Shown piece by piece: positions 1-64,000 of a DNA stretch of 64,000 nt (within the stretch, counting starts at the first letter, position 1; each line of letters begins with the position of its first letter). The notes under the pieces are model-generated. The model was not told where the DNA came from. It searched no databases and was given only the letters and a program-made list of their open reading frames with translations. This DNA comes from Bacillota bacterium (GTDB taxonomy: Bacteria > Bacillota > Limnochordia > DTU087 > JAAYGB01), in assembly GCA_012727955.1 (NCBI GenBank), contig JAAYGB010000008.1:70637-134636 (forward strand), in the 5' to 3' direction. The position numbers and the translations under genes were made by a program.

Positions 1-500
1 ACCAGGACCTTGCCAATATCATGCAGCAATGCGCCCATGGCAAGTTCATTGGCCATGGGAATATTAAGCCCCATCGCCAACCCGACGCTGACAGACATCA
101 CACAAACATTGACACTATGGGAGAAGGTATAGCTGTCAAAGGACATGATGCTACCCAAACCCGGCACTATATCGCGGTTTTTCACCACTTCCTCAACTAT
201 GGCCGCGGCCACGTCCTTGAGCTGACCAAAATCGATGGTTGCCCCAAGGCGAGCTGCCGAAAAGGCTTTGGCAACGGCAGCAGTCGCCTTGGCCTGAATC
301 TCCGGTGCTAGGACTTCACCTTCATAACTTTCTTCCGGATCTCCGATATAAACTGCCAAGTATCCAAGTTGAGCTAACCTACGGATATATGATTCCTGAA
401 GCACAACTCCCGTGGCCAAGAGCAATCCCCCGTCGGGACTGAACACCGGTCGAGCCAGCCGCATCCCAGGCTTCAGTTTGTCCACCCTTACTATGTGCAA
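1..500 (-). CDS. HD-GYP domain protein (c-di-GMP phosphodiesterase family), N-terminal part; C-terminus lies beyond window start
   Basis: Manual minus-strand translation from TTG at 500 gives MHIVRVDKLKPGMRLARPVFSPDGGLLLATGVVL...ELAMGALLHDIGKVL. The LLHDIGK motif and the DkLkpGm N-terminus are typical of HD-GYP proteins. RBS GAGGA lies 8 nt upstream of the TTG. Not in the ORF track because the stop codon lies beyond the window start. Confidence 0.6.
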   Translation of the reverse strand, partial: MHIVRVDKLKPGMRLARPVFSPDGGLLLATGVVLQESYIRRLAQLGYLAVYIGDPEESYEGEVLAPEIQAKATAAVAKAFSAARLGATIDFGQLKDVAAAIVEEVVKNRDIVPGLGSIMSFDSYTFSHSVNVCVMSVSVGLAMGLNIPMANELAMGALLHDIGKVL

Positions 501-513
501 TTACCATATCCTC

Positions 514-1236
514 CTACGTTTCGAATAACTGTAACTGAACCCTATCCACCGGAGCGAAGCTACGCCGATGTTCCGGTGTCGGCCCCAAATTGTCCAAAGC
601 AGCCAAATGCTCTTTGGTGCCATACCCCTTGTTGCGCTCAAACCCATAGCCAGGATACCTACGGGCCACTTCACACATGTAGTTATCCCTATGCACCTTG
701 GCCAAGATGGAAGCGGCAGAAATCGCAGCTACCCGAGCATCACCCTTAACCACACTTCTTTGCCGCCAGTTGATTCCAGGAATAACCATCCTGCCGTCAA
801 CAAGCACCAGACCTTCTGTGGCTGCGTTGGTCGGCACCGACAATCCCGCCAAGGCCCGGCGCATCGCCAGGAAGGTTGCCTGAAGAATATTCACTCGATC
901 GATCTCCCCAGCCGTAGCTTCCCCCAAGGACCAGGCCAAAGCCAGCTCCTTGATTTCCGCAGCCAATTGCTGCCGCCTTTGATGGGTAAGTTGCTTCGAG
1001 TCCCGCAGGCCCACAATGGGACGATCCGGCGATAGAACCACCGCCGCGGCCACTACCGGACCAGCCAAGGGCCCTCGCCCAGCTTCGTCGACTCCAACTA
1101 CACAGCTAACGCCAGCCCTGTTAAGCAACCAGTTCTGATAGCGGTACAACCGACGGTGCTGGAGTGTAAATTGTTCTGCTGAGTTCCTCCCCAAACACCG
1201 CAACTCCTTTCTATACCAAATAGTAAACTTTCTCAC
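514..1236 (-). CDS. rnhB: Ribonuclease HII
   Basis: [22 protein letters not shown] catalytic motif. Position downstream of rbgA as in B. subtilis. GTG start with AAGGAGGA 13 nt upstream; exact start uncertain. Confidence 0.85.
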
Positions 1237-1261
1237 ATAATGCTAGGTATCCTCCTTAAAA

Positions 1262-1297
1262 CCAAAAAAAGGCACCCTGTTTTCAACAGGACGCCCT
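1262..1297 (-). terminator. Rho-independent terminator-like hairpin followed by T7 run (minus strand) between rbgA and rnhB, immediately 5' of the rnhB RBS
   Basis: Minus strand GGCGTCCTGTTgaaaACAGGGTGCC followed by TTTTTTTGG, seen directly in the sequence. Confidence 0.4.
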
Positions 1298-1335
1298 CTA
1301 CACAAATCAAGAGCATATTGAGTTTGGTTAAGGCC

Positions 1336-2187
1336 CTAGGGTTGGTCTAAGCTCATTGGACCCAGCTTGCCGCTGCGAAAATCCTGCAGGATCAGTCGAG
1401 CGGCCTTTTCAAAATCGACCCGGCCCCCCGACATCAATAATCCCCGTCTTCTCCCAATTGCTTCGATTACTTCCACGGCTGTCGGTGGCAATTCTTCCTT
1501 CAGCTTGTAGTAGGTGGGGAGAGTCTCAGGGTAGGCCTCGCAGAGGTATTCAACCAGCCTCACCGTCACTTGTTGCCAGTCAAAGACCTCATCGCTAACG
1601 GCTCCCGTCACCGCTAGCCCAAAGGCCACCTGTGGATCCTCGAACTTAGGCCATAGGATCCCAGGGGTGTCCAAGATCAGCATTTTATTGCCAACACGAA
1701 CCCACTGCTTACCCCGGGTAACACCGGCCTTGGCGCCTACCCTCGCCTTCGCCTTGCCTGCTAAGCGGTTGATCAACGATGACTTGCCGACGTTAGGAAC
1801 TCCCGCTACCAGAATCCGTAGGGGCCGAGGTTGCCGCCCCCTCTGTCTCATCCGGTTGGCTACCCCATCGGCAATCCTTTCCAGTAGAGCCCGCAGGGGT
1901 CTCGCCCCTTGGCCACTAGTGAGGTTAAGGGCAACAACATCCTGACCTTCCCGGCGCCAATGATCGAGCCACTCCTGAGTAATGCGCGGATCGGCCAAAT
2001 CGATTTTGGTCATCGCCAAGACCAGGGTCTTTTCGCCGATCAACCCTGGTAAATCGGGATTGCGACTGCTGTAGGGAATGCGGGCATCTACGACCTCTAC
2101 GACAACATCTACCACCTTCAGTTGTTCTGAAATTATCCTCTTGGTCTTAGCCATATGCCCGGGATACCATTGAATCAATGTCGTCAA
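1336..2187 (-). CDS. rbgA: Ribosome biogenesis GTPase A (YlqF)
   Basis: N-terminus MTTLIQWYPGHMAKTKRII..., circularly permuted GTPase motifs, synteny with rnhB. Confidence 0.85.
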   Translation of the reverse strand: MTTLIQWYPGHMAKTKRIISEQLKVVDVVVEVVDARIPYSSRNPDLPGLIGEKTLVLAMTKIDLADPRITQEWLDHWRREGQDVVALNLTSGQGARPLRALLERIADGVANRMRQRGRQPRPLRILVAGVPNVGKSSLINRLAGKAKARVGAKAGVTRGKQWVRVGNKMLILDTPGILWPKFEDPQVAFGLAVTGAVSDEVFDWQQVTVRLVEYLCEAYPETLPTYYKLKEELPPTAVEVIEAIGRRRGLLMSGGRVDFEKAARLILQDFRSGKLGPMSLDQP

Positions 2188-2247
2188 TTGTCGTCACCCT
2201 ATATCCGATATTCTTGTGCCAAACAGCTAGAAATAACTGAAATAAAC

Positions 2248-2808
2248 CTACTCCAGCTCCGTGAGCACCCGGGGAATCTGTAGAATTCCAATTTCCGCTA
2301 AGGGCCAATATCGCAGCAAAGCACGACCCACTAATAATTCCCGCGGAACCAATCCCACATCATCAAACCGGCTGTCATCGCTATTGGTGCGATTGTCACC
2401 TAAGACATAATAGTGTCCCTCAGGGATTTGTACCGGCATCGTGTCACGGTAGATGGCACCAAAGGTTGGTCCGTTAATGTAGGTTTCCTCTAGCCGTTCC
2501 CCATTGACATAGACGTATCCCTGTTTGATGAGGACCTGATCTCCCGGAACGCCAATAATCCGTTTGATAAACTTGCGTCTGGGATCGCTGGGGTACCTAA
2601 ATACCACGATTTCCCCCCGCTTTGGCTCCCGAAATCGCCAAGTCAACTTATCGACCAGAAGTCGTTCACCATCATGCAGTGTTGGGACCATCGATGACCC
2701 CTGTACCAAAAAGGACTGGGCGATAAAAGTGATGATGAATAACGCGAGAACAACGGCAATCACTAAGGCTTCAACATACTCCCGAATTTCGGATTTTAGT
2801 CCCCCCAC
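2248..2808 (-). CDS. lepB: Signal peptidase I
   Basis: SSMVPTL and GDNRTNSDDSR signature motifs. GTG start preceded by GGGAGGTG. Confidence 0.85.
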   Translation of the reverse strand: MGGLKSEIREYVEALVIAVVLALFIITFIAQSFLVQGSSMVPTLHDGERLLVDKLTWRFREPKRGEIVVFRYPSDPRRKFIKRIIGVPGDQVLIKQGYVYVNGERLEETYINGPTFGAIYRDTMPVQIPEGHYYVLGDNRTNSDDSRFDDVGLVPRELLVGRALLRYWPLAEIGILQIPRVLTELE

Positions 2809-2850
2809 TAATTCACCTCCCTAGTTCATGCGAGAATTGCGCTAGGCAAT

Positions 2851-2881
2851 AAGAGAAAAAGGGACCGGTCAAAGTCCCTTT
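2851..2881 (-). terminator. Rho-independent terminator after rplS (minus strand)
   Basis: Minus strand AAAGGGACtttgaccgGTCCCTTT followed by TTCTCTTATT. Confidence 0.5.
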
Positions 2882-2912
2882 CCCACTACCGGACAAATAA
2901 AGGAGCTTCAGT

Positions 2913-3269
2913 TTAGTAAATGCTTCGCTCTTTGATCCTGGCAGCTCTTCCTCTACGTTGCCGTAGGTAATACAATTTTGCTCTGCGTACCTTACCCCGA
3001 CGAGTTACTACAATCTCTGCGATTCTCCGGGAGTGAACAGGGAAAGTCCGCTCGACACCAATACCCTGGGAAATCTTACGCACAGTAAAGGTCTCCCGAA
3101 TGCCACTACCGGAGCGGGCGATCACTACACCCTCAAAGATTTGAATCCGTTCCCGTTCACCTTCTACAACTCTGACGTGAACCTGAACTGTATCTCCTGG
3201 ACGAAAATCAGGAATGTCAGTGCGCATCTGCTCCTGCTCTAGGGTGCGGATAATGTCCATTGACTTCAA
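2913..3269 (-). CDS. rplS: 50S ribosomal protein L19
   Basis: Strong similarity across the whole protein ([11 protein letters not shown]...[14 protein letters not shown]). Confidence 0.95.
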
Positions 3270-3306
3270 AACCTCCTCTCGAAAGTCGATCTTCTGCTAT
3301 CGAAAC

Positions 3307-4062
3307 TCAATCCTCTATTTTTCCTTCGCTAAACTCAGCGATCCAGCGCAAGTCCTGTTCAGACAGCTGCGCCTTGGCCTTCTCTAACAAATCTGGCCGA
3401 CGTTGCCATGTCCTCAGCAGCGACATTTTCCGCCGCCACCGTCTAATCTTCTCATGGTGTCCCGAAAGCAACACTTCCGGAACCTCTAGTCCATGAAAGA
3501 CCCGAGGTCTGGTGTATTGGGGGTACTCTAACAACCCATCATAGAGACTATCCTCCCGGGCACTGGCAGGGTCCAAGACCCCTGGCAACAATCGAGTCAC
3601 TGCATCGACAACAACCATTGCCGGCAACTCGCCTCCGGTGAGAACAAAGTCTCCAATCGAAATCTCATCGGTAACCCATTGGCGGATACGTTCGTCAAAC
3701 CCTTCGTAGTGACCACAGATTAGGGTCATCTGAGGGAGAGTAGCCAGCGATTTGGCCATCTCTTGGTCAAAGAGCTTGCCCTGTGGGCTGAGCAGATAGA
3801 TGGGACCACCCTTGCCTAAGGCCTCAGTCACCGCTTCCTCTACCGCCGCCAGCGCCCGATACATGGGCTCGGGCTTGAGGACCATACCCGCTCCACCCCC
3901 AAAGGGTGTATCGTCAACCTGGCGGTGCTTGTCGGTAGCATAGTCCCTGATATTCCACAGCCGGATATCAACCAAGCCGGCTTCCTGAGCTCTTTTCAAG
4001 ATGCTTTCCGAAAAGGGACCGGTAAACATATCCGGAAACAACGTTAGAATATCAATCCGCAC
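3307..4062 (-). CDS. trmD: tRNA (guanine37-N1)-methyltransferase
   Basis: [12 protein letters not shown]-terminus and SPOUT fold motifs. Start chosen at GTG 4062 (GGGGTGG RBS, N-terminus aligns with homologs). ORF-track ATG at 4095 has no RBS and overlaps rimM. Confidence 0.85.
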
Positions 4063-4081
4063 CGACGCCACCCCATATACC

Positions 4082-4618
4082 CTACTCTTCGTCATCTAAT
4101 AGACCGGGCAATAGTTGAACGACCATCCGCCCTGATTCCACATCAATTTCCTTGACCACATCTTTAATGGCCGGCAGCAAAATCTGCCTGGCTGCCTCAG
4201 TTGGAGACTGAACCACATAGACATCATTGGCTCCAGGCTGCAACACGTCCTTGACTGTCCCTAGTTCTCGACCATCCACCGTTACAACCTTAAGACCAAT
4301 CAAGTCGAAAATATAATAGTGTCCCGGGGGTAGGGATACCAACTCTTCCCTCGTGACCAAAAGGTCACTTCCCCGCAATGCTTCCGCCGCCTCCATACTG
4401 TCAATATCCACCAGCTTCAGGAGCACAAAATTGTTCTGATGCCTGGCTTGAGCAATCTGATATCGTCTTGGCTCCCGATTGGGCGGACGGACAATGACGG
4501 ATTCCATCTCGAGGAACCGATCGGGAAATTGAGTGGAGGGCTCAACCTTTACCTCACCCCGTACGCCATGGGGGCGGACTATCCGTCCGATGTCAAACAG
4601 CTCAGTTCTTGATGTCAC
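4082..4618 (-). CDS. rimM: 16S rRNA processing protein RimM
   Basis: RimM N-terminal beta-barrel plus PRC domain pattern. Operon position between rpsP and trmD. Confidence 0.85.
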
Positions 4619-4648
4619 CTAAAGCTCCACTCCCCAGACGTTCTGCGG

Positions 4649-5059
4649 TTAGCCTTGACGCAGTTCAACTACTACACCATCTTTTGTCAGAATCTCCTGT
4701 CTCAGCAACTGTTCTAAGGAGGTTCCGACCTCGAGCCGGACGATGCGCTGCAGGGTGCCTCGGGTAATCTCGTCGCCGAGATTAAGGGCTTCTATCTCCC
4801 TCAGTCGAGCCTGAGCTCGTTCCTTGGCCTGTTGGCGCTTCTCCCTCTCCTCATCTAGTTGCAGTCGAACATCCATGGCCCGCTTGAGATTCTGTTTTTC
4901 CAGATCCGGTAGCATGCGTTTGGCTTGGAACTCCAGCTGCTGTAGTTCGATGTCTAGCTGTCCAATGCTACGGCGAGCTTCTTTAACTAGTTCTTCCTTA
5001 AGTCTTTCAGTAACAACGGACTTCCAAGTAATCGGTAGATTCACTGTAATGTGGTCCAC
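4649..5059 (-). CDS. ylqD: YlqD-like protein, coiled-coil
   Basis: Position between the KH protein and rimM as in B. subtilis ylqC-ylqD-rimM. Coiled-coil charged sequence. Start set at GTG 5059 (GGGGGG RBS), because the ORF-track start overlaps the upstream gene by 80 nt. Confidence 0.55.
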   Translation of the reverse strand: MDHITVNLPITWKSVVTERLKEELVKEARRSIGQLDIELQQLEFQAKRMLPDLEKQNLKRAMDVRLQLDEEREKRQQAKERAQARLREIEALNLGDEITRGTLQRIVRLEVGTSLEQLLRQEILTKDGVVVELRQG

Positions 5060-5096
5060 CAAATCCCCCCTGACACCGCCAAAAATCACCGGAGCA

Positions 5097-5327
5097 TCAG
5101 TCGATGATCTCAACGTGGACCATCTTTCCTTCTTTGGTTGCTGCGGCTTTGACGACGGTCCGAATGGCTCGGGCAATCCGGCCTCTCTTGCCGATCACTT
5201 TCCCCATGTCTTCCTCTGCCACTCGTAACTCGATGATCAGGGATTTTTCACCTTCAACTTGACTAACCTGAACATCCTCTGGTTGATCAACCAGTGACTT
5301 AACCATGAACTCAACAAGCTCTCGCAT
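5097..5327 (-). CDS. khpA: KH-domain RNA-binding protein (YlqC/KhpA family)
   Basis: 76-aa KH fold with GKVIGKRGRIARAIRTV motif, immediately downstream of rpsP. Confidence 0.8.
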   Translation of the reverse strand: MRELVEFMVKSLVDQPEDVQVSQVEGEKSLIIELRVAEEDMGKVIGKRGRIARAIRTVVKAAATKEGKMVHVEIID

Positions 5328-5348
5328 CTAGCTTACCCCCTGCTGCAC

Positions 5349-5615
5349 CTACTTGCGAGATGCAGTAAACTTCTTCATGATCCCGACTCGAGTAAGCAGT
5401 TGTTTGGCACTGTCGGACGGCTGAGCACCCTTGCGCAACCAATCCAAGGTCTTATCCTCATCTATCTGAATCTCTGCCGGTTCGGCAATCGGATTGTAGT
5501 ATCCCAACTGCTCGATAAAGGCACCATCCCTGGCAGCCCTGGAGTCGGCAACTACCAACCGGTAAAAGGGGCGTTTCTTGGCACCCATACGGCGCAATCG
5601 AATTCGTACTGCCAT
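5349..5615 (-). CDS. rpsP: 30S ribosomal protein S16
   Basis: [31 protein letters not shown]. Start at ATG 5615 with AGGAGGTG 6 nt upstream. The ORF-track start is a GTG lying inside that RBS. Confidence 0.95.
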
Positions 5616-5718
5616 CTGTGTCACCTCCTCTAAGTCTATTATTGGAAAAATCCACCAAACACCATTTGTGTATAATTAACGGTTAGGTACCGTTAATCTC
5701 CTAGCGTAACCCTTCGGG

Positions 5719-7065
5719 TTAGTTGAACATCCGGAAAAGCCCTTTCCGCTTGCGGCTAGTTCTCTCCATAGCTCCCAGTTGCTTCATCATCTGTTTTGTA
5801 TCTCGGAATTGCTTCAGCAAGCGGTTGATGTCCTGAACTCGAGTTCCACTGCCGGCAGCGATTCGCCGTTTCCGGCTGCGATCAATCATTCCCGGATTTC
5901 TTCGCTCCTGGGGAGTCATTGAGTAAATGATGGCCTCGATTCGCTTGAAATGACTCTCATCAAGCTCCAAGCCCTTTAGTCCCTTCACCTGGGACATGCC
6001 GGGAATCATTTCCATGATCTGCTCCAAGGGACCCATATTCTGCACTTGCTTCATCTGCTCGAGGAAATCATCGAAGGTAAACTCTGCCTTTCGGAACCTT
6101 TCGGCCATTTCCTTGGCCTTGGCTTCATCGATGGCCGATTCTGCCCTTTCTATCAGGCTAAGCACGTCGCCCATTCCCAAAATACGCGAGGCAATCCGAT
6201 CAGGGTGAAAGGGCTCCAATCCATCGATTTTTTCGCTCATTCCTGCATACTTGATGGGCTTACCGGTCACCGCCCGAATGGACAGTGCTGCTCCCCCTCG
6301 GGCGTCACCATCCATCTTGGTCAAGATGACACCATCGATATCAAGGCGATTGTCGAATTCCTGGGCTACATTCACTGCCTCCTGACCAATCATCGCATCA
6401 ACAACGAGTAGAATTTGATCAGGCTCAGTGGCCGCCTTGATCTCCTCCAACTCCTGCATCATATCTTCGTCAACTTGAATCATACCAGCCGTATCTATCA
6501 GGACTACATCATTGCCGTGGGTACGGGCATGCTCGACACCGGCCTTGACAATATCAACGGGACTTAGCTTGTCGCCCATTTGGAAAACCGGAGCCTCTAC
6601 CTGCTCCCCCAGCACCATCAATTGCTTGATGGCTGCTGGACGATACACGTCGGCCGCAACCAGCAGTGGCCGATGGCCCTGTTTCTTCAGCTGGTAGGCC
6701 AGCTTCGCGGCAGCAGTGGTCTTTCCTGCTCCCTGCAATCCCACCAACAACACCTTACTGGGCCCTCGACTGGATAACTCCAACCGACTGTGGGAACCTC
6801 CCATTAGTTCCGTCAGCTCATCCCGGACGATCTTGATGACCTGCTGAGCCGGAGACAGACTGGACAACACTTCCTGCCCCACAGCCCGTTCCTGGACCCG
6901 ATTGACAAAATCCCTAACAACCTTGTAGTTTACATCGGCTTCTAAGAGGGCCAATCGCACTTCCCGCAGGGCGGTCTTGACGTCTTTTTCACTTAGCTTG
7001 CCACGATCCTTCAGACCATCTAGGGCATTTTGCAGCTTTTCCGCCAGATTACCAAATATCGCCAT
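5719..7065 (-). CDS. ffh: Signal recognition particle protein Ffh
   Basis: NG domain GLQGAGKTT and DTAGR motifs, Met-rich M domain. Start at ATG 7065 (MAIFGNLAEKLQ) with GGGAGGA RBS. Confidence 0.95.
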   Translation of the reverse strand: MAIFGNLAEKLQNALDGLKDRGKLSEKDVKTALREVRLALLEADVNYKVVRDFVNRVQERAVGQEVLSSLSPAQQVIKIVRDELTELMGGSHSRLELSSRGPSKVLLVGLQGAGKTTAAAKLAYQLKKQGHRPLLVAADVYRPAAIKQLMVLGEQVEAPVFQMGDKLSPVDIVKAGVEHARTHGNDVVLIDTAGMIQVDEDMMQELEEIKAATEPDQILLVVDAMIGQEAVNVAQEFDNRLDIDGVILTKMDGDARGGAALSIRAVTGKPIKYAGMSEKIDGLEPFHPDRIASRILGMGDVLSLIERAESAIDEAKAKEMAERFRKAEFTFDDFLEQMKQVQNMGPLEQIMEMIPGMSQVKGLKGLELDESHFKRIEAIIYSMTPQERRNPGMIDRSRKRRIAAGSGTRVQDINRLLKQFRDTKQMMKQLGAMERTSRKRKGLFRMFN

Positions 7066-7107
7066 GGTCACCGTCCTCCCATAGGCCAGCCTGTACACCA
7101 AACAACC

Positions 7108-7455
7108 CTATTTCAGCTTGCTTAGATAGCTCAGCGCTCGGCGTATTTGCTCCGAACCGGGTTGATCACCCATTAGATCGAGGCTTTCTCGCAGCTGCTC
7201 TTCTACTATGGCCACAATTTCCTGCTCTTCCCGATAACGCCGAATCAAGCCGAGCTTATCTTCCATTTCCCGGAGCGACCGTTCAGCGCGATGGACCAAA
7301 TCATAGACACCTTGGCGACTGATCTGCAGTTGCTGGGCAATTTCACCCAAAGATAGATCCTCTTCGTGGTATAGTTCGAAGACCTTTTGTTGACGCTCGG
7401 TCAAAATCGCGCCATAGAAATCGAAGAGCAAATTTTTCTCTGTCAAATTATCCAT
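7108..7455 (-). CDS. ylxM: UPF0122 helix-turn-helix protein YlxM
   Basis: NLLFDFYGAILTERQ motif, position between ftsY and ffh. Start ATG 7455 with AGAGGT RBS. Confidence 0.8.
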   Translation of the reverse strand: MDNLTEKNLLFDFYGAILTERQQKVFELYHEEDLSLGEIAQQLQISRQGVYDLVHRAERSLREMEDKLGLIRRYREEQEIVAIVEEQLRESLDLMGDQPGSEQIRRALSYLSKLK

Positions 7456-7544
7456 GAGAAACAACCTCTGTTAAGCAGAATTGCTTGACAGAGGTTAGTA
7501 TACCCAAGCCATCATCGATTGTCAACTAGTTTTCTTGCTTGCCG

Positions 7545-8657
7545 CTAATCTTCCGTGGCAAAAAGGGCATCGACAAAATCCTCAGCCACAAAATCCCGCA
7601 GATCATTGTATCCTTCGCCGATGCCAATCAACTTGATAGGTAGTCCCAGCTCATGGGCAATGGCCACGACAATCCCGCCCTTGGCAGTGCTATCGAGTTT
7701 GGTCAAGGCAACGGCACTGACGGGAGTCGCTTCACTAAAGACCCGAGCTTGGGACAGAGCGTTTTGACCGGTGGTGGCGTCTACAGTCAAGATCACCTCA
7801 TCTGCAGGCCGACCCAACTCCCGCTCCACCACGCGATACACCTTTGACAGCTCTTTCATCAAGTTGGTTTTGTTCTGCAAACGTCCTGCGGTGTCGATAA
7901 TGATCACATCGGCTCCCCGGGCTCTGCCAGCCTGAATGGTGTCAAAGGCCACGGCCGCGGGATCAGAGCCCTCTTGGTGTCGGATCATATCGGCACCGGC
8001 CCGGTTGGCCCACACCTCCAACTGATCGATGGCTGCCGCTCGGAAGGTGTCCCCGGCACCGAGCAAGACCTTCTTGCCCTGCTGTGTATATCGATAGGCT
8101 AGCTTACCGATGGTTGTGGTCTTGCCAGCGCCATTCACTCCCACCACCACATAAACCGTTGGCGAGTCCTCCCGCAGAGCCAATTGTCCCGAATTAGCCG
8201 TCAAGATCTCACCGATTAGCTCTGCCAAGACGGGTCTCAACTCGTCGGCACGCTTAAGCCCCCGCTCCTTAATGGCCGTCCGAAGCTCGTCCATCAAGTA
8301 CAAAGTAGTGGACACCCCGATATCCGCCTGAACCAATAATCCTTCCAGCTCTTCCAAGATATCCTCATCGATTTCACTTCGGGTCAGCACCTGATCTACT
8401 CGACTGACAAAACCACTGCGGGTCTTGGCTAGACCTTGCTTCAGGCGGGCAAATAGTCCCCTACCGCCCCCATTGGGAGAAGACTCGTCGTCGGAGGTCT
8501 TAGCCTCGTCAGCACCGGATTTTCCGGGGGTAACTTCCTCTTGCTGAATCTCCTCTTTCTCGGCGATCTCCCGCTGGTTCTCTACCGACTGCTCCTTGGT
8601 TAGTTTTTCTTCCCTTTCGGCAGCACCCTTGCGCCGAAACAGGTTGCGCAATACCAT
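7545..8657 (-). CDS. ftsY: Signal recognition particle receptor FtsY
   Basis: Acidic N-terminal domain, then NG domain GVNGAGKTTT, DTAGR, TKLD. Confidence 0.9.
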   Translation of the reverse strand: MVLRNLFRRKGAAEREEKLTKEQSVENQREIAEKEEIQQEEVTPGKSGADEAKTSDDESSPNGGGRGLFARLKQGLAKTRSGFVSRVDQVLTRSEIDEDILEELEGLLVQADIGVSTTLYLMDELRTAIKERGLKRADELRPVLAELIGEILTANSGQLALREDSPTVYVVVGVNGAGKTTTIGKLAYRYTQQGKKVLLGAGDTFRAAAIDQLEVWANRAGADMIRHQEGSDPAAVAFDTIQAGRARGADVIIIDTAGRLQNKTNLMKELSKVYRVVERELGRPADEVILTVDATTGQNALSQARVFSEATPVSAVALTKLDSTAKGGIVVAIAHELGLPIKLIGIGEGYNDLRDFVAEDFVDALFATED

Positions 8658-8680
8658 CCTTTCCTGCCTCCCTTGCTGTC

Positions 8681-11600
8681 CTAAGTACCCACGGCTACTT
8701 CTCCCTCGGCACTGAGCCGGACGGAGACCAAGCGCGAAATGGCGTCATTTCCCATGGTCACCCCATACAGGACATCGGCCAGTTCCATTGTTCCTTGCCT
8801 ATGGGTTATCACTAGAAATTGCACGCTGTCGGTATACTCCCGCAGCAACTTGGCAAATCGCTTCAGATTAGCCTCATCTAAAGCGGCATCAACTTCATCC
8901 AAGACACAAAAGGGACTGGGCCGCTCCGATAGCATGGCGAAGAGGAAGGCGATTGCCACCAGGGTTCGCTCCCCACCGGAGAGTAGTTCAAGACTTTGCA
9001 GTTTCTTACCCGGTGGTTGGGCATACATCTCCAAACCACTTTCTTCCCATTCGCCCTCTTGGACTAAGACCAAGTCGGCATCGCCCCCGCCAAAGAGCCG
9101 ACGGAAAATGTCCCGGAAATTCTCCTTCACCCGATGCAAAGTAGCATCGAATCTCTCCTGGCAGACCCGATCCATCTCTTCGGCCACCTGCCGCAAAGAG
9201 CCTCTGGCTTCCACCAAATCATCTCGCTGTCGCCGGAGAAACTCATACCGCTCAGAAACCGCCCGATACTCCTCGGCGGCATTGAGATTGACGGGTCCTA
9301 ATTCCCGCAACTGGGTTCGCAAATACCCCACACGCCGCTTGGCCTTGGCTGCGTCGGCGGCAGGCTCCACTTGTTCTAGCAGCTGCTCTTCTGTGATTTC
9401 ATACCCCTGCCATACCTGTTCAAGAATGTGCTCCTGTTGAACAATCAAGCGTTCTTCCCGGCGCTGATAATCATGTAACCGCAGCTGCAGATCCCCGGCA
9501 GCCTGGCGGCCTTCGCCTAATTCCTCCTCCAGTGACTCCAAGCGTTGTCGGTATCTGGCAACTTCTTCCTTGATCTGCCCCTGCTTGGCCTCGGCCTGGG
9601 TGAGTAGTTGTTTTAACTCTTCCGCCTCAGACTCAAGCCTCTGCATCCGACGCCGCAACTCTTCGCCCTGTTGGGTGAGCTGCCGTAGTCGCTCTTCTTG
9701 CCCCTTCGCCGTGGAGCGAATCTCCTCCCGTCGGTGGAAAGTCTCCCGATACCGAGCTTCTATCGTTTGAGCTTTGCTCTCCAGTGCCGCCAGCTCTATC
9801 CGCAATCCCGTGAGTTCTTTTTCCACATTGCTGGTAGCCTGTCCCGCGGCAGCCAATTGGGCATCCAGTTCTGCCAGCTGCTCCTCTATCTGCTGGACTA
9901 AAGCCTGGGCCCTTGCCATCTGCTGCTGCGTCTTCCTCTGTTGGGCCACTACTTCTTCTCCCTGGCTGGCTATTTGCTCCTGCTGCTCCAAGACCCGGTG
10001 AAGGACTGCTTCGATTCGCTCATAGCTGGACTTTGCGCCGGCCAAATCCCGCTGGACTGCAGCCTGCTCCACCAACCGATGTTGCATCTGCTCCTGCAGC
10101 TTTTTTTGTTCCGACTCCCAGTTGTCTATCTCCTGAAGACACTGGGCGATGGTTTCATCGGTTCTTGCCAGCTGCCCCTTCACCTCTTGGGCCTGCACCA
10201 CCAGTTCCTCTAATTCCTGCTTGCGAGTTAACAGACCCCCAGTACGTTGCCGTCGGGGACTTCCACCGGTCATCGCTCCGCCGGGGGAAATCTGATCCCC
10301 CTCAAGGGTGACGATTCGAGAAAAGTTTCGCAGTTCGTTGGAAACAGCCACAGCGGATTTCAGATCTTCCGTAACAATGACCCGTCCCAAGAGATACTCC
10401 CGCATCGGAGCGAGCCTGTCTTCGCATCTGACCAACTCCGCGGCCACTCCCAGACATCCGGGAATTCTTGTAATTTGGTCCCGCTCCCGCTGAGATAGGG
10501 TCCCATAACGCAGGCCATCAAGGGGAAGTACGGTAATTCGTCCCCCCTTGGTCTGTTTTAGGTGTTCAATAGCTTTTTGTCCCGCTTCCTTGGTCTCGGC
10601 AACGATATTTTGCAGACCGGAACCCAAAGCGGTTTCCACCGCTGTAATCAAAGGCGCTGGGACGGTAAGCAAAGCGGCAACGGTCCCGATTAAGCCTCTT
10701 AGCGCCCCCTTTTCCCCGGCCTGCATCACCGCCTTTACTCCCCGGGAATATCCTTCGTAGTCCTCCTCCATTTCCTTGAGAACACGCCACCGGGATCGCA
10801 GGGAGTTGAGCCTCCGATCCAAATTAGCCCGAGCTTGCTGGGTCTTTTGTAACTGAGCCCTTTGCTCCTGCAGGGTTTGATCACAGACTCCTAGGGCTTC
10901 CTTTACCCGCGCAAGGTTAGCAGTCTCTTCATCGTAGCGTTTAGTCAGTTGTGCTACCCGCTGCTGAAAAACCTCTTTCTCCCGTTCATGCTCCCTTTCC
11001 TCTTGGCTCAGCTCAAGACGGCGCTGAGCTAGGTGCTCCAATCGCTCTTCCAGGCCAATGAGAACTCGAGCCAGCTCCTCAATCTCCACTCTGGCCCCTT
11101 GGTGTTGTCGTCGCAACTGGTCCATCAAGATCTGCTTGTCCTGAGCTGCCGCCCTGGCTTCATCTTGGGTCTGGATAATGGCTGCCTGCCGTTCACCGGT
11201 GGCAGCGATCTCAGCCTTAACGACAGTTAGCTCACCTTGGAGGGCATCAAGCTGCCCAGAAAGCTCCTTCTCCGAAGCTTGCAGCCGCTCCAGGTGCTTC
11301 GAGACTTCCTCAAGCTGACTGGTGGTATACTCTAGTTGAACTTCGCTCAGAGCCCGTTGATGCTGGACCTCGCTGAACCGCTGCCGATAGCCGTCCGCCG
11401 CGACAATGGTCTCCTCCAGCTTTTCCTGAGCTGCCGCTAGGATTCCCTTCTGCTGGGTGATAGTATGCTCCAGCCGGCTGTTGTCCTGCTGCAGCGCCGC
11501 TAAGTCCCTGCCAATTACAGCCGCGGATCGGCCAAGCTCCTCCCGTTGCGCCTTCAGCTCCTGGAGTTGCGCCTTGAAATAGCCTAGCTCCGTCCCCTTT

Positions 11601-12265
11601 AGCTGCTCCGTAATGGCGAGATATTCCTCAGCTCTGGCAGCCTCGATCTGCAGCGGTTCGATCCGCCCTTCCAGTTCGAGAATAATATCATTGACCCGAA
11701 GTAGGTTCTGCTCGGTATCCCTGAGCTTGCGTTGGGCTTCTAATTTGCGGGCACGATACTTGACTACCCCGGCCGCCTCCTCAATGATTCGCCGCCGCTC
11801 TTCGGGCTTGGCCGACAACACCTGGTCGATTTGACCTTGGCCAATCAAGGCATAGCTATCTCGGCCCAGGCCGGTATCCATGAACAACTCTTGAATATCC
11901 TTGAGGCGACACCGAGTACGATTAATCATGAATTCACTCTCGCCAGACCGATATACCCGTCGGGTGACAGTGATCTCACTGAAGTCCAGGGGGATGTAGC
12001 CATCGGTATTGTCCAAGGTCAGGGACACATCGGCATATCCTAGAGGGCTCTTTCCATCACTGCCGGCAAAAATGACATCCTCCATGCAACTTCCCCGCAG
12101 AGACTTGGCGCTTTGTTCACCCAATACCCATCGGACCGCGTCCGCGATATTGGATTTACCACTGCCATTGGGGCCCACCACGGCCGTGATTCCCGGCACA
12201 AATTCTAAGCGAGTCCTCACCCCAAAGGACTTAAATCCATATAGATCCAATCGTTTTAAATACAA
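8681..12265 (-). CDS. smc: Chromosome segregation protein SMC
   Basis: Walker A GPNGSGKSN, long coiled coils, hinge, C-terminal signature LSGGE...DEVDAALD. A TTG start at 12265 (GAGGGA RBS) gives an MYLKRLDLYGFKSF N-terminus that aligns with B. subtilis SMC. Confidence 0.95.
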   Translation of the reverse strand: MYLKRLDLYGFKSFGVRTRLEFVPGITAVVGPNGSGKSNIADAVRWVLGEQSAKSLRGSCMEDVIFAGSDGKSPLGYADVSLTLDNTDGYIPLDFSEITVTRRVYRSGESEFMINRTRCRLKDIQELFMDTGLGRDSYALIGQGQIDQVLSAKPEERRRIIEEAAGVVKYRARKLEAQRKLRDTEQNLLRVNDIILELEGRIEPLQIEAARAEEYLAITEQLKGTELGYFKAQLQELKAQREELGRSAAVIGRDLAALQQDNSRLEHTITQQKGILAAAQEKLEETIVAADGYRQRFSEVQHQRALSEVQLEYTTSQLEEVSKHLERLQASEKELSGQLDALQGELTVVKAEIAATGERQAAIIQTQDEARAAAQDKQILMDQLRRQHQGARVEIEELARVLIGLEERLEHLAQRRLELSQEEREHEREKEVFQQRVAQLTKRYDEETANLARVKEALGVCDQTLQEQRAQLQKTQQARANLDRRLNSLRSRWRVLKEMEEDYEGYSRGVKAVMQAGEKGALRGLIGTVAALLTVPAPLITAVETALGSGLQNIVAETKEAGQKAIEHLKQTKGGRITVLPLDGLRYGTLSQRERDQITRIPGCLGVAAELVRCEDRLAPMREYLLGRVIVTEDLKSAVAVSNELRNFSRIVTLEGDQISPGGAMTGGSPRRQRTGGLLTRKQELEELVVQAQEVKGQLARTDETIAQCLQEIDNWESEQKKLQEQMQHRLVEQAAVQRDLAGAKSSYERIEAVLHRVLEQQEQIASQGEEVVAQQRKTQQQMARAQALVQQIEEQLAELDAQLAAAGQATSNVEKELTGLRIELAALESKAQTIEARYRETFHRREEIRSTAKGQEERLRQLTQQGEELRRRMQRLESEAEELKQLLTQAEAKQGQIKEEVARYRQRLESLEEELGEGRQAAGDLQLRLHDYQRREERLIVQQEHILEQVWQGYEITEEQLLEQVEPAADAAKAKRRVGYLRTQLRELGPVNLNAAEEYRAVSERYEFLRRQRDDLVEARGSLRQVAEEMDRVCQERFDATLHRVKENFRDIFRRLFGGGDADLVLVQEGEWEESGLEMYAQPPGKKLQSLELLSGGERTLVAIAFLFAMLSERPSPFCVLDEVDAALDEANLKRFAKLLREYTDSVQFLVITHRQGTMELADVLYGVTMGNDAISRLVSVRLSAEGEVAVGT

Positions 12266-12379
12266 TGGCATCCCTCACTAACTGCCTCACCACAACAATA
12301 GCTTCTTGGTCAGCTGACGTAGAGATTCTTTCCAGTATTTCTCGTCCCGCTCGAGGTAATCCTGCGGGCCGACAAGATC

Positions 12380-12407
12380 AAAAAAGCCGCAGCAAAGGGT
12401 CTGCGGC
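12380..12407 (-). terminator. Rho-independent terminator (minus strand) downstream of the small Gly-rich gene
   Basis: Minus strand GCCGCAGacccttugCTGCGGC followed by TTTTTT. Confidence 0.6.
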
Positions 12408-12430
12408 GATGTCAAACCTGTTAGCCTGGG

Positions 12431-12847
12431 TCAAGCCTGGGCCAAGAATTCTTGTATCTCCACCACCAGGGACTCAAGGGTTGCACTCAAAGACTTGGAC
12501 GGATACCCCACCACATTTAGATTGCAGCGAGTCGTGGGAAGCAAGAATTTCTGCGCTGGACTTGCTGCCACCGCTAAGGCCATAGCTGGCGTCAACTCCC
12601 CGAACATCGAGTTGGCCGCAACAATTCCCAGAGGACCCACAATGATATCACAGGAGCTACAAGTAACGGTAATGGCATTCTCGCCGGTGGCTCCGGCGTC
12701 GGCCCCTGCCTTCAGCATCGCGGCTGTAGCAATGGCGTTGGTACCCAAGGCAATGATTTCAATGTCTGGGGATAGGGCCCGTCGCAAGGCTTCGACAATG
12801 CTTCTGCCCAGGCCGCCTCCCTGTCCGTCGATGACTGCAATCCGCAT
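12431..12847 (-). CDS. Conserved hypothetical protein, Gly-rich N-terminus (resembles DUF3842 family)
   Basis: Start ATG 12847 (GGGAGAGG RBS) gives MRIAVIDGQGGGLGRSIVEALRR. No function can be assigned. Confidence 0.45.
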   Translation of the reverse strand: MRIAVIDGQGGGLGRSIVEALRRALSPDIEIIALGTNAIATAAMLKAGADAGATGENAITVTCSSCDIIVGPLGIVAANSMFGELTPAMALAVAASPAQKFLLPTTRCNLNVVGYPSKSLSATLESLVVEIQEFLAQA

Positions 12848-12937
12848 TAGTACCTCTCCCGCTCCAAGTTGATTCTGTGACTTGTCCACCTTACTGGATC
12901 ATACGTCATCGATGAAGGGATCTCCTCTCCGAGCAGT

Positions 12938-13639
12938 CTAGTCTCCCGCCACTGCCGGCAGAGGCACGTTCAAGTATAGATCCTCACGCTTTCGCACCTT
13001 CATGGGAATATTGGGGCTGAGCAATGAGCCATATTCTAGGAGAATGCGACGCAATTTGGAACGAACTCTGGTTCTGGCGTTATCGATAGTCTTGCCACCA
13101 ACGCCGATCTCTTGCTCAATTTCACCGTTGCTGTACCCCTGCAGTAATAACGTGATTACGGCAAACTCCAGCAGTGACAAATGGTTTTTTAGCACCTCAC
13201 GAATTTGCTCGTTAACAAATTGCAGTTCCACCCAATCCTGGGGATCAATGGCAGCCTCTTCATTGGGTAATAACTCCATGATGATACGTCCGTCTTCGTG
13301 ACCCACATGACTGTAAAGGGAGATGCCTTCATTAAGTGCCCGATGCTTGTTCCCGTTACTCTGCTTGATTACATTGTAGATCTTGCGAATAATGCAGATG
13401 TAGGCGAAGGAGCTGAATTTCACGTTATACTTACTCTGATATTCATCGATGGCACTTAGTAACCCGATGGTCCCTTCCTGCATCAAATCGTCAAAGTCCA
13501 AGAAGCTGGCATAGTAATTACTGACGATGTGTTTTACCAAGGGCGTATATTTGTGAATCATTTCCTCTTTTGCCGCAGCGTCTCCGGCTCGAATCCGTTC
13601 TAATATCTGCAGGTCTAGTTCTTGATTCAGATCCTTCAC
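12938..13639 (-). CDS. Sigma-70 family RNA polymerase sigma factor, SigH (Spo0H)-like
   Basis: Region 2 (QEGTIGLLSAIDEY...FSSFAYICIIRKIYNVIK) and region 4 (LSLLEFAVITLLLQGYSNGEIEQEIG...RVRSKLRRIL) both follow the B. subtilis SigH pattern. Start GTG 13639 with AAGGAGGG RBS. Confidence 0.7.
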   Translation of the reverse strand: MKDLNQELDLQILERIRAGDAAAKEEMIHKYTPLVKHIVSNYYASFLDFDDLMQEGTIGLLSAIDEYQSKYNVKFSSFAYICIIRKIYNVIKQSNGNKHRALNEGISLYSHVGHEDGRIIMELLPNEEAAIDPQDWVELQFVNEQIREVLKNHLSLLEFAVITLLLQGYSNGEIEQEIGVGGKTIDNARTRVRSKLRRILLEYGSLLSPNIPMKVRKREDLYLNVPLPAVAGD

Positions 13640-13740
13640 AGCTTGTGCCCTCCTTGTCCATCGATCCACTTCATCTATATGCTTGTCTTGTGGATTTATG
13701 ACAAGGCCGGCAGGAAAAACAAAAAAGAGTATGACCTGCT

Positions 13741-14493
13741 CTATCCGAACAGATCATACTCGTAGTCCGCCATCTTAGCTAGGGCTTCCCTGGCAGCGGC
13801 TTGTTGGGCCAGTTTCTTGCTCCGGCCCCGACCATGCCCTAGGATTTTACCCCTCCACTGCACCACTACCTGGAACTCCTTGGCGTGATCCGGCCCCGTC
13901 TCCTTGTACACTTCATAGGTAGGTACCTCGGTGGAGAATTTTTGCAGCACCTCTTGGAGTGCGCTTTTGGGATCGATCACCGGATTGCCCGTCAATAATC
14001 TCTCGATCTCAGGAGCCAGTTGGGTGAGCACAAACTCTTGAGCTCTCTGGTTCCCCAGTGACAGATAAATTGCTCCCACCAAAGCTTCAAAGGCATTGGC
14101 TAACAGGGACTCCCGTTCCCTACCACCGGTTTTTTCCTCTCCATGTCCCAGGCGCAACAACTGACCCACTTGCAGCCCTTTGGCCTGCTTTGCCAGAGCC
14201 GGCGCACTGACCACCGCTGCCCGCAGTGATGCCAATTCTCCCTCCGGTCGATCGGGAAGAAGCTCGTACAGGTAACGGGCCACTGCCAGACCCACTACGG
14301 CATCACCGAGAAACTCCAACCGCTCATTGTGCTCTGCAGTCTCGGGATTTTCATAGGTATAGGACTTGTGGGTTAGGGCTATATCAACCAGCTCCAAGTC
14401 CACTCCATCAATTCCCACTGCCCGACAAAAGCCCTCTAGCTTCCTGGTGCGATCCCCTGTGTTCAAATCCGACTCGCCTTCCCTCTTGTTCAA
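13741..14493 (-). CDS. rnc: Ribonuclease III
   Basis: ALTHKSY, ERLEFLGDAV catalytic signature, C-terminal dsRBD. Start codon uncertain (TTG, no clear RBS). Confidence 0.9.
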   Translation of the reverse strand: MNKREGESDLNTGDRTRKLEGFCRAVGIDGVDLELVDIALTHKSYTYENPETAEHNERLEFLGDAVVGLAVARYLYELLPDRPEGELASLRAAVVSAPALAKQAKGLQVGQLLRLGHGEEKTGGRERESLLANAFEALVGAIYLSLGNQRAQEFVLTQLAPEIERLLTGNPVIDPKSALQEVLQKFSTEVPTYEVYKETGPDHAKEFQVVVQWRGKILGHGRGRSKKLAQQAAAREALAKMADYEYDLFG

Positions 14494-15735
14494 TTAATCC
14501 TGGTAGCGGGAAAACAGCAGAACTGCGTTATGTCCACCAAAGCCAAAGGAGTTGGACATCGCCACCTTCACATCGGCCTTCCGCGCTTGATTGGGAACAT
14601 AGTCCAAGTCACATCTTTCATCGGGTTCTTCCTGATTAATCGTTGGCGGAATCATGCCCTGATTGATCACCTGAATCGAGACAATGGACTCAATTCCTCC
14701 GGCGGCTCCCAACAGGTGTCCCGTCATGGATTTGGTTGAGCTGACGGGAATTTGACTTGCCCGATCGCCAAAGACCTTCTTAATGGCTAAGGTCTCGAAG
14801 ACATCATTGAGGATCGTTGACGTTCCATGGGCGTTAATGTACCCAACATCTTCCTTGGCAACTCCCGAGGCAGCCAAAGCCATGTTCATCGCCCGAATGG
14901 CCCCATCACCCTCCGGCGATGGGCTGGTGATATGATAGGCATCTCCCGTCGCACCATAGCCCACCACTTCAGCGAGAATGTTCGCTCCCCGCTCTAAGGC
15001 ATGGTTCAGTTCTTCCAAAATCAGGATTCCAGCCCCTTCCCCCATGACAAAGCCATCCCGCCTGGCATCGAAGGGACGACTGGCTCCCGCAGGATCCTCA
15101 TTATTGGTTGACAAGGTCTTGGCTGCGCAAAAGCCCGCCAAGGGTAGGAAACTAATAGGAGCTTCAGCACCACCGGTAATCATCGCCACAGCATCCCCCC
15201 GTTGAATAATTCGGAAGGCATCACCGATGGCATGGGCACCACTGGCACAGGCCGTTACGGTGCAGCTGTTGTGTCCCTTGGCACCCAACACGATAGATAC
15301 TTGGCCGGCAGCCATATCGGCAATCATCATCGGAACGGTAAAGGGGCTAACCCGAGTTGGTCCCTTTTCAACGATATTCCGGCATTGGGCCTCGAGGGTT
15401 TCGATTCCACCGATCCCTGAACCGATGAGAACACCAATCCGATTAGCCTCTTCACCTTCGATGACCAGGCCGGACTGCTCCTTGGCCATCAAAGACGCAG
15501 CCACCGCGTATTGGGTGAACCGATCCATACGCCGGGATTCCTTGCGATCGATAAAATCCAAGGGATCGAAATTCTTAACCTCCGCGGCAATCCGGGTCGG
15601 GAAGGGTGATGCGTCAAACCTGGTGATGGGACCTACTCCACTCTTGCCAGCGATGAGATTGGCCCAAAATTCGTCAATACCGATGCCCAAAGGAGTTACT
15701 GCACCCATGCCTGTTACAACTACTCGATGATTCAA
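14494..15735 (-). CDS. fabF: 3-oxoacyl-ACP synthase II
   Basis: KAS II motifs, including the active-site Cys in ACASG and HGTST. The homolog N-terminus RVVVTGMG starts at TTG 15735 (GGGGTGG RBS). The ORF-track start at 15843 adds 36 aa not seen in other FabF proteins. Confidence 0.9.
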
Positions 15736-15807
15736 TCTAAACCACCCCAAAAGCTTTCTGCAATACCAGTCGGTGTTAATAGGTCTGCTAATTAGGTAAA
15801 TGATTGC

Positions 15808-15841
15808 TAGTAAAATGGATCCTACACTGACTGCAGGATCC
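15808..15841 (-). terminator. Hairpin (possible attenuator or partial terminator) between acpP and fabF
   Basis: Minus strand GGATCCTgcagtcagtgtAGGATCC followed by ATTTTACT. Weak T-run. Confidence 0.3.
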
Positions 15842-15868
15842 ACACTAGTCGCTCAAGTTGCTGCGAGA

Positions 15869-16102
15869 TTACTCGGTCTTTTCTTTGATGTAATTCACAG
15901 CATCCTCGACAGTGCTGATTTTCTCAGCGTCTTCGTCGGGTATCTCGAAGTCAAACTCCTCTTCAAAGGCCATAATCAGCTCAACGATATCCAGGGAGTC
16001 TGCTCCCAGATCATCTATGAAGGAAGCTTGCGGGGTCACATCGTCGGACTCCACGCCCAGCTGCTCAACCACAATCTCTCTGACTTTCTCGAATACATCC
16101 AT
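15869..16102 (-). CDS. acpP: Acyl carrier protein
   Basis: [13 protein letters not shown] phosphopantetheine attachment site. Start ATG 16102 with GAGGAGGTG RBS. Confidence 0.95.
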
Positions 16103-16157
16103 GATTGTCACCTCCTCACCCTACAATTATCCAAGTGGCGACAAATGAGTCGCTGAC

Positions 16158-16895
16158 TTAAACCATTAACAAGCCACCATTAATGTTTAACACCTGGCCG
16201 GTTATGTAACGGCTGGCATCGGTAGACAAGAACCACACACCATTGGCAACATCCTCAGGAGTGCCAATCTCGCCCATAGGAATCTGCCCCTGGAGAACCT
16301 CCTTCTGCTTGTCACTTAAGGCATCGGTCATCTCAGAGGCGATGAAACCAGGCGCCACTGCATTGACGGTAATTCCTCTACTGGCTACTTCCCGGGCCAG
16401 ACTCTTGGTGAATCCTATCAGCCCAGCCTTTGACGCAGAGTAGTTGGTCTGGCCGGCATTACCCATCAACCCGACAACGGAGGCGATGTTAATAATCCTG
16501 CCGTAACGGGCCTTGAGCATCGGCCGTAGCACTGCCTTACTGCACAGATAGGCACCCTTAAGATTGACATTCAAAACGGCATCCCATTGGCCTTCATCCA
16601 TCCGCATCAATAAACTGTCCTGGGTAATACCAGCATTATTCACCAAAATATCAATGCTGCCCAAATTGGCTATCGTGGCCTCGACCCCTTGGCTGATGGA
16701 ATCAGCATTGGTAACATCTACTGGGACAAAGATAGCTTGGGCACCCTGAGCCTTCAGTTCGTCGGCTACCCCCTCGTGGTCCGCGAGATCCCAAAGGGCT
16801 ACCTTGGCGCCATCCTGGGCCAGACGACGGGCGATGGCTCGGCCAATCCCCCGGCCGCCTCCAGTCACCACTGCAGTCCTGCCTGTCAGACTCAT
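16158..16895 (-). CDS. fabG: 3-oxoacyl-ACP reductase
   Basis: SDR motifs TGGGRGIG, NNAG, YxxxK. Confidence 0.9.
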   Translation of the reverse strand: MSLTGRTAVVTGGGRGIGRAIARRLAQDGAKVALWDLADHEGVADELKAQGAQAIFVPVDVTNADSISQGVEATIANLGSIDILVNNAGITQDSLLMRMDEGQWDAVLNVNLKGAYLCSKAVLRPMLKARYGRIINIASVVGLMGNAGQTNYSASKAGLIGFTKSLAREVASRGITVNAVAPGFIASEMTDALSDKQKEVLQGQIPMGEIGTPEDVANGVWFLSTDASRYITGQVLNINGGLLMV

Positions 16896-17839
16896 ATTAC
16901 TACATCCCCTTTCTGCATTGCAAGCAATTTCTCCCAGCCTTGTGGGTCGTCAACACCGACGACAAAGGCCTTACGATCGATCTTGCGTGCAAGTCCCGTC
17001 AACACTCGTCCTGGGCCTACTTCGACGAAGCCCTTGATACCCGATTGCAGCAAATAGGACATCGTCTGTTCCCACAGCACCGGGGAACTGACCCCAGCAA
17101 CCAACGCCTCCACCAGCTCCTCCGCTGTTTGCACCGGCTTGCCTACGTAATTGGCAATCATCGGGATCTGGGGATCCTGAACATCAATAGTAGCAAAGCG
17201 CTGCCTGAGCCTATCGGCCACCGGTTCCATAAAGGGGGAATGGAAGGGCCCACTGACGGCCAGGGGAACTACCCGCCGGGCACCTCTTTCCTTGGCTGCC
17301 TCACAGACTCGGGTCACCGCCGGAGTAAGTCCGGAAACTACCACTTGTCCTGGAGCGTTGAAGTTTGCGGCCACGGCCTCTCGATTTCCCACTTCTTCGC
17401 AGATCTCCACCACCTCGGCTCCTGTTAAACCGAGGATGGCCGCCATCATACCGGTACCATCGGCGGCTGCCGCCATCAGCTCTCCCCGCAGGCGCACCAC
17501 TGAGAGGGCATCGGCAAAGGTAAGCGCCCCAGCGGCAACGGCAGCAGCATATTCCCCTAGGCTGTGTCCAGCAACGGCTCGGGGAGAAGAGCCCTTGTCC
17601 AACAAGACCCGATACCACCCGACGCTGATGGTAAACAGTGCCGGTTGGGTATTAGCGGTCTGGTCCAACTCCTCCTTCGGTCCCTCGGCAATGAGGCGAC
17701 TGAGGGGCATTGCCAAAACCCCATCGGCTTCTTCTAGAGTCTTTCTTCCCGCGGGGTACTCACTGAGAGCTTGTCCCATACCTACATACTGCGAACCCTG
17801 CCCTGGAAAGAGAAATCCCAGTGTATCTACCGTGCCCAT
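16892..17839 (-). CDS. fabD: Malonyl CoA-ACP transacylase
   Basis: FPGQGSQ and GHSLGE active-site motifs. Confidence 0.9.
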   Translation of the reverse strand: MGTVDTLGFLFPGQGSQYVGMGQALSEYPAGRKTLEEADGVLAMPLSRLIAEGPKEELDQTANTQPALFTISVGWYRVLLDKGSSPRAVAGHSLGEYAAAVAAGALTFADALSVVRLRGELMAAAADGTGMMAAILGLTGAEVVEICEEVGNREAVAANFNAPGQVVVSGLTPAVTRVCEAAKERGARRVVPLAVSGPFHSPFMEPVADRLRQRFATIDVQDPQIPMIANYVGKPVQTAEELVEALVAGVSSPVLWEQTMSYLLQSGIKGFVEVGPGRVLTGLARKIDRKAFVVGVDDPQGWEKLLAMQKGDVVI

Positions 17840-18834
17840 CTCATCACCGCACTAGCCCAGGTTAGTCCCGCTCCAAATCCCACCAGAACAATGAGATCAC
17901 CTTTGTTGATCAAGCCTGCCTCCTTGGCTTCATTCAGGGCAATGGGAATAGAGGCGGCAGAGGTGTTGCCATAGCGGTCAACGTTTACGAAAACCCGCTT
18001 TGAATCGAGTCCCAACCGTCTGGCGGCGGCGTCAATGATCCTGGTATTCGCCTGATGGGGGATAAACAGGTCAACATCATCGGCACTGAGGCCAGCCCGC
18101 TGCAGGACTTGACTAGAGGCTTCCCCCATGATCCGAACGGCAAACTTGAAAACTTCATTGCCGGACATACAAATAAAATGCTGCCGATTCCTGATGGTCT
18201 CCTCCGAGGCCGGCATACGCGAGCCACCGGCCGGCAGGTACAGCGTGTGCCCCCCGGAACCATCGGAACCCAGGTAGGTGGCTAAGATGCCGTAATCTTC
18301 TTCAACTGGTTGCACAACCGCCGCCCCGGCACCGTCGCCAAACAGAACACAGGTACTGCGATCGGTAAAGTCTATGATTTTGCTCAAGGTATCGGCACCA
18401 ATCACCAGCACAGTGCGGTACTTACCAGCGGTAACAAAACTGGCCGCTACATCTAGGGCATAGACAAAACCAGAACAGCCCGCGGATAGATCAAAGGCTG
18501 CCGCATTGGTTAATCCCAACTTATCTTGAATAATACAGGCGGTGGCAGGAAAGGCCATATCCGGAGTTATGGTTCCCACTATAACTAGATCCACATCCTC
18601 CGGCTTAACTCCGGCGTCCTCCAAGGCCTTGCGCCCTGCCTCCGCCCCTAGGTCTGAAGAAGCGATATGCGCCTCAGCAATCCGACGTTCCACAATCCCC
18701 GTCCGAGTCCGAATCCACTCATCGCTGGTGTCTACCATTCGCTCCAAATCAGCGTTTGTCAAAACTTTTTCGGGAATAGCTCGACCGGTGCCCGTTATCC
18801 CCGCAGGTAGTAGTTGTCTCACCTTATTCACCAT
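17827..18834 (-). CDS. fabH: 3-oxoacyl-ACP synthase III
   Basis: AGITGTG...LTNADLERMVDTSDEWI N-terminus and C-terminal GFGAGLTW. Start ATG 18834 with GAGGA RBS. Confidence 0.9.
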   Translation of the reverse strand: MVNKVRQLLPAGITGTGRAIPEKVLTNADLERMVDTSDEWIRTRTGIVERRIAEAHIASSDLGAEAGRKALEDAGVKPEDVDLVIVGTITPDMAFPATACIIQDKLGLTNAAAFDLSAGCSGFVYALDVAASFVTAGKYRTVLVIGADTLSKIIDFTDRSTCVLFGDGAGAAVVQPVEEDYGILATYLGSDGSGGHTLYLPAGGSRMPASEETIRNRQHFICMSGNEVFKFAVRIMGEASSQVLQRAGLSADDVDLFIPHQANTRIIDAAARRLGLDSKRVFVNVDRYGNTSAASIPIALNEAKEAGLINKGDLIVLVGFGAGLTWASAVMRWAR

Positions 18835-19825
18835 CCGCATCCTCAATGTTTGCTTGTATAGTAGAGACTACCTGATTGTCTACAGCCTCCATCGCCGCGA
18901 TCAGTGCGTTTCGAATTGCCTTGCGATTAGAGCTGCCATGGCTGATAATACTGACTCCCTTGACTCCCAACAGAGGGGCACCACCGTACTCGGTGTAATC
19001 AACTGCGGCGGCCACTCGTTTTAGTCCATCCTTGACAAGGAGCGCACCCAGTTTGCTTTTCATATCTCGAGTCAATTCTCTCTTGATCAGGGAAAACAGT
19101 CCCTTGCCCATTCCCTCGGCAAATTTCAGGACGATGTTTCCCACAAATCCATCACAGACCACGACATCGGCAGCGCCCAACAGTATGTCTCTTCCTTCGA
19201 TATTGCCAATGAAGTTAATTCCAGAGGTTTGTTCCAATAACCCATAGGTTTCCAGAACCAAATCATTCCCCTTAGTACTCTCTTCTCCAATACTGAGCAA
19301 GCCAATCCGGGGCCGGCTGATCCCCATTACCTTTTCCATATAAATACTACCCATGATTGCAAACTGCTGGAGATTTACCGGCTTACACTCAGCATTAGCT
19401 CCAGCGTCAACAATTACACTGGGACCCTGCAAAGTTGGCATTGGGCTGCCAATCGCCGGCCGATCAATTCCAGGAATTCGCCCGATGCGCAGCAGAGCAC
19501 TAGCCATGGTAGCTCCGGTGTTCCCGGCGCTAACCATCGCATCGGCTTCACCCTTTCGCACCAGATTGGCGCAGACTACCACCGAGGCATCTTTCTTTCG
19601 CCGCACTGCCTGTGCCGGATGCTCCCCCATGTCAATTACTTGCGGAGCATGAACAATACTTAGATTATTCCCCAATGGTCTGCCTTCCAGCGCCTGTTCA
19701 ATCTTAGCTTGGTCCCCCACTAAGATCACATGATGCTGCCCATGGGTTTGAACGAAGTCCCATGCCCCATTGACCATATCCTGGGGAGCATGATCTCCAC
19801 CCATCGCGTCCAGGGCAATCCGCAT
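18824..19825 (-). CDS. plsX: Phosphate acyltransferase PlsX
   Basis: MRIALDAMGGDHAP N-terminus. Start ATG 19825 with AGGAGA RBS. Confidence 0.9.
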   Translation of the reverse strand: MRIALDAMGGDHAPQDMVNGAWDFVQTHGQHHVILVGDQAKIEQALEGRPLGNNLSIVHAPQVIDMGEHPAQAVRRKKDASVVVCANLVRKGEADAMVSAGNTGATMASALLRIGRIPGIDRPAIGSPMPTLQGPSVIVDAGANAECKPVNLQQFAIMGSIYMEKVMGISRPRIGLLSIGEESTKGNDLVLETYGLLEQTSGINFIGNIEGRDILLGAADVVVCDGFVGNIVLKFAEGMGKGLFSLIKRELTRDMKSKLGALLVKDGLKRVAAAVDYTEYGGAPLLGVKGVSIISHGSSNRKAIRNALIAAMEAVDNQVVSTIQANIEDADGE

Positions 19826-19879
19826 ACTTCTCATCTCCTGACTAAATTCCGTCAACATCTCCATTCCATTGACCCAGGC

Positions 19880-20451
19880 CTACGGCGCCGGTGGATGCTG
19901 GAGTCCAACAACGGTGAATTCACCGACAAACACCAACTGGTTCTCTACTCGGCTTTCTACAAGAACTTCATAGCGGTCAGCGCGAGCAGACTTGATCACA
20001 GCCCGAGCAAAAACTCGATCCCCAACAAATACCGGCCTGACAAACTTGACCTCGGCCTTAGCTGTTAGAGCTACGGGAGCATCCACCAGGGCAATCGCCA
20101 GGGAATTACCCTGAGCAAAGACATAATGGCCTCTGACGATTCCTGTCTTCTTAAATCCCATGTCATCGGTGGTCAACAAAATCGATGACCCCGATTTCTC
20201 CAATTCAATCTCCGTCAGTTCACCAATAACTTCTCCTCCACTGACGGAACGAATTCGAGCATAAGTAGTTTCTGCCAAATGCTTGGTCCGTTCCCGCAAT
20301 TCGGGAATTCCCAGCTCCATGCGGTCTAGGCGTATTGTCTGCACACTCACATGCAGTGTGGCAGCCAATTCCTCATCGGTCATGAAGGGGTCTGAATCCA
20401 GCAGTTCACGCAGCTGTTGTTGCCGCTTCTCTTTAGCTTTGCTCCTGGCCA
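19880..20451 (-). CDS. fapR: Fatty acid/phospholipid biosynthesis transcriptional repressor FapR
   Basis: Closely parallels B. subtilis FapR (DEELAATLHVSVQTIRLDRMELGIPELRERTKHLA; thioesterase-like C-terminus). Start ATG 20451 with AAGGTGG RBS. Heads the plsX-fab operon. Confidence 0.9.
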
Positions 20452-20491
20452 TGAATTCCACCTTACTTCCGAATTTTATCTCTGTAATGAC

Positions 20492-20508
20492 TTAAGACCT
20501 GGTCATAA
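20492..20508. promoter_or_regulatory. FapR operator-like 17-bp near-palindrome upstream of fapR
   Basis: TTAAGACCTGGTCATAA matches the B. subtilis FapR box TTAGTACCAGGTACTAA at 13 of 17 positions and is palindromic around its centre. Lies 40 nt upstream of the fapR start. Confidence 0.55.
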
Positions 20509-20596
20509 ACATAGTTTACTGTATAGTCATTGGACATGCAAGGGGAACCAAGCAATTTTTGTCAGAAAATCCTGTGAAAATGGTCACTATCAACAC

Positions 20597-20629
20597 AAAA
20601 AAGCGAGAACCACTGATGGATTCCCGCTT
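20597..20629 (-). terminator. Rho-independent terminator after rpmF (minus strand)
   Basis: Minus strand GCGGGAATCCatcagtGGTTCTCGC followed by TTTTTTGTGTT. Confidence 0.5.
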
Positions 20630-20672
20630 CCTCTAGCCGGCAACGGCTCTATGATCGTATTTTTGGCCCACT

Positions 20673-20855
20673 TTACTCGTCGGCCCCAGCTGCAACTTTC
20701 TTACCGTCGTACCAGCCACAATTGCCGCATACCCGATGGGGTAGCTTTGGCTCATGGCACTGAGGACAAGCCCCCAGATTTGGAGCATTGGTCTTCCAAT
20801 TGGCTCGACGAGATCTAGTCTTTGCCTTTGACTGTCGCCTCTTTGGAACTGCCAT
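20673..20855 (-). CDS. rpmF: 50S ribosomal protein L32
   Basis: MAVPKRRQSKAKTRSRRANWK...CPQCHEPKLPHRVCGNCGWY. Confidence 0.95.
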   Translation of the reverse strand: MAVPKRRQSKAKTRSRRANWKTNAPNLGACPQCHEPKLPHRVCGNCGWYDGKKVAAGADE

Positions 20856-20901
20856 CGTCCCACACCTCCCATCACTAATAACGGATGCTGTTTTAACTCC
20901 G

Positions 20902-21456
20902 CTATTTGTCCTCTTCCAGTAATTCTTTCAACGCGGCCCATCGCAAGTCGGTATTATCTGGTTTGCAGTCACACTGCACATCGTTCTTGCTCTGGCCGCA
21001 GTTGGGACAAATCCCCTGGCAATCATCCTTACACACAATTTTCATCGGTACTGCAAGATAAAAGGCATCCCGCAGGGTATCGCTAATCTCCAGGTAAGTG
21101 TGGTCATAGAACCTCACTTCTTCCTCCACGGGGTACTCGCCGGAGCTTTCTTCACGCTCCCGCCACTGATCATAGCGTTCGCTATCCTTGGGAAGATACT
21201 CTTCAGAAAACCCACCGGACAAATGATAAGTAAAGGGCGTCAAACAGCGAGAACAGGTAAATTCCATCTGGGACTCTACCCGACCCTCCACCATGAAGGT
21301 GCGGTTGCCGATGTTGGTGATCGCTACCTTTGCCATGACAGGTCCCCGACCTTCCTCGGCGACGTCATCGAGTCCCAACTGGGAACACTCCAGGGAAAAT
21401 TCTCTCTCAATTCTAGCTCCTGTTTCGTCCTTGATTCGTGATATATCAATCCGCAT
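20902..21456 (-). CDS. yceD: YceD/DUF177 family protein (large-subunit biogenesis associated)
   Basis: Conserved position upstream of rpmF, with the CxxC...CxxC pair typical of DUF177. Confidence 0.75.
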   Translation of the reverse strand: MRIDISRIKDETGARIEREFSLECSQLGLDDVAEEGRGPVMAKVAITNIGNRTFMVEGRVESQMEFTCSRCLTPFTYHLSGGFSEEYLPKDSERYDQWREREESSGEYPVEEEVRFYDHTYLEISDTLRDAFYLAVPMKIVCKDDCQGICPNCGQSKNDVQCDCKPDNTDLRWAALKELLEEDK

Positions 21457-21505
21457 CGAGGCTCACCCCAAAATTATATTACCAGCATCGGGCTCTGTCA
21501 AGCCA

Positions 21506-22237
21506 TTACCGAGTGCGATCGCCCTGAAACCACAGGGGTGAATCGCTGTATCCGGCAGCCTCCAGGACCTTTTCCTGGTGACTGCGATGCATCGTCCCAT
21601 CTAGATGCAACCGTGATCCGAGGAAATGAACACAAAAGTGACCGCTAAAACCATTATTATTGATACTTCCACTTCCATGGGGGAACCCATTCATCGAAGC
21701 TGCAATCCTTCTGCCCCCAATCTCAAGGGCAACGGCTCTGCGCTCCCAGCTAAAGCATCCACCGTACAGGGATTTCAGCACCTTGGTGTCCGCTGCGGTC
21801 AAAGGTTCAACGTCGGCATGAAGATGGCCGTGATACCGACGGACCTGCAGGGAGCGGCCGGTAACCAAGTCCACGATGGTGGCAGCGCTGCCGTGGGGAA
21901 AAAGCAAATCTACCTCTTCCCACAACACCAGCTCTGGATCCCTCACCGGAGCCTTGGCCTGAAGACGTCTCCAGGTTTGAACTCCCACGATGCCGTCGGA
22001 AACTAGACCTTCATCCTTCTGGAAATTGACGACTGACCTTTTCGTATTAGGACCAAAGATCCCATCCACCTCTCCCGATAGGTAACCCAAGGAAGCCAAA
22101 AGGTCCTGTAGGACCACCACCTCGGGGCCCCGATGGCCTTGACGAAGCAGGGGTACATCTGCGGCAACAACAGGTGGACAGAGCAGTCCAACTATGATGA
22201 GCCAACAGCTGAAAAATCTCCATTTGGTGCTCCGCAT
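21506..22237 (-). CDS. Secreted peptidoglycan-binding (PG_binding_1) protein with YkuD/L,D-transpeptidase-like C-terminal region
   Basis: Signal peptide. PG_binding_1 pattern LLRQGHRGPEVVVLQDLLASLGYLSGEVDGIFGPNTKRSVVNFQ. C-terminal HG...SGHFCVHF resembles the L,D-transpeptidase H...SxGCxR motif but is degenerate. Confidence 0.55.
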   Translation of the reverse strand: MRSTKWRFFSCWLIIVGLLCPPVVAADVPLLRQGHRGPEVVVLQDLLASLGYLSGEVDGIFGPNTKRSVVNFQKDEGLVSDGIVGVQTWRRLQAKAPVRDPELVLWEEVDLLFPHGSAATIVDLVTGRSLQVRRYHGHLHADVEPLTAADTKVLKSLYGGCFSWERRAVALEIGGRRIAASMNGFPHGSGSINNNGFSGHFCVHFLGSRLHLDGTMHRSHQEKVLEAAGYSDSPLWFQGDRTR

Positions 22238-22384
22238 TTCCCACCCGTCCTCTCAGCCTGAGGCAGATCTGATACCTGTACTCATGGAATATCCATGCAA
22301 AGGGGCCATATATATGTATTACCTGGCTTCGCCTTCCAGCCGGGCTGTGAACCACTATCTCTTAAGGGAAAGGTGATAGATGAA

Positions 22385-23635
22385 ATGCCCACTACGTCGC
22401 GTCCCAGCAAGGCCGGGACCATTATTTTGGGCGCCGCTGCCCTCATCTTAACTATCTCTGTCATTGCTTACCCTGACGTAGCCTTCGACGCCTCATTGAA
22501 TGGGCTTCGCATCTGGTTTGACGTGGTGCTTCCTGCCCTTCTCCCCTTTTTTGCAATGTCAGAGATTATGATTGGCCTCGGAGTTGTTCACTTCATGGGA
22601 GTCTTGGTGGAACCCATCATGCGCCCGGTCTTTCGCATTCCGGGAGAAGGAGCCTTTGCGGTGGTTATGGGTCTGGCTTCGGGGTATCCCGTCGGTGCCA
22701 GAATTACAGCCCGCCTGTATCAGGAGGGAATGTGTAATTCCGTTGAGGGAGAGCGTCTCGTCAGTTTCGCCAATACCGCCGACCCGTTGTTCATGATTGG
22801 CGCGGTGGCAGTGGGCATGTTTGGACTCAGGAGCATTGGCTCAACCATAACCATCGCTCACTATATCAGTGTGGTCCTCGTAGGATTCTTGATGCGATGG
22901 CATAGACCTGCCGCAGCATCGACTCCCCCTTCTCGTCGAAAAACAAGGGGTGGCAATATGTTCTCCCGGGCTCTGTCGGCCATGCACCAAGCCAGAGCCA
23001 ACGATAATCGCTCCTTGGGTCAAGTTTTTGGAGATGCCGTTAAGGACACCTTTAACGCCCTGCTATTCGTCGGTGGCTGTATTATGATGTTTTCTGTCTT
23101 CACTGCCGTGCTGACGGCATCGGGAACCATTGACTGGCTGTCCACCCTACTCCAGAAGTCCCTGACTCTATTTGGTCTGAATGAATCCTTGGCTCCGGCG
23201 GTCCTCAAGGGGATCTTTGAAATCACCATCGGGTGTCAGGCTGCCAGTGAGGCCAGCGCCTCACTCCTGCACCGCGCAGTGATTGCCAGCGCCGTCATCG
23301 GCTGGAGCGGTTTTTCCGTCCATAGTCAAGTGGCAGCGATGGTACAGGGCACCGGAATCCGCCTGATGCCCTATATAATCGCTCGCGCCATGCATGGAGT
23401 ACTGGCTGCTATCGTTACGTACATAATAGCTATCCTCAATCCCAGCGTCTTGAGTTCCCAAGCTGCCCCAACTATCGGCTACTCTTTCATCCCAGCTGAG
23501 GGAATGACTTTTCTCACCGTGATCTCATCGGCCTCAGCGCTAGCGGGAAAAATCGCCTTGGTTATTGCAGGGCTAGTTTTCCTGGCCTGGATTCTGAGCA
23601 AAATCAAAATCGTCTCCTTCATCGTTAAGGACTAA
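22385..23635 (+). CDS. ylbJ: Sporulation integral membrane protein YlbJ (nucleoside-recognition Gate domain)
   Basis: Multi-TM protein, divergent from coaD-rsmD exactly as ylbJ is in B. subtilis. Start ATG 22385 with AAGGTGA RBS. The ORF-track start at 22295 adds 30 aa not seen in homologs. Confidence 0.7.
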   Translation: MPTTSRPSKAGTIILGAAALILTISVIAYPDVAFDASLNGLRIWFDVVLPALLPFFAMSEIMIGLGVVHFMGVLVEPIMRPVFRIPGEGAFAVVMGLASGYPVGARITARLYQEGMCNSVEGERLVSFANTADPLFMIGAVAVGMFGLRSIGSTITIAHYISVVLVGFLMRWHRPAAASTPPSRRKTRGGNMFSRALSAMHQARANDNRSLGQVFGDAVKDTFNALLFVGGCIMMFSVFTAVLTASGTIDWLSTLLQKSLTLFGLNESLAPAVLKGIFEITIGCQAASEASASLLHRAVIASAVIGWSGFSVHSQVAAMVQGTGIRLMPYIIARAMHGVLAAIVTYIIAILNPSVLSSQAAPTIGYSFIPAEGMTFLTVISSASALAGKIALVIAGLVFLAWILSKIKIVSFIVKD

Positions 23636-23676
23636 GTATGACTGTCCAAGGGCCCCGGTCCAGGCACCGGGGCTCT

Positions 23677-24183
23677 TTACTCCTGCACCTTTATCCTATC
23701 GCTGTTCTTTCCGTACAACCGGTACAGATTCTGCTCAACGTGGGGCGGTACCCAGCGAGAGACATCGCCCCCCATACTGGCTACCTCTTTGATAGCACTG
23801 GAGCTGACAAAGGAGTATTCCGTATTGGTCATCATAAAGATGGTTTCAATATCCTCGTCAAGCTGGGCGTTCATTGCCGCCATCTTAAACTCCATCTCAA
23901 AGTCCGTCACCGCTCGTAAGCCCCGCACCAAGGCCACCGCGTTTTTCCTTCGGGCATAATTAACAGCCAACCCGGAGAAGAAGTCACAGGAAACATTGGG
24001 AATGTCCTTCACCGTTTCGTTGAGCATGGCTAATCGTTCATCGACGGTAAAACTCGCTGTCTTGCTGGGGTTGACCAAAATTGCAATGTACAGCTTGTCA
24101 AAAAGGTTGGCTGCCCGGCGGATAATGTCCAAATGACCGTAAGTAACGGGATCAAAACTTCCCGGATAAACTGCGATTCTCAT
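23677..24183 (-). CDS. coaD: Phosphopantetheine adenylyltransferase
   Basis: MRIAVYPGSFDPVTYGHLDII. Start ATG 24183; alternative start ATG 24192. Confidence 0.9.
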   Translation of the reverse strand: MRIAVYPGSFDPVTYGHLDIIRRAANLFDKLYIAILVNPSKTASFTVDERLAMLNETVKDIPNVSCDFFSGLAVNYARRKNAVALVRGLRAVTDFEMEFKMAAMNAQLDEDIETIFMMTNTEYSFVSSSAIKEVASMGGDVSRWVPPHVEQNLYRLYGKNSDRIKVQE

Positions 24184-24210
24184 TCCATACACCTCTGCAA
24201 CGTTCCACTC

Positions 24211-24762
24211 TTATTGATACTGATAGAAATATAGTTCTGTGTCTCCGTAGGTCTGAGTGCGGGTAAGAGTTAGATCCCCAATTGCCTGAGGTAGGCCTGT
24301 CCCAGATTCTTGCTCACAGACCACCAGGCCATCGGGACACAAGAGTCCTTCGCTGTGAATCAGGCCCACCAAGTCCGGCACGCAATCGAGCTGGTACGGT
24401 GGATCCATGAAAATAATGTCAAACACAGCCGCCTCTTTGCCCAGAATTCTCAAAGCCTTGTCGACATCAATCCCCATCACCGTAGCCTTGTCCTCTACCT
24501 TCGTTAGTCTTAGGTTTTCTCGAATAGTTGCTAAAGCCCTGCGATTTTTTTCCACCAATACCGCAGTCTGCGCCCCCCGACTTAAAGCCTCGATGGCAAT
24601 AGCCCCTGTTCCGGAAAACAAATCCAAAAACCTGGCTCCGACAACCCTTGAAGCCAAGATAGAAAAGAGGGCCTCCTTCACCCTGTCGGAAGTCGGTCTG
24701 GTACCGCCACCTTTGACAGTCCTAAGTCGTGTTCCCCGAGCTGTACCTGTGATCACCCGCAT
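24211..24762 (-). CDS. rsmD: 16S rRNA (guanine966-N2)-methyltransferase RsmD (YlbH)
   Basis: MRVITGTARGTRL N-terminus, DLFSGTG SAM motif, DPPY. Start ATG 24762 with GGGAG RBS. Confidence 0.85.
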   Translation of the reverse strand: MRVITGTARGTRLRTVKGGGTRPTSDRVKEALFSILASRVVGARFLDLFSGTGAIAIEALSRGAQTAVLVEKNRRALATIRENLRLTKVEDKATVMGIDVDKALRILGKEAAVFDIIFMDPPYQLDCVPDLVGLIHSEGLLCPDGLVVCEQESGTGLPQAIGDLTLTRTQTYGDTELYFYQYQ

Positions 24763-24984
24763 AGCTGTCACTCCCAGTTCTCAACTAACGTCCTTGACCC
24801 CGCGCAGACAAAATTGCGACAAACCGCGCATAATGTTAGCCGGAGTGCACCATATTATGAACGTAGTAAGTCGCAACCCTCCCCAAAGGCACAGGAAGTG
24901 CCGTCAACCGTTCCGCGGGTGATACGCTCTTCCTCCGGTTTCTCCTCTCCCTGAAAGCAGCGGTCCAACTCCGCTGCTTTCTTT

Positions 24985-27045
24985 TCAGCTAAGTCTCTGC
25001 TGGATTCGAGCAGCCAGTTCCTCCTCGATGGCAGTCGAAAGTAAATAATCGGGAGGCTGTGCCTGGCCGATGATCTCCAGCGCTAGGGCCCTCGCCTTTT
25101 CCAACTCCTTGATGTCAGTAAGATCCGCAAACTTCATTTCAGGAAATCCCGACTGCTTCAGTCCCAGCAATTCCCCGGGCCCTCGGATCTTCAGGTCTGC
25201 CTCAGCGATGAGGAAGCCATCGAACACTCGCCGCATTACCGCGATTCGCTCCCTCCCTTGCTCTGTACTGGGATTGGCAAAGAGCAGGCAATAGGATTGA
25301 TGCACCCCCCGCCCGACTCGACCTCGCAGCTGATGCAGCTGAGACAACCCGAAACGCTCCGCATTTTCAATAACCATCACAGTGGCATTGGGAACATCGA
25401 CACCGACCTCAATAACAGTAGTAGTAACGAGAATATCGATGGTTCCGTTGTAAAAATTCTCCATCACTGCTGCTCGGTCCTTGTAGGGCATCTGTCCATG
25501 AACCAGCCCAACCTTTAGATCGGGAAAGACGAGCACCAGATCTTGGTAATGGGTTGTCGCTGCCTTTCCGTCAACCTCTTCGCTGGGCTCAACAAAGGGA
25601 CAAACCACATAAACCTGCCGACCCTTGGCCACCTGCCTCCGCAAAAACTCATAGACCTGGGGCCGATCCCTCTCGGCGATCCACCGGGTATCAATCGGTT
25701 TCCGTCCCATCGGCAACTGGTCCATAATGGAAACATCCAAATCCCCGTACAGGGTTAGGGCCAAGGTCCGAGGAATCGGAGTGGCCGTCATCACCAAAAG
25801 ATCCGTCTCCGGTTTGATCAGCATTTCACGCTGCTCCACCCCAAAGCGATGCTGCTCGTCGATCACTGCCAGGCCCAAGTTGCGAAATTCCACACCCTCT
25901 TGGATCAATGCGTGGGTGCCGACGACGACCTGCACCTGGCCGGACCGTAAACCCGTAAGGATTTCCCTTCGTTCCCCCGGTGGCGTTCGCCCCGTCAAGA
26001 GCCGAAAGGTGATCCCCAATTCTGCGATGGTTTTTGTCAGGGAGGCAAAGTGCTGTTCCGCTAGGACCTCCGTTGGCGCCATGAAGGCCGCCTGATACCC
26101 CCCAGCTACGGCCTTGACCATCGCGTATAACGCGACTATGGTCTTGCCTGAACCCACGTCCCCCTGCAGCAGGCGACGCATCGGGTGAGGCGACTCCATA
26201 TCAAGGCGGATGTCATTGATCGCCTGCCTTTGAGCCGCCGTTAACTGAAAGGGCAATTGGGCAAAATAACCCTGCACCAGTTCGTTGTCAACACCGTGCT
26301 CGATACCCCGGTGGTGCTGCCTTGCCTGGAGGTTTTTCCGCATCAGAATCAACTGCAGGCACAGGAGCTCATCAAAGGCCAGTCGCCGCCAGGCTTGGTT
26401 GACCTCCTCCAAGTTCCGGGGCCAATGCATTCTCCGTAGAGCTTCGGGACGAGACACAAGGCCCAACTGGTGAAGATCCGACTCTGGGATGAACTCCACT
26501 ATGTTTCCTGCGTACTTCGTCCAAGCCTGGAAGAGCAAATCCCGAATCAAGCCCTGGGTGAGCCCGTCGGTGAGGGGATAAACTGGCACGACATTTTCCC
26601 CAGGGTCCGATGGAAAGCGCACCTGTGGGGTTCTGAAGATGAGCCGCCCACCTTCCGACACCGGAGTGCCCAGCAAAGTAACCTCGGAAGCGGTGGCCAG
26701 CTTCTTGAGAAGTGGCACTTTGCCTTTATAGGCAGTGACAAACCACAGCACTCCCACCTCACCGGTTTCATCTTGGACCTGGCCAGTGATGATGGACAAA
26801 TTCCGCCTTTTCGTCCGCCGGTGGCGCACTCCGACAACTTGGCCGCGGACACAGGCACTTTGCCCATCCCTTAACTGGGCGATGGGTGTTAGATTGCTCC
26901 AATCTTCATATCTGCGGGGTGGTAACAAAAATAAGTCGGCCACAGTCTCAACACCGAGCTTCGCTAGTCGCTGGGTTCGAGCCGGGCCGACGCCTTTTAA
27001 CTCACTGACTGGTACCCTGTGTAACACTGTCAATCCACGCCTCAA
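24985..27045 (-). CDS. recG: ATP-dependent DNA helicase RecG
   Basis: Wedge domain plus helicase motifs GDVGSGKT, DEQHRFG, QLRGRVGRG. Confidence 0.95.
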   Translation of the reverse strand: MRRGLTVLHRVPVSELKGVGPARTQRLAKLGVETVADLFLLPPRRYEDWSNLTPIAQLRDGQSACVRGQVVGVRHRRTKRRNLSIITGQVQDETGEVGVLWFVTAYKGKVPLLKKLATASEVTLLGTPVSEGGRLIFRTPQVRFPSDPGENVVPVYPLTDGLTQGLIRDLLFQAWTKYAGNIVEFIPESDLHQLGLVSRPEALRRMHWPRNLEEVNQAWRRLAFDELLCLQLILMRKNLQARQHHRGIEHGVDNELVQGYFAQLPFQLTAAQRQAINDIRLDMESPHPMRRLLQGDVGSGKTIVALYAMVKAVAGGYQAAFMAPTEVLAEQHFASLTKTIAELGITFRLLTGRTPPGERREILTGLRSGQVQVVVGTHALIQEGVEFRNLGLAVIDEQHRFGVEQREMLIKPETDLLVMTATPIPRTLALTLYGDLDVSIMDQLPMGRKPIDTRWIAERDRPQVYEFLRRQVAKGRQVYVVCPFVEPSEEVDGKAATTHYQDLVLVFPDLKVGLVHGQMPYKDRAAVMENFYNGTIDILVTTTVIEVGVDVPNATVMVIENAERFGLSQLHQLRGRVGRGVHQSYCLLFANPSTEQGRERIAVMRRVFDGFLIAEADLKIRGPGELLGLKQSGFPEMKFADLTDIKELEKARALALEIIGQAQPPDYLLSTAIEEELAARIQQRLS

Positions 27046-27884
27046 TCAATGGTAGGATAGAAGGCTACTCCAGCTACTCCTGGACCGGTATGTACCCCGA
27101 TAGTTGGTCCGATTTCACTAATAGTTAATTGAGAAATCGGCACCCCGGTCTCGGCCAATCCGGCCTTTAGTTCCGCCGCGACATCAAGCCCCTCCAAATG
27201 AGCGATAGATGCCGTTACGGCATTATTGTTAGCCTCTTCACCAAAATACCGCACTATCCTTTGTAAAGCCTTGGTCTTACCTCTAGTCCGATCCAAGGGA
27301 GCCACAGTACCATCGACAATCTGCAACACGGGTTTGATCTTGAGGACGGTTCCCAACATCGACGCCGCTTTTCCGATCCGTCCATTACGCTCAAGATATT
27401 CCAGGGTGTCTACCAGCAAAGCAATACGCATCGTGTCCCGTATTTGCTGCAACTGTCGAAGAATCTCGTGACGAGTAGCACCGGCGTTGGCCATTTCTAC
27501 CGCTCGCATCACCATCAGCCCCATTCCCACCGATGCCGACAAAGTGTCAAAAACGACTACATCGTTATCCACCATGTCTGATGCCATGACAGCACTTTGG
27601 TAGGTTCCGCTTAACCTGCTAGATAGGGTCAAACACAGCACCTTATCGGCGTAGTCAGTCTCTTGATACGCCTTGACAAAGTCACCGGGCGATGGTTGAG
27701 CCGTATGGATTTTTTGTGCCGTTGGTAATCGCCGACGGAACTCCTCACGGGTCAGATCGATACCATCTTTGTAGTCTACGTTATCTATGTGAACCGATAG
27801 GGGCACGATATGCAACCCCTGCTTTGGCTGAAAGGATTCCGGCAGGTCAGCACCACTATCGGTAACGATCGCCACTTTACCCAC
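27042..27884 (-). CDS. fakB: DegV family fatty-acid binding protein (FakB)
   Basis: MGKVAIVTDSGADLP N-terminus, DegV fold. Immediately downstream of the DAK2 protein. Confidence 0.85.
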   Translation of the reverse strand: MGKVAIVTDSGADLPESFQPKQGLHIVPLSVHIDNVDYKDGIDLTREEFRRRLPTAQKIHTAQPSPGDFVKAYQETDYADKVLCLTLSSRLSGTYQSAVMASDMVDNDVVVFDTLSASVGMGLMVMRAVEMANAGATRHEILRQLQQIRDTMRIALLVDTLEYLERNGRIGKAASMLGTVLKIKPVLQIVDGTVAPLDRTRGKTKALQRIVRYFGEEANNNAVTASIAHLEGLDVAAELKAGLAETGVPISQLTISEIGPTIGVHTGPGVAGVAFYPTID

Positions 27885-27917
27885 TAGATCACTCCTACTT
27901 GCTCCACTGCCACTTAC

Positions 27918-29624
27918 CTATTCGACACCAATGATGTAGTAATAAAGTGGCTGCCCGCCGTAGTGAACTTCTACCTCCATGTCAGGGAACAACTCTTCCA
28001 ATCGCTTTCCAAAGGCCTCGCCCTGTTCACGACTCATTTCTTGTCCGTAGTACACGGCGATAATCTCTGCGTCATCGGACCTGAGTCGCTCAACCACCTG
28101 CAATCCCACTTCGTCGATATCCTCACCGGCGACAACAATTTCTCCCTCAACCAACCCAATGATGTCTTGTTCGTTGATGTCCAAGTCCCCGGCCTTTGTA
28201 CTGCGAACGGCATAGGTAACCTCACCGGTGGACACCAGGTAGACCATCTCATTCATGTTCTCGTAGTTGGTGTCGGCATCAGCCTCGGAATCAAAGGCCA
28301 TGGCTGCACTGATTCCCTGGGGAATTGTCCGAGTTGGCACTACTAGTACCGGTTTCGTGGACATTTCCGCCGCCTGACTTGAGGCAAACAACACATTCTT
28401 ATTGTTGGGCAACAGAATTACTGATTCCGCGGGTACCGCATCGATGGCCGCGACTAGATCCTCGGTGCTGGGATTCATCGTTTGACCCCCGACCACTACC
28501 TGATCGACTCCAAGACTAGTGAAAATCTCCGCCATCCCCTGCCCTACACAAACGGCAACCATGCCCACTGCCTTCTCAGGTTCAGCCGGCAAGCTTTCGG
28601 TCGACACTCCGGCGGAATCCTGCACGGCACCGTTGAACTGACTCATCTCTTTCCGCTGTCTGGCCTCTCTCTCTTCCACTGCCTGACGGTTCTGCTCTGC
28701 CATATTGTGAATTCCGATCTCAACTAAATCACCAAGCTTAGCGGCATAGGAAAGGACTCTGCCAGGATCATCGGTATGGATATGAACCTTGACCACCTGC
28801 TCATCGCCAACGACTAGCATCGAGTCTCCCCAATCACTAATCTCTCGACGAATGGTGTCGGTCAAGAGTCCAGTACCCTTAATGATGAACTCTGTACAAT
28901 ACTTGAAGGTTAGCTCTTCTGCCAGGGAAATGCCGCCAGGGGCCGCAGATTCAGGGGCACCTTCGGAAAGGGGAGCGCTGGGAACGTCTTCTCCTCGAAG
29001 GAACCCGATAACTCCCTCCAGGATAGTGACAATGCCCTGGCCCCCGGCGTCTACTACACCGGCTTCCTTGAGAACAGGAAGTAGTTCAGGAGTTTTCTCC
29101 AGGCCCCGCTGAGCCCCCTGAAACACCGCCTCGACAACCTCCCAAACGTCTGCCCCAGACTCTGCGGCCTTGTTAGCCGCATCGGCGGCGTATCGCCCGA
29201 CGGTGAGCATGGTACCCTCAACGGGCTTCATCACAGCTTTGTAGGTTGTATCCCGAGCAGCCTGAACAGCCTGAGCCAGCTCCTTTGGACCTAAGGTGTC
29301 ATGGCCTTGACAACCATCGGCAAAGCCACGGAAAAACTGGCTAAGAATCACTCCGGAGTTACCTCTGGCTCCCATTAACGAGCCCTTGGCAGCCGCGGCA
29401 GCTAGCTCTCCCACTGAATCCGACTTCGATAGCTCTACCTCCTTGGCTGCAGCCATGATAGTCGAAGCCATATTCGTTCCGGTATCTCCGTCGGGTACCG
29501 GGAACACATTGAGGGAGTCAACATACTCTTTCTGCTCACTCAATCTATTTGCAGCAGCATACAACATTGACCGAAAGTCGCTACCAGTAATTCGTTCCGT
29601 ATCCAACAACGCTCCTCCTAACAC
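27918..29624 (-). CDS. fakA: DAK2-domain protein YloV (fatty acid kinase FakA)
   Basis: NVFPVPDGDTGTNM Dak2 motif. Synteny asp23-yloV-degV-recG. Confidence 0.85.
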   Translation of the reverse strand: MLGGALLDTERITGSDFRSMLYAAANRLSEQKEYVDSLNVFPVPDGDTGTNMASTIMAAAKEVELSKSDSVGELAAAAAKGSLMGARGNSGVILSQFFRGFADGCQGHDTLGPKELAQAVQAARDTTYKAVMKPVEGTMLTVGRYAADAANKAAESGADVWEVVEAVFQGAQRGLEKTPELLPVLKEAGVVDAGGQGIVTILEGVIGFLRGEDVPSAPLSEGAPESAAPGGISLAEELTFKYCTEFIIKGTGLLTDTIRREISDWGDSMLVVGDEQVVKVHIHTDDPGRVLSYAAKLGDLVEIGIHNMAEQNRQAVEEREARQRKEMSQFNGAVQDSAGVSTESLPAEPEKAVGMVAVCVGQGMAEIFTSLGVDQVVVGGQTMNPSTEDLVAAIDAVPAESVILLPNNKNVLFASSQAAEMSTKPVLVVPTRTIPQGISAAMAFDSEADADTNYENMNEMVYLVSTGEVTYAVRSTKAGDLDINEQDIIGLVEGEIVVAGEDIDEVGLQVVERLRSDDAEIIAVYYGQEMSREQGEAFGKRLEELFPDMEVEVHYGGQPLYYYIIGVE

Positions 29625-29640
29625 CGGCCTGAAGGAAGCC

Positions 29641-30015
29641 TTACCTCTTTCGCTTGTTTTCCCTTCTGACCCTTACTCCTTCGACATGAACATTAACCTT
29701 CAGAACCTCTAATCCGCAACTGTTCTCTACGGCGTATTTGACTTGTTCCATGACGTTGTGAGCTACCTCAGAAATCTTAACGCCATACTCTACCACGATG
29801 TGCAGTTCGATTTCTACGGCCCCTTCGTGTAGGTAAACCTGAACTCCACGCTCGAGGTTTTCCCAGCCCAAGAACTCGGAAATTCCATCCTGCACATTGC
29901 GAGACGCCATACCAACCAATCCATAGCACTCAGATGCGGCTGTCCCAGCGATAATCGCAATCACCGACTCAGAGATCTCTATTCTACCTAATCCATTTTC
30001 CCTAGTGCTGGCCAC
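29641..30015 (-). CDS. Asp23/Gls24 family alkaline shock protein (YloU)
   Basis: Asp23 family pattern. GTG start with GGGGAGGG RBS. Divergent from rpmB as in B. subtilis. Confidence 0.85.
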   Translation of the reverse strand: MASTRENGLGRIEISESVIAIIAGTAASECYGLVGMASRNVQDGISEFLGWENLERGVQVYLHEGAVEIELHIVVEYGVKISEVAHNVMEQVKYAVENSCGLEVLKVNVHVEGVRVRRENKRKR

Positions 30016-30538
30016 AGACTTTCCCTCCCCAGTGTGTTTTTCGTCTTGGCCCTCCTACCTGCTCCTCAAGCAATCGCCGCAATTTGGGGTAGCGAACGCA
30101 ATGACTGATATCCTAGATCATTCCAGTTATCAAATACGGATATTCTGTGTAGCGATGACAAAATCCTCTGGCTAAAGGGCCCGAAAACATCGATTTAGCG
30201 CCTGTTTCATCGCTTTGTCATAGGATCGCTTTTCCCAGCTGGTACTAAGTATCATCGCTGAATTTCCCCGGCTAACTAACTTTACCACTATTTTCAGTTC
30301 TAGTCATCAACAAAAGCAGGATAGAAGGCAGCTGCCCAGACCACCAAAGTCTATTATTAGTATGCCCTACCACAGCAAAAAGTGGTGAGGGTTCTTGCTG
30401 TCGTTTATTTTCACACATGACGCCAAGACTAAACACAAGGATCAAAGGGCGGATCCCGACGCCCTTATCCCCAACACCGGTGCTGTTGCTGGGTCCACTG
30501 GGTTTTGCCGCGCGATTCCTTCGTTTCCCGTTGGAGTT

Positions 30539-30567
30539 GCTTGCCAAACCTGCGAGCCTGTGTTAAA
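30539..30567 (+). promoter_or_regulatory. Sigma-A type promoter for rpmB
   Basis: TTGCCA, then a 17-nt spacer, then TAAAAT, about 95 nt upstream of the rpmB GTG start. Confidence 0.5.
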
Positions 30568-30661
30568 ATTTAACCTGTGTTTGACGGAATGGGAGATGAT
30601 TGCCAACAGCTGGTAATCATTTTCACTTTGAGAGATTGGTTGCCGGTGAGGAGGTGGAACC

Positions 30662-30856
30662 GTGGCAAGAGTTTGCGTTGTGTGTAATAAAGGTACTAGG
30701 ACCGGAAACGCTGTGTCCCACTCGATGAGAGCCACTAAGCGGACTTGGCGTCCCAACTTACAGAAAATCCGTGTTACAGATAACAATGGAGCCACTCGTC
30801 GGGCTTATGTTTGCACCCGCTGCCTCAAGTCCGGTAAGGTTACCAGAGCTCTATAA
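30662..30856 (+). CDS. rpmB: 50S ribosomal protein L28
   Basis: MARVCVVCNKGTRTGNAVSHSMRATKRTWRPNLQK. GTG start with GGAGGTG RBS. Confidence 0.95.
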   Translation: MARVCVVCNKGTRTGNAVSHSMRATKRTWRPNLQKIRVTDNNGATRRAYVCTRCLKSGKVTRAL

Positions 30857-30937
30857 AGGCTGGGGTTTTGGTCAGAGCGATAGGAGCTTAGCAGCCAAGA
30901 GCTCTGCATCCGATAGAATACTGAAAGATCAATAAAA

Positions 30938-30975
30938 GGACAGTCCCGAAATTCCTCTGGGATTGTCCTTTTTGC
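30938..30975. terminator. Bidirectional rho-independent terminator between rpmB (+) and thiN (-)
   Basis: GGACAGTCCCgaaattcctctGGGATTGTCC followed by TTTTTGCTATTTG on the plus strand, with an A-run upstream that gives a T-run on the minus strand. Confidence 0.6.
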
Positions 30976-31622
30976 TATTTGTCCTGAAGATGAACCACCA
31001 AGAGCTTGCCTGCATGGATTTTCACCGTGGCTACACTTTCGATCATCCGGTTACTGTTTCCCAAGGAGGATCCAAAGGCTAGGGTTCCGTCCCGTAATTC
31101 ATAGTACAAACCGGTAGTGAATATGCCGGAAACCTCTGGGGTCAGAGGAATCAGCGACACCCAGTCCCCAACTTGACCCTGAATCTCTATCTGTGAATCA
31201 ATCACCTGCAGGCGCTGTCTGCCGGAAATAATCTGCACCTTGCGATGGGCTCCTTGGCTTAACATGAAGATATTACTGAGCATGTGATCCACTCTTCCGC
31301 CCAGCGCGCCCAAGATGACAATTTCCTCGACCTCAAGTCCCAGGGCGTAGTCTAGGGCCAGCTCCCCATCGGTCTGGTCCTTTTCCACGGGAAAGATGGA
31401 TAGCTCAACGCCCCTGTTCTGGATCTGTTGCTGGAGGATCGGGGATATGGAATCCATATCCCCGATCACTAAATCCGGTACCCATCCTAACTCACCGGCG
31501 TGTTCGGTGCCTCCATCGGCACAGATGAGAAAGTCGTCACCTTGAAGCTGAAAATCACCGATATCCAGCTCACCGTGGAGCAGGATGACTGCCCGTTTGA
31601 TCCCCGCCTTTACCTTCTTCAC
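30975..31622 (-). CDS. thiN: Thiamine pyrophosphokinase
   Basis: TPK catalytic and thiamin-binding domain pattern (GGTEHAGELGWVPDLVIGDMDS). Overlaps the thiT stop by 4 nt (ATGA). Confidence 0.85.
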   Translation of the reverse strand: MKKVKAGIKRAVILLHGELDIGDFQLQGDDFLICADGGTEHAGELGWVPDLVIGDMDSISPILQQQIQNRGVELSIFPVEKDQTDGELALDYALGLEVEEIVILGALGGRVDHMLSNIFMLSQGAHRKVQIISGRQRLQVIDSQIEIQGQVGDWVSLIPLTPEVSGIFTTGLYYELRDGTLAFGSSLGNSNRMIESVATVKIHAGKLLVVHLQDK

Positions 31623-32125
31623 TCACTTCGCTCCTTTGACCACAAACCTGTGCGCATGATCACCAGCATAATGATGATGGTCAGAACCAGCTGCGGAACC
31701 AGAAAGGTTGCATTGTAGCCAATGGAGTAGGCCCAGACGTTTTGGCCCTCAGGAGCATAGGAAGCCCAAAAGATTACTCCCGCCAAGGTATGAATCACTA
31801 ACCGACCGACACTAGCTACGACTATGCCAAGGATAGGTCGAGCTGAAAAAACCCCGGCTATTCCCAATACCGCAAAGGGCAAGGGATAATCCAACAATAA
31901 CTGAAGGGGATGAATTACATAGGCATCGCCCAACAGGTTGAGAAGCCCCAGAACAGCTCCGGCCCAAGCAGCAGGTTTCCACCCCGACCGAAAGGCCAAA
32001 TAGAAAAGGGGAACCATCTCCAAGGTAATGGAGCCCCCGTTGGGCCTCCGATACAAGCGAATCAGACTGAGGACAAAGGCAAGAGCTGCCGTTACCCCAA
32101 TCTCCGTCAACATCTTCGTCTCCAT
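31619..32125 (-). CDS. thiT: ECF transporter S component for thiamine (ThiT-like)
   Basis: About 168 aa, 5-6 TM integral membrane protein directly downstream of a TPP riboswitch. Start chosen at ATG 32125 (METKMLTEIG). The longer ORF-track N-terminus would overlap the riboswitch expression platform. Confidence 0.65.
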   Translation of the reverse strand: METKMLTEIGVTAALAFVLSLIRLYRRPNGGSITLEMVPLFYLAFRSGWKPAAWAGAVLGLLNLLGDAYVIHPLQLLLDYPLPFAVLGIAGVFSARPILGIVVASVGRLVIHTLAGVIFWASYAPEGQNVWAYSIGYNATFLVPQLVLTIIIMLVIMRTGLWSKERSE

Positions 32126-32247
32126 TTTTCTCTTCACTAAAATAATACCCCCTGTGTCGGCCGCCGGACAGGCTCCCATCCCATCGGTTGCTAACAACAC
32201 AAATGCCATCCCGTGATAGTGAAAGGATGGCATCGATAGTCAACTGT

Positions 32248-32336
32248 CCACCGCTTCCCTTCGCAGGCATTGTCCTAACAGGTTCTAAGGGTCAGGGATG
32301 AAAATCCCACTCTCAGCCAATAAGCTCCCCTAGCGG
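32248..32336 (-). promoter_or_regulatory. TPP (thiamine pyrophosphate) riboswitch
   Basis: The minus strand reads CUAGGGGAGCUUAUUGGCUGAGAGUGGGAUUUUCAUCCCUGACCCUUAGAACCUGUUAGGACAAUGCCUGCGAAGGGAAG. This matches the THI-box consensus GGGGnGC, GGCUGAGA, ACCC, GAACCUG, AAUGCCnGCG and AGGGA. Putative terminator hairpins follow at about 32141-32215. Confidence 0.85.
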
Positions 32337-32444
32337 CCAATATTTATTTTTCGGTGATTAGCGTCATCACGACGGCAATCACATCCACAGACTACTTCGC
32401 TGATGGCAGAGAATATCCTGCTAGATCGGGACCCTCTTCTTAGA

Positions 32445-33287
32445 TTATATGCCATCGCCCAGGAAAACCGGTCCTAAGAGAACCAAGAGCAAGGAGGGAA
32501 AGACAAACAGAAGTAAAGGAAACATGATTTTGATAGGTGCCTTGCCAGCCTCCCCTTCGGCAGTAGCTGACTGCTTCATTCGGCTTTGGTGGGCCACAAC
32601 CCCCAAAATACTGCCTATGGAGGTGCCCAGCTTCTGTCCCTGAATTAGAGTAAGCACAAAGGAAGTCACATCGGGATGATCAAGTCTGTCGGCCAGGGAC
32701 CTTAGTGCCTGTTCCTGGGATGTACCCAAGCGGATTTCCTGCAGCACTCGACCCATCTCCCGATACAATGGTCCCCGATCGGCAAAGCCAGCAACAACAC
32801 CGAGGGCACCCTCAAAGGATAACCCCGCCTCGGTAGCAACCAGCATCAGATCAATTACCCGGGGCAAGGATTGCTGCACCTGTCCTTGCCGTTTTCTGTA
32901 CAGGCTAGACAAATACAGATCCGGGACAAAGAACCAGATACAGCCGAACACCGCGGCCAGGATGAAGTCACCGGCTATCACTCCTAGAATGATACCCAGA
33001 AGAGCAAAGGATACCTTTGCACCCACCACCGTTGAATAGGACAAATTGCTTAACCCAGCCTTGAGGATTTGCTGTTCCACATCGGATTTTCGGGGCCACG
33101 AGAACCACCGAGTATAGTGCCGCCCTACCGAACTGGCCCAGGCCAGCAAGTAGGCTCCTAAATTGGGCCTCTGTTCCCTGTTACCCTGGACAAACCTCCT
33201 CCACCACTTGAGACTCAAGGTCCAGGCCAGGGATTGCACCACAGCGACGACAACTAGAGCTCCAGTGCAGGCAATCAGATATTTCAT
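32445..33287 (-). CDS. tadC: Tad pilus assembly inner-membrane protein TadC (T2SSF domain)
   Basis: T2SSF-type polytopic membrane protein; last gene of the tad cluster. Confidence 0.75.
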   Translation of the reverse strand: MKYLIACTGALVVVAVVQSLAWTLSLKWWRRFVQGNREQRPNLGAYLLAWASSVGRHYTRWFSWPRKSDVEQQILKAGLSNLSYSTVVGAKVSFALLGIILGVIAGDFILAAVFGCIWFFVPDLYLSSLYRKRQGQVQQSLPRVIDLMLVATEAGLSFEGALGVVAGFADRGPLYREMGRVLQEIRLGTSQEQALRSLADRLDHPDVTSFVLTLIQGQKLGTSIGSILGVVAHQSRMKQSATAEGEAGKAPIKIMFPLLLFVFPSLLLVLLGPVFLGDGI

Positions 33288-33309
33288 ACCTATTCCACAG
33301 CCTTCCCGA

Positions 33310-34137
33310 CTAGTAGCTCAACTGCGAAATTCGATGAACCATCACCAATCCCACCACCTCCAGGACTGCCGCCAGCCCAAGGAGCACTCTTCCCAGGGGC
33401 CGGTGAAACAAGGGAGCTACATATTCCGGCATCATTTTAGACATCACCATTAGCAAAATCACTGGAAGCAAAGCCACTACTACCGCGGTTAGCCGACCTT
33501 GGGCCGTCAAGCTGTGTAACTTGTCTGCCAGGCGATGGCGCTCACGGATGGTGGCAGCAACGGTTTCCAAGATTGCCGGCAGATTACCACCGGTCCTGCG
33601 CTGAATAGCTACGGCCATCACCACGGTTTCAAAGTCCTCAGACTCCATCTCCACAGCTAACTGCTCCATTGCCTCAGTCACGTCCACTCCAAGATTCACC
33701 CTGCTCACCATGGTCTCGAAGGCCGTGCCCAAGGGTTGGGGCACTTCTCTAGCCACCATCGCCAAGGCTTGCACCAGGCTAAATCCGGCGGTCATCGCAT
33801 TGCCCACCAGACCTAATGCGTCGGGAAGCTGCTGCTCCATACGCTTTTTCCGTCGGGCTGCCATCCAGGCTTTCAGAAACCTCTGACCAACGAAGCCCCC
33901 AGCTCCCAAAAGCAAAGACAGGAAGGGGCTGGCCATGACCATCCCCATGACAGCCCCCACCAGCCCAAGGGTCACAGCCAAAACCCGGTCTCGACTTAGT
34001 TTAGCTGCCAGGGATAGGCCCCTGCGATCATGCCTAGTCCCGCTCCCTTGCCGATGCCCCTTCCTAGTTCTGGCTTCCATTAGCAATAGGCTCCAAAGCG
34101 CCAATCCACCGAGACTACAAAGCAACAACCGCATCAT
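33310..34137 (-). CDS. tadB: Tad pilus assembly inner-membrane protein TadB (T2SSF domain)
   Basis: T2SSF fold. Start ATGATG overlaps the upstream stop (ATGA coupling). Confidence 0.75.
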   Translation of the reverse strand: MMRLLLCSLGGLALWSLLLMEARTRKGHRQGSGTRHDRRGLSLAAKLSRDRVLAVTLGLVGAVMGMVMASPFLSLLLGAGGFVGQRFLKAWMAARRKKRMEQQLPDALGLVGNAMTAGFSLVQALAMVAREVPQPLGTAFETMVSRVNLGVDVTEAMEQLAVEMESEDFETVVMAVAIQRRTGGNLPAILETVAATIRERHRLADKLHSLTAQGRLTAVVVALLPVILLMVMSKMMPEYVAPLFHRPLGRVLLGLAAVLEVVGLVMVHRISQLSY

Positions 34138-36269
34138 CGGGCAGACACCGAATCCCGTGTCTCGGCAGGCCAAGGCAATCCCATGGCAAGAAAGTCAGCC
34201 GCCGTTTGGCTGCGGGAACTGGTTTGAACAAAGTCTCCTTGTACACCTAACTCCTCATCATAGCCGGTCTGCTGGAACCTAAACAGCTCCCGGAGCATCA
34301 CGTGCCCCTCCTCAATGCCCGTTACTTCAGCAATGGTCAAGACCTTCCGTGAACCATCTTTGAGTCGGCTTTGGAAGATTATCACATCGATGGCAGAGGC
34401 AATCTGTTCGCGAATTGCCCGCAGGGGAAGGTCCACCCCTGCTAACAAAATCATCGTCTCCAAGCGACTGACACAGTCCTGGGCACTGTTGGCATGGATC
34501 GTGGTCAAACTTCCATTGTGGCCGGTATTCATCGCTTGCAGCATGTCGATTACTTCATCGGAACGGCACTCGCCGACTATAATCCGATCCGGTCTCATTC
34601 TGAGGGCGTTCTTCACCAGTTCCCTGATAGTTACTTCACCCTTGCCCTCGACATTGGCAGGCTTGGCCTCAAGCCGACACACATGCTCCTGCATCAGCCT
34701 CAACTCTGCCGCGTCTTCGATGGTCACAATCCTCTCATCGGCGGGAATAAACCCCGACAAAACATTGAGCAGAGTTGTCTTTCCCGAGCCGGTACCTCCG
34801 GCAATAATGATGTTTTTCCGAGCCAACACACAACACTGAATAAACTGGGCCATGGCGTCGTTGAGAGAGCCCATCGCGATCAGATCGTCGACGGTAAAGG
34901 CCTGACGGGCAAACTTGCGAATGGTCAATATGGGGCCATTGAGAGCCAGTGGCGGAATAATGGCATTGACCCTGGAACCATCGGGAAGCCTTGCGTCAAC
35001 CATGGGACTACTTTCATCGATTCTTCGGCCCAGGGGCCCGACAATTCTTTCAATTACTTGCGACACTGCCATATCGCTGGCAAAGGTCAACGGCGTCTTC
35101 TGCAATTTCCCCTTAGTCTCGATATAGATCTGTTGACTTCCATTGACCATAATCTCGGTCACAGAGTCATCGGCTAGCAAGGCCTCTAGGGGTCCCAACC
35201 CCAGTATCTCATCGGTCAACTCAGCGATTAGGTTGTTCCTTGCCTTTTCAGATAGCGCCCCCTCCTGCCCTTGTAATTCCCTCAGGCAAAGACGGCGAAT
35301 CTCATCTCGCAGCTCCTGGCTGGCCGACAACTCCTCCCATGGCACAGACAGATCCCACTGAGAGGCTAACAACTCCTGGACTATCCTCTGGTGCAACTGA
35401 GACTTTAGTGCCGGAACCCCGGCAGCCGACGACAGCGGGGTTCCTTCCTCGTCACCACGCCTTCTCAAGTTTCTTCGTCGTCGTTTGCGTCTCCGGTATT
35501 TTTCCAGGAGGGAGACGGATTTTGCCGGTCGAGGCGAGACCGCAAGTTCTTGAGTTAGATAGTCAAGACTGCGCACAATGGCCGATTTTCCATAGGTTCG
35601 AGAGAAAAGGCATCGCTTCTCCAAAGCAGTGGCCAGCAGGTCTTCATCTTCATTGGCAACCTCAAGGGATTCCACCTCCAACACCCTTTTCACCTGAGCC
35701 GCCACCTCCGACGCGGTGGACTCGGGAACTCGATTGACCACGCAAGTGATGGGACCCACACCTCCGGCCGTCAATTCCTGCAGCTGTAGAGCTGCTGCCC
35801 GCAGTGACAGGGGGCTCGGGGTCGTAACCAGGGCCAATCGATCGGTCAAACTTAGGGCAGACATGATCGGCAAACTCAACTCGTGGCCGAGATCTAGGAC
35901 TATGTAGGGGTAAATTTGACTAAGCAAGTGGATCAGCTTTTCCACATCGGCGCAGGTTGTTTGCTGCCAGACAACCTCGTCTGCCGGGCCTGACAGATGA
36001 TGAATCTTCCCATCGGCAGCGGTTACCATATAATCGGCAATGGCTTGCGTTTGCCATAGACTTTGATCCTGCCAACACTCCGTTACCGAACGACCTACTT
36101 TGATTCCCAGAACTGCCTCCATGGTCTTACCGGGATCCCAGTTCAAGGACAAGATGCAAACTGCTTCATCGCTGTGATCGCACAAGAGTCCCGCGAAGCC
36201 TGCGGCCAGAGTGGTAGTGCCCACTCCACCCTTAGCCCCCAGCCAGCCGATAATCCTTCCCAAGGTCAA
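34134..36269 (-). CDS. Fusion of a TadZ/CpaE-like ParA-MinD-type domain (N-terminal) and the TadA/CpaF secretion ATPase (C-terminal)
   Basis: The N-terminal 270 aa carry a deviant Walker A, GAKGGVGTTTLA, that lacks the second lysine. A polybasic linker RRRKRRRRNLRRR follows. The C-terminal 400 aa are a VirB11/CpaF ATPase with GGTGSGKTTLLN Walker A and Asp/His boxes. Probable start TTG 36269 with GGAGGTG RBS. Confidence 0.8.
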   Translation of the reverse strand: MTLGRIIGWLGAKGGVGTTTLAAGFAGLLCDHSDEAVCILSLNWDPGKTMEAVLGIKVGRSVTECWQDQSLWQTQAIADYMVTAADGKIHHLSGPADEVVWQQTTCADVEKLIHLLSQIYPYIVLDLGHELSLPIMSALSLTDRLALVTTPSPLSLRAAALQLQELTAGGVGPITCVVNRVPESTASEVAAQVKRVLEVESLEVANEDEDLLATALEKRCLFSRTYGKSAIVRSLDYLTQELAVSPRPAKSVSLLEKYRRRKRRRRNLRRRGDEEGTPLSSAAGVPALKSQLHQRIVQELLASQWDLSVPWEELSASQELRDEIRRLCLRELQGQEGALSEKARNNLIAELTDEILGLGPLEALLADDSVTEIMVNGSQQIYIETKGKLQKTPLTFASDMAVSQVIERIVGPLGRRIDESSPMVDARLPDGSRVNAIIPPLALNGPILTIRKFARQAFTVDDLIAMGSLNDAMAQFIQCCVLARKNIIIAGGTGSGKTTLLNVLSGFIPADERIVTIEDAAELRLMQEHVCRLEAKPANVEGKGEVTIRELVKNALRMRPDRIIVGECRSDEVIDMLQAMNTGHNGSLTTIHANSAQDCVSRLETMILLAGVDLPLRAIREQIASAIDVIIFQSRLKDGSRKVLTIAEVTGIEEGHVMLRELFRFQQTGYDEELGVQGDFVQTSSRSQTAADFLAMGLPWPAETRDSVSAR

Positions 36270-36309
36270 CACTGTCACCTCCGGCAATTTGTAGCTCTGC
36301 CTAGCTTTC

Positions 36310-38676
36310 CTACGGACCAGTGATACTGGGAGTCAAGATGATAACCAAATCTGACTGACTCGATTGATACTGCTCAGAGCGAAATAGCTGTCCCAAGATG
36401 GGCAAACTCCCCAACAATGGTACTTTGCTGATCATTTTCCGCTGCTCTTCTCCCAACAATCCACCAATGACAAGGGACTGACCGCTATCCATAAACACCT
36501 GAGTCTGTGCCTTGCGGACTCTGACCGCTGGAATTTGCACTCCATCGATGACTACGGCATTGTTCCAGTCCAGGAGACTAACTTCTGGTTCAAGCTGGAC
36601 ACATATTTTGTCCCCAACCAGTTCTCCAGAAACACTGAGCTTGACTCCATAGTCCCGCCATTCAATGACAGTCTCTTCTTCCGCCTTAACAGGAAGAGGA
36701 ATTTCTCCTCCGGCGAGAAAACTTGCAGTTTCACCGGAGGTAAAGACCAAGGTAGGAGCCGCCAGGGTACGTACTTTACCCTCTGCTGCCAGAGAGGTGA
36801 GGCTGGCCGTCAGTTCTCTGTTACCTAAAGTTAGGGGAACACTAACCGCCAACTCTCCCTCGGCAACCTGTAGCGCCCAAGAAGATGGAGGGGCACTATC
36901 GGAGGTAGCAAACCAGTTGACTCCAAGCTCTCGCAGGCTGGTGTCCTCAATTTCCACCACCCTGACCTGGACCTGAATCTGAGGCTTCACCGCAGACACC
37001 TGAATGGCACTAACCACTTTGGGAACCAACTCTTCTGCTAAGGATAGGATCCTATCCCTTTCCGCCTGGGAGCACTGTCCCGACAATAACACCATGTCAT
37101 CGACATAGGCCGCCTCTACTCCTTGTGGAAGAACGCCATTTAGATACTCCTGAACCCTCTGGTCGATGCCATCGCTGACAACGGATAGGGCATCAAGCCA
37201 CTGGGGATGAAGGTTGGAGATCACCTTGGCGACGTGGTCGTAGGTGGCCCGGGAGACCTGCCCCATGGCCAGGACCTCGCCCCCCTCAAGGTACAAGACC
37301 TCAACGCCAGTTTCTGCCAATAGCTGCTCAAGAGGTAAGCCTGCTTTCAGGGCTTTATTTTGCACCCCAACGGCATTAATGACAGGGTAGTCTAGGACAT
37401 CGACCAGCTGCTGCAATCGCTCCCGCTGTCCCTCTCTGGAAACGGTACCCAGCAAGATGACGGCTGAGTCCAGGGGCTCCACAACTACTTGCTCATACCC
37501 CCAGGTCTGGATAATTCGATTCAGTGTCTTGACAATTGACCTTTGGTCTATCCTTGGCTCCTTGGGCGATTGCACCAACAGACCATTAATCACCTTCGGC
37601 GCAAAGGCAGCGGCGATCTTCTCCGCCACCTCTGCCCGTTCCGGGCAGCTAACCTGACCATACAGTAACAGGCCTTCATCCACTACCTCGAGCTTTACCT
37701 CCGGCATCGCCAGAATCCGGGACAGGCGGGACAAATCGATACCGCCTTCCTGGCGCTGGTGATCTAACTCCCGATTCTTTCCCAACTGCCAGATCCTAGC
37801 CGGGGCAACTTCAACACCGTCTACTACAGGACCATATTGCTCCGCGGCCTTGCGCAGGGCCATCCTTTCCGCTTCGCTATCTACAGCCCCCCGGAGAACT
37901 AGCAAGTTGCCCACCCGCTGAACCCAAGCCCGAGCAAGACCCAGCTCAACGGGAAGCCGCAGTGCCTCTTGCCAGCTTTGATCCTCTACCGCCACCATCA
38001 TGACGGGGGTCAATCCCAGGTGAGTGGCCAGCTCCTTGAGTGCAGGGATATCCTCGGCCACAGCTACCGTGCCGCGGATCAACAAGACATTCTCAGCCCG
38101 CTGGAACTCTAGCTGGGGAAACAAGGAGCTGGTCAGCCGGGCAAAGGCCCCTTCCGCCGCGGCATAACTGGATTCTGCCGTAGTTGCCTTGGTAACGGTT
38201 AAGTCCAGTGTATCGGGCCACAGGGTTTGTAAGGCTTTTTCCAGCATCGAGCGACTTGACTGATCGACTTCCCCGGAGACAATCAAGGTAGTGCCTACCC
38301 ATGTAAACTGACAATCTGAGCCAACTACTTGCATCAGTTCCTCCAGCGACGGGCGGGGCTTGGGTAAGACATTGACCCGGGAACTTATCCGATCATCCCC
38401 CGTCCAGACAACCAATGTCGTTGACCCAAAGCCCTTGCCATTGAGAAGGAACTCATCCCGTCCAGACACCACCACATCGGCTACAGTCTCATCGCCGACA
38501 GCCACGGTGGTCAACCCCGGCACAGGAAAGACCTGGGACTCACCGACGATGAGCTCAATTTCTCCTGGCAGACTACTGGCTTCCGCCCAGCTGCCGGCAA
38601 TCGCTATCAAGAGACTGAGACAACTAATCAGTCTCCACAACGAAGACCTGAGAACCCCGGATGACGGTAATATCAT
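36310..38676 (-). CDS. cpaC: CpaC/RcpA-family secretin carrying seven tandem BON-like domains
   Basis: Signal peptide, then a pilus-formation N-terminal domain (IELIVGESQVFPVPGLTTVAVGDETVADVVVS...GKGFGSTTLVVW). Seven repeats of about 60-75 aa follow, with pattern VxVVxEPLDSAVILLGTVSxEGQRERLQQLVxVLDYPVINAVGV. The C-terminal secretin domain ends ...KVPLLGSLPILGQLFRS. GGGGAGGGAG RBS. Confidence 0.8.
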   Translation of the reverse strand: MILPSSGVLRSSLWRLISCLSLLIAIAGSWAEASSLPGEIELIVGESQVFPVPGLTTVAVGDETVADVVVSGRDEFLLNGKGFGSTTLVVWTGDDRISSRVNVLPKPRPSLEELMQVVGSDCQFTWVGTTLIVSGEVDQSSRSMLEKALQTLWPDTLDLTVTKATTAESSYAAAEGAFARLTSSLFPQLEFQRAENVLLIRGTVAVAEDIPALKELATHLGLTPVMMVAVEDQSWQEALRLPVELGLARAWVQRVGNLLVLRGAVDSEAERMALRKAAEQYGPVVDGVEVAPARIWQLGKNRELDHQRQEGGIDLSRLSRILAMPEVKLEVVDEGLLLYGQVSCPERAEVAEKIAAAFAPKVINGLLVQSPKEPRIDQRSIVKTLNRIIQTWGYEQVVVEPLDSAVILLGTVSREGQRERLQQLVDVLDYPVINAVGVQNKALKAGLPLEQLLAETGVEVLYLEGGEVLAMGQVSRATYDHVAKVISNLHPQWLDALSVVSDGIDQRVQEYLNGVLPQGVEAAYVDDMVLLSGQCSQAERDRILSLAEELVPKVVSAIQVSAVKPQIQVQVRVVEIEDTSLRELGVNWFATSDSAPPSSWALQVAEGELAVSVPLTLGNRELTASLTSLAAEGKVRTLAAPTLVFTSGETASFLAGGEIPLPVKAEEETVIEWRDYGVKLSVSGELVGDKICVQLEPEVSLLDWNNAVVIDGVQIPAVRVRKAQTQVFMDSGQSLVIGGLLGEEQRKMISKVPLLGSLPILGQLFRSEQYQSSQSDLVIILTPSITGP

Positions 38677-39472
38677 GTCTCCCTCCCCTTCTTGCCTCTT
38701 CTTTCTGCGATGGCACTGCTGGGGTCCCGTCTAACTGGAGCAGTGACTCCAGGGTTATCGCCGAAGTCACCCTCCCGGCTAGGGAATCAGCGGCTGATCC
38801 CAAGGAAACTACCCGCAGCTGACCAAAGGCGTCGGCCAGTGCCAAGCGATGGACGGTAACATCATCCACCGACAGAACCAGCTGAGTGGTCTCCGAAAGG
38901 CCAGGATAAGACAAAGGCGCCCCCTCACCGTAGTCACTGCCTAACACATCGACTACCTCGACTTGACTGGCAATCACTACACTCTGCTCCGAAGCATCGA
39001 TCCGGGCGGGGAAGATCCCGATGATATCCACCAACTGTCCCCGCTGGAGATGACGGGCCTGGCGGGTCGGAACAGAAACGACAAAATGCTTACCTCCTGG
39101 CAAACCGGAGGAATCCCCCTCCCGCTGGTCATCCTCATGGGCAGCAAATTCTAGATGGTCTCTGGTGAGCACCGAACCCGCCGACAAGTCGGTGGCGGTA
39201 ATCATCCCTGCTACCACCAATCCATCGATCCAGCCCAGGGGCAATTGCGCCACCGGCCGAGTCTCCAAGAGGATGTGATCCCCGGTGATTGTAGTCCCCG
39301 CGGCCACATCCTCGACCAACACTGCAACCCGAGCTACCACCCCTTCTCCCGTCGACTCCAGCTGAGCCAGGTAAAAGTAGAGCATAACCGCAAAGACCAG
39401 AGCCAACACTCCCGCTACCCAGGGTTTTCGTAGGTAGGACGGAATTCCGCGGATCAGAAGGGAAGAGGCCAT
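38624..39472 (-). CDS. cpaB: Flp pilus assembly protein CpaB/RcpC (SAF domain)
   Basis: N-terminal TM followed by a SAF-like domain (VLVEDVAAGTTITGDHI). Directly upstream of the secretin, which it overlaps by 53 nt. Confidence 0.7.
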   Translation of the reverse strand: MASSLLIRGIPSYLRKPWVAGVLALVFAVMLYFYLAQLESTGEGVVARVAVLVEDVAAGTTITGDHILLETRPVAQLPLGWIDGLVVAGMITATDLSAGSVLTRDHLEFAAHEDDQREGDSSGLPGGKHFVVSVPTRQARHLQRGQLVDIIGIFPARIDASEQSVVIASQVEVVDVLGSDYGEGAPLSYPGLSETTQLVLSVDDVTVHRLALADAFGQLRVVSLGSAADSLAGRVTSAITLESLLQLDGTPAVPSQKEEARRGGRHDITVIRGSQVFVVETD

Positions 39473-40587
39473 GGCAACTCATCTCTGATGTCAATCTCAG
39501 GCCCGGCAAAGGTATAGCCCATAATCACCGTTCCTTCTGGACCGCTGATTGCCCCAAGAAAACACACGTGGCGCTCCCGGAAGTAGACGCCAAAATCGAA
39601 GTCGGTAATTTCCCCCAGCGATTTAAGTACCTCCCGGTCCCCCCCGAATATCTGGTTAAAGCCATGCCCCATGTCCTTCAGCCGTGTTGCCGCATCCTTG
39701 AGGAGTTCAGGATTCAGGAAGGGAAGCCCCACCCAACCCTCTTGAGCCAATCGTTGCCGATACCAATGAGTGACAGCCGCAAAACTATCTCCAGACTTCA
39801 TCATGACTAAGGTTGCTTCGTTCAGAAACCCACTCCGGTTGGGAGGTCCCTCGACGCGGTCTAAAACGATTTTTAGCACGTCAGAGCCCCGTGGATAGAT
39901 AGGCAGCACCAACCTCTGCAGGTACTCTTGCGGTGGAGTCAGATGGGTACCATTTCCGGCAATGACCGTCTTTACCAAGGAGACAATCTTATCATCGTCA
40001 TCGACATCGTCGTAGTCGGGGTAGCTATCCGGCGGGAGTATGGCCCGCAGTTTCGGGTCGTGATCCGGATTGGCATACACCTGCCATTCAATGGTGTATC
40101 CAGGCCCCTTAGCCCGCCGGGAGTCCACCACTATGTAACGCATTACTTCCTTCGCCTCTTCCAGAGACAGCGGCTCGGTCAGATAGGGATCCTTTTTTGC
40201 TTGCTCGTAAATGTATTCCGCATTCTCCTCCACCCAATCATAGGCTTCTACCCGCAGTGCTCCACGGGAAAAGTGGTTTCGCCAATGGCGGGCCGCCCTT
40301 TCTGCCGGTATGGTCATGGGCATCCACAACTCATATCGCCAGACATCATCCTCGAAAAACCAGCCACCCACCGAGAAAAGCATCCCATCGGGGTGAGGTA
40401 AGTCCACGCCTAAGGGTGCTGCCATGAGTGCCTCGAAGGTTAAGCACAAAGCTATCCCCAGCGGGAAAATAAGTCTACCAAGGTACCGAGCAATGGAACA
40501 CCATAAGCGTCGGATTTCATTTCTTCCCGGAGAGCTACCTTTTCTCCCAGTAAATGCTGAAACATGGGCATAACGGGAAAGTCGCAA
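39454..40587 (-). CDS. Hypothetical protein embedded in the tad operon (single hydrophobic segment, acidic DYDDVDDDD stretch)
   Basis: Long ORF with codon usage matching its neighbours and no recognisable motif. Start uncertain: the ORF-track GTG 40626 and my preferred TTG 40587 (GGTGGTG RBS) both overlap the 3' end of the upstream tadE-like gene, by 175 or 136 nt, in another frame. Confidence 0.4.
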   Translation of the reverse strand: MRLSRYAHVSAFTGRKGSSPGRNEIRRLWCSIARYLGRLIFPLGIALCLTFEALMAAPLGVDLPHPDGMLFSVGGWFFEDDVWRYELWMPMTIPAERAARHWRNHFSRGALRVEAYDWVEENAEYIYEQAKKDPYLTEPLSLEEAKEVMRYIVVDSRRAKGPGYTIEWQVYANPDHDPKLRAILPPDSYPDYDDVDDDDKIVSLVKTVIAGNGTHLTPPQEYLQRLVLPIYPRGSDVLKIVLDRVEGPPNRSGFLNEATLVMMKSGDSFAAVTHWYRQRLAQEGWVGLPFLNPELLKDAATRLKDMGHGFNQIFGGDREVLKSLGEITDFDFGVYFRERHVCFLGAISGPEGTVIMGYTFAGPEIDIRDELPWPLPF

Positions 40588-40913
40588 GATATCACCACCC
40601 GATCCATTGAAAGAGTTCGTCTGCACACCACTTCGTAGTGCAGTCCCGGCAACGCAGAATTACTGTTGAGGAAGTTCTCGACCTGGCTAACGGCCTCACC
40701 CGCGGTCCGGCTAGCCACCAACCGAATACCTTGTCTAGCTGCCATCGCCATCAGAATCTTGGTGTGGACAATGGCACCAAACTGAATCATCGCAAAGATG
40801 ACAAACAGCAGCAGCGGCAACACTATGGCCATTTCAACCAAGGCCTGTCCATTCTCGCTCCCTGCCCTCAGACTCAACAAGAGCCCTCTCCCCTTTGTTG
40901 CTGAAATTGTCAT
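40452..40913 (-). CDS. TadE/TadF-like pseudopilin
   Basis: TadE-like N-terminus GQALVEMAIVLPLLLFVIFAMIQFG. Confidence 0.7.
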   Translation of the reverse strand: MTISATKGRGLLLSLRAGSENGQALVEMAIVLPLLLFVIFAMIQFGAIVHTKILMAMAARQGIRLVASRTAGEAVSQVENFLNSNSALPGLHYEVVCRRTLSMDRVVISCDFPVMPMFQHLLGEKVALREEMKSDAYGVPLLGTLVDLFSRWG

Positions 40914-40921
40914 GCCCAGGG

Positions 40922-41668
40922 CTAATCTTTTTCTTTGTCCTTCTCCTTGTTCTCCTGATTGAGCTTCTCGCCGAAATAATTCCTCACCCAGTCCACCCCC
41001 TCCCCAATGCCACCGGCATGGAATTTGACCAGGCTCGCCTTGAAGTCAGGCCAAACCAAGCCGCTACCGTGGACCGCTGACTCCGAGATTGCCACCATCA
41101 CCCCACCCCTATCGGACTTGTCCCTCAACTTACTAAGCAGGGGTAAAGGTTGTCTAACCGCAGCCCCACCCATAATTATGAACCGCTTGCCGTAGGGTAA
41201 GTTATGAGTTCGTCGCTGGGCGTCCACCATGTACTCCTTCCAAAACATCCACCAACGCTTTTTCGGCTCTCTCACCTCAAGATCCGGCATCGCCACCCCT
41301 CCGAGGAAATTCAACGGCACTACCACCGCGGCTCCATTGCGAAGCCCTGTTTCCGTCGCGACGAGAATGGCCAGGACAGGAGCGCTGGCGACTACCATGA
41401 TCTGCGCTTGTTTCGCCATCTCCCTGTGGGCAGGTTCGGTGGCCGAAACACGGGCCCAATTAAGCTGCACTACTAAGTTCAAACAAGAAGCTAGACAGGC
41501 TCCGCCGGCTTGGGCACTGGCGTCCACGGCATTGGCTAGCCGAATCTTAGCGACCATGGTCTCCCCGAGATAGTACACCATCACCGTGGCCAGCATCAGT
41601 ACCGCCACTGCCACCGCGGCCATCACCATCACTTGCCCATCTTTAGCTGTAATGATCTTGCTAATCAT
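40922..41668 (-). CDS. TadG-like pilus assembly protein
   Basis: N-terminal TM plus Tad_N-like segment (VMVMAAVAVAVLMLATVMVYYLGE...LANAVDASAQAGGA). Lys/Glu-rich C-terminal tail. ATGA overlap with the upstream gene. Confidence 0.5.
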   Translation of the reverse strand: MISKIITAKDGQVMVMAAVAVAVLMLATVMVYYLGETMVAKIRLANAVDASAQAGGACLASCLNLVVQLNWARVSATEPAHREMAKQAQIMVVASAPVLAILVATETGLRNGAAVVVPLNFLGGVAMPDLEVREPKKRWWMFWKEYMVDAQRRTHNLPYGKRFIIMGGAAVRQPLPLLSKLRDKSDRGGVMVAISESAVHGSGLVWPDFKASLVKFHAGGIGEGVDWVRNYFGEKLNQENKEKDKEKD

Positions 41669-42189
41669 AGGAAAAACCGTCCCAAATGCCTTAACCCGGG
41701 GATGGACTCGAAGAACCGACCGAAGATGTTGCTAGAATACATTCTGGCGTTTTCCTGGGGCAGCGAATAGGTGACCTGACTCTGTCCCGTAGCATCCTCT
41801 ACCATGGACAGCTGCAGACCAAACCAACTCATTTGGCCTGAGAAAACTCGCTTGACGGTGCTGAGTAACCAGGGCTGCGTACGAGTGACGGTGACCACAA
41901 TGTCCTTGCCCTGCTTCTTTACCGATCCCGTCAAGATCAGACCGCGAACTCCCGAGCCCCAACCGTTGATCACTCTCGCTACAGGAAGTAGATAACTTGA
42001 GGATGGATTGTGTAACACTGCTCGGCGGGCCTCCTCGTAGGCACCGTACTTGACCAGCATCCCATCCAGCAGATGCAAACTCATGGCAAATCCTCCCCAC
42101 AGGACTAACATCACTACCGGCAAGGCAATCACGAACTCCAGCACTCCCACTCCCTCTTCCGAGCGCCAACCGTACACAGCAATTGCCAC
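41665..42189 (-). CDS. TadE-like pseudopilin
   Basis: EEGVGVLEFVIALPVVMLVLWGGF TadE motif. GTG start, or alternative GTG at 42177. Confidence 0.7.
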   Translation of the reverse strand: MAIAVYGWRSEEGVGVLEFVIALPVVMLVLWGGFAMSLHLLDGMLVKYGAYEEARRAVLHNPSSSYLLPVARVINGWGSGVRGLILTGSVKKQGKDIVVTVTRTQPWLLSTVKRVFSGQMSWFGLQLSMVEDATGQSQVTYSLPQENARMYSSNIFGRFFESIPGLRHLGRFFL

Positions 42190-42194
42190 CTCCG

Positions 42195-42803
42195 TTAGCG
42201 TGATACCCCCTGAAGACTAAGGATGATAATCCCACACAAGCTGATCCAGAATCCCAGGGGAACACTAATTCCCAACACCTGGCCTTCCATACCCAAGGCG
42301 CAGGATGCCATCCGTCGCAATAACTGTTTCACCTGGCCCCGTTGCCGGGCAATTATCAGCACATGGATGCCGGAGACTATGGCACCCCATACCGCAATCC
42401 GCAGAGCAACTTCTAGTGGCACCAACACACCCAAGCAAGCCAGGAGCTTGACATCGCCTCCTCCGATGCCTCCCCAGCGATACACCACACAGAAGGGCAA
42501 GGCCAGGACAAAGCCTCGAACCAAGGCCCCAAAGCCTGCCAGCCAGCCACCATCGGCAAGGTTCAGCACCAGCCCCAGTATGAGCACCGGAGCTAGGACC
42601 CCATTGTAGATCCGCCGATACCGCCAGTCAGTATACGCGACGATGACCAAAAACCCCAGGGTCAACAGCCATAGTCCATCGAAACCACCTGCCTCACTCC
42701 CGAACTCTCCAGGGATGGAAAAAGGGGCAAAGCCAATGGCCCTGCCCCTCCAAAAGGGTGCCGAATACCGTTGCTCCATGCCCCAGGTTAACACACCAGC
42801 CAT
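42195..42803 (-). CDS. cpaA: Flp prepilin peptidase CpaA/TadV (A24 aspartic peptidase)
   Basis: DWRYRRIYN and GGGDVKL motifs carry the two catalytic Asp. The N-terminal extension in the ORF is questionable. Confidence 0.8.
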   Translation of the reverse strand: MAGVLTWGMEQRYSAPFWRGRAIGFAPFSIPGEFGSEAGGFDGLWLLTLGFLVIVAYTDWRYRRIYNGVLAPVLILGLVLNLADGGWLAGFGALVRGFVLALPFCVVYRWGGIGGGDVKLLACLGVLVPLEVALRIAVWGAIVSGIHVLIIARQRGQVKQLLRRMASCALGMEGQVLGISVPLGFWISLCGIIILSLQGVSR

Positions 42804-42880
42804 GCCCTTCGAGAGTTATGTGATTTTTTGATTTTTGTTAGATAGTCAACAACCCAACTAAGTATCAACTTACGCCATCG

Positions 42881-43048
42881 TCAACCGCCGATGGTTTCAG
42901 CTAACTGAAGGAACTTCCCCGATATACTGCTTCCCAGAACGCGGACGGCCCCCAGACCCACTACAGCAATCAGTGCCGTCAGCAGTCCGTACTCGGCCAT
43001 GCTTTGTCCGCTTTCGTCCTGCCACAGTTCTCGGAGAAATGCTCGCAT
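42881..43048 (-). CDS. flp: Flp/Fap family pilin (55 aa; below ORF-track cutoff)
   Basis: Manual translation gives MRAFLRELWQDESGQSMAEYGLLTALIAVVGLGAVRVLGSSISGKFLQLAETIGG. The G/QSMAEY Flp processing motif sits at mature positions E5 and Y6. GGGGGT RBS. Confidence 0.75.
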   Translation of the reverse strand: MRAFLRELWQDESGQSMAEYGLLTALIAVVGLGAVRVLGSSISGKFLQLAETIGG

Positions 43049-43108
43049 CATCCTACCCCCTTTCCCCGTGAACTAGCACCCTTATTGGCAAAGTAAATCT
43101 GTATTTAA

Positions 43109-43300
43109 CTAGAACACATTAACGTAGTAAATCAGCTCTAGAATCATGCGGTCACACATCTTCAGTAGTACCCCCTTCATCTTCTCCGACCACAAGACAA
43201 AGGGAATTGCCACCACAGCCAGAAGCAAGGCGTATTCAGCAACACTTTGCCCCCCTTGGTCCAGCAACAGCGAGGCTGCAGAGACCTTTATTCTTGCCAT
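43109..43300 (-). CDS. flp: Flp/Fap family pilin (64 aa)
   Basis: MARIKVSAASLLLDQGGQSVAEYALLLAVVAIPFVLWSEKMKGVLLKMCDRMILELIYYVNVF, with G/QSVAEY motif. This is the C-terminal part of ORF-track 43109..43483, restarted at ATG 43300. Confidence 0.75.
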   Translation of the reverse strand: MARIKVSAASLLLDQGGQSVAEYALLLAVVAIPFVLWSEKMKGVLLKMCDRMILELIYYVNVF

Positions 43301-43334
43301 CGCCTTCGACCTCTCTTCTTCTGGGTTCAACCAC

Positions 43335-43363
43335 ATTATACTCGGTGCGCCGTACATAGTCAA
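43335..43363 (-). promoter_or_regulatory. Consensus sigma-A promoter driving the flp-tad operon
   Basis: Minus strand TTGACT, a 17-nt spacer, then TATAAT, about 35 nt upstream of the first flp start. An A/T-rich UP-like tract lies immediately upstream. Confidence 0.6.
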
Positions 43364-43384
43364 GCGGAATTTTACTTTTTTTCG

Positions 43385-43425
43385 CAAAAAAATGCTCGGC
43401 TGGACTTCTCGTCCTCCGCCGAGCG
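43385..43425 (-). terminator. Terminator-like hairpin after rpe (minus strand)
   Basis: GCTCGGC(17-nt loop)GCCGAGC followed by ATTTTTTTGCG. Confidence 0.4.
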
Positions 43426-43445
43426 TTACTAGCAGCGCTTTCTTG

Positions 43446-44147
43446 TTACTGGTTCCCTTGACAGGCGAAACGCAGATCAGCAATGGTGCGATCCCGATGG
43501 GCGCTGCGGAAAATCGAGGAACCTGCTACCAATATGTTGGCTCCCGCTTCAACCACCAATGGAGCTGACACCAGGTCAATTCCCCCATCGACCTGAATGT
43601 CCACCTGCAGCTTCCGCTCCATAATTATTCTCCGCAATGCCCTAATCTTGGAAACCATCCCAGGGATAAACTTCTGGCCCCCAAAGCCAGGATTGACGGT
43701 CATGATCAGCACCTGATCAAGGTCCTCCAGGATATACTCCAGGACGTCCAAGGGTGTTGCCGGGTTTAGGGCAACGCCAACCCTAACGCCCAGAGCCTTG
43801 ACCAATCCCACAGAGCGGTGCAGATGAATGCAGGCTTCCGCTGACAGAGTCAAGGCAGTGGCACCGGCCTTAACAAAATCCTCAACATAACGATCGGGAT
43901 CGGCAATCATCAGGTGTACATCCAGGGGCTGATCCGTAAACTTGCCAATGGCCTCTACAACTCCTGGACCGAAGGTGATGTTGGGAACAAAGTGTCCATC
44001 CATCACATCAATATGTAACATGTCCGCTGCAGACACCGATGCGATCTCTTCTCCGAGCCGCATAAAATCCGCAGCCAGCAAAGAGGGGGCGATTTTGACA
44101 TCGGTCCCCCTCGAAGCATTATCTGAGTTAGTATCTGTTTTCTTCAT
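43446..44147 (-). CDS. rpe: Ribulose-phosphate 3-epimerase
   Basis: IAPSLLAADF...HIDVMDGHFVPNITFG...DGG motifs. Confidence 0.9.
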   Translation of the reverse strand: MKKTDTNSDNASRGTDVKIAPSLLAADFMRLGEEIASVSAADMLHIDVMDGHFVPNITFGPGVVEAIGKFTDQPLDVHLMIADPDRYVEDFVKAGATALTLSAEACIHLHRSVGLVKALGVRVGVALNPATPLDVLEYILEDLDQVLIMTVNPGFGGQKFIPGMVSKIRALRRIIMERKLQVDIQVDGGIDLVSAPLVVEAGANILVAGSSIFRSAHRDRTIADLRFACQGNQ

Positions 44148-45012
44148 ATTCGATTAACTCCTCCAGCAGAGTCACATAGTTAGCATAACGACTCTCGGCT
44201 ATGTGATGTTGCGCCACCGCCTCCCGCACAGCGCAATCCGGTTCCTTGTAGTGAAGGCACCCAGAGAATCGACACTGGGGTGCATACTTACCAAACTCAA
44301 TGAACAGTTCTTGGAGCCGGGCTCGTTCCATCTCCGGCAGTTGCAATTGACTGAATCCCGGAGTATCCGCCAAGAGTCCACCCTTGGGCAAGGGAAGCAA
44401 CTCCACGTGACGAGTGGTATGCCGGCCTCTGCCTAACCGCTCACTCACACTACCGGTCGTCAGATTCGCCCCGGGCAGGATGGCGTTAATCACCGACGAC
44501 TTACCCACTCCAGACAACCCAGCGAGCATAGAAATCTTGCCGACCAGGGCATCGGTGAGTTCTTCCACTCCTTCTTTACTCTTGGCACTGGTCAAAAGCA
44601 CAGGATAGCCTATCGACCAGTAGATGTCAACTAAGCGTCGAGCCTCATCGGTCAACCCTTGATCTACCTTGTTAAACACCAGGATAACCCCGAGATGGGA
44701 ATCCTCTGCCAGTACCACCAACCGATCGATTAGGGTCGGCGAGGGATCCGGCTGGGCCACCGATTGAACAACCACCACTTGGTCGACGTTAGCCACAGGG
44801 GGCCGAATCATTTCGGAGTGACGAGGGAGAATCTCCTCAACGACCCCCTCCTCCCCATCCTCCAGGGATACCTCGACCCGATCTCCCGGCAATACTCGCC
44901 GCTCACCCAGGCGTAGGCGACCCCGAAGGCGACATACCACTACCTCATCTTCGCCGTCAATTAGCACTGAATAGAAACCGCCAACACCTTTTAGTATGAC
45001 GCCCTTGGGCAA
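44128..45012 (-). CDS. rsgA: Ribosome small-subunit-dependent GTPase A (YloQ/CpgA)
   Basis: Circularly permuted GTPase (VFNKVDQ, AGLSGVGKSS) and a C-terminal zinc-finger Cys cluster. Confidence 0.9.
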   Translation of the reverse strand: MPKGVILKGVGGFYSVLIDGEDEVVVCRLRGRLRLGERRVLPGDRVEVSLEDGEEGVVEEILPRHSEMIRPPVANVDQVVVVQSVAQPDPSPTLIDRLVVLAEDSHLGVILVFNKVDQGLTDEARRLVDIYWSIGYPVLLTSAKSKEGVEELTDALVGKISMLAGLSGVGKSSVINAILPGANLTTGSVSERLGRGRHTTRHVELLPLPKGGLLADTPGFSQLQLPEMERARLQELFIEFGKYAPQCRFSGCLHYKEPDCAVREAVAQHHIAESRYANYVTLLEELIEYEENRY

Positions 45013-45029
45013 ACAATCACCTCACCCTC

Positions 45030-47210
45030 TTACGGAAATGCCTGCTCCGATACCAGTCGATTGCCGATGTAAACCTGGATTCTCGCGTCGCCACCTTGGC
45101 CACTGACCTGGCGAGTGACCACACTGCCACCCTTATGCACACCACGATAGGCCTCCCTGGCTCCCAAGTCATCGATCACCAGGATGACAACCTCGGTGTC
45201 TGGTCCCGGCGGGATTACAACCTGTACTTCAGCCTGTTGGAAAGAAGGTTCACCGCCAGTGGTTTCCCTTGCCTCGAGCTCCTCCTCAGCCTCAGTTTCC
45301 GGCTGCTGGGGCTCTGGCTCACCGATCTGATCCTGGGGAGGCAGCTGTTCATCCTCCCTACCACTGGGTTCTATGGGCAGTTCAGGCTCTTGTGGTGCTT
45401 CTTCAACGGCCCCTTGCCCCGGCTCCTCATCCCGGTCTTCGTCATCGGGTTCTTCGATCCCGTGGCCCTGATCCTCGTGGAGCTGGGTACCGGGACGACC
45501 TAAGCTATAGACAAAATCCACGGTATCTCCCGGGGCAACGGTGGTTCCCGGCGCCGGGTTTTGAGAAATTATGTGCCACCGGGGAATCGATATTGAGGTA
45601 TCGCCCCAAGCGTTACCCAGGACCAGTCCCAATTCAGCCAGACGCTCCTTGCTGGCCTCCAAGGTCATGTTCCGAAAATCCGGAAGGGTTAAATTACCTG
45701 TAGTAACTCTCTCACTACTGACACTGATGTTTACCGCCGAGCCCTCCTCGAGATAGGAGCCGGCCTGGGGTTCTTGGGCAATCACCTGATCCAAGGGCGC
45801 CTCAACCCCAACCACAGGAGTTTCAATGCCCACCACTAGCCCCGCCTGCGTAATGCGCAAGCGAGCATCCCGCACCGTTAATCCCACTAGCGAAGGCACT
45901 TCCACCATTCTAGGTCCTTTGCTCACAGTGACAAACACCGTGCGATACATCTTAATCCGTCGATTAGGACTGGGATCCTGGTTGAGAACCTGTCCCGCGG
46001 GAGCCTCGGTACTGTAAACCTCTCGTTCCACCGCAAGCTTCAGTCCATGCCTTTCCAACAACTCCCGGGCCTCGTTCTGCGTCCTTCCGACGACGTTGGG
46101 CACAACTACCTCTTCGGGAAAAATCAACTGGGGAATCTTGGTGGCGCCCCAGATCAACAGCCCAATAAACAATAGGGACAGCAGGACAATCGAACGCACC
46201 CGCCCCTTGCGACGCACTGGTCGTGTCTCCTTTGGTGGTTCCTCGTCCCTGATCCGCGTCTGGGCCTTGGTTTCATCGCCCAACCTATGGATCATCGTGC
46301 GACCAGTGGTCTCGGCAACGGACTCAATCAAGGTAGTGGCCTCCACTTCCGGTGACGCCATTCCCGGGTGTCTGCCAGTAGTGGTCAAGGATTCTGCCAC
46401 CCTTTGCAGATCTTGCAGCATCTCGGAAGCAGTCTGATAGCGCTCCTTTAGATCCTTGGCCAACGCCTTGACAACGATTCTGTCTAGTTCCCGCGGAATA
46501 CTGGGATTCAGCTGCCGAGGAGGTTTGATCGGCTCCTGTACGTGTTGCAGGGCGATGGCTACCGGCGTATCCCCAGTAAAGGGCAAGGTTCCCGTGAGCA
46601 TTTCATATAACAACACACCCAGGGAGTATAGGTCCGACTGCTTTGTCGCCATCCCGCCTCTGGCCTGCTCCGGGGAAAAGTATTGGGCAGTTCCCATCAC
46701 AAAACCAGTCTGAGTCAATTCAGAATAACTTGCTGCCAAAGCGATACCAAAATCCGTTACCTTGACCTGATTATCTTCGGTGATAATTATGTTATGGGGC
46801 TTAATGTCCCGGTGGACCAAATGATGACGATGTGCGTGCTCCAGGGCCATGGCCACTTGCTGGGCAATATGGACAGCAGTGCCCAAGGGAATCGATTGCC
46901 GGCGAATGATGTCCTTGAGGTTACGGCCTTCCACATACTCCATGACAATAAAATACACGTCATCTTCCTGACCCACATCGTAGATGTTGACTACGTTGGC
47001 ATGGGACAGACTGGCAGCGGCTTGGGCTTCCCGGCGAAAGCGCTCGACGAATTCCCGATCACCGGCGTACTGCTCCCGCAGCACCTTAACCGCGACAAGA
47101 CGACCCAGGAGCATATCCTTCGCTTTGTAAACCAAGGCCATGCCGCCTGCGCCAACTTTCTCTAGTATCTTGTATCGATTCGAAAGGACCTTCCCCAGCA
47201 AATTCGTCAC
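45030..47210 (-). CDS. prkC: Ser/Thr protein kinase with PASTA repeats
   Basis: Hanks kinase motifs (GAGGMALVYKA, HRDIKPHNI, DFGIA), a TM segment, three PASTA repeats, and an acidic low-complexity C-terminus. Confidence 0.9.
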   Translation of the reverse strand: MTNLLGKVLSNRYKILEKVGAGGMALVYKAKDMLLGRLVAVKVLREQYAGDREFVERFRREAQAAASLSHANVVNIYDVGQEDDVYFIVMEYVEGRNLKDIIRRQSIPLGTAVHIAQQVAMALEHAHRHHLVHRDIKPHNIIITEDNQVKVTDFGIALAASYSELTQTGFVMGTAQYFSPEQARGGMATKQSDLYSLGVLLYEMLTGTLPFTGDTPVAIALQHVQEPIKPPRQLNPSIPRELDRIVVKALAKDLKERYQTASEMLQDLQRVAESLTTTGRHPGMASPEVEATTLIESVAETTGRTMIHRLGDETKAQTRIRDEEPPKETRPVRRKGRVRSIVLLSLLFIGLLIWGATKIPQLIFPEEVVVPNVVGRTQNEARELLERHGLKLAVEREVYSTEAPAGQVLNQDPSPNRRIKMYRTVFVTVSKGPRMVEVPSLVGLTVRDARLRITQAGLVVGIETPVVGVEAPLDQVIAQEPQAGSYLEEGSAVNISVSSERVTTGNLTLPDFRNMTLEASKERLAELGLVLGNAWGDTSISIPRWHIISQNPAPGTTVAPGDTVDFVYSLGRPGTQLHEDQGHGIEEPDDEDRDEEPGQGAVEEAPQEPELPIEPSGREDEQLPPQDQIGEPEPQQPETEAEEELEARETTGGEPSFQQAEVQVVIPPGPDTEVVILVIDDLGAREAYRGVHKGGSVVTRQVSGQGGDARIQVYIGNRLVSEQAFP

Positions 47211-47234
47211 CTCATACCGTTCCCCGTCTGCTGC

Positions 47235-48647
47235 TTAATGGGAGGAGCTTAGTGCTGCCTCAATCACTCGGCGGGCAATCGGAGCAGCCACAGTCCCCCC
47301 GCCGCCCCCATTTTCCACAATCACCGCTACCAAAATCTCTGGATCATAGGCGGGAGCAAACCCGACAAACCAACCATGGGACCGTCCATGGGGATTTTCC
47401 GCTGTACCGGTCTTTCCGGCCACCTCTAGGTTAGGAACCGCAGCGGCCTTTCCAGTACCATCCTTAACCACCTTCACCATTGCCTCTCGCACAAAATTAG
47501 CCACCTGTCGAGAGATGGGATAGCCAATCATCTTGGGCCGATGAAAATAAACCAAATTGCCGGCGGAATCCCTGATAGCCTTGACCAAAATCGGTTCCGG
47601 CAAGCCTCCCTGATTGGCGATCACTGCAGTGATCAAAGCCATTTCCAAGGGAGTAACCAAAAGCTTTCCCTGTCCGATACTCTCCTCGGCTAGCTCTGTA
47701 GGGCTCATCTTGTCTGGTGCCAGTCGCCCGGAGCGATAGGGCAACCGCAGATTCAAATCTCGACCAATTCCAAACCCTTCCGCCGCGGAGCGGAGCCCTT
47801 CCTCGCCCAGCTTCTGACCGATTTCGACAAAGGCCACATTGGAAGAAACTGCTAAGGCCGAATATAGGTCCAGGTGGCCATAGGCCTTCCCGCCATAGTT
47901 TTCAATCTCATGTCCTGAGACGGTAATTTTTCCCTGATCGTTGAAGGTATAACCAAAACCAATGGCACCACTCTCCAGTGCCGCGGCTAAAATCAGGATT
48001 TTGAAGGCTGAACCCGGTGGATATAATCCTTGGATCGGGCGGTTTAGGAAGGGACTGTCGGGATGTTCCACCAAGTCTTCCCAGGTCTTGTCCACTTGCC
48101 TCAGATCAAAGCCAGGACCGGATACCATCGCCAGAATCTCTCCGGTCTCTGGCGCTAAGGCCACCACCGCTCCGGCTCTGCCACCCAGTGCCGCCTCGGC
48201 TGCAGCCTGAATCCCTAAATCGATAGTAGTATACACATCCTGGCCGGGCAAGCTTTCTCCCAAAGCTTCAGCCCGCCACCACCCTCTAAGGGTTTGTTGC
48301 TCCTTTGCACCGGAAAGCTCCTGGTTCAGAGATGCCTCCAGACCAGAAAGGCCATACCGGGAAGAAAAGTAACCGATGGTAGGAGCTAGGCCCGGCAAGA
48401 GAACCGGATAATCCCTCAGATACACTTCTCCTTCTCTATTACTGCGAGCGATAACTTCTCCACCTCGAGCGTAGATTCCTCCCCTCTGCACCCTCAGTCT
48501 ATGGGCGGTATGACGGGGATTACCGGGGTTTTCGTTGAGGCGAGGTGCCGCCAAAATCTGCCAATACACAAAGGGCAGCATGATCAGCAGTACGCCACAG
48601 GTCATCAGTTTGGCAACCTTTAGGATCACCCTTTTGTTCTTACCCAT
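47235..48647 (-). CDS. pbpA: Penicillin-binding protein (class B transpeptidase, PbpA-like)
   Basis: SAFK, SSN and KTGT motifs. Start ATG 48647 overlaps the rodA stop (ATGGGTAA). The ORF-track start is 43 codons further upstream. Confidence 0.85.
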   Translation of the reverse strand: MGKNKRVILKVAKLMTCGVLLIMLPFVYWQILAAPRLNENPGNPRHTAHRLRVQRGGIYARGGEVIARSNREGEVYLRDYPVLLPGLAPTIGYFSSRYGLSGLEASLNQELSGAKEQQTLRGWWRAEALGESLPGQDVYTTIDLGIQAAAEAALGGRAGAVVALAPETGEILAMVSGPGFDLRQVDKTWEDLVEHPDSPFLNRPIQGLYPPGSAFKILILAAALESGAIGFGYTFNDQGKITVSGHEIENYGGKAYGHLDLYSALAVSSNVAFVEIGQKLGEEGLRSAAEGFGIGRDLNLRLPYRSGRLAPDKMSPTELAEESIGQGKLLVTPLEMALITAVIANQGGLPEPILVKAIRDSAGNLVYFHRPKMIGYPISRQVANFVREAMVKVVKDGTGKAAAVPNLEVAGKTGTAENPHGRSHGWFVGFAPAYDPEILVAVIVENGGGGGTVAAPIARRVIEAALSSSH

Positions 48648-49947
48648 AAACCATCTCTGCCTTCCGCTCCGGGGAAGCCGTTGACTCTCCATCCAGGGCT
48701 GCACTATGGGAAATGTTAGCCAGCAGCCCCACCACTGCGTAGTTGGTAACCAGAGAAGTACCTCCATAACTGACAAAGGGCGTAGTGATTCCCGTCAAGG
48801 GAATCAGGCGGGTGATGCCACCTCCAACGAGAATGACTTGCAGCCACAACATTCCCGCTAGACCCACAGCCAACAGACGTCCAAACTCAGATTCCGTGGT
48901 TAAGGCAGTGTGGAGACCCTGCCACAGCAGCAATAGGAAGCAACACAACAGGACCAGAATACCCGCCAAACCCCATTCTTCCGCGATAGCCACCAAGATG
49001 AAGTCTGTTCCTACGGCCGGCACCACGTGGGCCATGCCACGACCTGGACCTACACCGGTAATTCCCCCCGCTGCGAGGCCGTAAAGGCCCTGGATCAGCT
49101 GGTACCCTCTTCCTGTGGGATCGATCCAGGGGTTAATCCAGGTACTAAACCGCACCTTGACATGATCAAAAAATCGGACCGCAGCCCAGCTACCGGCCAG
49201 TCCCGCAAGAGCCGCCCATGCCAAGTACCACCAGCTTCCTAAAGCTGTAACCAGCATCAGGACCAGGATGCCAGTAAACAAAATCGCGGCTCCCAAATCC
49301 CTCTGGGCCACCAGGGTTAACATCGCTATGGTCCACACCGCCACCGCAGGACCTAAATAGGGAAAAACATTGGCTTCCTTCCGAGAACTCTGGGTCGGTG
49401 TAGCACGGGCTTTAGTCAAATCCACCAAAATCCCAGCTAAGAAAACAACCAACAACAGCTTTCCCGGCTCGGAAGGCTGAAACTGCAAACCCCCAATGTT
49501 TAGCCAGGCTTTAGCACCACCCACCCGCTCTCCCCACAGGGCCGTTACCACCAGCAATACCAAGGTGCCTACGCCGCAGATATATCTAAGGTGACGCAGC
49601 TGTTGCCAAATCTCGCTCAAGGCCAACCCACACCAAAGGGCCAATCCCAAGATCCCAAACAATGTTTGCCTGATAACCAAAGCAGGAGCGACGGACTGCA
49701 GGGTCAGTAGTCCAATCCCATTTAAGGCAACAACCAAGGGCAAGAAAGCACCTCCGGCCCGGTACCCAATAATCCGAAAAAAGCCATGGACTGCCAAGGC
49801 GCCGGCACAAAGCAACAGGATTGGCCAAGTTGCTGACCACCAGGACTGCCCTGTATTCCATGCCATCAACAGACATCCGGCGCACAGCAGAAGGGTAATC
49901 TCACCGAGAAAGACCAGTTCTTTATTCCGCTCCCCGACGGTTATCAT
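48640..49947 (-). CDS. rodA: SEDS family peptidoglycan polymerase (RodA/FtsW)
   Basis: 10-TM SEDS topology. Located in the FHA-PP2C-RodA-PBP-STPK cluster. Confidence 0.8.
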   Translation of the reverse strand: MITVGERNKELVFLGEITLLLCAGCLLMAWNTGQSWWSATWPILLLCAGALAVHGFFRIIGYRAGGAFLPLVVALNGIGLLTLQSVAPALVIRQTLFGILGLALWCGLALSEIWQQLRHLRYICGVGTLVLLVVTALWGERVGGAKAWLNIGGLQFQPSEPGKLLLVVFLAGILVDLTKARATPTQSSRKEANVFPYLGPAVAVWTIAMLTLVAQRDLGAAILFTGILVLMLVTALGSWWYLAWAALAGLAGSWAAVRFFDHVKVRFSTWINPWIDPTGRGYQLIQGLYGLAAGGITGVGPGRGMAHVVPAVGTDFILVAIAEEWGLAGILVLLCCFLLLLWQGLHTALTTESEFGRLLAVGLAGMLWLQVILVGGGITRLIPLTGITTPFVSYGGTSLVTNYAVVGLLANISHSAALDGESTASPERKAEMVYG

Positions 49948-49984
49948 CTACCAGCACCATCCCCTTGTCTTCTCCCACCGGCGG

Positions 49985-50692
49985 CTAATCCAATCCAAAG
50001 GCAACTACCGTAATATTATCCTGGCCACCCCGCTCATTGGCTAAGTCAACCAATCGGTCCGCTGCCTCTTGTAGGTCAGGGGACTGATGGATAATCGCAA
50101 AAACTTCTGCCGTAGATACCACATCCACGAGACCATCGGTGCACAGCAGGATCACATCCCCTGGGCCAGGCTCCACCGTTGACAGGTCAACCGTCAGATT
50201 GGGCTGGGTACCCAAGGCCTTGGTTAGGACGTTTCGGTGGGGATGGCGACGAGCGTCACCTTCAGTGAGACATCCATCTCTGACTAGTTGTCCCACTACT
50301 GAGTGATCATTAGTGAGCTGTTTTCCCTCGCCCCGATGACTAACCAAATAGGCCCGAGAGTCACCGACGTGACCAATCAACACCCTCTGGTCGACTACCT
50401 TGGCCAATGTCACCGTTGTTCCCATGCCCCTTAGCTGCGGCTTTGCCTGCGCTGCCTGCCAGACGGCCTGGTTAGCCAGGGCAATCGGACGTTCAAGGTC
50501 GGCAAGGGAATGTACCAAGTCCCAATCGTAACCCACCAGGGCATCGACGGCAGTCTGACTGGCTATCTCACCGCCGTTGTGGCCTCCCATCCCATCGGCA
50601 ACAATAAACAAGCCGAGCACCTCATCGAAAAAACCCACGTCTTGATTAACCCGTCTTACTTTTCCGACGTCAGACCTGGCACCAATTCTCAT
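49985..50692 (-). CDS. prpC: PP2C-family Ser/Thr phosphatase
   Basis: DGMGGHNGGEIAS and the C-terminal DN metal-binding motif. Confidence 0.9.
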   Translation of the reverse strand: MRIGARSDVGKVRRVNQDVGFFDEVLGLFIVADGMGGHNGGEIASQTAVDALVGYDWDLVHSLADLERPIALANQAVWQAAQAKPQLRGMGTTVTLAKVVDQRVLIGHVGDSRAYLVSHRGEGKQLTNDHSVVGQLVRDGCLTEGDARRHPHRNVLTKALGTQPNLTVDLSTVEPGPGDVILLCTDGLVDVVSTAEVFAIIHQSPDLQEAADRLVDLANERGGQDNITVVAFGLD

Positions 50693-50725
50693 CTAACGCT
50701 TGCACTCCCCGTTTAACACCTTAAT

Positions 50726-51196
50726 CTAAGGCTCAATCCCTTGCGACCGATACTCCCGGTAGGAAAACCGTAGGATAGTCTCCCCCACCTTGATCACATC
50801 GCCATCAGCTAAAGCTCGTAAAGACCTGACCCTTTCCCCATTGACAAAGGTATGATTGGTACTGCCGGCATCTTCGATATAATAGCGATGATTGCGCCGC
50901 AGGATCCTGGCATGAAAGCCCGAAGCAAAGCGATCTCGCAACACCACTTGGTTCTCGGGATCCCGTCCGATTCTGATCTCGTCTCCGATAAACTGGATTC
51001 TGCTCTCGGGCCACAGATGGCCGATGCTGCCGGTCTCCTCCTCCAACTCCCCGCCGATGATTTGAGCTTCATCGGCGTCAACTACTTCTTCAAGTTGGCT
51101 AAACCCACTACGAACCACCTGGACAATGAACCAAAACATTCCCCCTAGGACCACTAGCTGTCCTAGTTTCTGCCAAATGGGGGGCATTATCCCCAC
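50726..51196 (-). CDS. FHA-domain protein (FhaB-like, membrane anchored)
   Basis: N-terminal TM. FHA pattern IGRDPENQVVLRDRFASGFHARI...YIEDAGSTNHTFVNG. Confidence 0.8.
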   Translation of the reverse strand: MGIMPPIWQKLGQLVVLGGMFWFIVQVVRSGFSQLEEVVDADEAQIIGGELEEETGSIGHLWPESRIQFIGDEIRIGRDPENQVVLRDRFASGFHARILRRNHRYYIEDAGSTNHTFVNGERVRSLRALADGDVIKVGETILRFSYREYRSQGIEP

Positions 51197-51214
51197 TCCT
51201 TTGCTGAAGGAAAG

Positions 51215-51739
51215 TCAGGACAGTACCGTCACCACCAGCTCCGTCAAACCTATCTTCACCCGGTCACCGGACTGCAACATCCTGCTCTCCACCCTCTGGC
51301 CGTTAACTACTGTACCATTGGTACTATCTAAGTCTTCTATAAAATACTGTCCGTCCCGGAAAACCACTCGAGCATGACGTTGCGACACCGTTGGGTCCGC
51401 CAAAAAAATGTCCGCGGCCTCATCCCGTCCAATCACGGCTTCGCCAGACACATTATACCTCTGACCGGGATATTTGCCTACCACTACAGTGAAAGTAATC
51501 TTAGCGGGTAGCTGGGGTCTTTTCCACCGCTGTGTGGGCTGGTCTTGGTGATCATCCCCCCCGGCCCGAACAGCGGTCCTTTCCTGCCCGATCCGGTACA
51601 GCCCAGTAACTGAATCCACCTTCGCCGGTGATTCGTCTTCCCGAGGACCGGAAGGCAATATTGGCTCCGGCTGTATCTTGGGAGTACGGAACCAACGAAA
51701 GAATAGCTCTTCCAGCCAAGCCTCTATTCGATGCAACAA
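51215..51739 (-). CDS. FHA-domain protein (FhaA-like)
   Basis: C-terminal FHA pattern IGRDEAADIFLADPTVSQRHARV...FIEDLDSTNGTVVNG. Confidence 0.75.
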   Translation of the reverse strand: MLHRIEAWLEELFFRWFRTPKIQPEPILPSGPREDESPAKVDSVTGLYRIGQERTAVRAGGDDHQDQPTQRWKRPQLPAKITFTVVVGKYPGQRYNVSGEAVIGRDEAADIFLADPTVSQRHARVVFRDGQYFIEDLDSTNGTVVNGQRVESRMLQSGDRVKIGLTELVVTVLS

Positions 51740-51788
51740 CCTGGCGATAATAGCTCACCTCCCACAAGCCTCCGACCCATGGCCTCCA

Positions 51789-52850
51789 CTAGTTCAACCT
51801 TGGTGACCCACGCAGTTGACCGCAGGCAGCCTCGATATCTGTTCCTCTTTCTTTCCTAATCGTAACCGAGACTCCTTCTTCCTCAAGGTAGCGAGCAAAG
51901 CGAACTACACTACCTTCCTTGCTGCGAGAAAATCCGGTACCACCCACCGGGTTGATCGGAATCAAATTGACATGGCAGGCTAGACCTGAGATCAACTGAG
52001 CCAGCTGAGCAGCAGACTCTAAGGAATCATTGACACCGGCAATTAGCGTGTACTCAAAGGTGATTCTGCGCCCCGTCTCTTGTACATAACAGCGACAGGC
52101 TTCGATTAATTCCGGCAACGGATAAGCCTTGGCTACAGGCATCATCTCCTGCCTGCGTCTTTGATCTGCAGAATGCAGTGAAATCGCCAACACCAGCTGT
52201 AAGCGTTCCTTCGCCAGACGATAGATGCCGGGAACGATCCCACAGGTGGATATCGTTATATGCCGCATGCCAATGGCCAAGCCCTGGGGATCGTTGAGCA
52301 AAGCGATGGACCCCAGCACCGCATCGTAATTTAGCAACGGCTCACCCATTCCCATATACACAACATTGGTAATTTGGCGTCCCGTTGCAGCCCTAGCCAA
52401 CAGAACTTGTCCCAGGATTTCCTGGGACGTCAAATTACGGGCAAAACCCAACTGACCGGTAGCACAAAAGGTACACCCCATGGCACAACCAACCTGGGTC
52501 GACACGCAGACAGTGGTCCTATTTCCCTCGGGAATTGCCACGGTCTCCACTTGGCTGCCGTCTATAGCCTCAAGAAGCAACTTAACGGTGCCATCCACCG
52601 ACCCACGTCTAATCACAATTTTCCAAGGCCAAAACCTGAAATCCGACAATTGTTCTCGCAAAGCCCGGGGAAGATTGGTCATCTCCTCCATTCCTGTGGC
52701 TTGCCTTTGATAAATCCAATGATAAATTTGCTTGGCTCGAAAGGCCTTGTGTCCTAAGCCCTGGACCAGTTCTTCTAATTCCCCCAGGGACAAACCCGCG
52801 ATCGCCCCTTGGTAGTCAATGCCAGCCTTGCCAGTGTCCACCATTACCAC
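51789..52850 (-). CDS. rlmN: 23S rRNA/tRNA m2A methyltransferase RlmN (radical SAM)
   Basis: CxxxCxxC cluster (CAMGCTFCATG) and the conserved downstream Cys. Confidence 0.9.
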   Translation of the reverse strand: MVMVDTGKAGIDYQGAIAGLSLGELEELVQGLGHKAFRAKQIYHWIYQRQATGMEEMTNLPRALREQLSDFRFWPWKIVIRRGSVDGTVKLLLEAIDGSQVETVAIPEGNRTTVCVSTQVGCAMGCTFCATGQLGFARNLTSQEILGQVLLARAATGRQITNVVYMGMGEPLLNYDAVLGSIALLNDPQGLAIGMRHITISTCGIVPGIYRLAKERLQLVLAISLHSADQRRRQEMMPVAKAYPLPELIEACRCYVQETGRRITFEYTLIAGVNDSLESAAQLAQLISGLACHVNLIPINPVGGTGFSRSKEGSVVRFARYLEEEGVSVTIRKERGTDIEAACGQLRGSPRLN

Positions 52851-52944
52851 TCACTCCATGTTACTTGTAGCTTCTGGTTCGTATCGGCTCACCTTGTCCG
52901 GTACAGACTAAGGGCAAAGAGAACCCACCGAAAGGAAGATCACC

Positions 52945-53217
52945 GTGGGTAAAAGGAACAAGGTCCACTTCTTAGCAGCCTACACAGAGTACCTACTGGA
53001 TCAAGGTATCAAGTCTGAGTACTATTACCTAGGCGATGCCAGTCGCTTCGCCCGATTCCTGTTGGCCAATGCAACGGAAGAAGACTTGAACTCATTCCTA
53101 TCTATGTCCGCCTCCAAACCCACCTATGAGAAACGCTTACGAAAGACCTTGAAAAAATTCTACCAGTTTGCCGACGAGCACCTCGGTGTCAATACTGAAC
53201 TAATCAATTTTCTGTGA
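52945..53217 (+). CDS. Small hypothetical protein resembling a phage-integrase N-terminal SAM-like (core-binding) domain
   Basis: 90 aa, GTG start with GGAAG RBS. Pattern HFLAAYTEYLL...YYYLGDASRFARFL...EEDLNSFL...LKKFYQFADEHLG resembles the integrase SAM-like fold. No catalytic domain follows. Sits 265 nt upstream of tRNA-Pro. Confidence 0.35.
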   Translation: MGKRNKVHFLAAYTEYLLDQGIKSEYYYLGDASRFARFLLANATEEDLNSFLSMSASKPTYEKRLRKTLKKFYQFADEHLGVNTELINFL

Positions 53218-53425
53218 GTATTTTCCCTCGTGAAGTCCCGATCAAACAAGGGGACAGTCAGACTACCCAAGGGCCTAGTTTGACTGTCACCCCAGCTTGT
53301 TCTCCGATCATAAATATCTTCTCAATTAACTAGGAAAAACCTGCGCAGCTAGCCAACCTGTAGAGTCATTGCACCGGACAGCTCCAACTAGACTGCGTTC
53401 CAACATACATTTCCACAAACAACAG

Positions 53426-53453
53426 TTGACAAAGGAAGGGCTGATGCTATATA
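53426..53453 (+). promoter_or_regulatory. Sigma-A promoter for tRNA-Pro
   Basis: TTGACA, a 16-nt spacer, then TGcTATATA (extended -10), about 30 nt upstream of the mature tRNA 5' end. Confidence 0.6.
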
Positions 53454-53482
53454 CTTTCTTTTGTCGATGACATTAATAGCTA

Positions 53483-53559
<77 letters not shown>

Positions 53560-53562
53560 GTG

Positions 53563-53599
53563 GGAACTGTTACCTAAGGTAACAGTTCCTTTTTTGTTT
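53563..53599 (+). terminator. Strong rho-independent terminator after tRNA-Pro
   Basis: Perfect 11-bp stem GGAACTGTTAC, loop CTAAG, GTAACAGTTCC, then TTTTTTGTTT. Confidence 0.85.
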
Positions 53600-53675
53600 C
53601 CAATAATAAAGACCGATGGTCTACTTACGCAAGTAAATCGTCGGCCTTTGTTATTTCACAGGCAACCTACCAGGC

Positions 53676-54518
53676 TCAATTGGCCACTAATTGAAAGCGC
53701 ATTCGATCCACCAGTTTTGCAATAATGAGGGAATTGGTGGGGAATTTGCCCTTGGCGGTAGAGCCGGTGAGTTCCTGCAGGTATTCTCTGTTACCGTGCT
53801 CCCATGCCGCGATCACGGCATTTCTGATGGCAGCCTCCACTCCACCGGCGGTGGTCTTGTACTTCTCCGCAAGCTTCGGGTACAATTCCTTAGTCAGTGA
53901 ACCGCCTAGGAGAGTGTTGTCCTGCACTAATAACAGCACAGCATCCCGCAGGTAGTTGTAGCCTTTAAAATGGGCAGGAATACCCATATTATGTAATAGT
54001 CTTGTCACAGCGATCTCACAATCCTGCTCCGAGGGAGGATTGTGTACCCCAGGCCAAGTCGGTTCCTGTTTCTCCAAACTTCGGTATGATTGGCTCGTTC
54101 GATAGGATTGATGAGTTGAGGTCGAGGACCGCTGTGTGCCCGAGGAGCCATCATCGGCGAATTGGCGAATTCTCTCCGCCAGGACCTCCATATCGAAGGG
54201 TTTGACAATAAAATAATCGACATCTAGCTCAGTGAAACGACGAATGATATCCTCCCTGCCAAAGGCCGTCAGCACGATGATCCGAGGCCTTTTTTCCAAA
54301 TTTAGAGTGTCTAATTTCTCCAACACCCCGATACCATCTAGATGCGGCATTGTCACATCTAAGATCACCACATCGGGCTGGTGGGCTTCAATCATCACCA
54401 GAGTCTCTTCGCCGTCGGGAGCGATGCCGACAACAGTCATTCCTGCAACTTCTACTAGAAACTGTCTTAAAGTGTTACATAAACCCAGATCATTGTCCGC
54501 TATCAGTATTTTTAGCAC
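53676..54518 (-). CDS. spo0A: Sporulation master regulator Spo0A (receiver domain plus Spo0A_C DNA-binding domain)
   Basis: Receiver region ILIADNDLG...VVILDVTMPHLDG, and a C-terminal Spo0A-specific region AIRNAVIAAWEHGN...KFPTNSLIIAKLVDRMR. Start GTG 54518, 5 nt after an AGGAGGTG RBS. The ORF-track start is 13 codons upstream and lacks an RBS. Confidence 0.9.
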   Translation of the reverse strand: MLKILIADNDLGLCNTLRQFLVEVAGMTVVGIAPDGEETLVMIEAHQPDVVILDVTMPHLDGIGVLEKLDTLNLEKRPRIIVLTAFGREDIIRRFTELDVDYFIVKPFDMEVLAERIRQFADDGSSGTQRSSTSTHQSYRTSQSYRSLEKQEPTWPGVHNPPSEQDCEIAVTRLLHNMGIPAHFKGYNYLRDAVLLLVQDNTLLGGSLTKELYPKLAEKYKTTAGGVEAAIRNAVIAAWEHGNREYLQELTGSTAKGKFPTNSLIIAKLVDRMRFQLVAN

Positions 54519-54555
54519 AAACTCACCTCCTTGCAGCATGCACCTAATATCTGGC

Positions 54556-54577
54556 AAGTCGCAATTCTGTGCGACTT
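54556..54577. promoter_or_regulatory. Perfect 8-bp inverted repeat with 0A-box-like half-sites upstream of spo0A
   Basis: AAGTCGCAattctgTGCGACTT. Each half-site resembles the Spo0A box TGTCGAA/TTCGACA at 5 of 7 positions. About 40 nt upstream of the spo0A start. Confidence 0.3.
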
Positions 54578-54654
54578 TTGATACTGTATAGGCCTTTTCC
54601 CTCTTTAGTCAGAAATTCCTTCTCTCTTAGGTAAATTTACCAAAATTCCCATTA

Positions 54655-54692
54655 TAAATAAAAGCGCCCAGCAGAATCTGGGCGCTTTTGCT
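54655..54692. terminator. Bidirectional rho-independent terminator downstream of the Zn-peptidase gene
   Basis: AAATAAAAGCGCCCAGcagaatCTGGGCGCTTTTGC. An 8-bp GC-rich stem flanked by an A-run on one side and a T-run on the other. Confidence 0.75.
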
Positions 54693-54744
54693 TAGCTGTC
54701 TATAGATCTTTGAATCCTATCCTAAACCACCGCCATACCACTGA

Positions 54745-55437
54745 TTAATCGTCTCTGGCTCCCCGTAACAGCAAGAGGCGCACTAACTGTAGCGCCGCCA
54801 TTGCCACAGCGGCAACATAGGTCAAGGCCGCGGCATTCAAGACCCGGCGGGCCTGAGGAACCTCTGAACTGGTAAGAATGCCAGTGCTGCTAAGCAGCTG
54901 AATGGCACGGTAACTGGCATTGAACTCTACCGGCAAAGTAACCACCTGAAAGGCCAAAGCTGCGATAAAGAACCAGATCCCTATGTTCATTAAAGTAGTA
55001 CTGGCAAAGATTAGTCCGATAAAAAACAAAGGAAAGGCCATCTGAGAACCAATACTGGCAATGGGAAACAGGTTATTGCGAATCCCCAAGGGCACATAGT
55101 TCTGGGCGTGCTGGATGGCGTGGCCAGTTTCATGGGCTGCTACCCCCAGGGCTGCCAAGGAAGTGCTTTGGTAAACTTCCTGGGAAAGGCGCATCACACG
55201 ACTTCTGGGATCATAGTGGTCCGTCAAACGACCACCGACCAACTCCACGGGTACATCGTGAAGCCCATGGCGATCCAGCAAGGTACGAGCAACCTGTGCC
55301 CCCGTTAACCCTGACATGGAGCGAACCCGGGAGTACCTCTGAAAAGTACTTTGCACCTTACTTTGGGCATAAAGGGCTAGAATGATGCCCGGAATCAGTA
55401 ACAGGAACGTAGGATCAAAATAGAATGGGAAAAACAT
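54745..55437 (-). CDS. Putative neutral zinc metallopeptidase, membrane-associated (COG2738 family)
   Basis: HETGHAIQH zinc-binding motif, flanked by TM segments. Confidence 0.65.
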   Translation of the reverse strand: MFFPFYFDPTFLLLIPGIILALYAQSKVQSTFQRYSRVRSMSGLTGAQVARTLLDRHGLHDVPVELVGGRLTDHYDPRSRVMRLSQEVYQSTSLAALGVAAHETGHAIQHAQNYVPLGIRNNLFPIASIGSQMAFPLFFIGLIFASTTLMNIGIWFFIAALAFQVVTLPVEFNASYRAIQLLSSTGILTSSEVPQARRVLNAAALTYVAAVAMAALQLVRLLLLRGARDD

Positions 55438-55523
55438 CTTCTCTCCTCCTTCTCATCTCTCCCTGTGAGTTCTCTCTAAAAACAATTATATACTAAGTGC
55501 CCAGAAAACTCCCTACAAATTTG

Positions 55524-56360
55524 TCACCGAGCACTTACGCTTTCCCGGTGATATTTATCACTGGGTACCTTGTCGGCTAAACGAAGAATCGCCTGCTCCA
55601 CTAGTTCCAGATTCACCGTTGTGTTATAGCAGGGCCCGTTGGGGCGCTCATTGGTAACGCCGATCACCAAGAGAGGGCGGGTATCCTGCAATCCGCTGAC
55701 CAAATCCCGCTCACAGGCAATGGCCACCACCGCTCTGGGTCTTATATCTTTCAACAACTTGCGGGCAAGGGTCCCTCCCGTGGCGATAGCAACATGGACA
55801 CCATATCGATCCTTCAAGTCCAGCAGCTTACCTACCCTACACTTACCGCAACGGACACAGTTGGTAACATCTACGGTAACCTTCCGAGGACAATCGGCCC
55901 ATTGCATGCAAATTGGGGCCAAGAGCAAAATCTTGTCGGGAGACACCTGCACCGGCAACCGCTCTGCCAACCGATTGTGCAGCTGAACAAAGGACCCTCG
56001 GATACTATCCCTGTCCACAGCCAATAGTCTCCCTAATGCCACCGCCGGCCGATAGAGTAGGTATAACGCACCACTGGCTATTTTGTACAAGGTGCCCGAA
56101 AAGCTGCCTCTACGACTCAAGAGATAGACAACCGCGATCAATCCAACAAAGGCGATGAGGGCTAATACCGCAAAGGCAACGAAGAGCGAACCCACAAACA
56201 GCTGCTCCCACCGCAAGTCCTGGACCATAACCAAGAGGCTGAGAGCCCCTAAAGTGACCAGGCCCAGACCTACTCCAGCCATAAGCTTTAGGTAGAGTTT
56301 CTCACTACTGCCATTCATTATCGACTTTATGAACCTCCGTTTGCAATGGTTTCTGCCCAA
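55524..56360 (-). CDS. DUF116 family membrane protein
   Basis: N-terminal TM pair, then a Cys-rich region (CMQWADC, CVRCGKC) typical of DUF116. Start uncertain; ATG 56318 is an alternative. Confidence 0.5.
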   Translation of the reverse strand: MGRNHCKRRFIKSIMNGSSEKLYLKLMAGVGLGLVTLGALSLLVMVQDLRWEQLFVGSLFVAFAVLALIAFVGLIAVVYLLSRRGSFSGTLYKIASGALYLLYRPAVALGRLLAVDRDSIRGSFVQLHNRLAERLPVQVSPDKILLLAPICMQWADCPRKVTVDVTNCVRCGKCRVGKLLDLKDRYGVHVAIATGGTLARKLLKDIRPRAVVAIACERDLVSGLQDTRPLLVIGVTNERPNGPCYNTTVNLELVEQAILRLADKVPSDKYHRESVSAR

Positions 56361-56366
56361 CCCTAC

Positions 56367-57317
56367 TTATGGGAGACGCTCTGCCCTAAATCTTTGTCCC
56401 GGCTCTAGGCGATACCCGTTAGCAAAGTCCACTCCCGACATCTTACTCCGATTTTCCGGTTGCACCGTCACCAGTCTCACAGATCCAGGGGCGGCCGCTA
56501 CCTCTACTCCACCGTTGTCAACCTTGACGATGGTCCCCTTCTCCACCTCGCCTAGCTCGTCCCCATCATCAGCAACCTCTACCTGCAGAATCTTCACCAT
56601 CGTATCTCCCAGGTAGGAGAAGGCCCCGGGCCAGGGCTGCATACCCCGGACGAAATCACGGATCCGGTTGGCAGGTTGATTCCAATCAATGAGTCCATCT
56701 TCCTTGCGAAGCATTGAAACATAATTTGCCTCATCATGATCCTGAGGCCTGGCGGTAACGGTGCCATCGGCCAAGCCCGCCAAGGTTCGAATCAGCAAAT
56801 CGGCGCCAAGGACTGCCAACTTGTCATGGAGAGTTCCGGCGGTGTCCTCGCCGGTGATCTCCACCGTTTCCTGCAGCAAAATATCTCCGGTATCCCACCC
56901 TTCATCCATCAGCATGGTGGTTACCCCAGTTTCTTTGTTTCCATCGATGATAGCCCAGTGAATGGGCGATGCCCCTCGATACTTGGGAAGCAAAGAACCA
57001 TGGACATTGATGCAACCGTAAGGGGGAAGGGATAGAATCGAAGGTGGGATCTTCTGCCCGAAAGCAACCACTACAATAACCTCCGGTGCCAGAGCTTTCA
57101 GCTCTTCCACTACCGCTGGGTCAGCCACCCGCTGTGGCTGTAGCACCGGAATATTGTGGGAAACAGCTAACCTTTTCACCGGCGATTGCCGTACAGACTG
57201 ACCACGACCGGCGGGACGATCTGGCTGGGTGACTACCCCGACTACTTCGTGGTGCTCCATCAATGCCTGTAACGACGGCACCGCAAAATCCGGTGTTCCC
57301 ATAAATACAGCCCGCAT
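56367..57317 (-). CDS. fmt: Methionyl-tRNA formyltransferase
   Basis: MRAVFMGTPDFAVPSL N-terminus with SLLPKYRG and HW motifs. Start ATG 57317 with GGGGAG RBS. Confidence 0.9.
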   Translation of the reverse strand: MRAVFMGTPDFAVPSLQALMEHHEVVGVVTQPDRPAGRGQSVRQSPVKRLAVSHNIPVLQPQRVADPAVVEELKALAPEVIVVVAFGQKIPPSILSLPPYGCINVHGSLLPKYRGASPIHWAIIDGNKETGVTTMLMDEGWDTGDILLQETVEITGEDTAGTLHDKLAVLGADLLIRTLAGLADGTVTARPQDHDEANYVSMLRKEDGLIDWNQPANRIRDFVRGMQPWPGAFSYLGDTMVKILQVEVADDGDELGEVEKGTIVKVDNGGVEVAAAPGSVRLVTVQPENRSKMSGVDFANGYRLEPGQRFRAERLP

Positions 57318-57321
57318 TACC

Positions 57322-57804
57322 TCACTCCCCTTCGGAATCCTCTTCAACTTTCACTTCAACTAATTTATCGATAAATAGAACTCCATCTAGATGATCAATC
57401 TCGTGTTGGAAAATTCTGGCGGGATATCCCGAGACCCGATAGCGTACCGGCTTGCCATCTTCTTGCCACCCCGAGACGACAATTTCCGTAGCCCGCTGGA
57501 CATATCCGCGCTTACCGGGGATGCTCAAACACCCCTCTACGTCAATATCCTGGTCCTGGCTCATCTCATCGATGACGGGGTTGAACAAGGCGACAATCTC
57601 ATCGCCGGTGTCCACCACAATGATCCGCTCGGAAATACCAATTTGGGGAGCAGCCAGTCCAATTCCTTCCGCGGCGTGCATAGTCTGGATCATGTCCTTG
57701 ATCAATTTCCGATGCCTCTTGGTGATCTTAGCAACGGGTTTCGCCACTTGGCGCAGAATTGGATCGCCATCCTCACGAATTTCTAGTACAGCCAAATATT
57801 GCAT
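57322..57804 (-). CDS. def: Peptide deformylase
   Basis: GIGLAAPQIG, EGCLS and QHEIDHL motifs. Start ATG 57804 after a GGAGAGGAG RBS. Confidence 0.9.
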   Translation of the reverse strand: MQYLAVLEIREDGDPILRQVAKPVAKITKRHRKLIKDMIQTMHAAEGIGLAAPQIGISERIIVVDTGDEIVALFNPVIDEMSQDQDIDVEGCLSIPGKRGYVQRATEIVVSGWQEDGKPVRYRVSGYPARIFQHEIDHLDGVLFIDKLVEVKVEEDSEGE

Positions 57805-57840
57805 CTCCTCTCCAAACTTAGCTAGCAAACCTAGCCAGTA

Positions 57841-60294
57841 TTACAGTAAAGATATCGGATCTATATCAACGGATACCCGGAGGTTCTCCTCCCTATCGTA
57901 TGCCCCATTATTGACCATGTCAAACAAATCCTCTAGCTCTGGGCGCCGGGGATGCTTCACCAGCACATGCCATCGGTAACGTCCCTTAAGCTTCGACAAA
58001 GGCGCTGGAGCCGGGCCTAAAATCTCGACCCCTTCCCCCAGACCACCTTGCACCCATCCCCGACAGCGCTGGGCGATCTCCTCCGCTCGCTGCATCGTCA
58101 GCCTTTCATCGGGACCACTGACCAAGACCCTCCCCAACAGGGTAAAGGGAGGATAGTTCAGTCGCTCCCTAAACTCCAGCTCTTGGCGAACAAACAGCTC
58201 ATAGTCATGGCCTTCAGCCGCGATAATGCTGTAGTGATCCGGTGTGTAGGTTTGTATCACCACTTCTCCGGGAACACCTCCCCGACCAGCCCTTCCCGCG
58301 ACCTGAGTGAGCAGCTGAAAGGTTCTTTCGCCGGCACGAAAATCCGGCAGGTTCAAGGCAGTGTCCGCCGTCACCACACCGACCAAACTGACTCCCGGAA
58401 AATCTAAACCCTTGGCAATCATTTGTGTCCCGACAAGAAAGTCCGCTTGCCTGCGCTCAAACTGACCCAAGATCCGCTCATGGGCTCCCTTAGTGCGAGT
58501 GGTATCTACGTCCATGCGCAGGATTCGAGCCTGGGGAAATTCCTTGGCCAATTCCGCGGTGACTCGTTCCGTCCCCGCGCCAAAGGGCCGCAGATACTTG
58601 CCACCACACTCTGGGCAATGGCTCGGAAGCAGCTCATGATGACCACAATAATGACATACAACGGAGTTTTCCAGGTGATGCAAGGTCAAAGAGACCCGGC
58701 AATTGGGACAACCCAGTACCGCGCCGCACTCACGACACAAAACAAAAGAAGCGAAGCCCCGCCGGTTAAGCAGCAGAATCCCTTGATTGCCCTCTTCAAG
58801 GCAGGCCTCGAGAGCTGAGCGCAACCTAGCGCTAAACATGCTGCGATTCCCTTGCTTCATCTCCTCTCGCATGTCAACAATCTCAACGGGAGGAAGCTGC
58901 CGACCATCAAATCGCTCTCTCATCTCCAGCAGGGTATAGGCTCCCTGTTGACTGTGCCAATAGGATTCGACGCTAGGGGTGGCACTGCCCAAAACCACCG
59001 TAGCTCCTGTGATCTGAGCCCGAAATATTGCTACATCCCGGGCGTGATAGCGAGGACTTTCCTCCTGTTTGTAGGAGGTTTCATGTTCTTCATCGATAAC
59101 AATAACCCCTAGATCGGTAAGGGGTGCGAAAACAGCCGACCGCGCGCCCACCACCACCCGCACCCGTTGATTGCGAATTCGTCGCCATTCATCGTATCGC
59201 TCCCCCAAGGAAAGCCTGCTGTGCAGGACAGCCACATCGGTCCCAAAGCGTTCCTTGAAGCGCCGTACTGTCTGTGGGGTCAAGGAGATCTCCGGTACCA
59301 AACAAATAGCTGTCTTCCTTTGTTGGAGCGCCCTTTCAATCAAGCGCAGATACACCTCGGTCTTGCCACTGCCGGTGACACCGTGTAAGAGGAAGGTCTG
59401 TCCCTTGCTCTGATCCAAACTGGCAAAGAGTTCCTCCAAAGCCCGTTGCTGCCAGGGGTTGGGAGTGACTTCCGGTGGACGGTGAAAGTGACGATGGCTG
59501 TAAGGGTCTCGCCTTTCCTCCTGGGGAGTGACTTTCACCAGGCCTTTATTCTTCAAGGCCGTTACCGTAGCATGGGTGGTTTCTGCCCGTCGGGCCAATT
59601 CCGTCGGTGAATACCGGCCATCGTTGGTGGCCAGAACCCGCATCACTTGGGCCTGCTTGGGAGCCTTTACTGCCAGCTGGGCAATCACCCCTTCTACATC
59701 ATCCACCCCATCGGCCAACCAGCAGCGATTAACCAATTTCGGCTTCACCTTAGGGTCAAGCCAAAGATAGTCCCAGCGTACCAGATCCCGCTGGAGCAAT
59801 TCAGCAATGGCCGGACCTTGGTTGACCAACTCTGAATGGACAATCCCATCGGGATGCTCCTTGAGATACTCCAGCAGCTGGTTTGCCCCATCGGCGATAT
59901 CCTTGGGAATGTCGCCGGCGGCAGCGGCGTCGGTGAGCCTGAGTGCTCTTACCGCGGTAATATGAATGCCGGCAGGCACCATCGCCCTGATCCCATCGAT
60001 CAACAAGCACTGATATCGCTGCGCCATCCAGCGAGCAAGCTCCACTTGCTCCGGAGTGAGCAGAGGCTTTGCGTCAACCAGACCATGAATTTCTCTAGTT
60101 GCCGACACCCCTGGTTCTGGAGGAAAGCCAACGACATAACCGGTCACCCTTCGCCTTCCAAAGGGAACAAACACCCGGTGACCCAGCTGAATCGAATCCA
60201 CCAAGGCCTCAGGTATCTCGTAATCGAAGGGGCGATTCACCCTCCGATTGGTAACGTCAACAACTACCGACGCATATTGCTTTCTCGGCCTCAT
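57841..60294 (-). CDS. priA: Primosomal protein N' (PriA helicase)
   Basis: Helicase motifs (GVTGSGKTEVY, DEEH) and the Cys-rich zinc-binding insertion. Confidence 0.9.
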   Translation of the reverse strand: MRPRKQYASVVVDVTNRRVNRPFDYEIPEALVDSIQLGHRVFVPFGRRRVTGYVVGFPPEPGVSATREIHGLVDAKPLLTPEQVELARWMAQRYQCLLIDGIRAMVPAGIHITAVRALRLTDAAAAGDIPKDIADGANQLLEYLKEHPDGIVHSELVNQGPAIAELLQRDLVRWDYLWLDPKVKPKLVNRCWLADGVDDVEGVIAQLAVKAPKQAQVMRVLATNDGRYSPTELARRAETTHATVTALKNKGLVKVTPQEERRDPYSHRHFHRPPEVTPNPWQQRALEELFASLDQSKGQTFLLHGVTGSGKTEVYLRLIERALQQRKTAICLVPEISLTPQTVRRFKERFGTDVAVLHSRLSLGERYDEWRRIRNQRVRVVVGARSAVFAPLTDLGVIVIDEEHETSYKQEESPRYHARDVAIFRAQITGATVVLGSATPSVESYWHSQQGAYTLLEMRERFDGRQLPPVEIVDMREEMKQGNRSMFSARLRSALEACLEEGNQGILLLNRRGFASFVLCRECGAVLGCPNCRVSLTLHHLENSVVCHYCGHHELLPSHCPECGGKYLRPFGAGTERVTAELAKEFPQARILRMDVDTTRTKGAHERILGQFERRQADFLVGTQMIAKGLDFPGVSLVGVVTADTALNLPDFRAGERTFQLLTQVAGRAGRGGVPGEVVIQTYTPDHYSIIAAEGHDYELFVRQELEFRERLNYPPFTLLGRVLVSGPDERLTMQRAEEIAQRCRGWVQGGLGEGVEILGPAPAPLSKLKGRYRWHVLVKHPRRPELEDLFDMVNNGAYDREENLRVSVDIDPISLL

Positions 60295-60407
60295 AGTAAC
60301 ACCGTCTTTACTTCCACATTCCTCAACTCTCTTCCTCTTACCCGCAAACCAAGAAAAAACCTGCCTCAGCCAAGGGCTGTGACAGGTTACGTCCCTGCAA
60401 TCTGTCG

Positions 60408-60614
60408 CTATTTAATGCCTTCCCTGACCCGATGGTAGTTAACCTTCCCCTCAGCCATTTCACTGAGGGCGATGGTGACAGGTTTATTGGAGTCAACTTC
60501 CACCATGGGCTTGGACCCTTCCAGAAGCTGACGGGCTCGCTTCGCGGTGGCCACAACTAAGGTATATCGACTGTCTACGTGTTTTAGTAATTCTCCTAGA
60601 GGTGGTTGTTTCAT
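60408..60614 (-). CDS. rpoZ: DNA-directed RNA polymerase subunit omega
   Basis: SRYTLVVATAKRARQL motif. Position downstream of gmk. Confidence 0.85.
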   Translation of the reverse strand: MKQPPLGELLKHVDSRYTLVVATAKRARQLLEGSKPMVEVDSNKPVTIALSEMAEGKVNYHRVREGIK

Positions 60615-61240
60615 AAATCCTGCCCCTCCTTATCCAAAATCCTCTGCATAGAGAGATAATAATCAGTTCTGGCAACTTTACACTGTTCCGCGGTGATAAT
60701 CGCGCTGAGCTGCTGAGCGGCATCCTCTACCCGCTCATTTACTATCGCGTAGTCATAGGCTACGCCTTCCTTTAGCTCGTCATAGGCGGCGGCCAATCTG
60801 CGGTCAATGGCCTCGGAAGTCTCAGTATCCCGCCCCCGCAGTCGGGCCTCCAACTCGGTGATGGTCGGCGGCAAAAGAAACACTAGGACCGCATCAGGCA
60901 TCCGCTCTCGAATCTGCTTGGCCCCTTGGATATCTACGTCCATGACCACGACGTAACCCTTCGCCAAATGTTCTTCTACGAAGGACCGTGGTGTGCCGTA
61001 TTTGTGCCCAACGAACTCCGCCCACTCCAGGAGTTGTCCCTGCTCGATGGCGGTCTGAAAGGCTTCCTCCGACAGGAAAAAGTAATTAACCCCATCAACT
61101 TCATGGGGCCTTTTCGGACGAGTGGTAGCGGAAACCGAATAGACCAAGTCATTACGTAGTTGCATTGTTGCATTTAGTACAGTGTTCTTACCGACTCCCG
61201 ATGGTCCCGACAGGACCAGCAGAAAGCCCTTTTCATTCAA
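60611..61240 (-). CDS. gmk: Guanylate kinase
   Basis: GPSGVGKNT P-loop. Start TTG 61240 with GGGGATAGG RBS. The ORF-track ATG 61276 would overlap remA by 17 nt. Confidence 0.9.
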   Translation of the reverse strand: MNEKGFLLVLSGPSGVGKNTVLNATMQLRNDLVYSVSATTRPKRPHEVDGVNYFFLSEEAFQTAIEQGQLLEWAEFVGHKYGTPRSFVEEHLAKGYVVVMDVDIQGAKQIRERMPDAVLVFLLPPTITELEARLRGRDTETSEAIDRRLAAAYDELKEGVAYDYAIVNERVEDAAQQLSAIITAEQCKVARTDYYLSMQRILDKEGQDL

Positions 61241-61259
61241 TCGCAAAACCCTATCCCCT

Positions 61260-61532
61260 TTAGTCAATAGGCTCACCAGCGCCTTCTCGAGAATTCAGGC
61301 GGTGGGCCACTGTCTCTGGTTGAACCGCTGACAAAATAATGTGTTCGCTATCGGTAATGATTACCGCTCTGGTCCGTCGACCATAGGTGGCGTCGATCAA
61401 TCGGCCTCGCTCTCGAGCATCCTGGATCAACCGTTTGATTGGTGCCGACTCAGGACTGACGATAGCCACCAAACGGTTTGCGGCAACGACGTTGCCAAAT
61501 CCAATATTGATCAGTGTAATCAACTGCTCCAC
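61260..61532 (-). CDS. remA: DUF370 protein RemA/YlzA family
   Basis: About 90 aa, highly conserved pattern ([30 protein letters not shown]). Position upstream of gmk as in Bacilli. Confidence 0.8.
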
Positions 61533-61581
61533 TGCTCCCTTTCACAAAAGCGGTAATAACTATCCAGCTCTTGATACCTAT

Positions 61582-62451
61582 CTATTCTATATTCTGGACT
61601 TGTTCACGGATTTTCTCCAATTCCGCCTTCCCCTCAACCACCAGCTGAGATGCCGTCGAGTCGTTGGCCTTTGATGCAGTGGTGTTTAGTTCCCGTTGAA
61701 TCTCCTGAATCAGAAAATCCAACTTCCGACCAATGGGGCCCTCCTGTTGGAGAATGGTCCGAAACTGATTAAGGTGACTGTCCAGTCTAACCAGTTCCTC
61801 CGTCACGTTGGTCTTGTCAGCAAAAATCGCCACCTCAAGGGCCAAACGCTCCTCATCAACGGGCACCTGCTGCACCAGCTCTGCCACCCGCTCCTTGAGC
61901 TTCTGGTGGTAACTGGCCACTACCTTGGGAGCCTGTTCCCGCAGCTGCTGCGTCAAGGCTTCTAGTTTGGCAACCCGTTGCAGGATATCCTGGGCCAAAG
62001 CTTCACCCTCCCGGGCCCGCATCGCCAACAGGTTATCCAAAGCCCGATGCATCGCTTCCCGCAGCGTCGGTTCCACATCTTCCGGGGCCACAGATTCTGG
62101 AATCAAAACATCGGGTTGTTGTAAAATATGCTCACCCCGGGCCTGGTAATGGATCCCCAGGGTCTTCTCCAGTTCCTTCAGGGCAGCCTCATAGCCTTTA
62201 ACTAGGCCCCAATCGATGGTCACAGTTCTATTTGTGTCGGCAAAATCCTCCACGGTGACCACTATTTCCGCTCTCCCACGATGAAGACGCTGGGATACTT
62301 CTTGCCTGACCACATCTTCAAAGCTCATGAAACCCCGGGGAACTCGGATAAAAAAATCTAGGTACCGGTGATTGACCGTCTTGATCTCTACGGTCACCCG
62401 AACCTTATCCTCTGCAACCCCCATACCATAGCCTGTCATACTGAACGCCAT
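61582..62451 (-). CDS. yloC: YicC/YloC family stress-induced protein
   Basis: N-terminal MTGYG...VEIKTVNHRYLD motif, C-terminal coiled domain. Confidence 0.8.
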   Translation of the reverse strand: MAFSMTGYGMGVAEDKVRVTVEIKTVNHRYLDFFIRVPRGFMSFEDVVRQEVSQRLHRGRAEIVVTVEDFADTNRTVTIDWGLVKGYEAALKELEKTLGIHYQARGEHILQQPDVLIPESVAPEDVEPTLREAMHRALDNLLAMRAREGEALAQDILQRVAKLEALTQQLREQAPKVVASYHQKLKERVAELVQQVPVDEERLALEVAIFADKTNVTEELVRLDSHLNQFRTILQQEGPIGRKLDFLIQEIQRELNTTASKANDSTASQLVVEGKAELEKIREQVQNIE

Positions 62452-62618
62452 TAGCTACATCACCTTACAAAGTCGACGGAAGGACCCAATAGGAATCCCT
62501 TGGTTCCCATTGAGCCCCCTTTGCCAACAAAAATACGTACTCTAAGTACCAATGTGGACCTAAGGAGCACAAACAATGCTTAGTGTAAGATTTCCCCAAT
62601 CGTGCTGGCCTTTCCTGC

Positions 62619-64000
62619 TCATTTGAGGACTTCCTGCCCCACCGTCACCGTCGCCACCCGACGGGAAAACAAAGAACGGATCCCCCGCAGGATAATATCG
62701 GCAACAATCGACCAGCCAGAGAAAATCAAGACGATCTGCCAATGCTGCCAGCCAAGGGCAACGGTCTTAAACACCGGCTGCAGCCAGGGTAAGTACATCA
62801 CAGCTATTTGCATACCTAGAGAAATTAGAACCGCGATCACTAGGTAAGGATTAGTGAAAAGGCCGACCTCTAGAATTCCTCGATCTTCAGACCGGCACTG
62901 AAAGACAAAAAAGAGCTGGGACATTACCAAGGTGGTAAAGGCCATCGTCCGGGCAATATCCAGGTCACGTGAATTCATGAAAAGCTCATAGACAAACACC
63001 AACAAGGTACAGGTTCCAATGAGAAAGCCTCGAACCAGGATTTTTACATGCAAACCCCGAGAAAATACTCCTTCATCGGCATCACGGGGTGGGCGCTGCA
63101 TCACCGAAGGATGCACCGGGTCAACGCCTAAAGCGATTGCGGGAAGACCATCGGTCACCAGATTCATCCACAGAATCTGAATCGGCACCAAGGGCAAGGG
63201 CAAGGACAGCATTGTCGCCAGGAACATGGTCAAGACCTCACCAACGTTGCAGCCCAGCAGGTAACGGATAAACTTGCGGATGTTATCGTAAATTCCTCGA
63301 CCTTCTTCCACAGCCGCGACGATGGTAGCGAAGTTGTCATCGGCCAGTACCATATCCGACGCCTCTTTAGTCACATCGGTACCATTAATTCCCATACTCA
63401 CACCGATATCCGCTTCCTTGATGGCTGGAGCATCATTGACCCCATCACCGGTCATAGCTACCACTTCACCGTCGGCCTTCAAGGCTCTGACTATCCGTAG
63501 TTTGTGCCGAGGGGAAACCCGGGCAAATACCGATGTTGTCCGCAGTACCTGCCGCAGCTCTTCATCGCTCATGGCATCGATGGCTGTTCCGGCCAGGCCC
63601 CTTTGTCCCGACTTGATCAGACCCAACTGGAGGGCAACGGCTTCCGCGGTCTGGAGATGATCACCGGTCACCATGATGGTGCGAATTCCCGCCTCAGCTG
63701 CAACTCTAATCGCCTGTCTAGCCTCTGGTCGCGGTGGATCTATCATACCCACTAGCCCAACCAATACCAGCTGCGATTCCACCTCTGATTCCACCCAATC
63801 CCGTCTTCTGCTCCTGTCGGAGGGAAGCTCTCGATAGGCTAAGGCCAAGACCCGAAGGGCTCCCTGAGCCATGGATTCATTAATCCGGCGCATCTGCCTC
63901 AGATCACTGGCAGTGATGGGACGGACTCGCCCGCCATCCTGAACTCGATTGCACAGCGGAAGGATCACGTCAGGGGCACCCTTGACCCAAGCCAATACCC
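62619..64000 (-). CDS. Cation-transporting P-type ATPase (Ca2+-ATPase, YloB-like), C-terminal part; N-terminus beyond window end
   Basis: MVTGDHLQTAEAVALQLGLI, GDGVNDAPA and VSPRHK motifs, plus C-terminal TM helices. The ORF continues past position 64000. Confidence 0.85.
   Translation of the reverse strand, partial: VLAWVKGAPDVILPLCNRVQDGGRVRPITASDLRQMRRINESMAQGALRVLALAYRELPSDRSRRRDWVESEVESQLVLVGLVGMIDPPRPEARQAIRVAAEAGIRTIMVTGDHLQTAEAVALQLGLIKSGQRGLAGTAIDAMSDEELRQVLRTTSVFARVSPRHKLRIVRALKADGEVVAMTGDGVNDAPAIKEADIGVSMGINGTDVTKEASDMVLADDNFATIVAAVEEGRGIYDNIRKFIRYLLGCNVGEVLTMFLATMLSLPLPLVPIQILWMNLVTDGLPAIALGVDPVHPSVMQRPPRDADEGVFSRGLHVKILVRGFLIGTCTLLVFVYELFMNSRDLDIARTMAFTTLVMSQLFFVFQCRSEDRGILEVGLFTNPYLVIAVLISLGMQIAVMYLPWLQPVFKTVALGWQHWQIVLIFSGWSIVADIILRGIRSLFSRRVATVTVGQEVLK

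Follow-up and report, generated by a model that had tools for sequence, protein, structure and literature searches.

A tad operon in the window, the 64,000-nucleotide stretch of Bacillota DNA analyzed here, encodes a protein, X, that is predicted to have a tail in the cytoplasm, a single hydrophobic segment and, outside the cytoplasm, two domains. Gene X is a real gene, and its position is strictly tied to one type of Tad operon. Comparison of three divergent loci suggests that its true start, together with the membrane segment, most likely lies 136 nt inside the upstream tadE gene, at TTG 40587. This overlap looks real in the comparison, and because a start within tadE precedes the annotated one, public annotation probably cuts the protein short at its N-terminus. 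X itself is probably extracytoplasmic.

Gene X within a conserved Tad operon

Gene X and its immediate neighbors occupy the following positions; L001 and L002 are the two loci that carry its homologues.

38624..39472, minus strand: downstream CpaB/RcpC gene, with SAF and RcpC domains and an N-terminal transmembrane segment
39454..39472, minus strand: 19-nt overlap of the X 3′ end with the start of the CpaB/RcpC gene (ATG 39472), also 19 nt in L001 and L002
39454..40425, minus strand: gene X, public model, starting at ATG 40425 (323 aa, NLV91264.1 ‘hypothetical protein GX030_02565’)
39454..40587, minus strand: gene X, preferred model, from start TTG 40587 to stop TGA 39454-39456 (377 aa), with the predicted layout of tail, hydrophobic segment and two domains given above
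40452..40913, minus strand: upstream TadE-like pseudopilin gene (153 aa; Pfam TadE, E 9e-13), whose last 45 codons overlap X

A first-pass annotation had described an open reading frame of about 380 aa inside the tad operon, at 39454-40626 on the minus strand, and it is present as described (390 codons counted from GTG). We regard it as more than a chance reading frame because it wins the codon-usage test and because it has two distant homologues, P0002 (E 4e-33) and P0003 (E 4e-18), at 26-30% identity. The X frame scores best from ~40420-40450 to the stop, and the clear coding signal and the homology are confined to the part covered by the public model (39454..40425), which includes neither an overlap with tadE nor a membrane segment. 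Public gene calls place downstream starts in all three family members (323, 314 and 330 aa).

When 1.84 billion cluster representatives were searched exhaustively, the family proved to consist of these three members only, and all three come from uncultured genomes. Neither X nor its halves nor its homologues matched anything in Pfam (even at E ≤ 10), NCBIfam or PHROG, and single-sequence and profile searches of PDB sequences with X were likewise empty. The initial impression of a protein with no recognized motif is thus upheld, and these searches assign X to no well-known family unrelated to pili. A precomputed weak hit of fragments to Pfam PF27226 (‘AF_1845’) was not reproduced on scanning. 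Word-indexed protein searches with X and with the three-sequence profile recovered known members only, and the same kind of search with TadE recovered a single copy, 99% identical. A genome scan with the X profile found the L001 contig again and nothing else, and a metagenome scan with this profile gave no match. With a TadE profile, the metagenome scan yielded 45 loci, of which 0/45 encode an X relative; the full-length TadE matches inspected were high-GC and Actinobacteria-like in look. The near-identical assemblies L049-L051 are identical in the overlap and so uninformative about it. Low-coverage (~2x) assembly errors probably account for the split genes of L049 and L050, and L050 shows a 1-nt difference in an A run.

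The operon has the same order in the window, L001 and L002: Flp, TadV, TadE, TadG-like, TadE, X, CpaB/RcpC, secretin, TadZ-TadA, TadB and TadC. Pfam matches confirm the identities of the genes next to X. Both homologues, which were found by sequence alone, lie between the second TadE gene and the CpaB/RcpC gene in operons that are otherwise collinear, and the L001 and L002 orthologues of the upstream TadE-like gene are 46-54% identical. In all three loci, gene X is co-located and co-oriented with the core tad genes and overlaps both neighbors. The suggestion that X is a lineage-specific Tad component gains from this comparison of related tad loci: the gene is lineage-restricted and tied to tad, and both homologues occupy the same slot. 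A TadG-like gene (PF13400) is separately present at 40922-41668, and of the genes in the loci with either a scan or precomputed Pfam hits, none is a homologue of TadD, RcpB or CpaD.

Evidence for a probable start inside tadE

Three features bear on the start of X.

40417..40473, minus strand: hydrophobic segment LIFPLGIALCLTFEALMAA, residues 39-57 counted from the TTG, a predicted signal-anchor or signal-peptide h-region with possible cleavage between LMA and AP
40452..40587, minus strand: proposed two-frame region of 136 nt, encoding the TadE C-terminus in one frame and, in the -1 frame, the X tail and first half of the hydrophobic segment
40591..40599, minus strand: Shine-Dalgarno-like GGTGGTGAT, three bases upstream of TTG 40587 and made of tadE Val-Val-Ile codons

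Two candidate starts, GTG 40626 and TTG 40587, lie inside tadE in its -1 frame and produce overlaps of 175 and 136 nt, respectively, up to the tadE stop at 40452. It had been claimed that every plausible start falls inside tadE, which is incorrect: ATG 40425, the publicly annotated start, sits downstream of the tadE stop and has GAGG 5 nt ahead of it. Conservation, by contrast with gene calling, points to the TTG. In 3/3 loci, an in-frame TTG stands exactly 136 nt before the tadE stop with GGTGGTG(A/G)T ahead of it, and in L001 and L002 the X frame opens just 4-5 codons upstream of this TTG. The anti-SD duplex at the conserved TTG amounts to -13.2 kcal/mol here, -13.4 in L001 and -14.8 in L002, as against -5.9, -2.9, -1.7 and +0.2 kcal/mol at annotated or proximal starts; a value of -13 kcal/mol is reached by ~1% of start-like triplets and, among called starts, by 4/18 and 3/19. 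The SD/TTG block is nucleotide-invariant across the three loci, synonymous sites included. Among tadE codons for invariant residues, the third base is identical in 4/4 within this block, compared with 8/34 upstream and 1/10 downstream. Conservation of the GTG-GTG and TCT-TGC codons might have another cause.

The -1 frame is also free of stops over the last 45 tadE codons in each of the three loci, with P = 0.092, 0.015 and 0.085 by synonymous resampling of tadE; the empirical base rate of such open windows is 10-15%. The joint probability of three open frames is ~1e-4 by resampling and ~2e-3 by empirical base rates, statistics that are modest because there are only three independent loci. Two marks of dual coding, an alternative frame open beyond chance in the orthologues over 45 codons and a start codon with its ribosome-binding site conserved at the same position, are therefore present in 3/3 loci, and the out-of-frame overlap of 136-175 nt noticed at the outset looks conserved rather than an artefact of ORF extension. 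Within the overlap, the codon-usage model scores the tadE frame alone as coding, which is expected if TadE dominates there and gives no positive support for the X frame. The amino-acid sequence of the tail is not itself conserved among the three loci. Close to the tadE stop, at a distance of no more than 2 nt, each locus has a further in-frame start codon, TTG or GTG (40449 here, 9211 in L001 and 10028 in L002), a placement that would suit termination-reinitiation.

Predicted topology and fold

The segment LIFPLGIALCLTFEALMAA is the only 19-aa window in X with a mean Kyte-Doolittle hydropathy of at least 1.6 (value 2.05), in agreement with the single hydrophobic segment originally reported, and its equivalents, 19-20 aa in length across the loci, have means of 1.77 in L001 and 2.26 in L002. 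Read from the TTG, 3/3 proteins begin with a tail of 36-43 aa containing 7-9 K/R and 0-1 D/E, followed by one hydrophobic window and then acidic sequence, so that the three loci agree in predicted topology. The positive charge of the tail lies above the synonymous-resampling expectation with P = 0.03 (window), 0.34 and 0.02, and the last 9 residues of the overlap contribute no independent signal, as their hydrophobicity is dictated by TadE residues. The X N-termini lack the lipobox [LVI][ASTVI][GAS]C of a TadD-type pilotin, the cysteines being preceded by IAL, LVF and LYY, with L, F or Y at -1. They also lack the class III signal of prepilin-like proteins (TadE/TadF/Flp), which consists of a Gly cleavage site, a hydrophobic helix and Glu at +5; no G/xxxxE motif occurs in the three N-termini, and there was no PF07811 or PF13400 match.

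Beyond the membrane segment, the protein divides as follows.

39496..39990, minus strand: C-terminal alpha+beta domain, with the most strongly conserved motifs of X
39991..40017, minus strand: acidic patch DYDDVDDDD in the inter-domain linker, of low pLDDT (model residues 131-142)
40066..40386, minus strand: N-terminal alpha+beta domain (beta hairpin, helix, strand, helices, beta hairpin), with AF2 blocks of pLDDT 70-90

The AF2 model of X (pLDDT 69, pTM 0.63) is mixed alpha+beta with at least 12 strands; a full-length model from the TTG (pLDDT 54) has an N-terminus with pLDDT < 50 and no confident helix. In the alignment, the N-terminal domain has conserved Trp residues and a DW motif, and the C-terminal domain carries the motifs PPxxxLxRLVxPIYPR at 39889-39936 and WYRxRLxxEGW at 39733-39765. 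The acidic DYDDVDDDD patch singled out earlier is present, but it falls in an indel region, is not conserved and is absent from both homologues. A comparison of the two X domains by hhalign found no similarity that would indicate an internal duplication. The modeled domains may distantly resemble the Mog1/PsbP/DcrB fold, in which helices sandwich an antiparallel beta-sheet; this is a weak assignment, and superposition on PA1624 and DcrB, two members of the group, covers just ~105-115 residues at 1-11% identity. Foldseek with the X model returned nothing at E < 0.01, whole X, its halves and its homologues had no Pfam match to the group (DcrB PF08786, DUF1795, DUF4892) at E ≤ 10, and a PDB profile search with X was empty with respect to it. 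The Mog1p/PsbP-like group also takes in cytoplasmic proteins, namely Eag chaperones and Mog1.

A model for X in the Tad machine

We give roughly even weight, for and against, to the proposal that X is an exported or inner-membrane-anchored accessory protein of the Tad (type IVc) machine in a few Limnochordia-type secretin-bearing diderm Firmicutes, with its start at TTG 40587. Translation from this TTG, in the -1 frame of tadE, would be driven by the strong Shine-Dalgarno sequence formed by the tadE Val-Val codons. Within the 136-nt overlap would lie the codons for ~38 aa of cytoplasmic tail, rich in Arg and Lys, and for the initial half of the hydrophobic segment, which could then carry the remaining ~320 aa across the inner membrane. 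X might stay anchored there with its N-terminus in the cytoplasm, or signal peptidase might free it after the xLA motif. In the periplasm, X may have a structural or assembly role alongside CpaB/RcpC, the secretin or minor pilins, with CpaB/RcpC a likely partner. Because the X reading frame overlaps both neighbors, X could be produced in fixed proportion to TadE and CpaB. The start in use, the export step and the part that X plays in the machine are inferred, the last of these from gene order.

A bolder version of this proposal is possible, although we lean against it. X would be a new inner-membrane-anchored periplasmic Tad subunit of diderm Firmicutes that replaces the CpaI/TadD-type connectors of Proteobacteria, and a conserved 136-nt dual-coding region, one that present-day gene finders consistently overlook, would tie both its production and its export signal to the minor pilin TadE.

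Alternative explanations

A serious contender, which we nonetheless consider rather unlikely, is that public annotation is right. Translation would then begin at ATG 40425 or, if ribosomes terminate and reinitiate just past the tadE stop, at TTG 40449, and X would be a soluble cytoplasmic protein without a complete membrane segment, possibly a chaperone that covers hydrophobic pilin or pseudopilin helices, akin to DUF1795/Eag proteins with T6SS effectors; the open frame upstream would be there by chance. Such a start is what every gene caller picked, and it is consistent with the GAGG before ATG 40425, with the in-frame start close to the tadE stop in 3/3 loci and with the tadE-only codon usage of the overlap. 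However, these proximal starts pair weakly or not at all with the anti-SD sequence (-5.9 to +0.2 kcal/mol) and vary in position and kind between loci. A downstream start would also leave unexplained the open -1 frame in 3/3 loci, the invariant synonymous sites of the TTG/SD block and the excess positive charge of the tail, and the conserved half of a hydrophobic segment at the N-terminus would serve no purpose. For the scenario that the first-pass annotation had set against its own reading, a start at TTG 40449 with neither overlap nor membrane segment, the evidence runs the opposite way, and the comparison favors TTG 40587. A TadE-X fusion, made by programmed -1 ribosomal frameshifting in the tail of tadE and acting as a large minor pilin with a globular head, would fit the placement of X in the -1 frame and the opening of this frame through the overlap in 3/3 loci, but seems scarcely credible. 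The window and L001 are devoid of X_XXY_YYZ slippery heptamers and none is conserved across loci, the conserved Shine-Dalgarno sequence and start codon account for the open frame more simply, and it is hard to see why a pilin fusion should have a hydrophobic segment at its center.

Other alternatives concern function rather than the start. X could be the functional counterpart of a TadD/RcpB/CpaD-like protein, either a secretin pilotin or a factor for outer-membrane assembly, and help the large BON-rich secretin into the outer membrane of a diderm Firmicute, as might be suspected from its probable extracytoplasmic location, from the lack of a TadD, RcpB or CpaD homologue among the locus genes scanned or with precomputed Pfam hits, and from the differences in Tad accessory proteins between lineages (PMC13170226). 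We find this improbable. X has no lipobox (L, F or Y precedes the Cys), no match at E ≤ 10 to TPR or OmpA-like families in Pfam and no homology to RcpB or the OmpA-like CpaD; its AF2-predicted fold is alpha+beta instead of the all-helical TPR fold; its gene sits among pseudopilins and cpaB, neither after nor adjoining the secretin gene; and an uncleaved inner-membrane anchor would fall short of the outer membrane. The same results tell against the RcpB/TadD-like pilotins with which X had been compared on first inspection. That X is a passenger gene without pilus function, fixed in the operon by chance, would sit well with its lack of homology to any known pilus component, but is decidedly improbable given that X occupies the same position in three loci, though the proteins are just 26-30% identical, and that its frame overlaps both neighbors.

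Relationship to known systems and implications

Tad pili have a conserved core, but their periplasmic and outer-membrane accessory parts are lineage-variable and still being assigned; lineage-specific accessory proteins are required for linking or assembling the secretin and the alignment ring of CpaB/RcpC (PMC13170226). Of these proteins, CpaI is a beta-sandwich, CpaD an OmpA-like lipoprotein and CpaO, the TadD orthologue, a horseshoe-shaped helical protein (PMC13170226). X, which adjoins cpaB, would fill a niche comparable to that of CpaI and CpaD (Caulobacter), TadD and RcpB (Aggregatibacter/Pseudomonas) and TadG, all of which are encoded inside tad loci, extracytoplasmic and lineage-variable. 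Nevertheless, X has no homology to them, and the TadG-like PF13400 gene exists apart from X in the operon.

Among proteins of the Mog1p/PsbP-like fold, PA1624 (DUF4892) and DcrB (PDB 6td9, 6e8a) are periplasmic or inner-membrane-anchored, and the fold group of PA1624 is often linked with membrane-anchored complexes (PMC7716261). An extracytoplasmic, membrane-associated location, documented for PA1624/DcrB (PMC7716261), is predicted for X, and PA1624, like X, is a two-domain protein of unknown function. There the likeness ends. X shows no sequence or profile similarity and no significant Foldseek match to these proteins, neither of which is a pilus component; DcrB is a lipoprotein, whereas X lacks a lipobox; and the two modules of X are both modeled as alpha+beta, in contrast to a Mog1-like plus an OmpA-like domain. 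The Eag/DUF1795 chaperones (SciW, EagT6 and PA0094) fall into the same broad fold group in structure searches and bind the hydrophobic transmembrane helices that secreted proteins carry, which makes them an appealing parallel for a pseudopilin-adjacent gene. However, they are cytoplasmic, single-domain (~150 aa) proteins of type VI secretion without sequence similarity to X, which, unlike them, most likely has an export signal.

As adhesion machines, Tad pili are widespread; to our knowledge, almost nothing is known about how Tad-type machines span the envelope of outer-membrane Firmicutes. Gene X is a concrete candidate for a lineage-specific Tad part, with a practical impact limited by the tiny size of its family of three divergent members. 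If the TTG start is correct, then the public 323-aa model is N-terminally truncated and the protein has been wrongly placed in the cytoplasm. The tadE/X pair would also be a clean case of a conserved, long out-of-frame overlap, in which a start codon, a charged tail and half of a membrane segment lie inside another gene. Gene overlaps in operons are usually 1-4 nt, far below the 136 nt proposed here. A second long overlap occurs in the same operon: in all three loci, the secretin gene begins ~50 nt within cpaB behind a strong Shine-Dalgarno sequence, and the overlap encodes the secretin signal peptide. As proposed for tadE/X, the downstream Shine-Dalgarno sequence, start codon and export signal thus lie within the 3′ end of the upstream gene, but the tadE/X overlap is longer and was missed by all gene callers.

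X, a gene within the tad operon

The minus strand of the window carries a complete Tad (type IVc pilus) operon, in which the gene that we call X lies between the second TadE-like gene and cpaB.

Genes of the tad operon in the window (assigned by Pfam unless another basis is given)
43109-43483 (-): ORF containing a Flp-like pilin (QSVAEY motif, with Pfam Flp matches in the homologous loci L001 and L002 and in the near-identical assembly L051)
42195-42803 (-): A24 prepilin peptidase
41665-42189 (-): TadE-like
40922-41668 (-): PF13400 TadG-like
40452-40913 (-): second TadE-like (E 9e-13)
39454-40626 (-): X (open reading frame)
38624-39472 (-): CpaB/RcpC
36310-38676 (-): secretin, 788 aa, with BON repeats
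34134-36287 (-): fused TadZ-TadA ATPase
33310-34173 (-): probable TadB (by position; the L001 and L002 counterparts match Pfam T2SSF)

X is a genuine gene. Between about 40420 and the stop, its frame scores best under a codon model trained on long ORFs of the window. As the first-pass annotation had proposed, we looked for homologues and for conservation of the ORF in related tad loci. When 1.84 billion cluster representatives were searched exhaustively with HMMER, the only hits besides X itself were two relatives, P0002 (314 aa, 30% identity, E 4e-33) and P0003 (330 aa, 26% identity, E 4e-18), both encoded inside tad operons. Their contigs (L001 and L002, one of them a Limnochordia MAG) keep the gene order of the window, in which PASTA kinase, RsgA and Rpe are followed by the whole tad operon and then by ThiT and thiamine pyrophosphokinase, and X again has the second TadE gene on one side and cpaB on the other, overlapping the latter by 19 nt in all three loci. 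Word-indexed protein, genome and metagenome searches added no family members, and X matched no Pfam, NCBIfam, PHROG or PDB sequence even at E<=10. X is a conserved, tad-embedded orphan gene whose family is new and very small, within a known kind of system.

The ORF, coordinates, hydrophobic segment, acidic patch and overlap arithmetic were all as first described, and synteny backs the earlier reading of X as a lineage-specific Tad component. The accompanying comparison with RcpB/TadD-like pilotins fared worse: membership of the TadD, RcpB or CpaD families is unsupported because X has no lipobox, no TPR or OmpA-like match and a different fold. Motifs conserved in the three-sequence alignment (PPxxxLxRLVxPIYPR and WYRxRLxxEGW) fall in the C-terminal half, and the acidic patch DYDDVDDDD, located where the alignment has insertions or deletions, is not conserved.

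In two assemblies of the same population, at about 2x coverage, X is split into two ORFs (L049 3001-3971 and L050 2720-3645). A single-base difference in an A run separates L050 from the window; the splits therefore probably reflect errors of assembly and not pseudogenes. Precomputed annotations give the C-terminal fragments from these assemblies (P0008 and P0009) a weak or faint match to PF27226 'AF_1845', which our local Pfam copy did not reproduce and on which we found no literature.

A candidate start within tadE

The public model of X, NLV91264.1 from a 'Firmicutes bacterium' MAG, has 323 aa and starts at ATG 40425, and its homologues are called at comparable downstream codons; models of this kind lack the overlap and reduce the hydrophobic segment to a stub. 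In all three loci the X frame is open into the tadE 3′ end and, precisely 136 nt upstream of the tadE stop, contains a TTG in frame (window 40587, L001 9076, L002 9890). The frame opens just 4-5 codons upstream of this TTG in L001 and L002, so GTG 40626 is not conserved. Synonymous resampling with each genome's own codon usage gave P = 0.092, 0.015 and 0.085 for a tadE -1 frame free of stops over 45 codons, although this model slightly over-predicts stops; empirically, 10-15% of 45-codon windows are open in that frame. Resampling and empirical rates together put the joint probability for three loci at roughly 1e-4 to 2e-3.

The sequence GGTGGTG(A/G)T precedes the conserved TTG at ideal spacing. 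Pairing with the anti-Shine-Dalgarno tail there is -13.2, -13.4 and -14.8 kcal/mol, as against -5.9 (ATG 40425) and -5.5 (TTG 40449) at downstream candidates in the window, -2.9 and -1.7 in L001 and +0.2 in L002; among the start-like triplets of these sequences only about 1% reach -13, but called starts do so in 4 of 18 and 3 of 19 cases. Synonymous sites are saturated among the three tadE genes: of the codons for invariant residues, 8 of 34 upstream share their third base, as does 1 of 10 within the overlap, whereas the Shine-Dalgarno/start block (GTG GTG. TCT TGC) uses the same codon at all four invariant residues. The internal Shine-Dalgarno sequence, TTG and open frame are conserved.

Against an internal start, codon usage in the overlap is that of the tadE frame only and the X tail sequence is not conserved. 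Moreover, every locus has a TTG or GTG codon in the X frame no more than 2 nt from the tadE stop, so termination-reinitiation is possible. A TadE-X fusion by -1 frameshifting is unlikely, no slippery heptamer being conserved across the loci. On balance, this three-locus comparison leads us to favor TTG 40587, with some reserve, as the start of X. The overlap with tadE, flagged earlier as unusual, is probably real and conserved, and the public 323-aa model would thus be truncated.

The same operon offers a precedent for an export signal encoded in a gene overlap. The secretin gene begins about 50 nt inside the cpaB/rcpC 3′ end (window 38624-38676 (-), L001 10951-11000, L002 11825-11877) behind a strong Shine-Dalgarno sequence (-11.7 to -12.4 kcal/mol), and in all three loci this overlap encodes the secretin signal peptide.

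The TadE-like C-terminus (window 40455-40520, -) runs about 20 residues past its 'LREEMK' motif; in two actinobacterial-type TadE ORFs from metagenome loci, about 8 residues follow the corresponding MRKE motif. The longer tail is poorly conserved and, in the other frame, encodes the X hydrophobic segment, a hint that the X frame shapes it.

N-terminus and predicted fold

Begun at the TTG, all three proteins have a 36-43-aa tail with 7-9 Lys/Arg and 0-1 acidic residues, then one 19-aa window of mean hydropathy 1.8-2.3 and then acidic sequence. The N-terminus is consistently signal-anchor-like, and this textbook positive-inside pattern predicts a cytoplasmic N-terminus with the C-terminus outside. 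Tail charge exceeds the expectation from stop-free synonymous resampling with P = 0.03, 0.34 and 0.02. A small-x-Ala motif, read from the sequence, ends the hydrophobic segment (LMA-AP, SLA-AP, VLA-SK), and cleavage by signal peptidase after it is possible.

An AlphaFold2 model from the three-sequence alignment has medium confidence (pLDDT 69, pTM 0.63) and contains two alpha+beta domains whose topologies are similar, with the acidic patch in the disordered linker between them; the two halves have no detectable sequence relationship. A second model including the N-terminal tail was poor and uninformative. Foldseek gave no significant match. A fold-likeness list, its figures unlabelled, named periplasmic PA1624 (10.0), the inner-membrane lipoprotein DcrB (8.9), the Eag chaperones SciW (8.7) and PA0094 (7.4) and secreted MTC28 (6.1). 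These proteins belong to the Mog1p/PsbP-like fold group, in which association with membrane-anchored complexes is frequent among the bacterial members (PMC7716261). The modeled likeness is at the level of fold only and assigns no function.

Proposed role and genomic setting

We propose that ribosomes initiate X at TTG 40587 within tadE, that the Arg-rich tail and hydrophobic segment would target the product to Sec, and that in the periplasm its two alpha+beta domains could cooperate with CpaB/RcpC, the secretin or minor pilins. Such a role would be analogous to that of the lineage-specific connectors and assembly factors CpaI, CpaD and TadD of proteobacterial Tad systems (PMC13170226). X is of moderate interest, mainly for pilus evolution, the envelope-spanning machines of diderm Firmicutes and overlapping genes.

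Other features of the region deserve mention. One 717-aa ORF, 34134-36287 (-), fuses TadZ/CpaE-like (ParA/MinD-type) and TadA/CpaF ATPase domains, and ORFs of comparable length (710 and 721 aa) occupy its position in L001 and L002. At 788 aa in the window, and 807 and 860 aa at the two homologous loci, the secretin is of unusual length; in the window protein (36310-38676, -), BON-type repeats separate the N-terminal pilus domain from the secretin core. Downstream of the operon, a TPP riboswitch (32239-32341, -) precedes, by synteny with L001 and L002, the ThiT and thiamine pyrophosphokinase genes, so the tad locus (33310-43483) seems to interrupt a Firmicutes-type PASTA kinase-rsgA-rpe cluster between rpe and its thiamine genes. 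A tRNA gene at 53483-53556 (+) lies on the strand opposite to most window genes.
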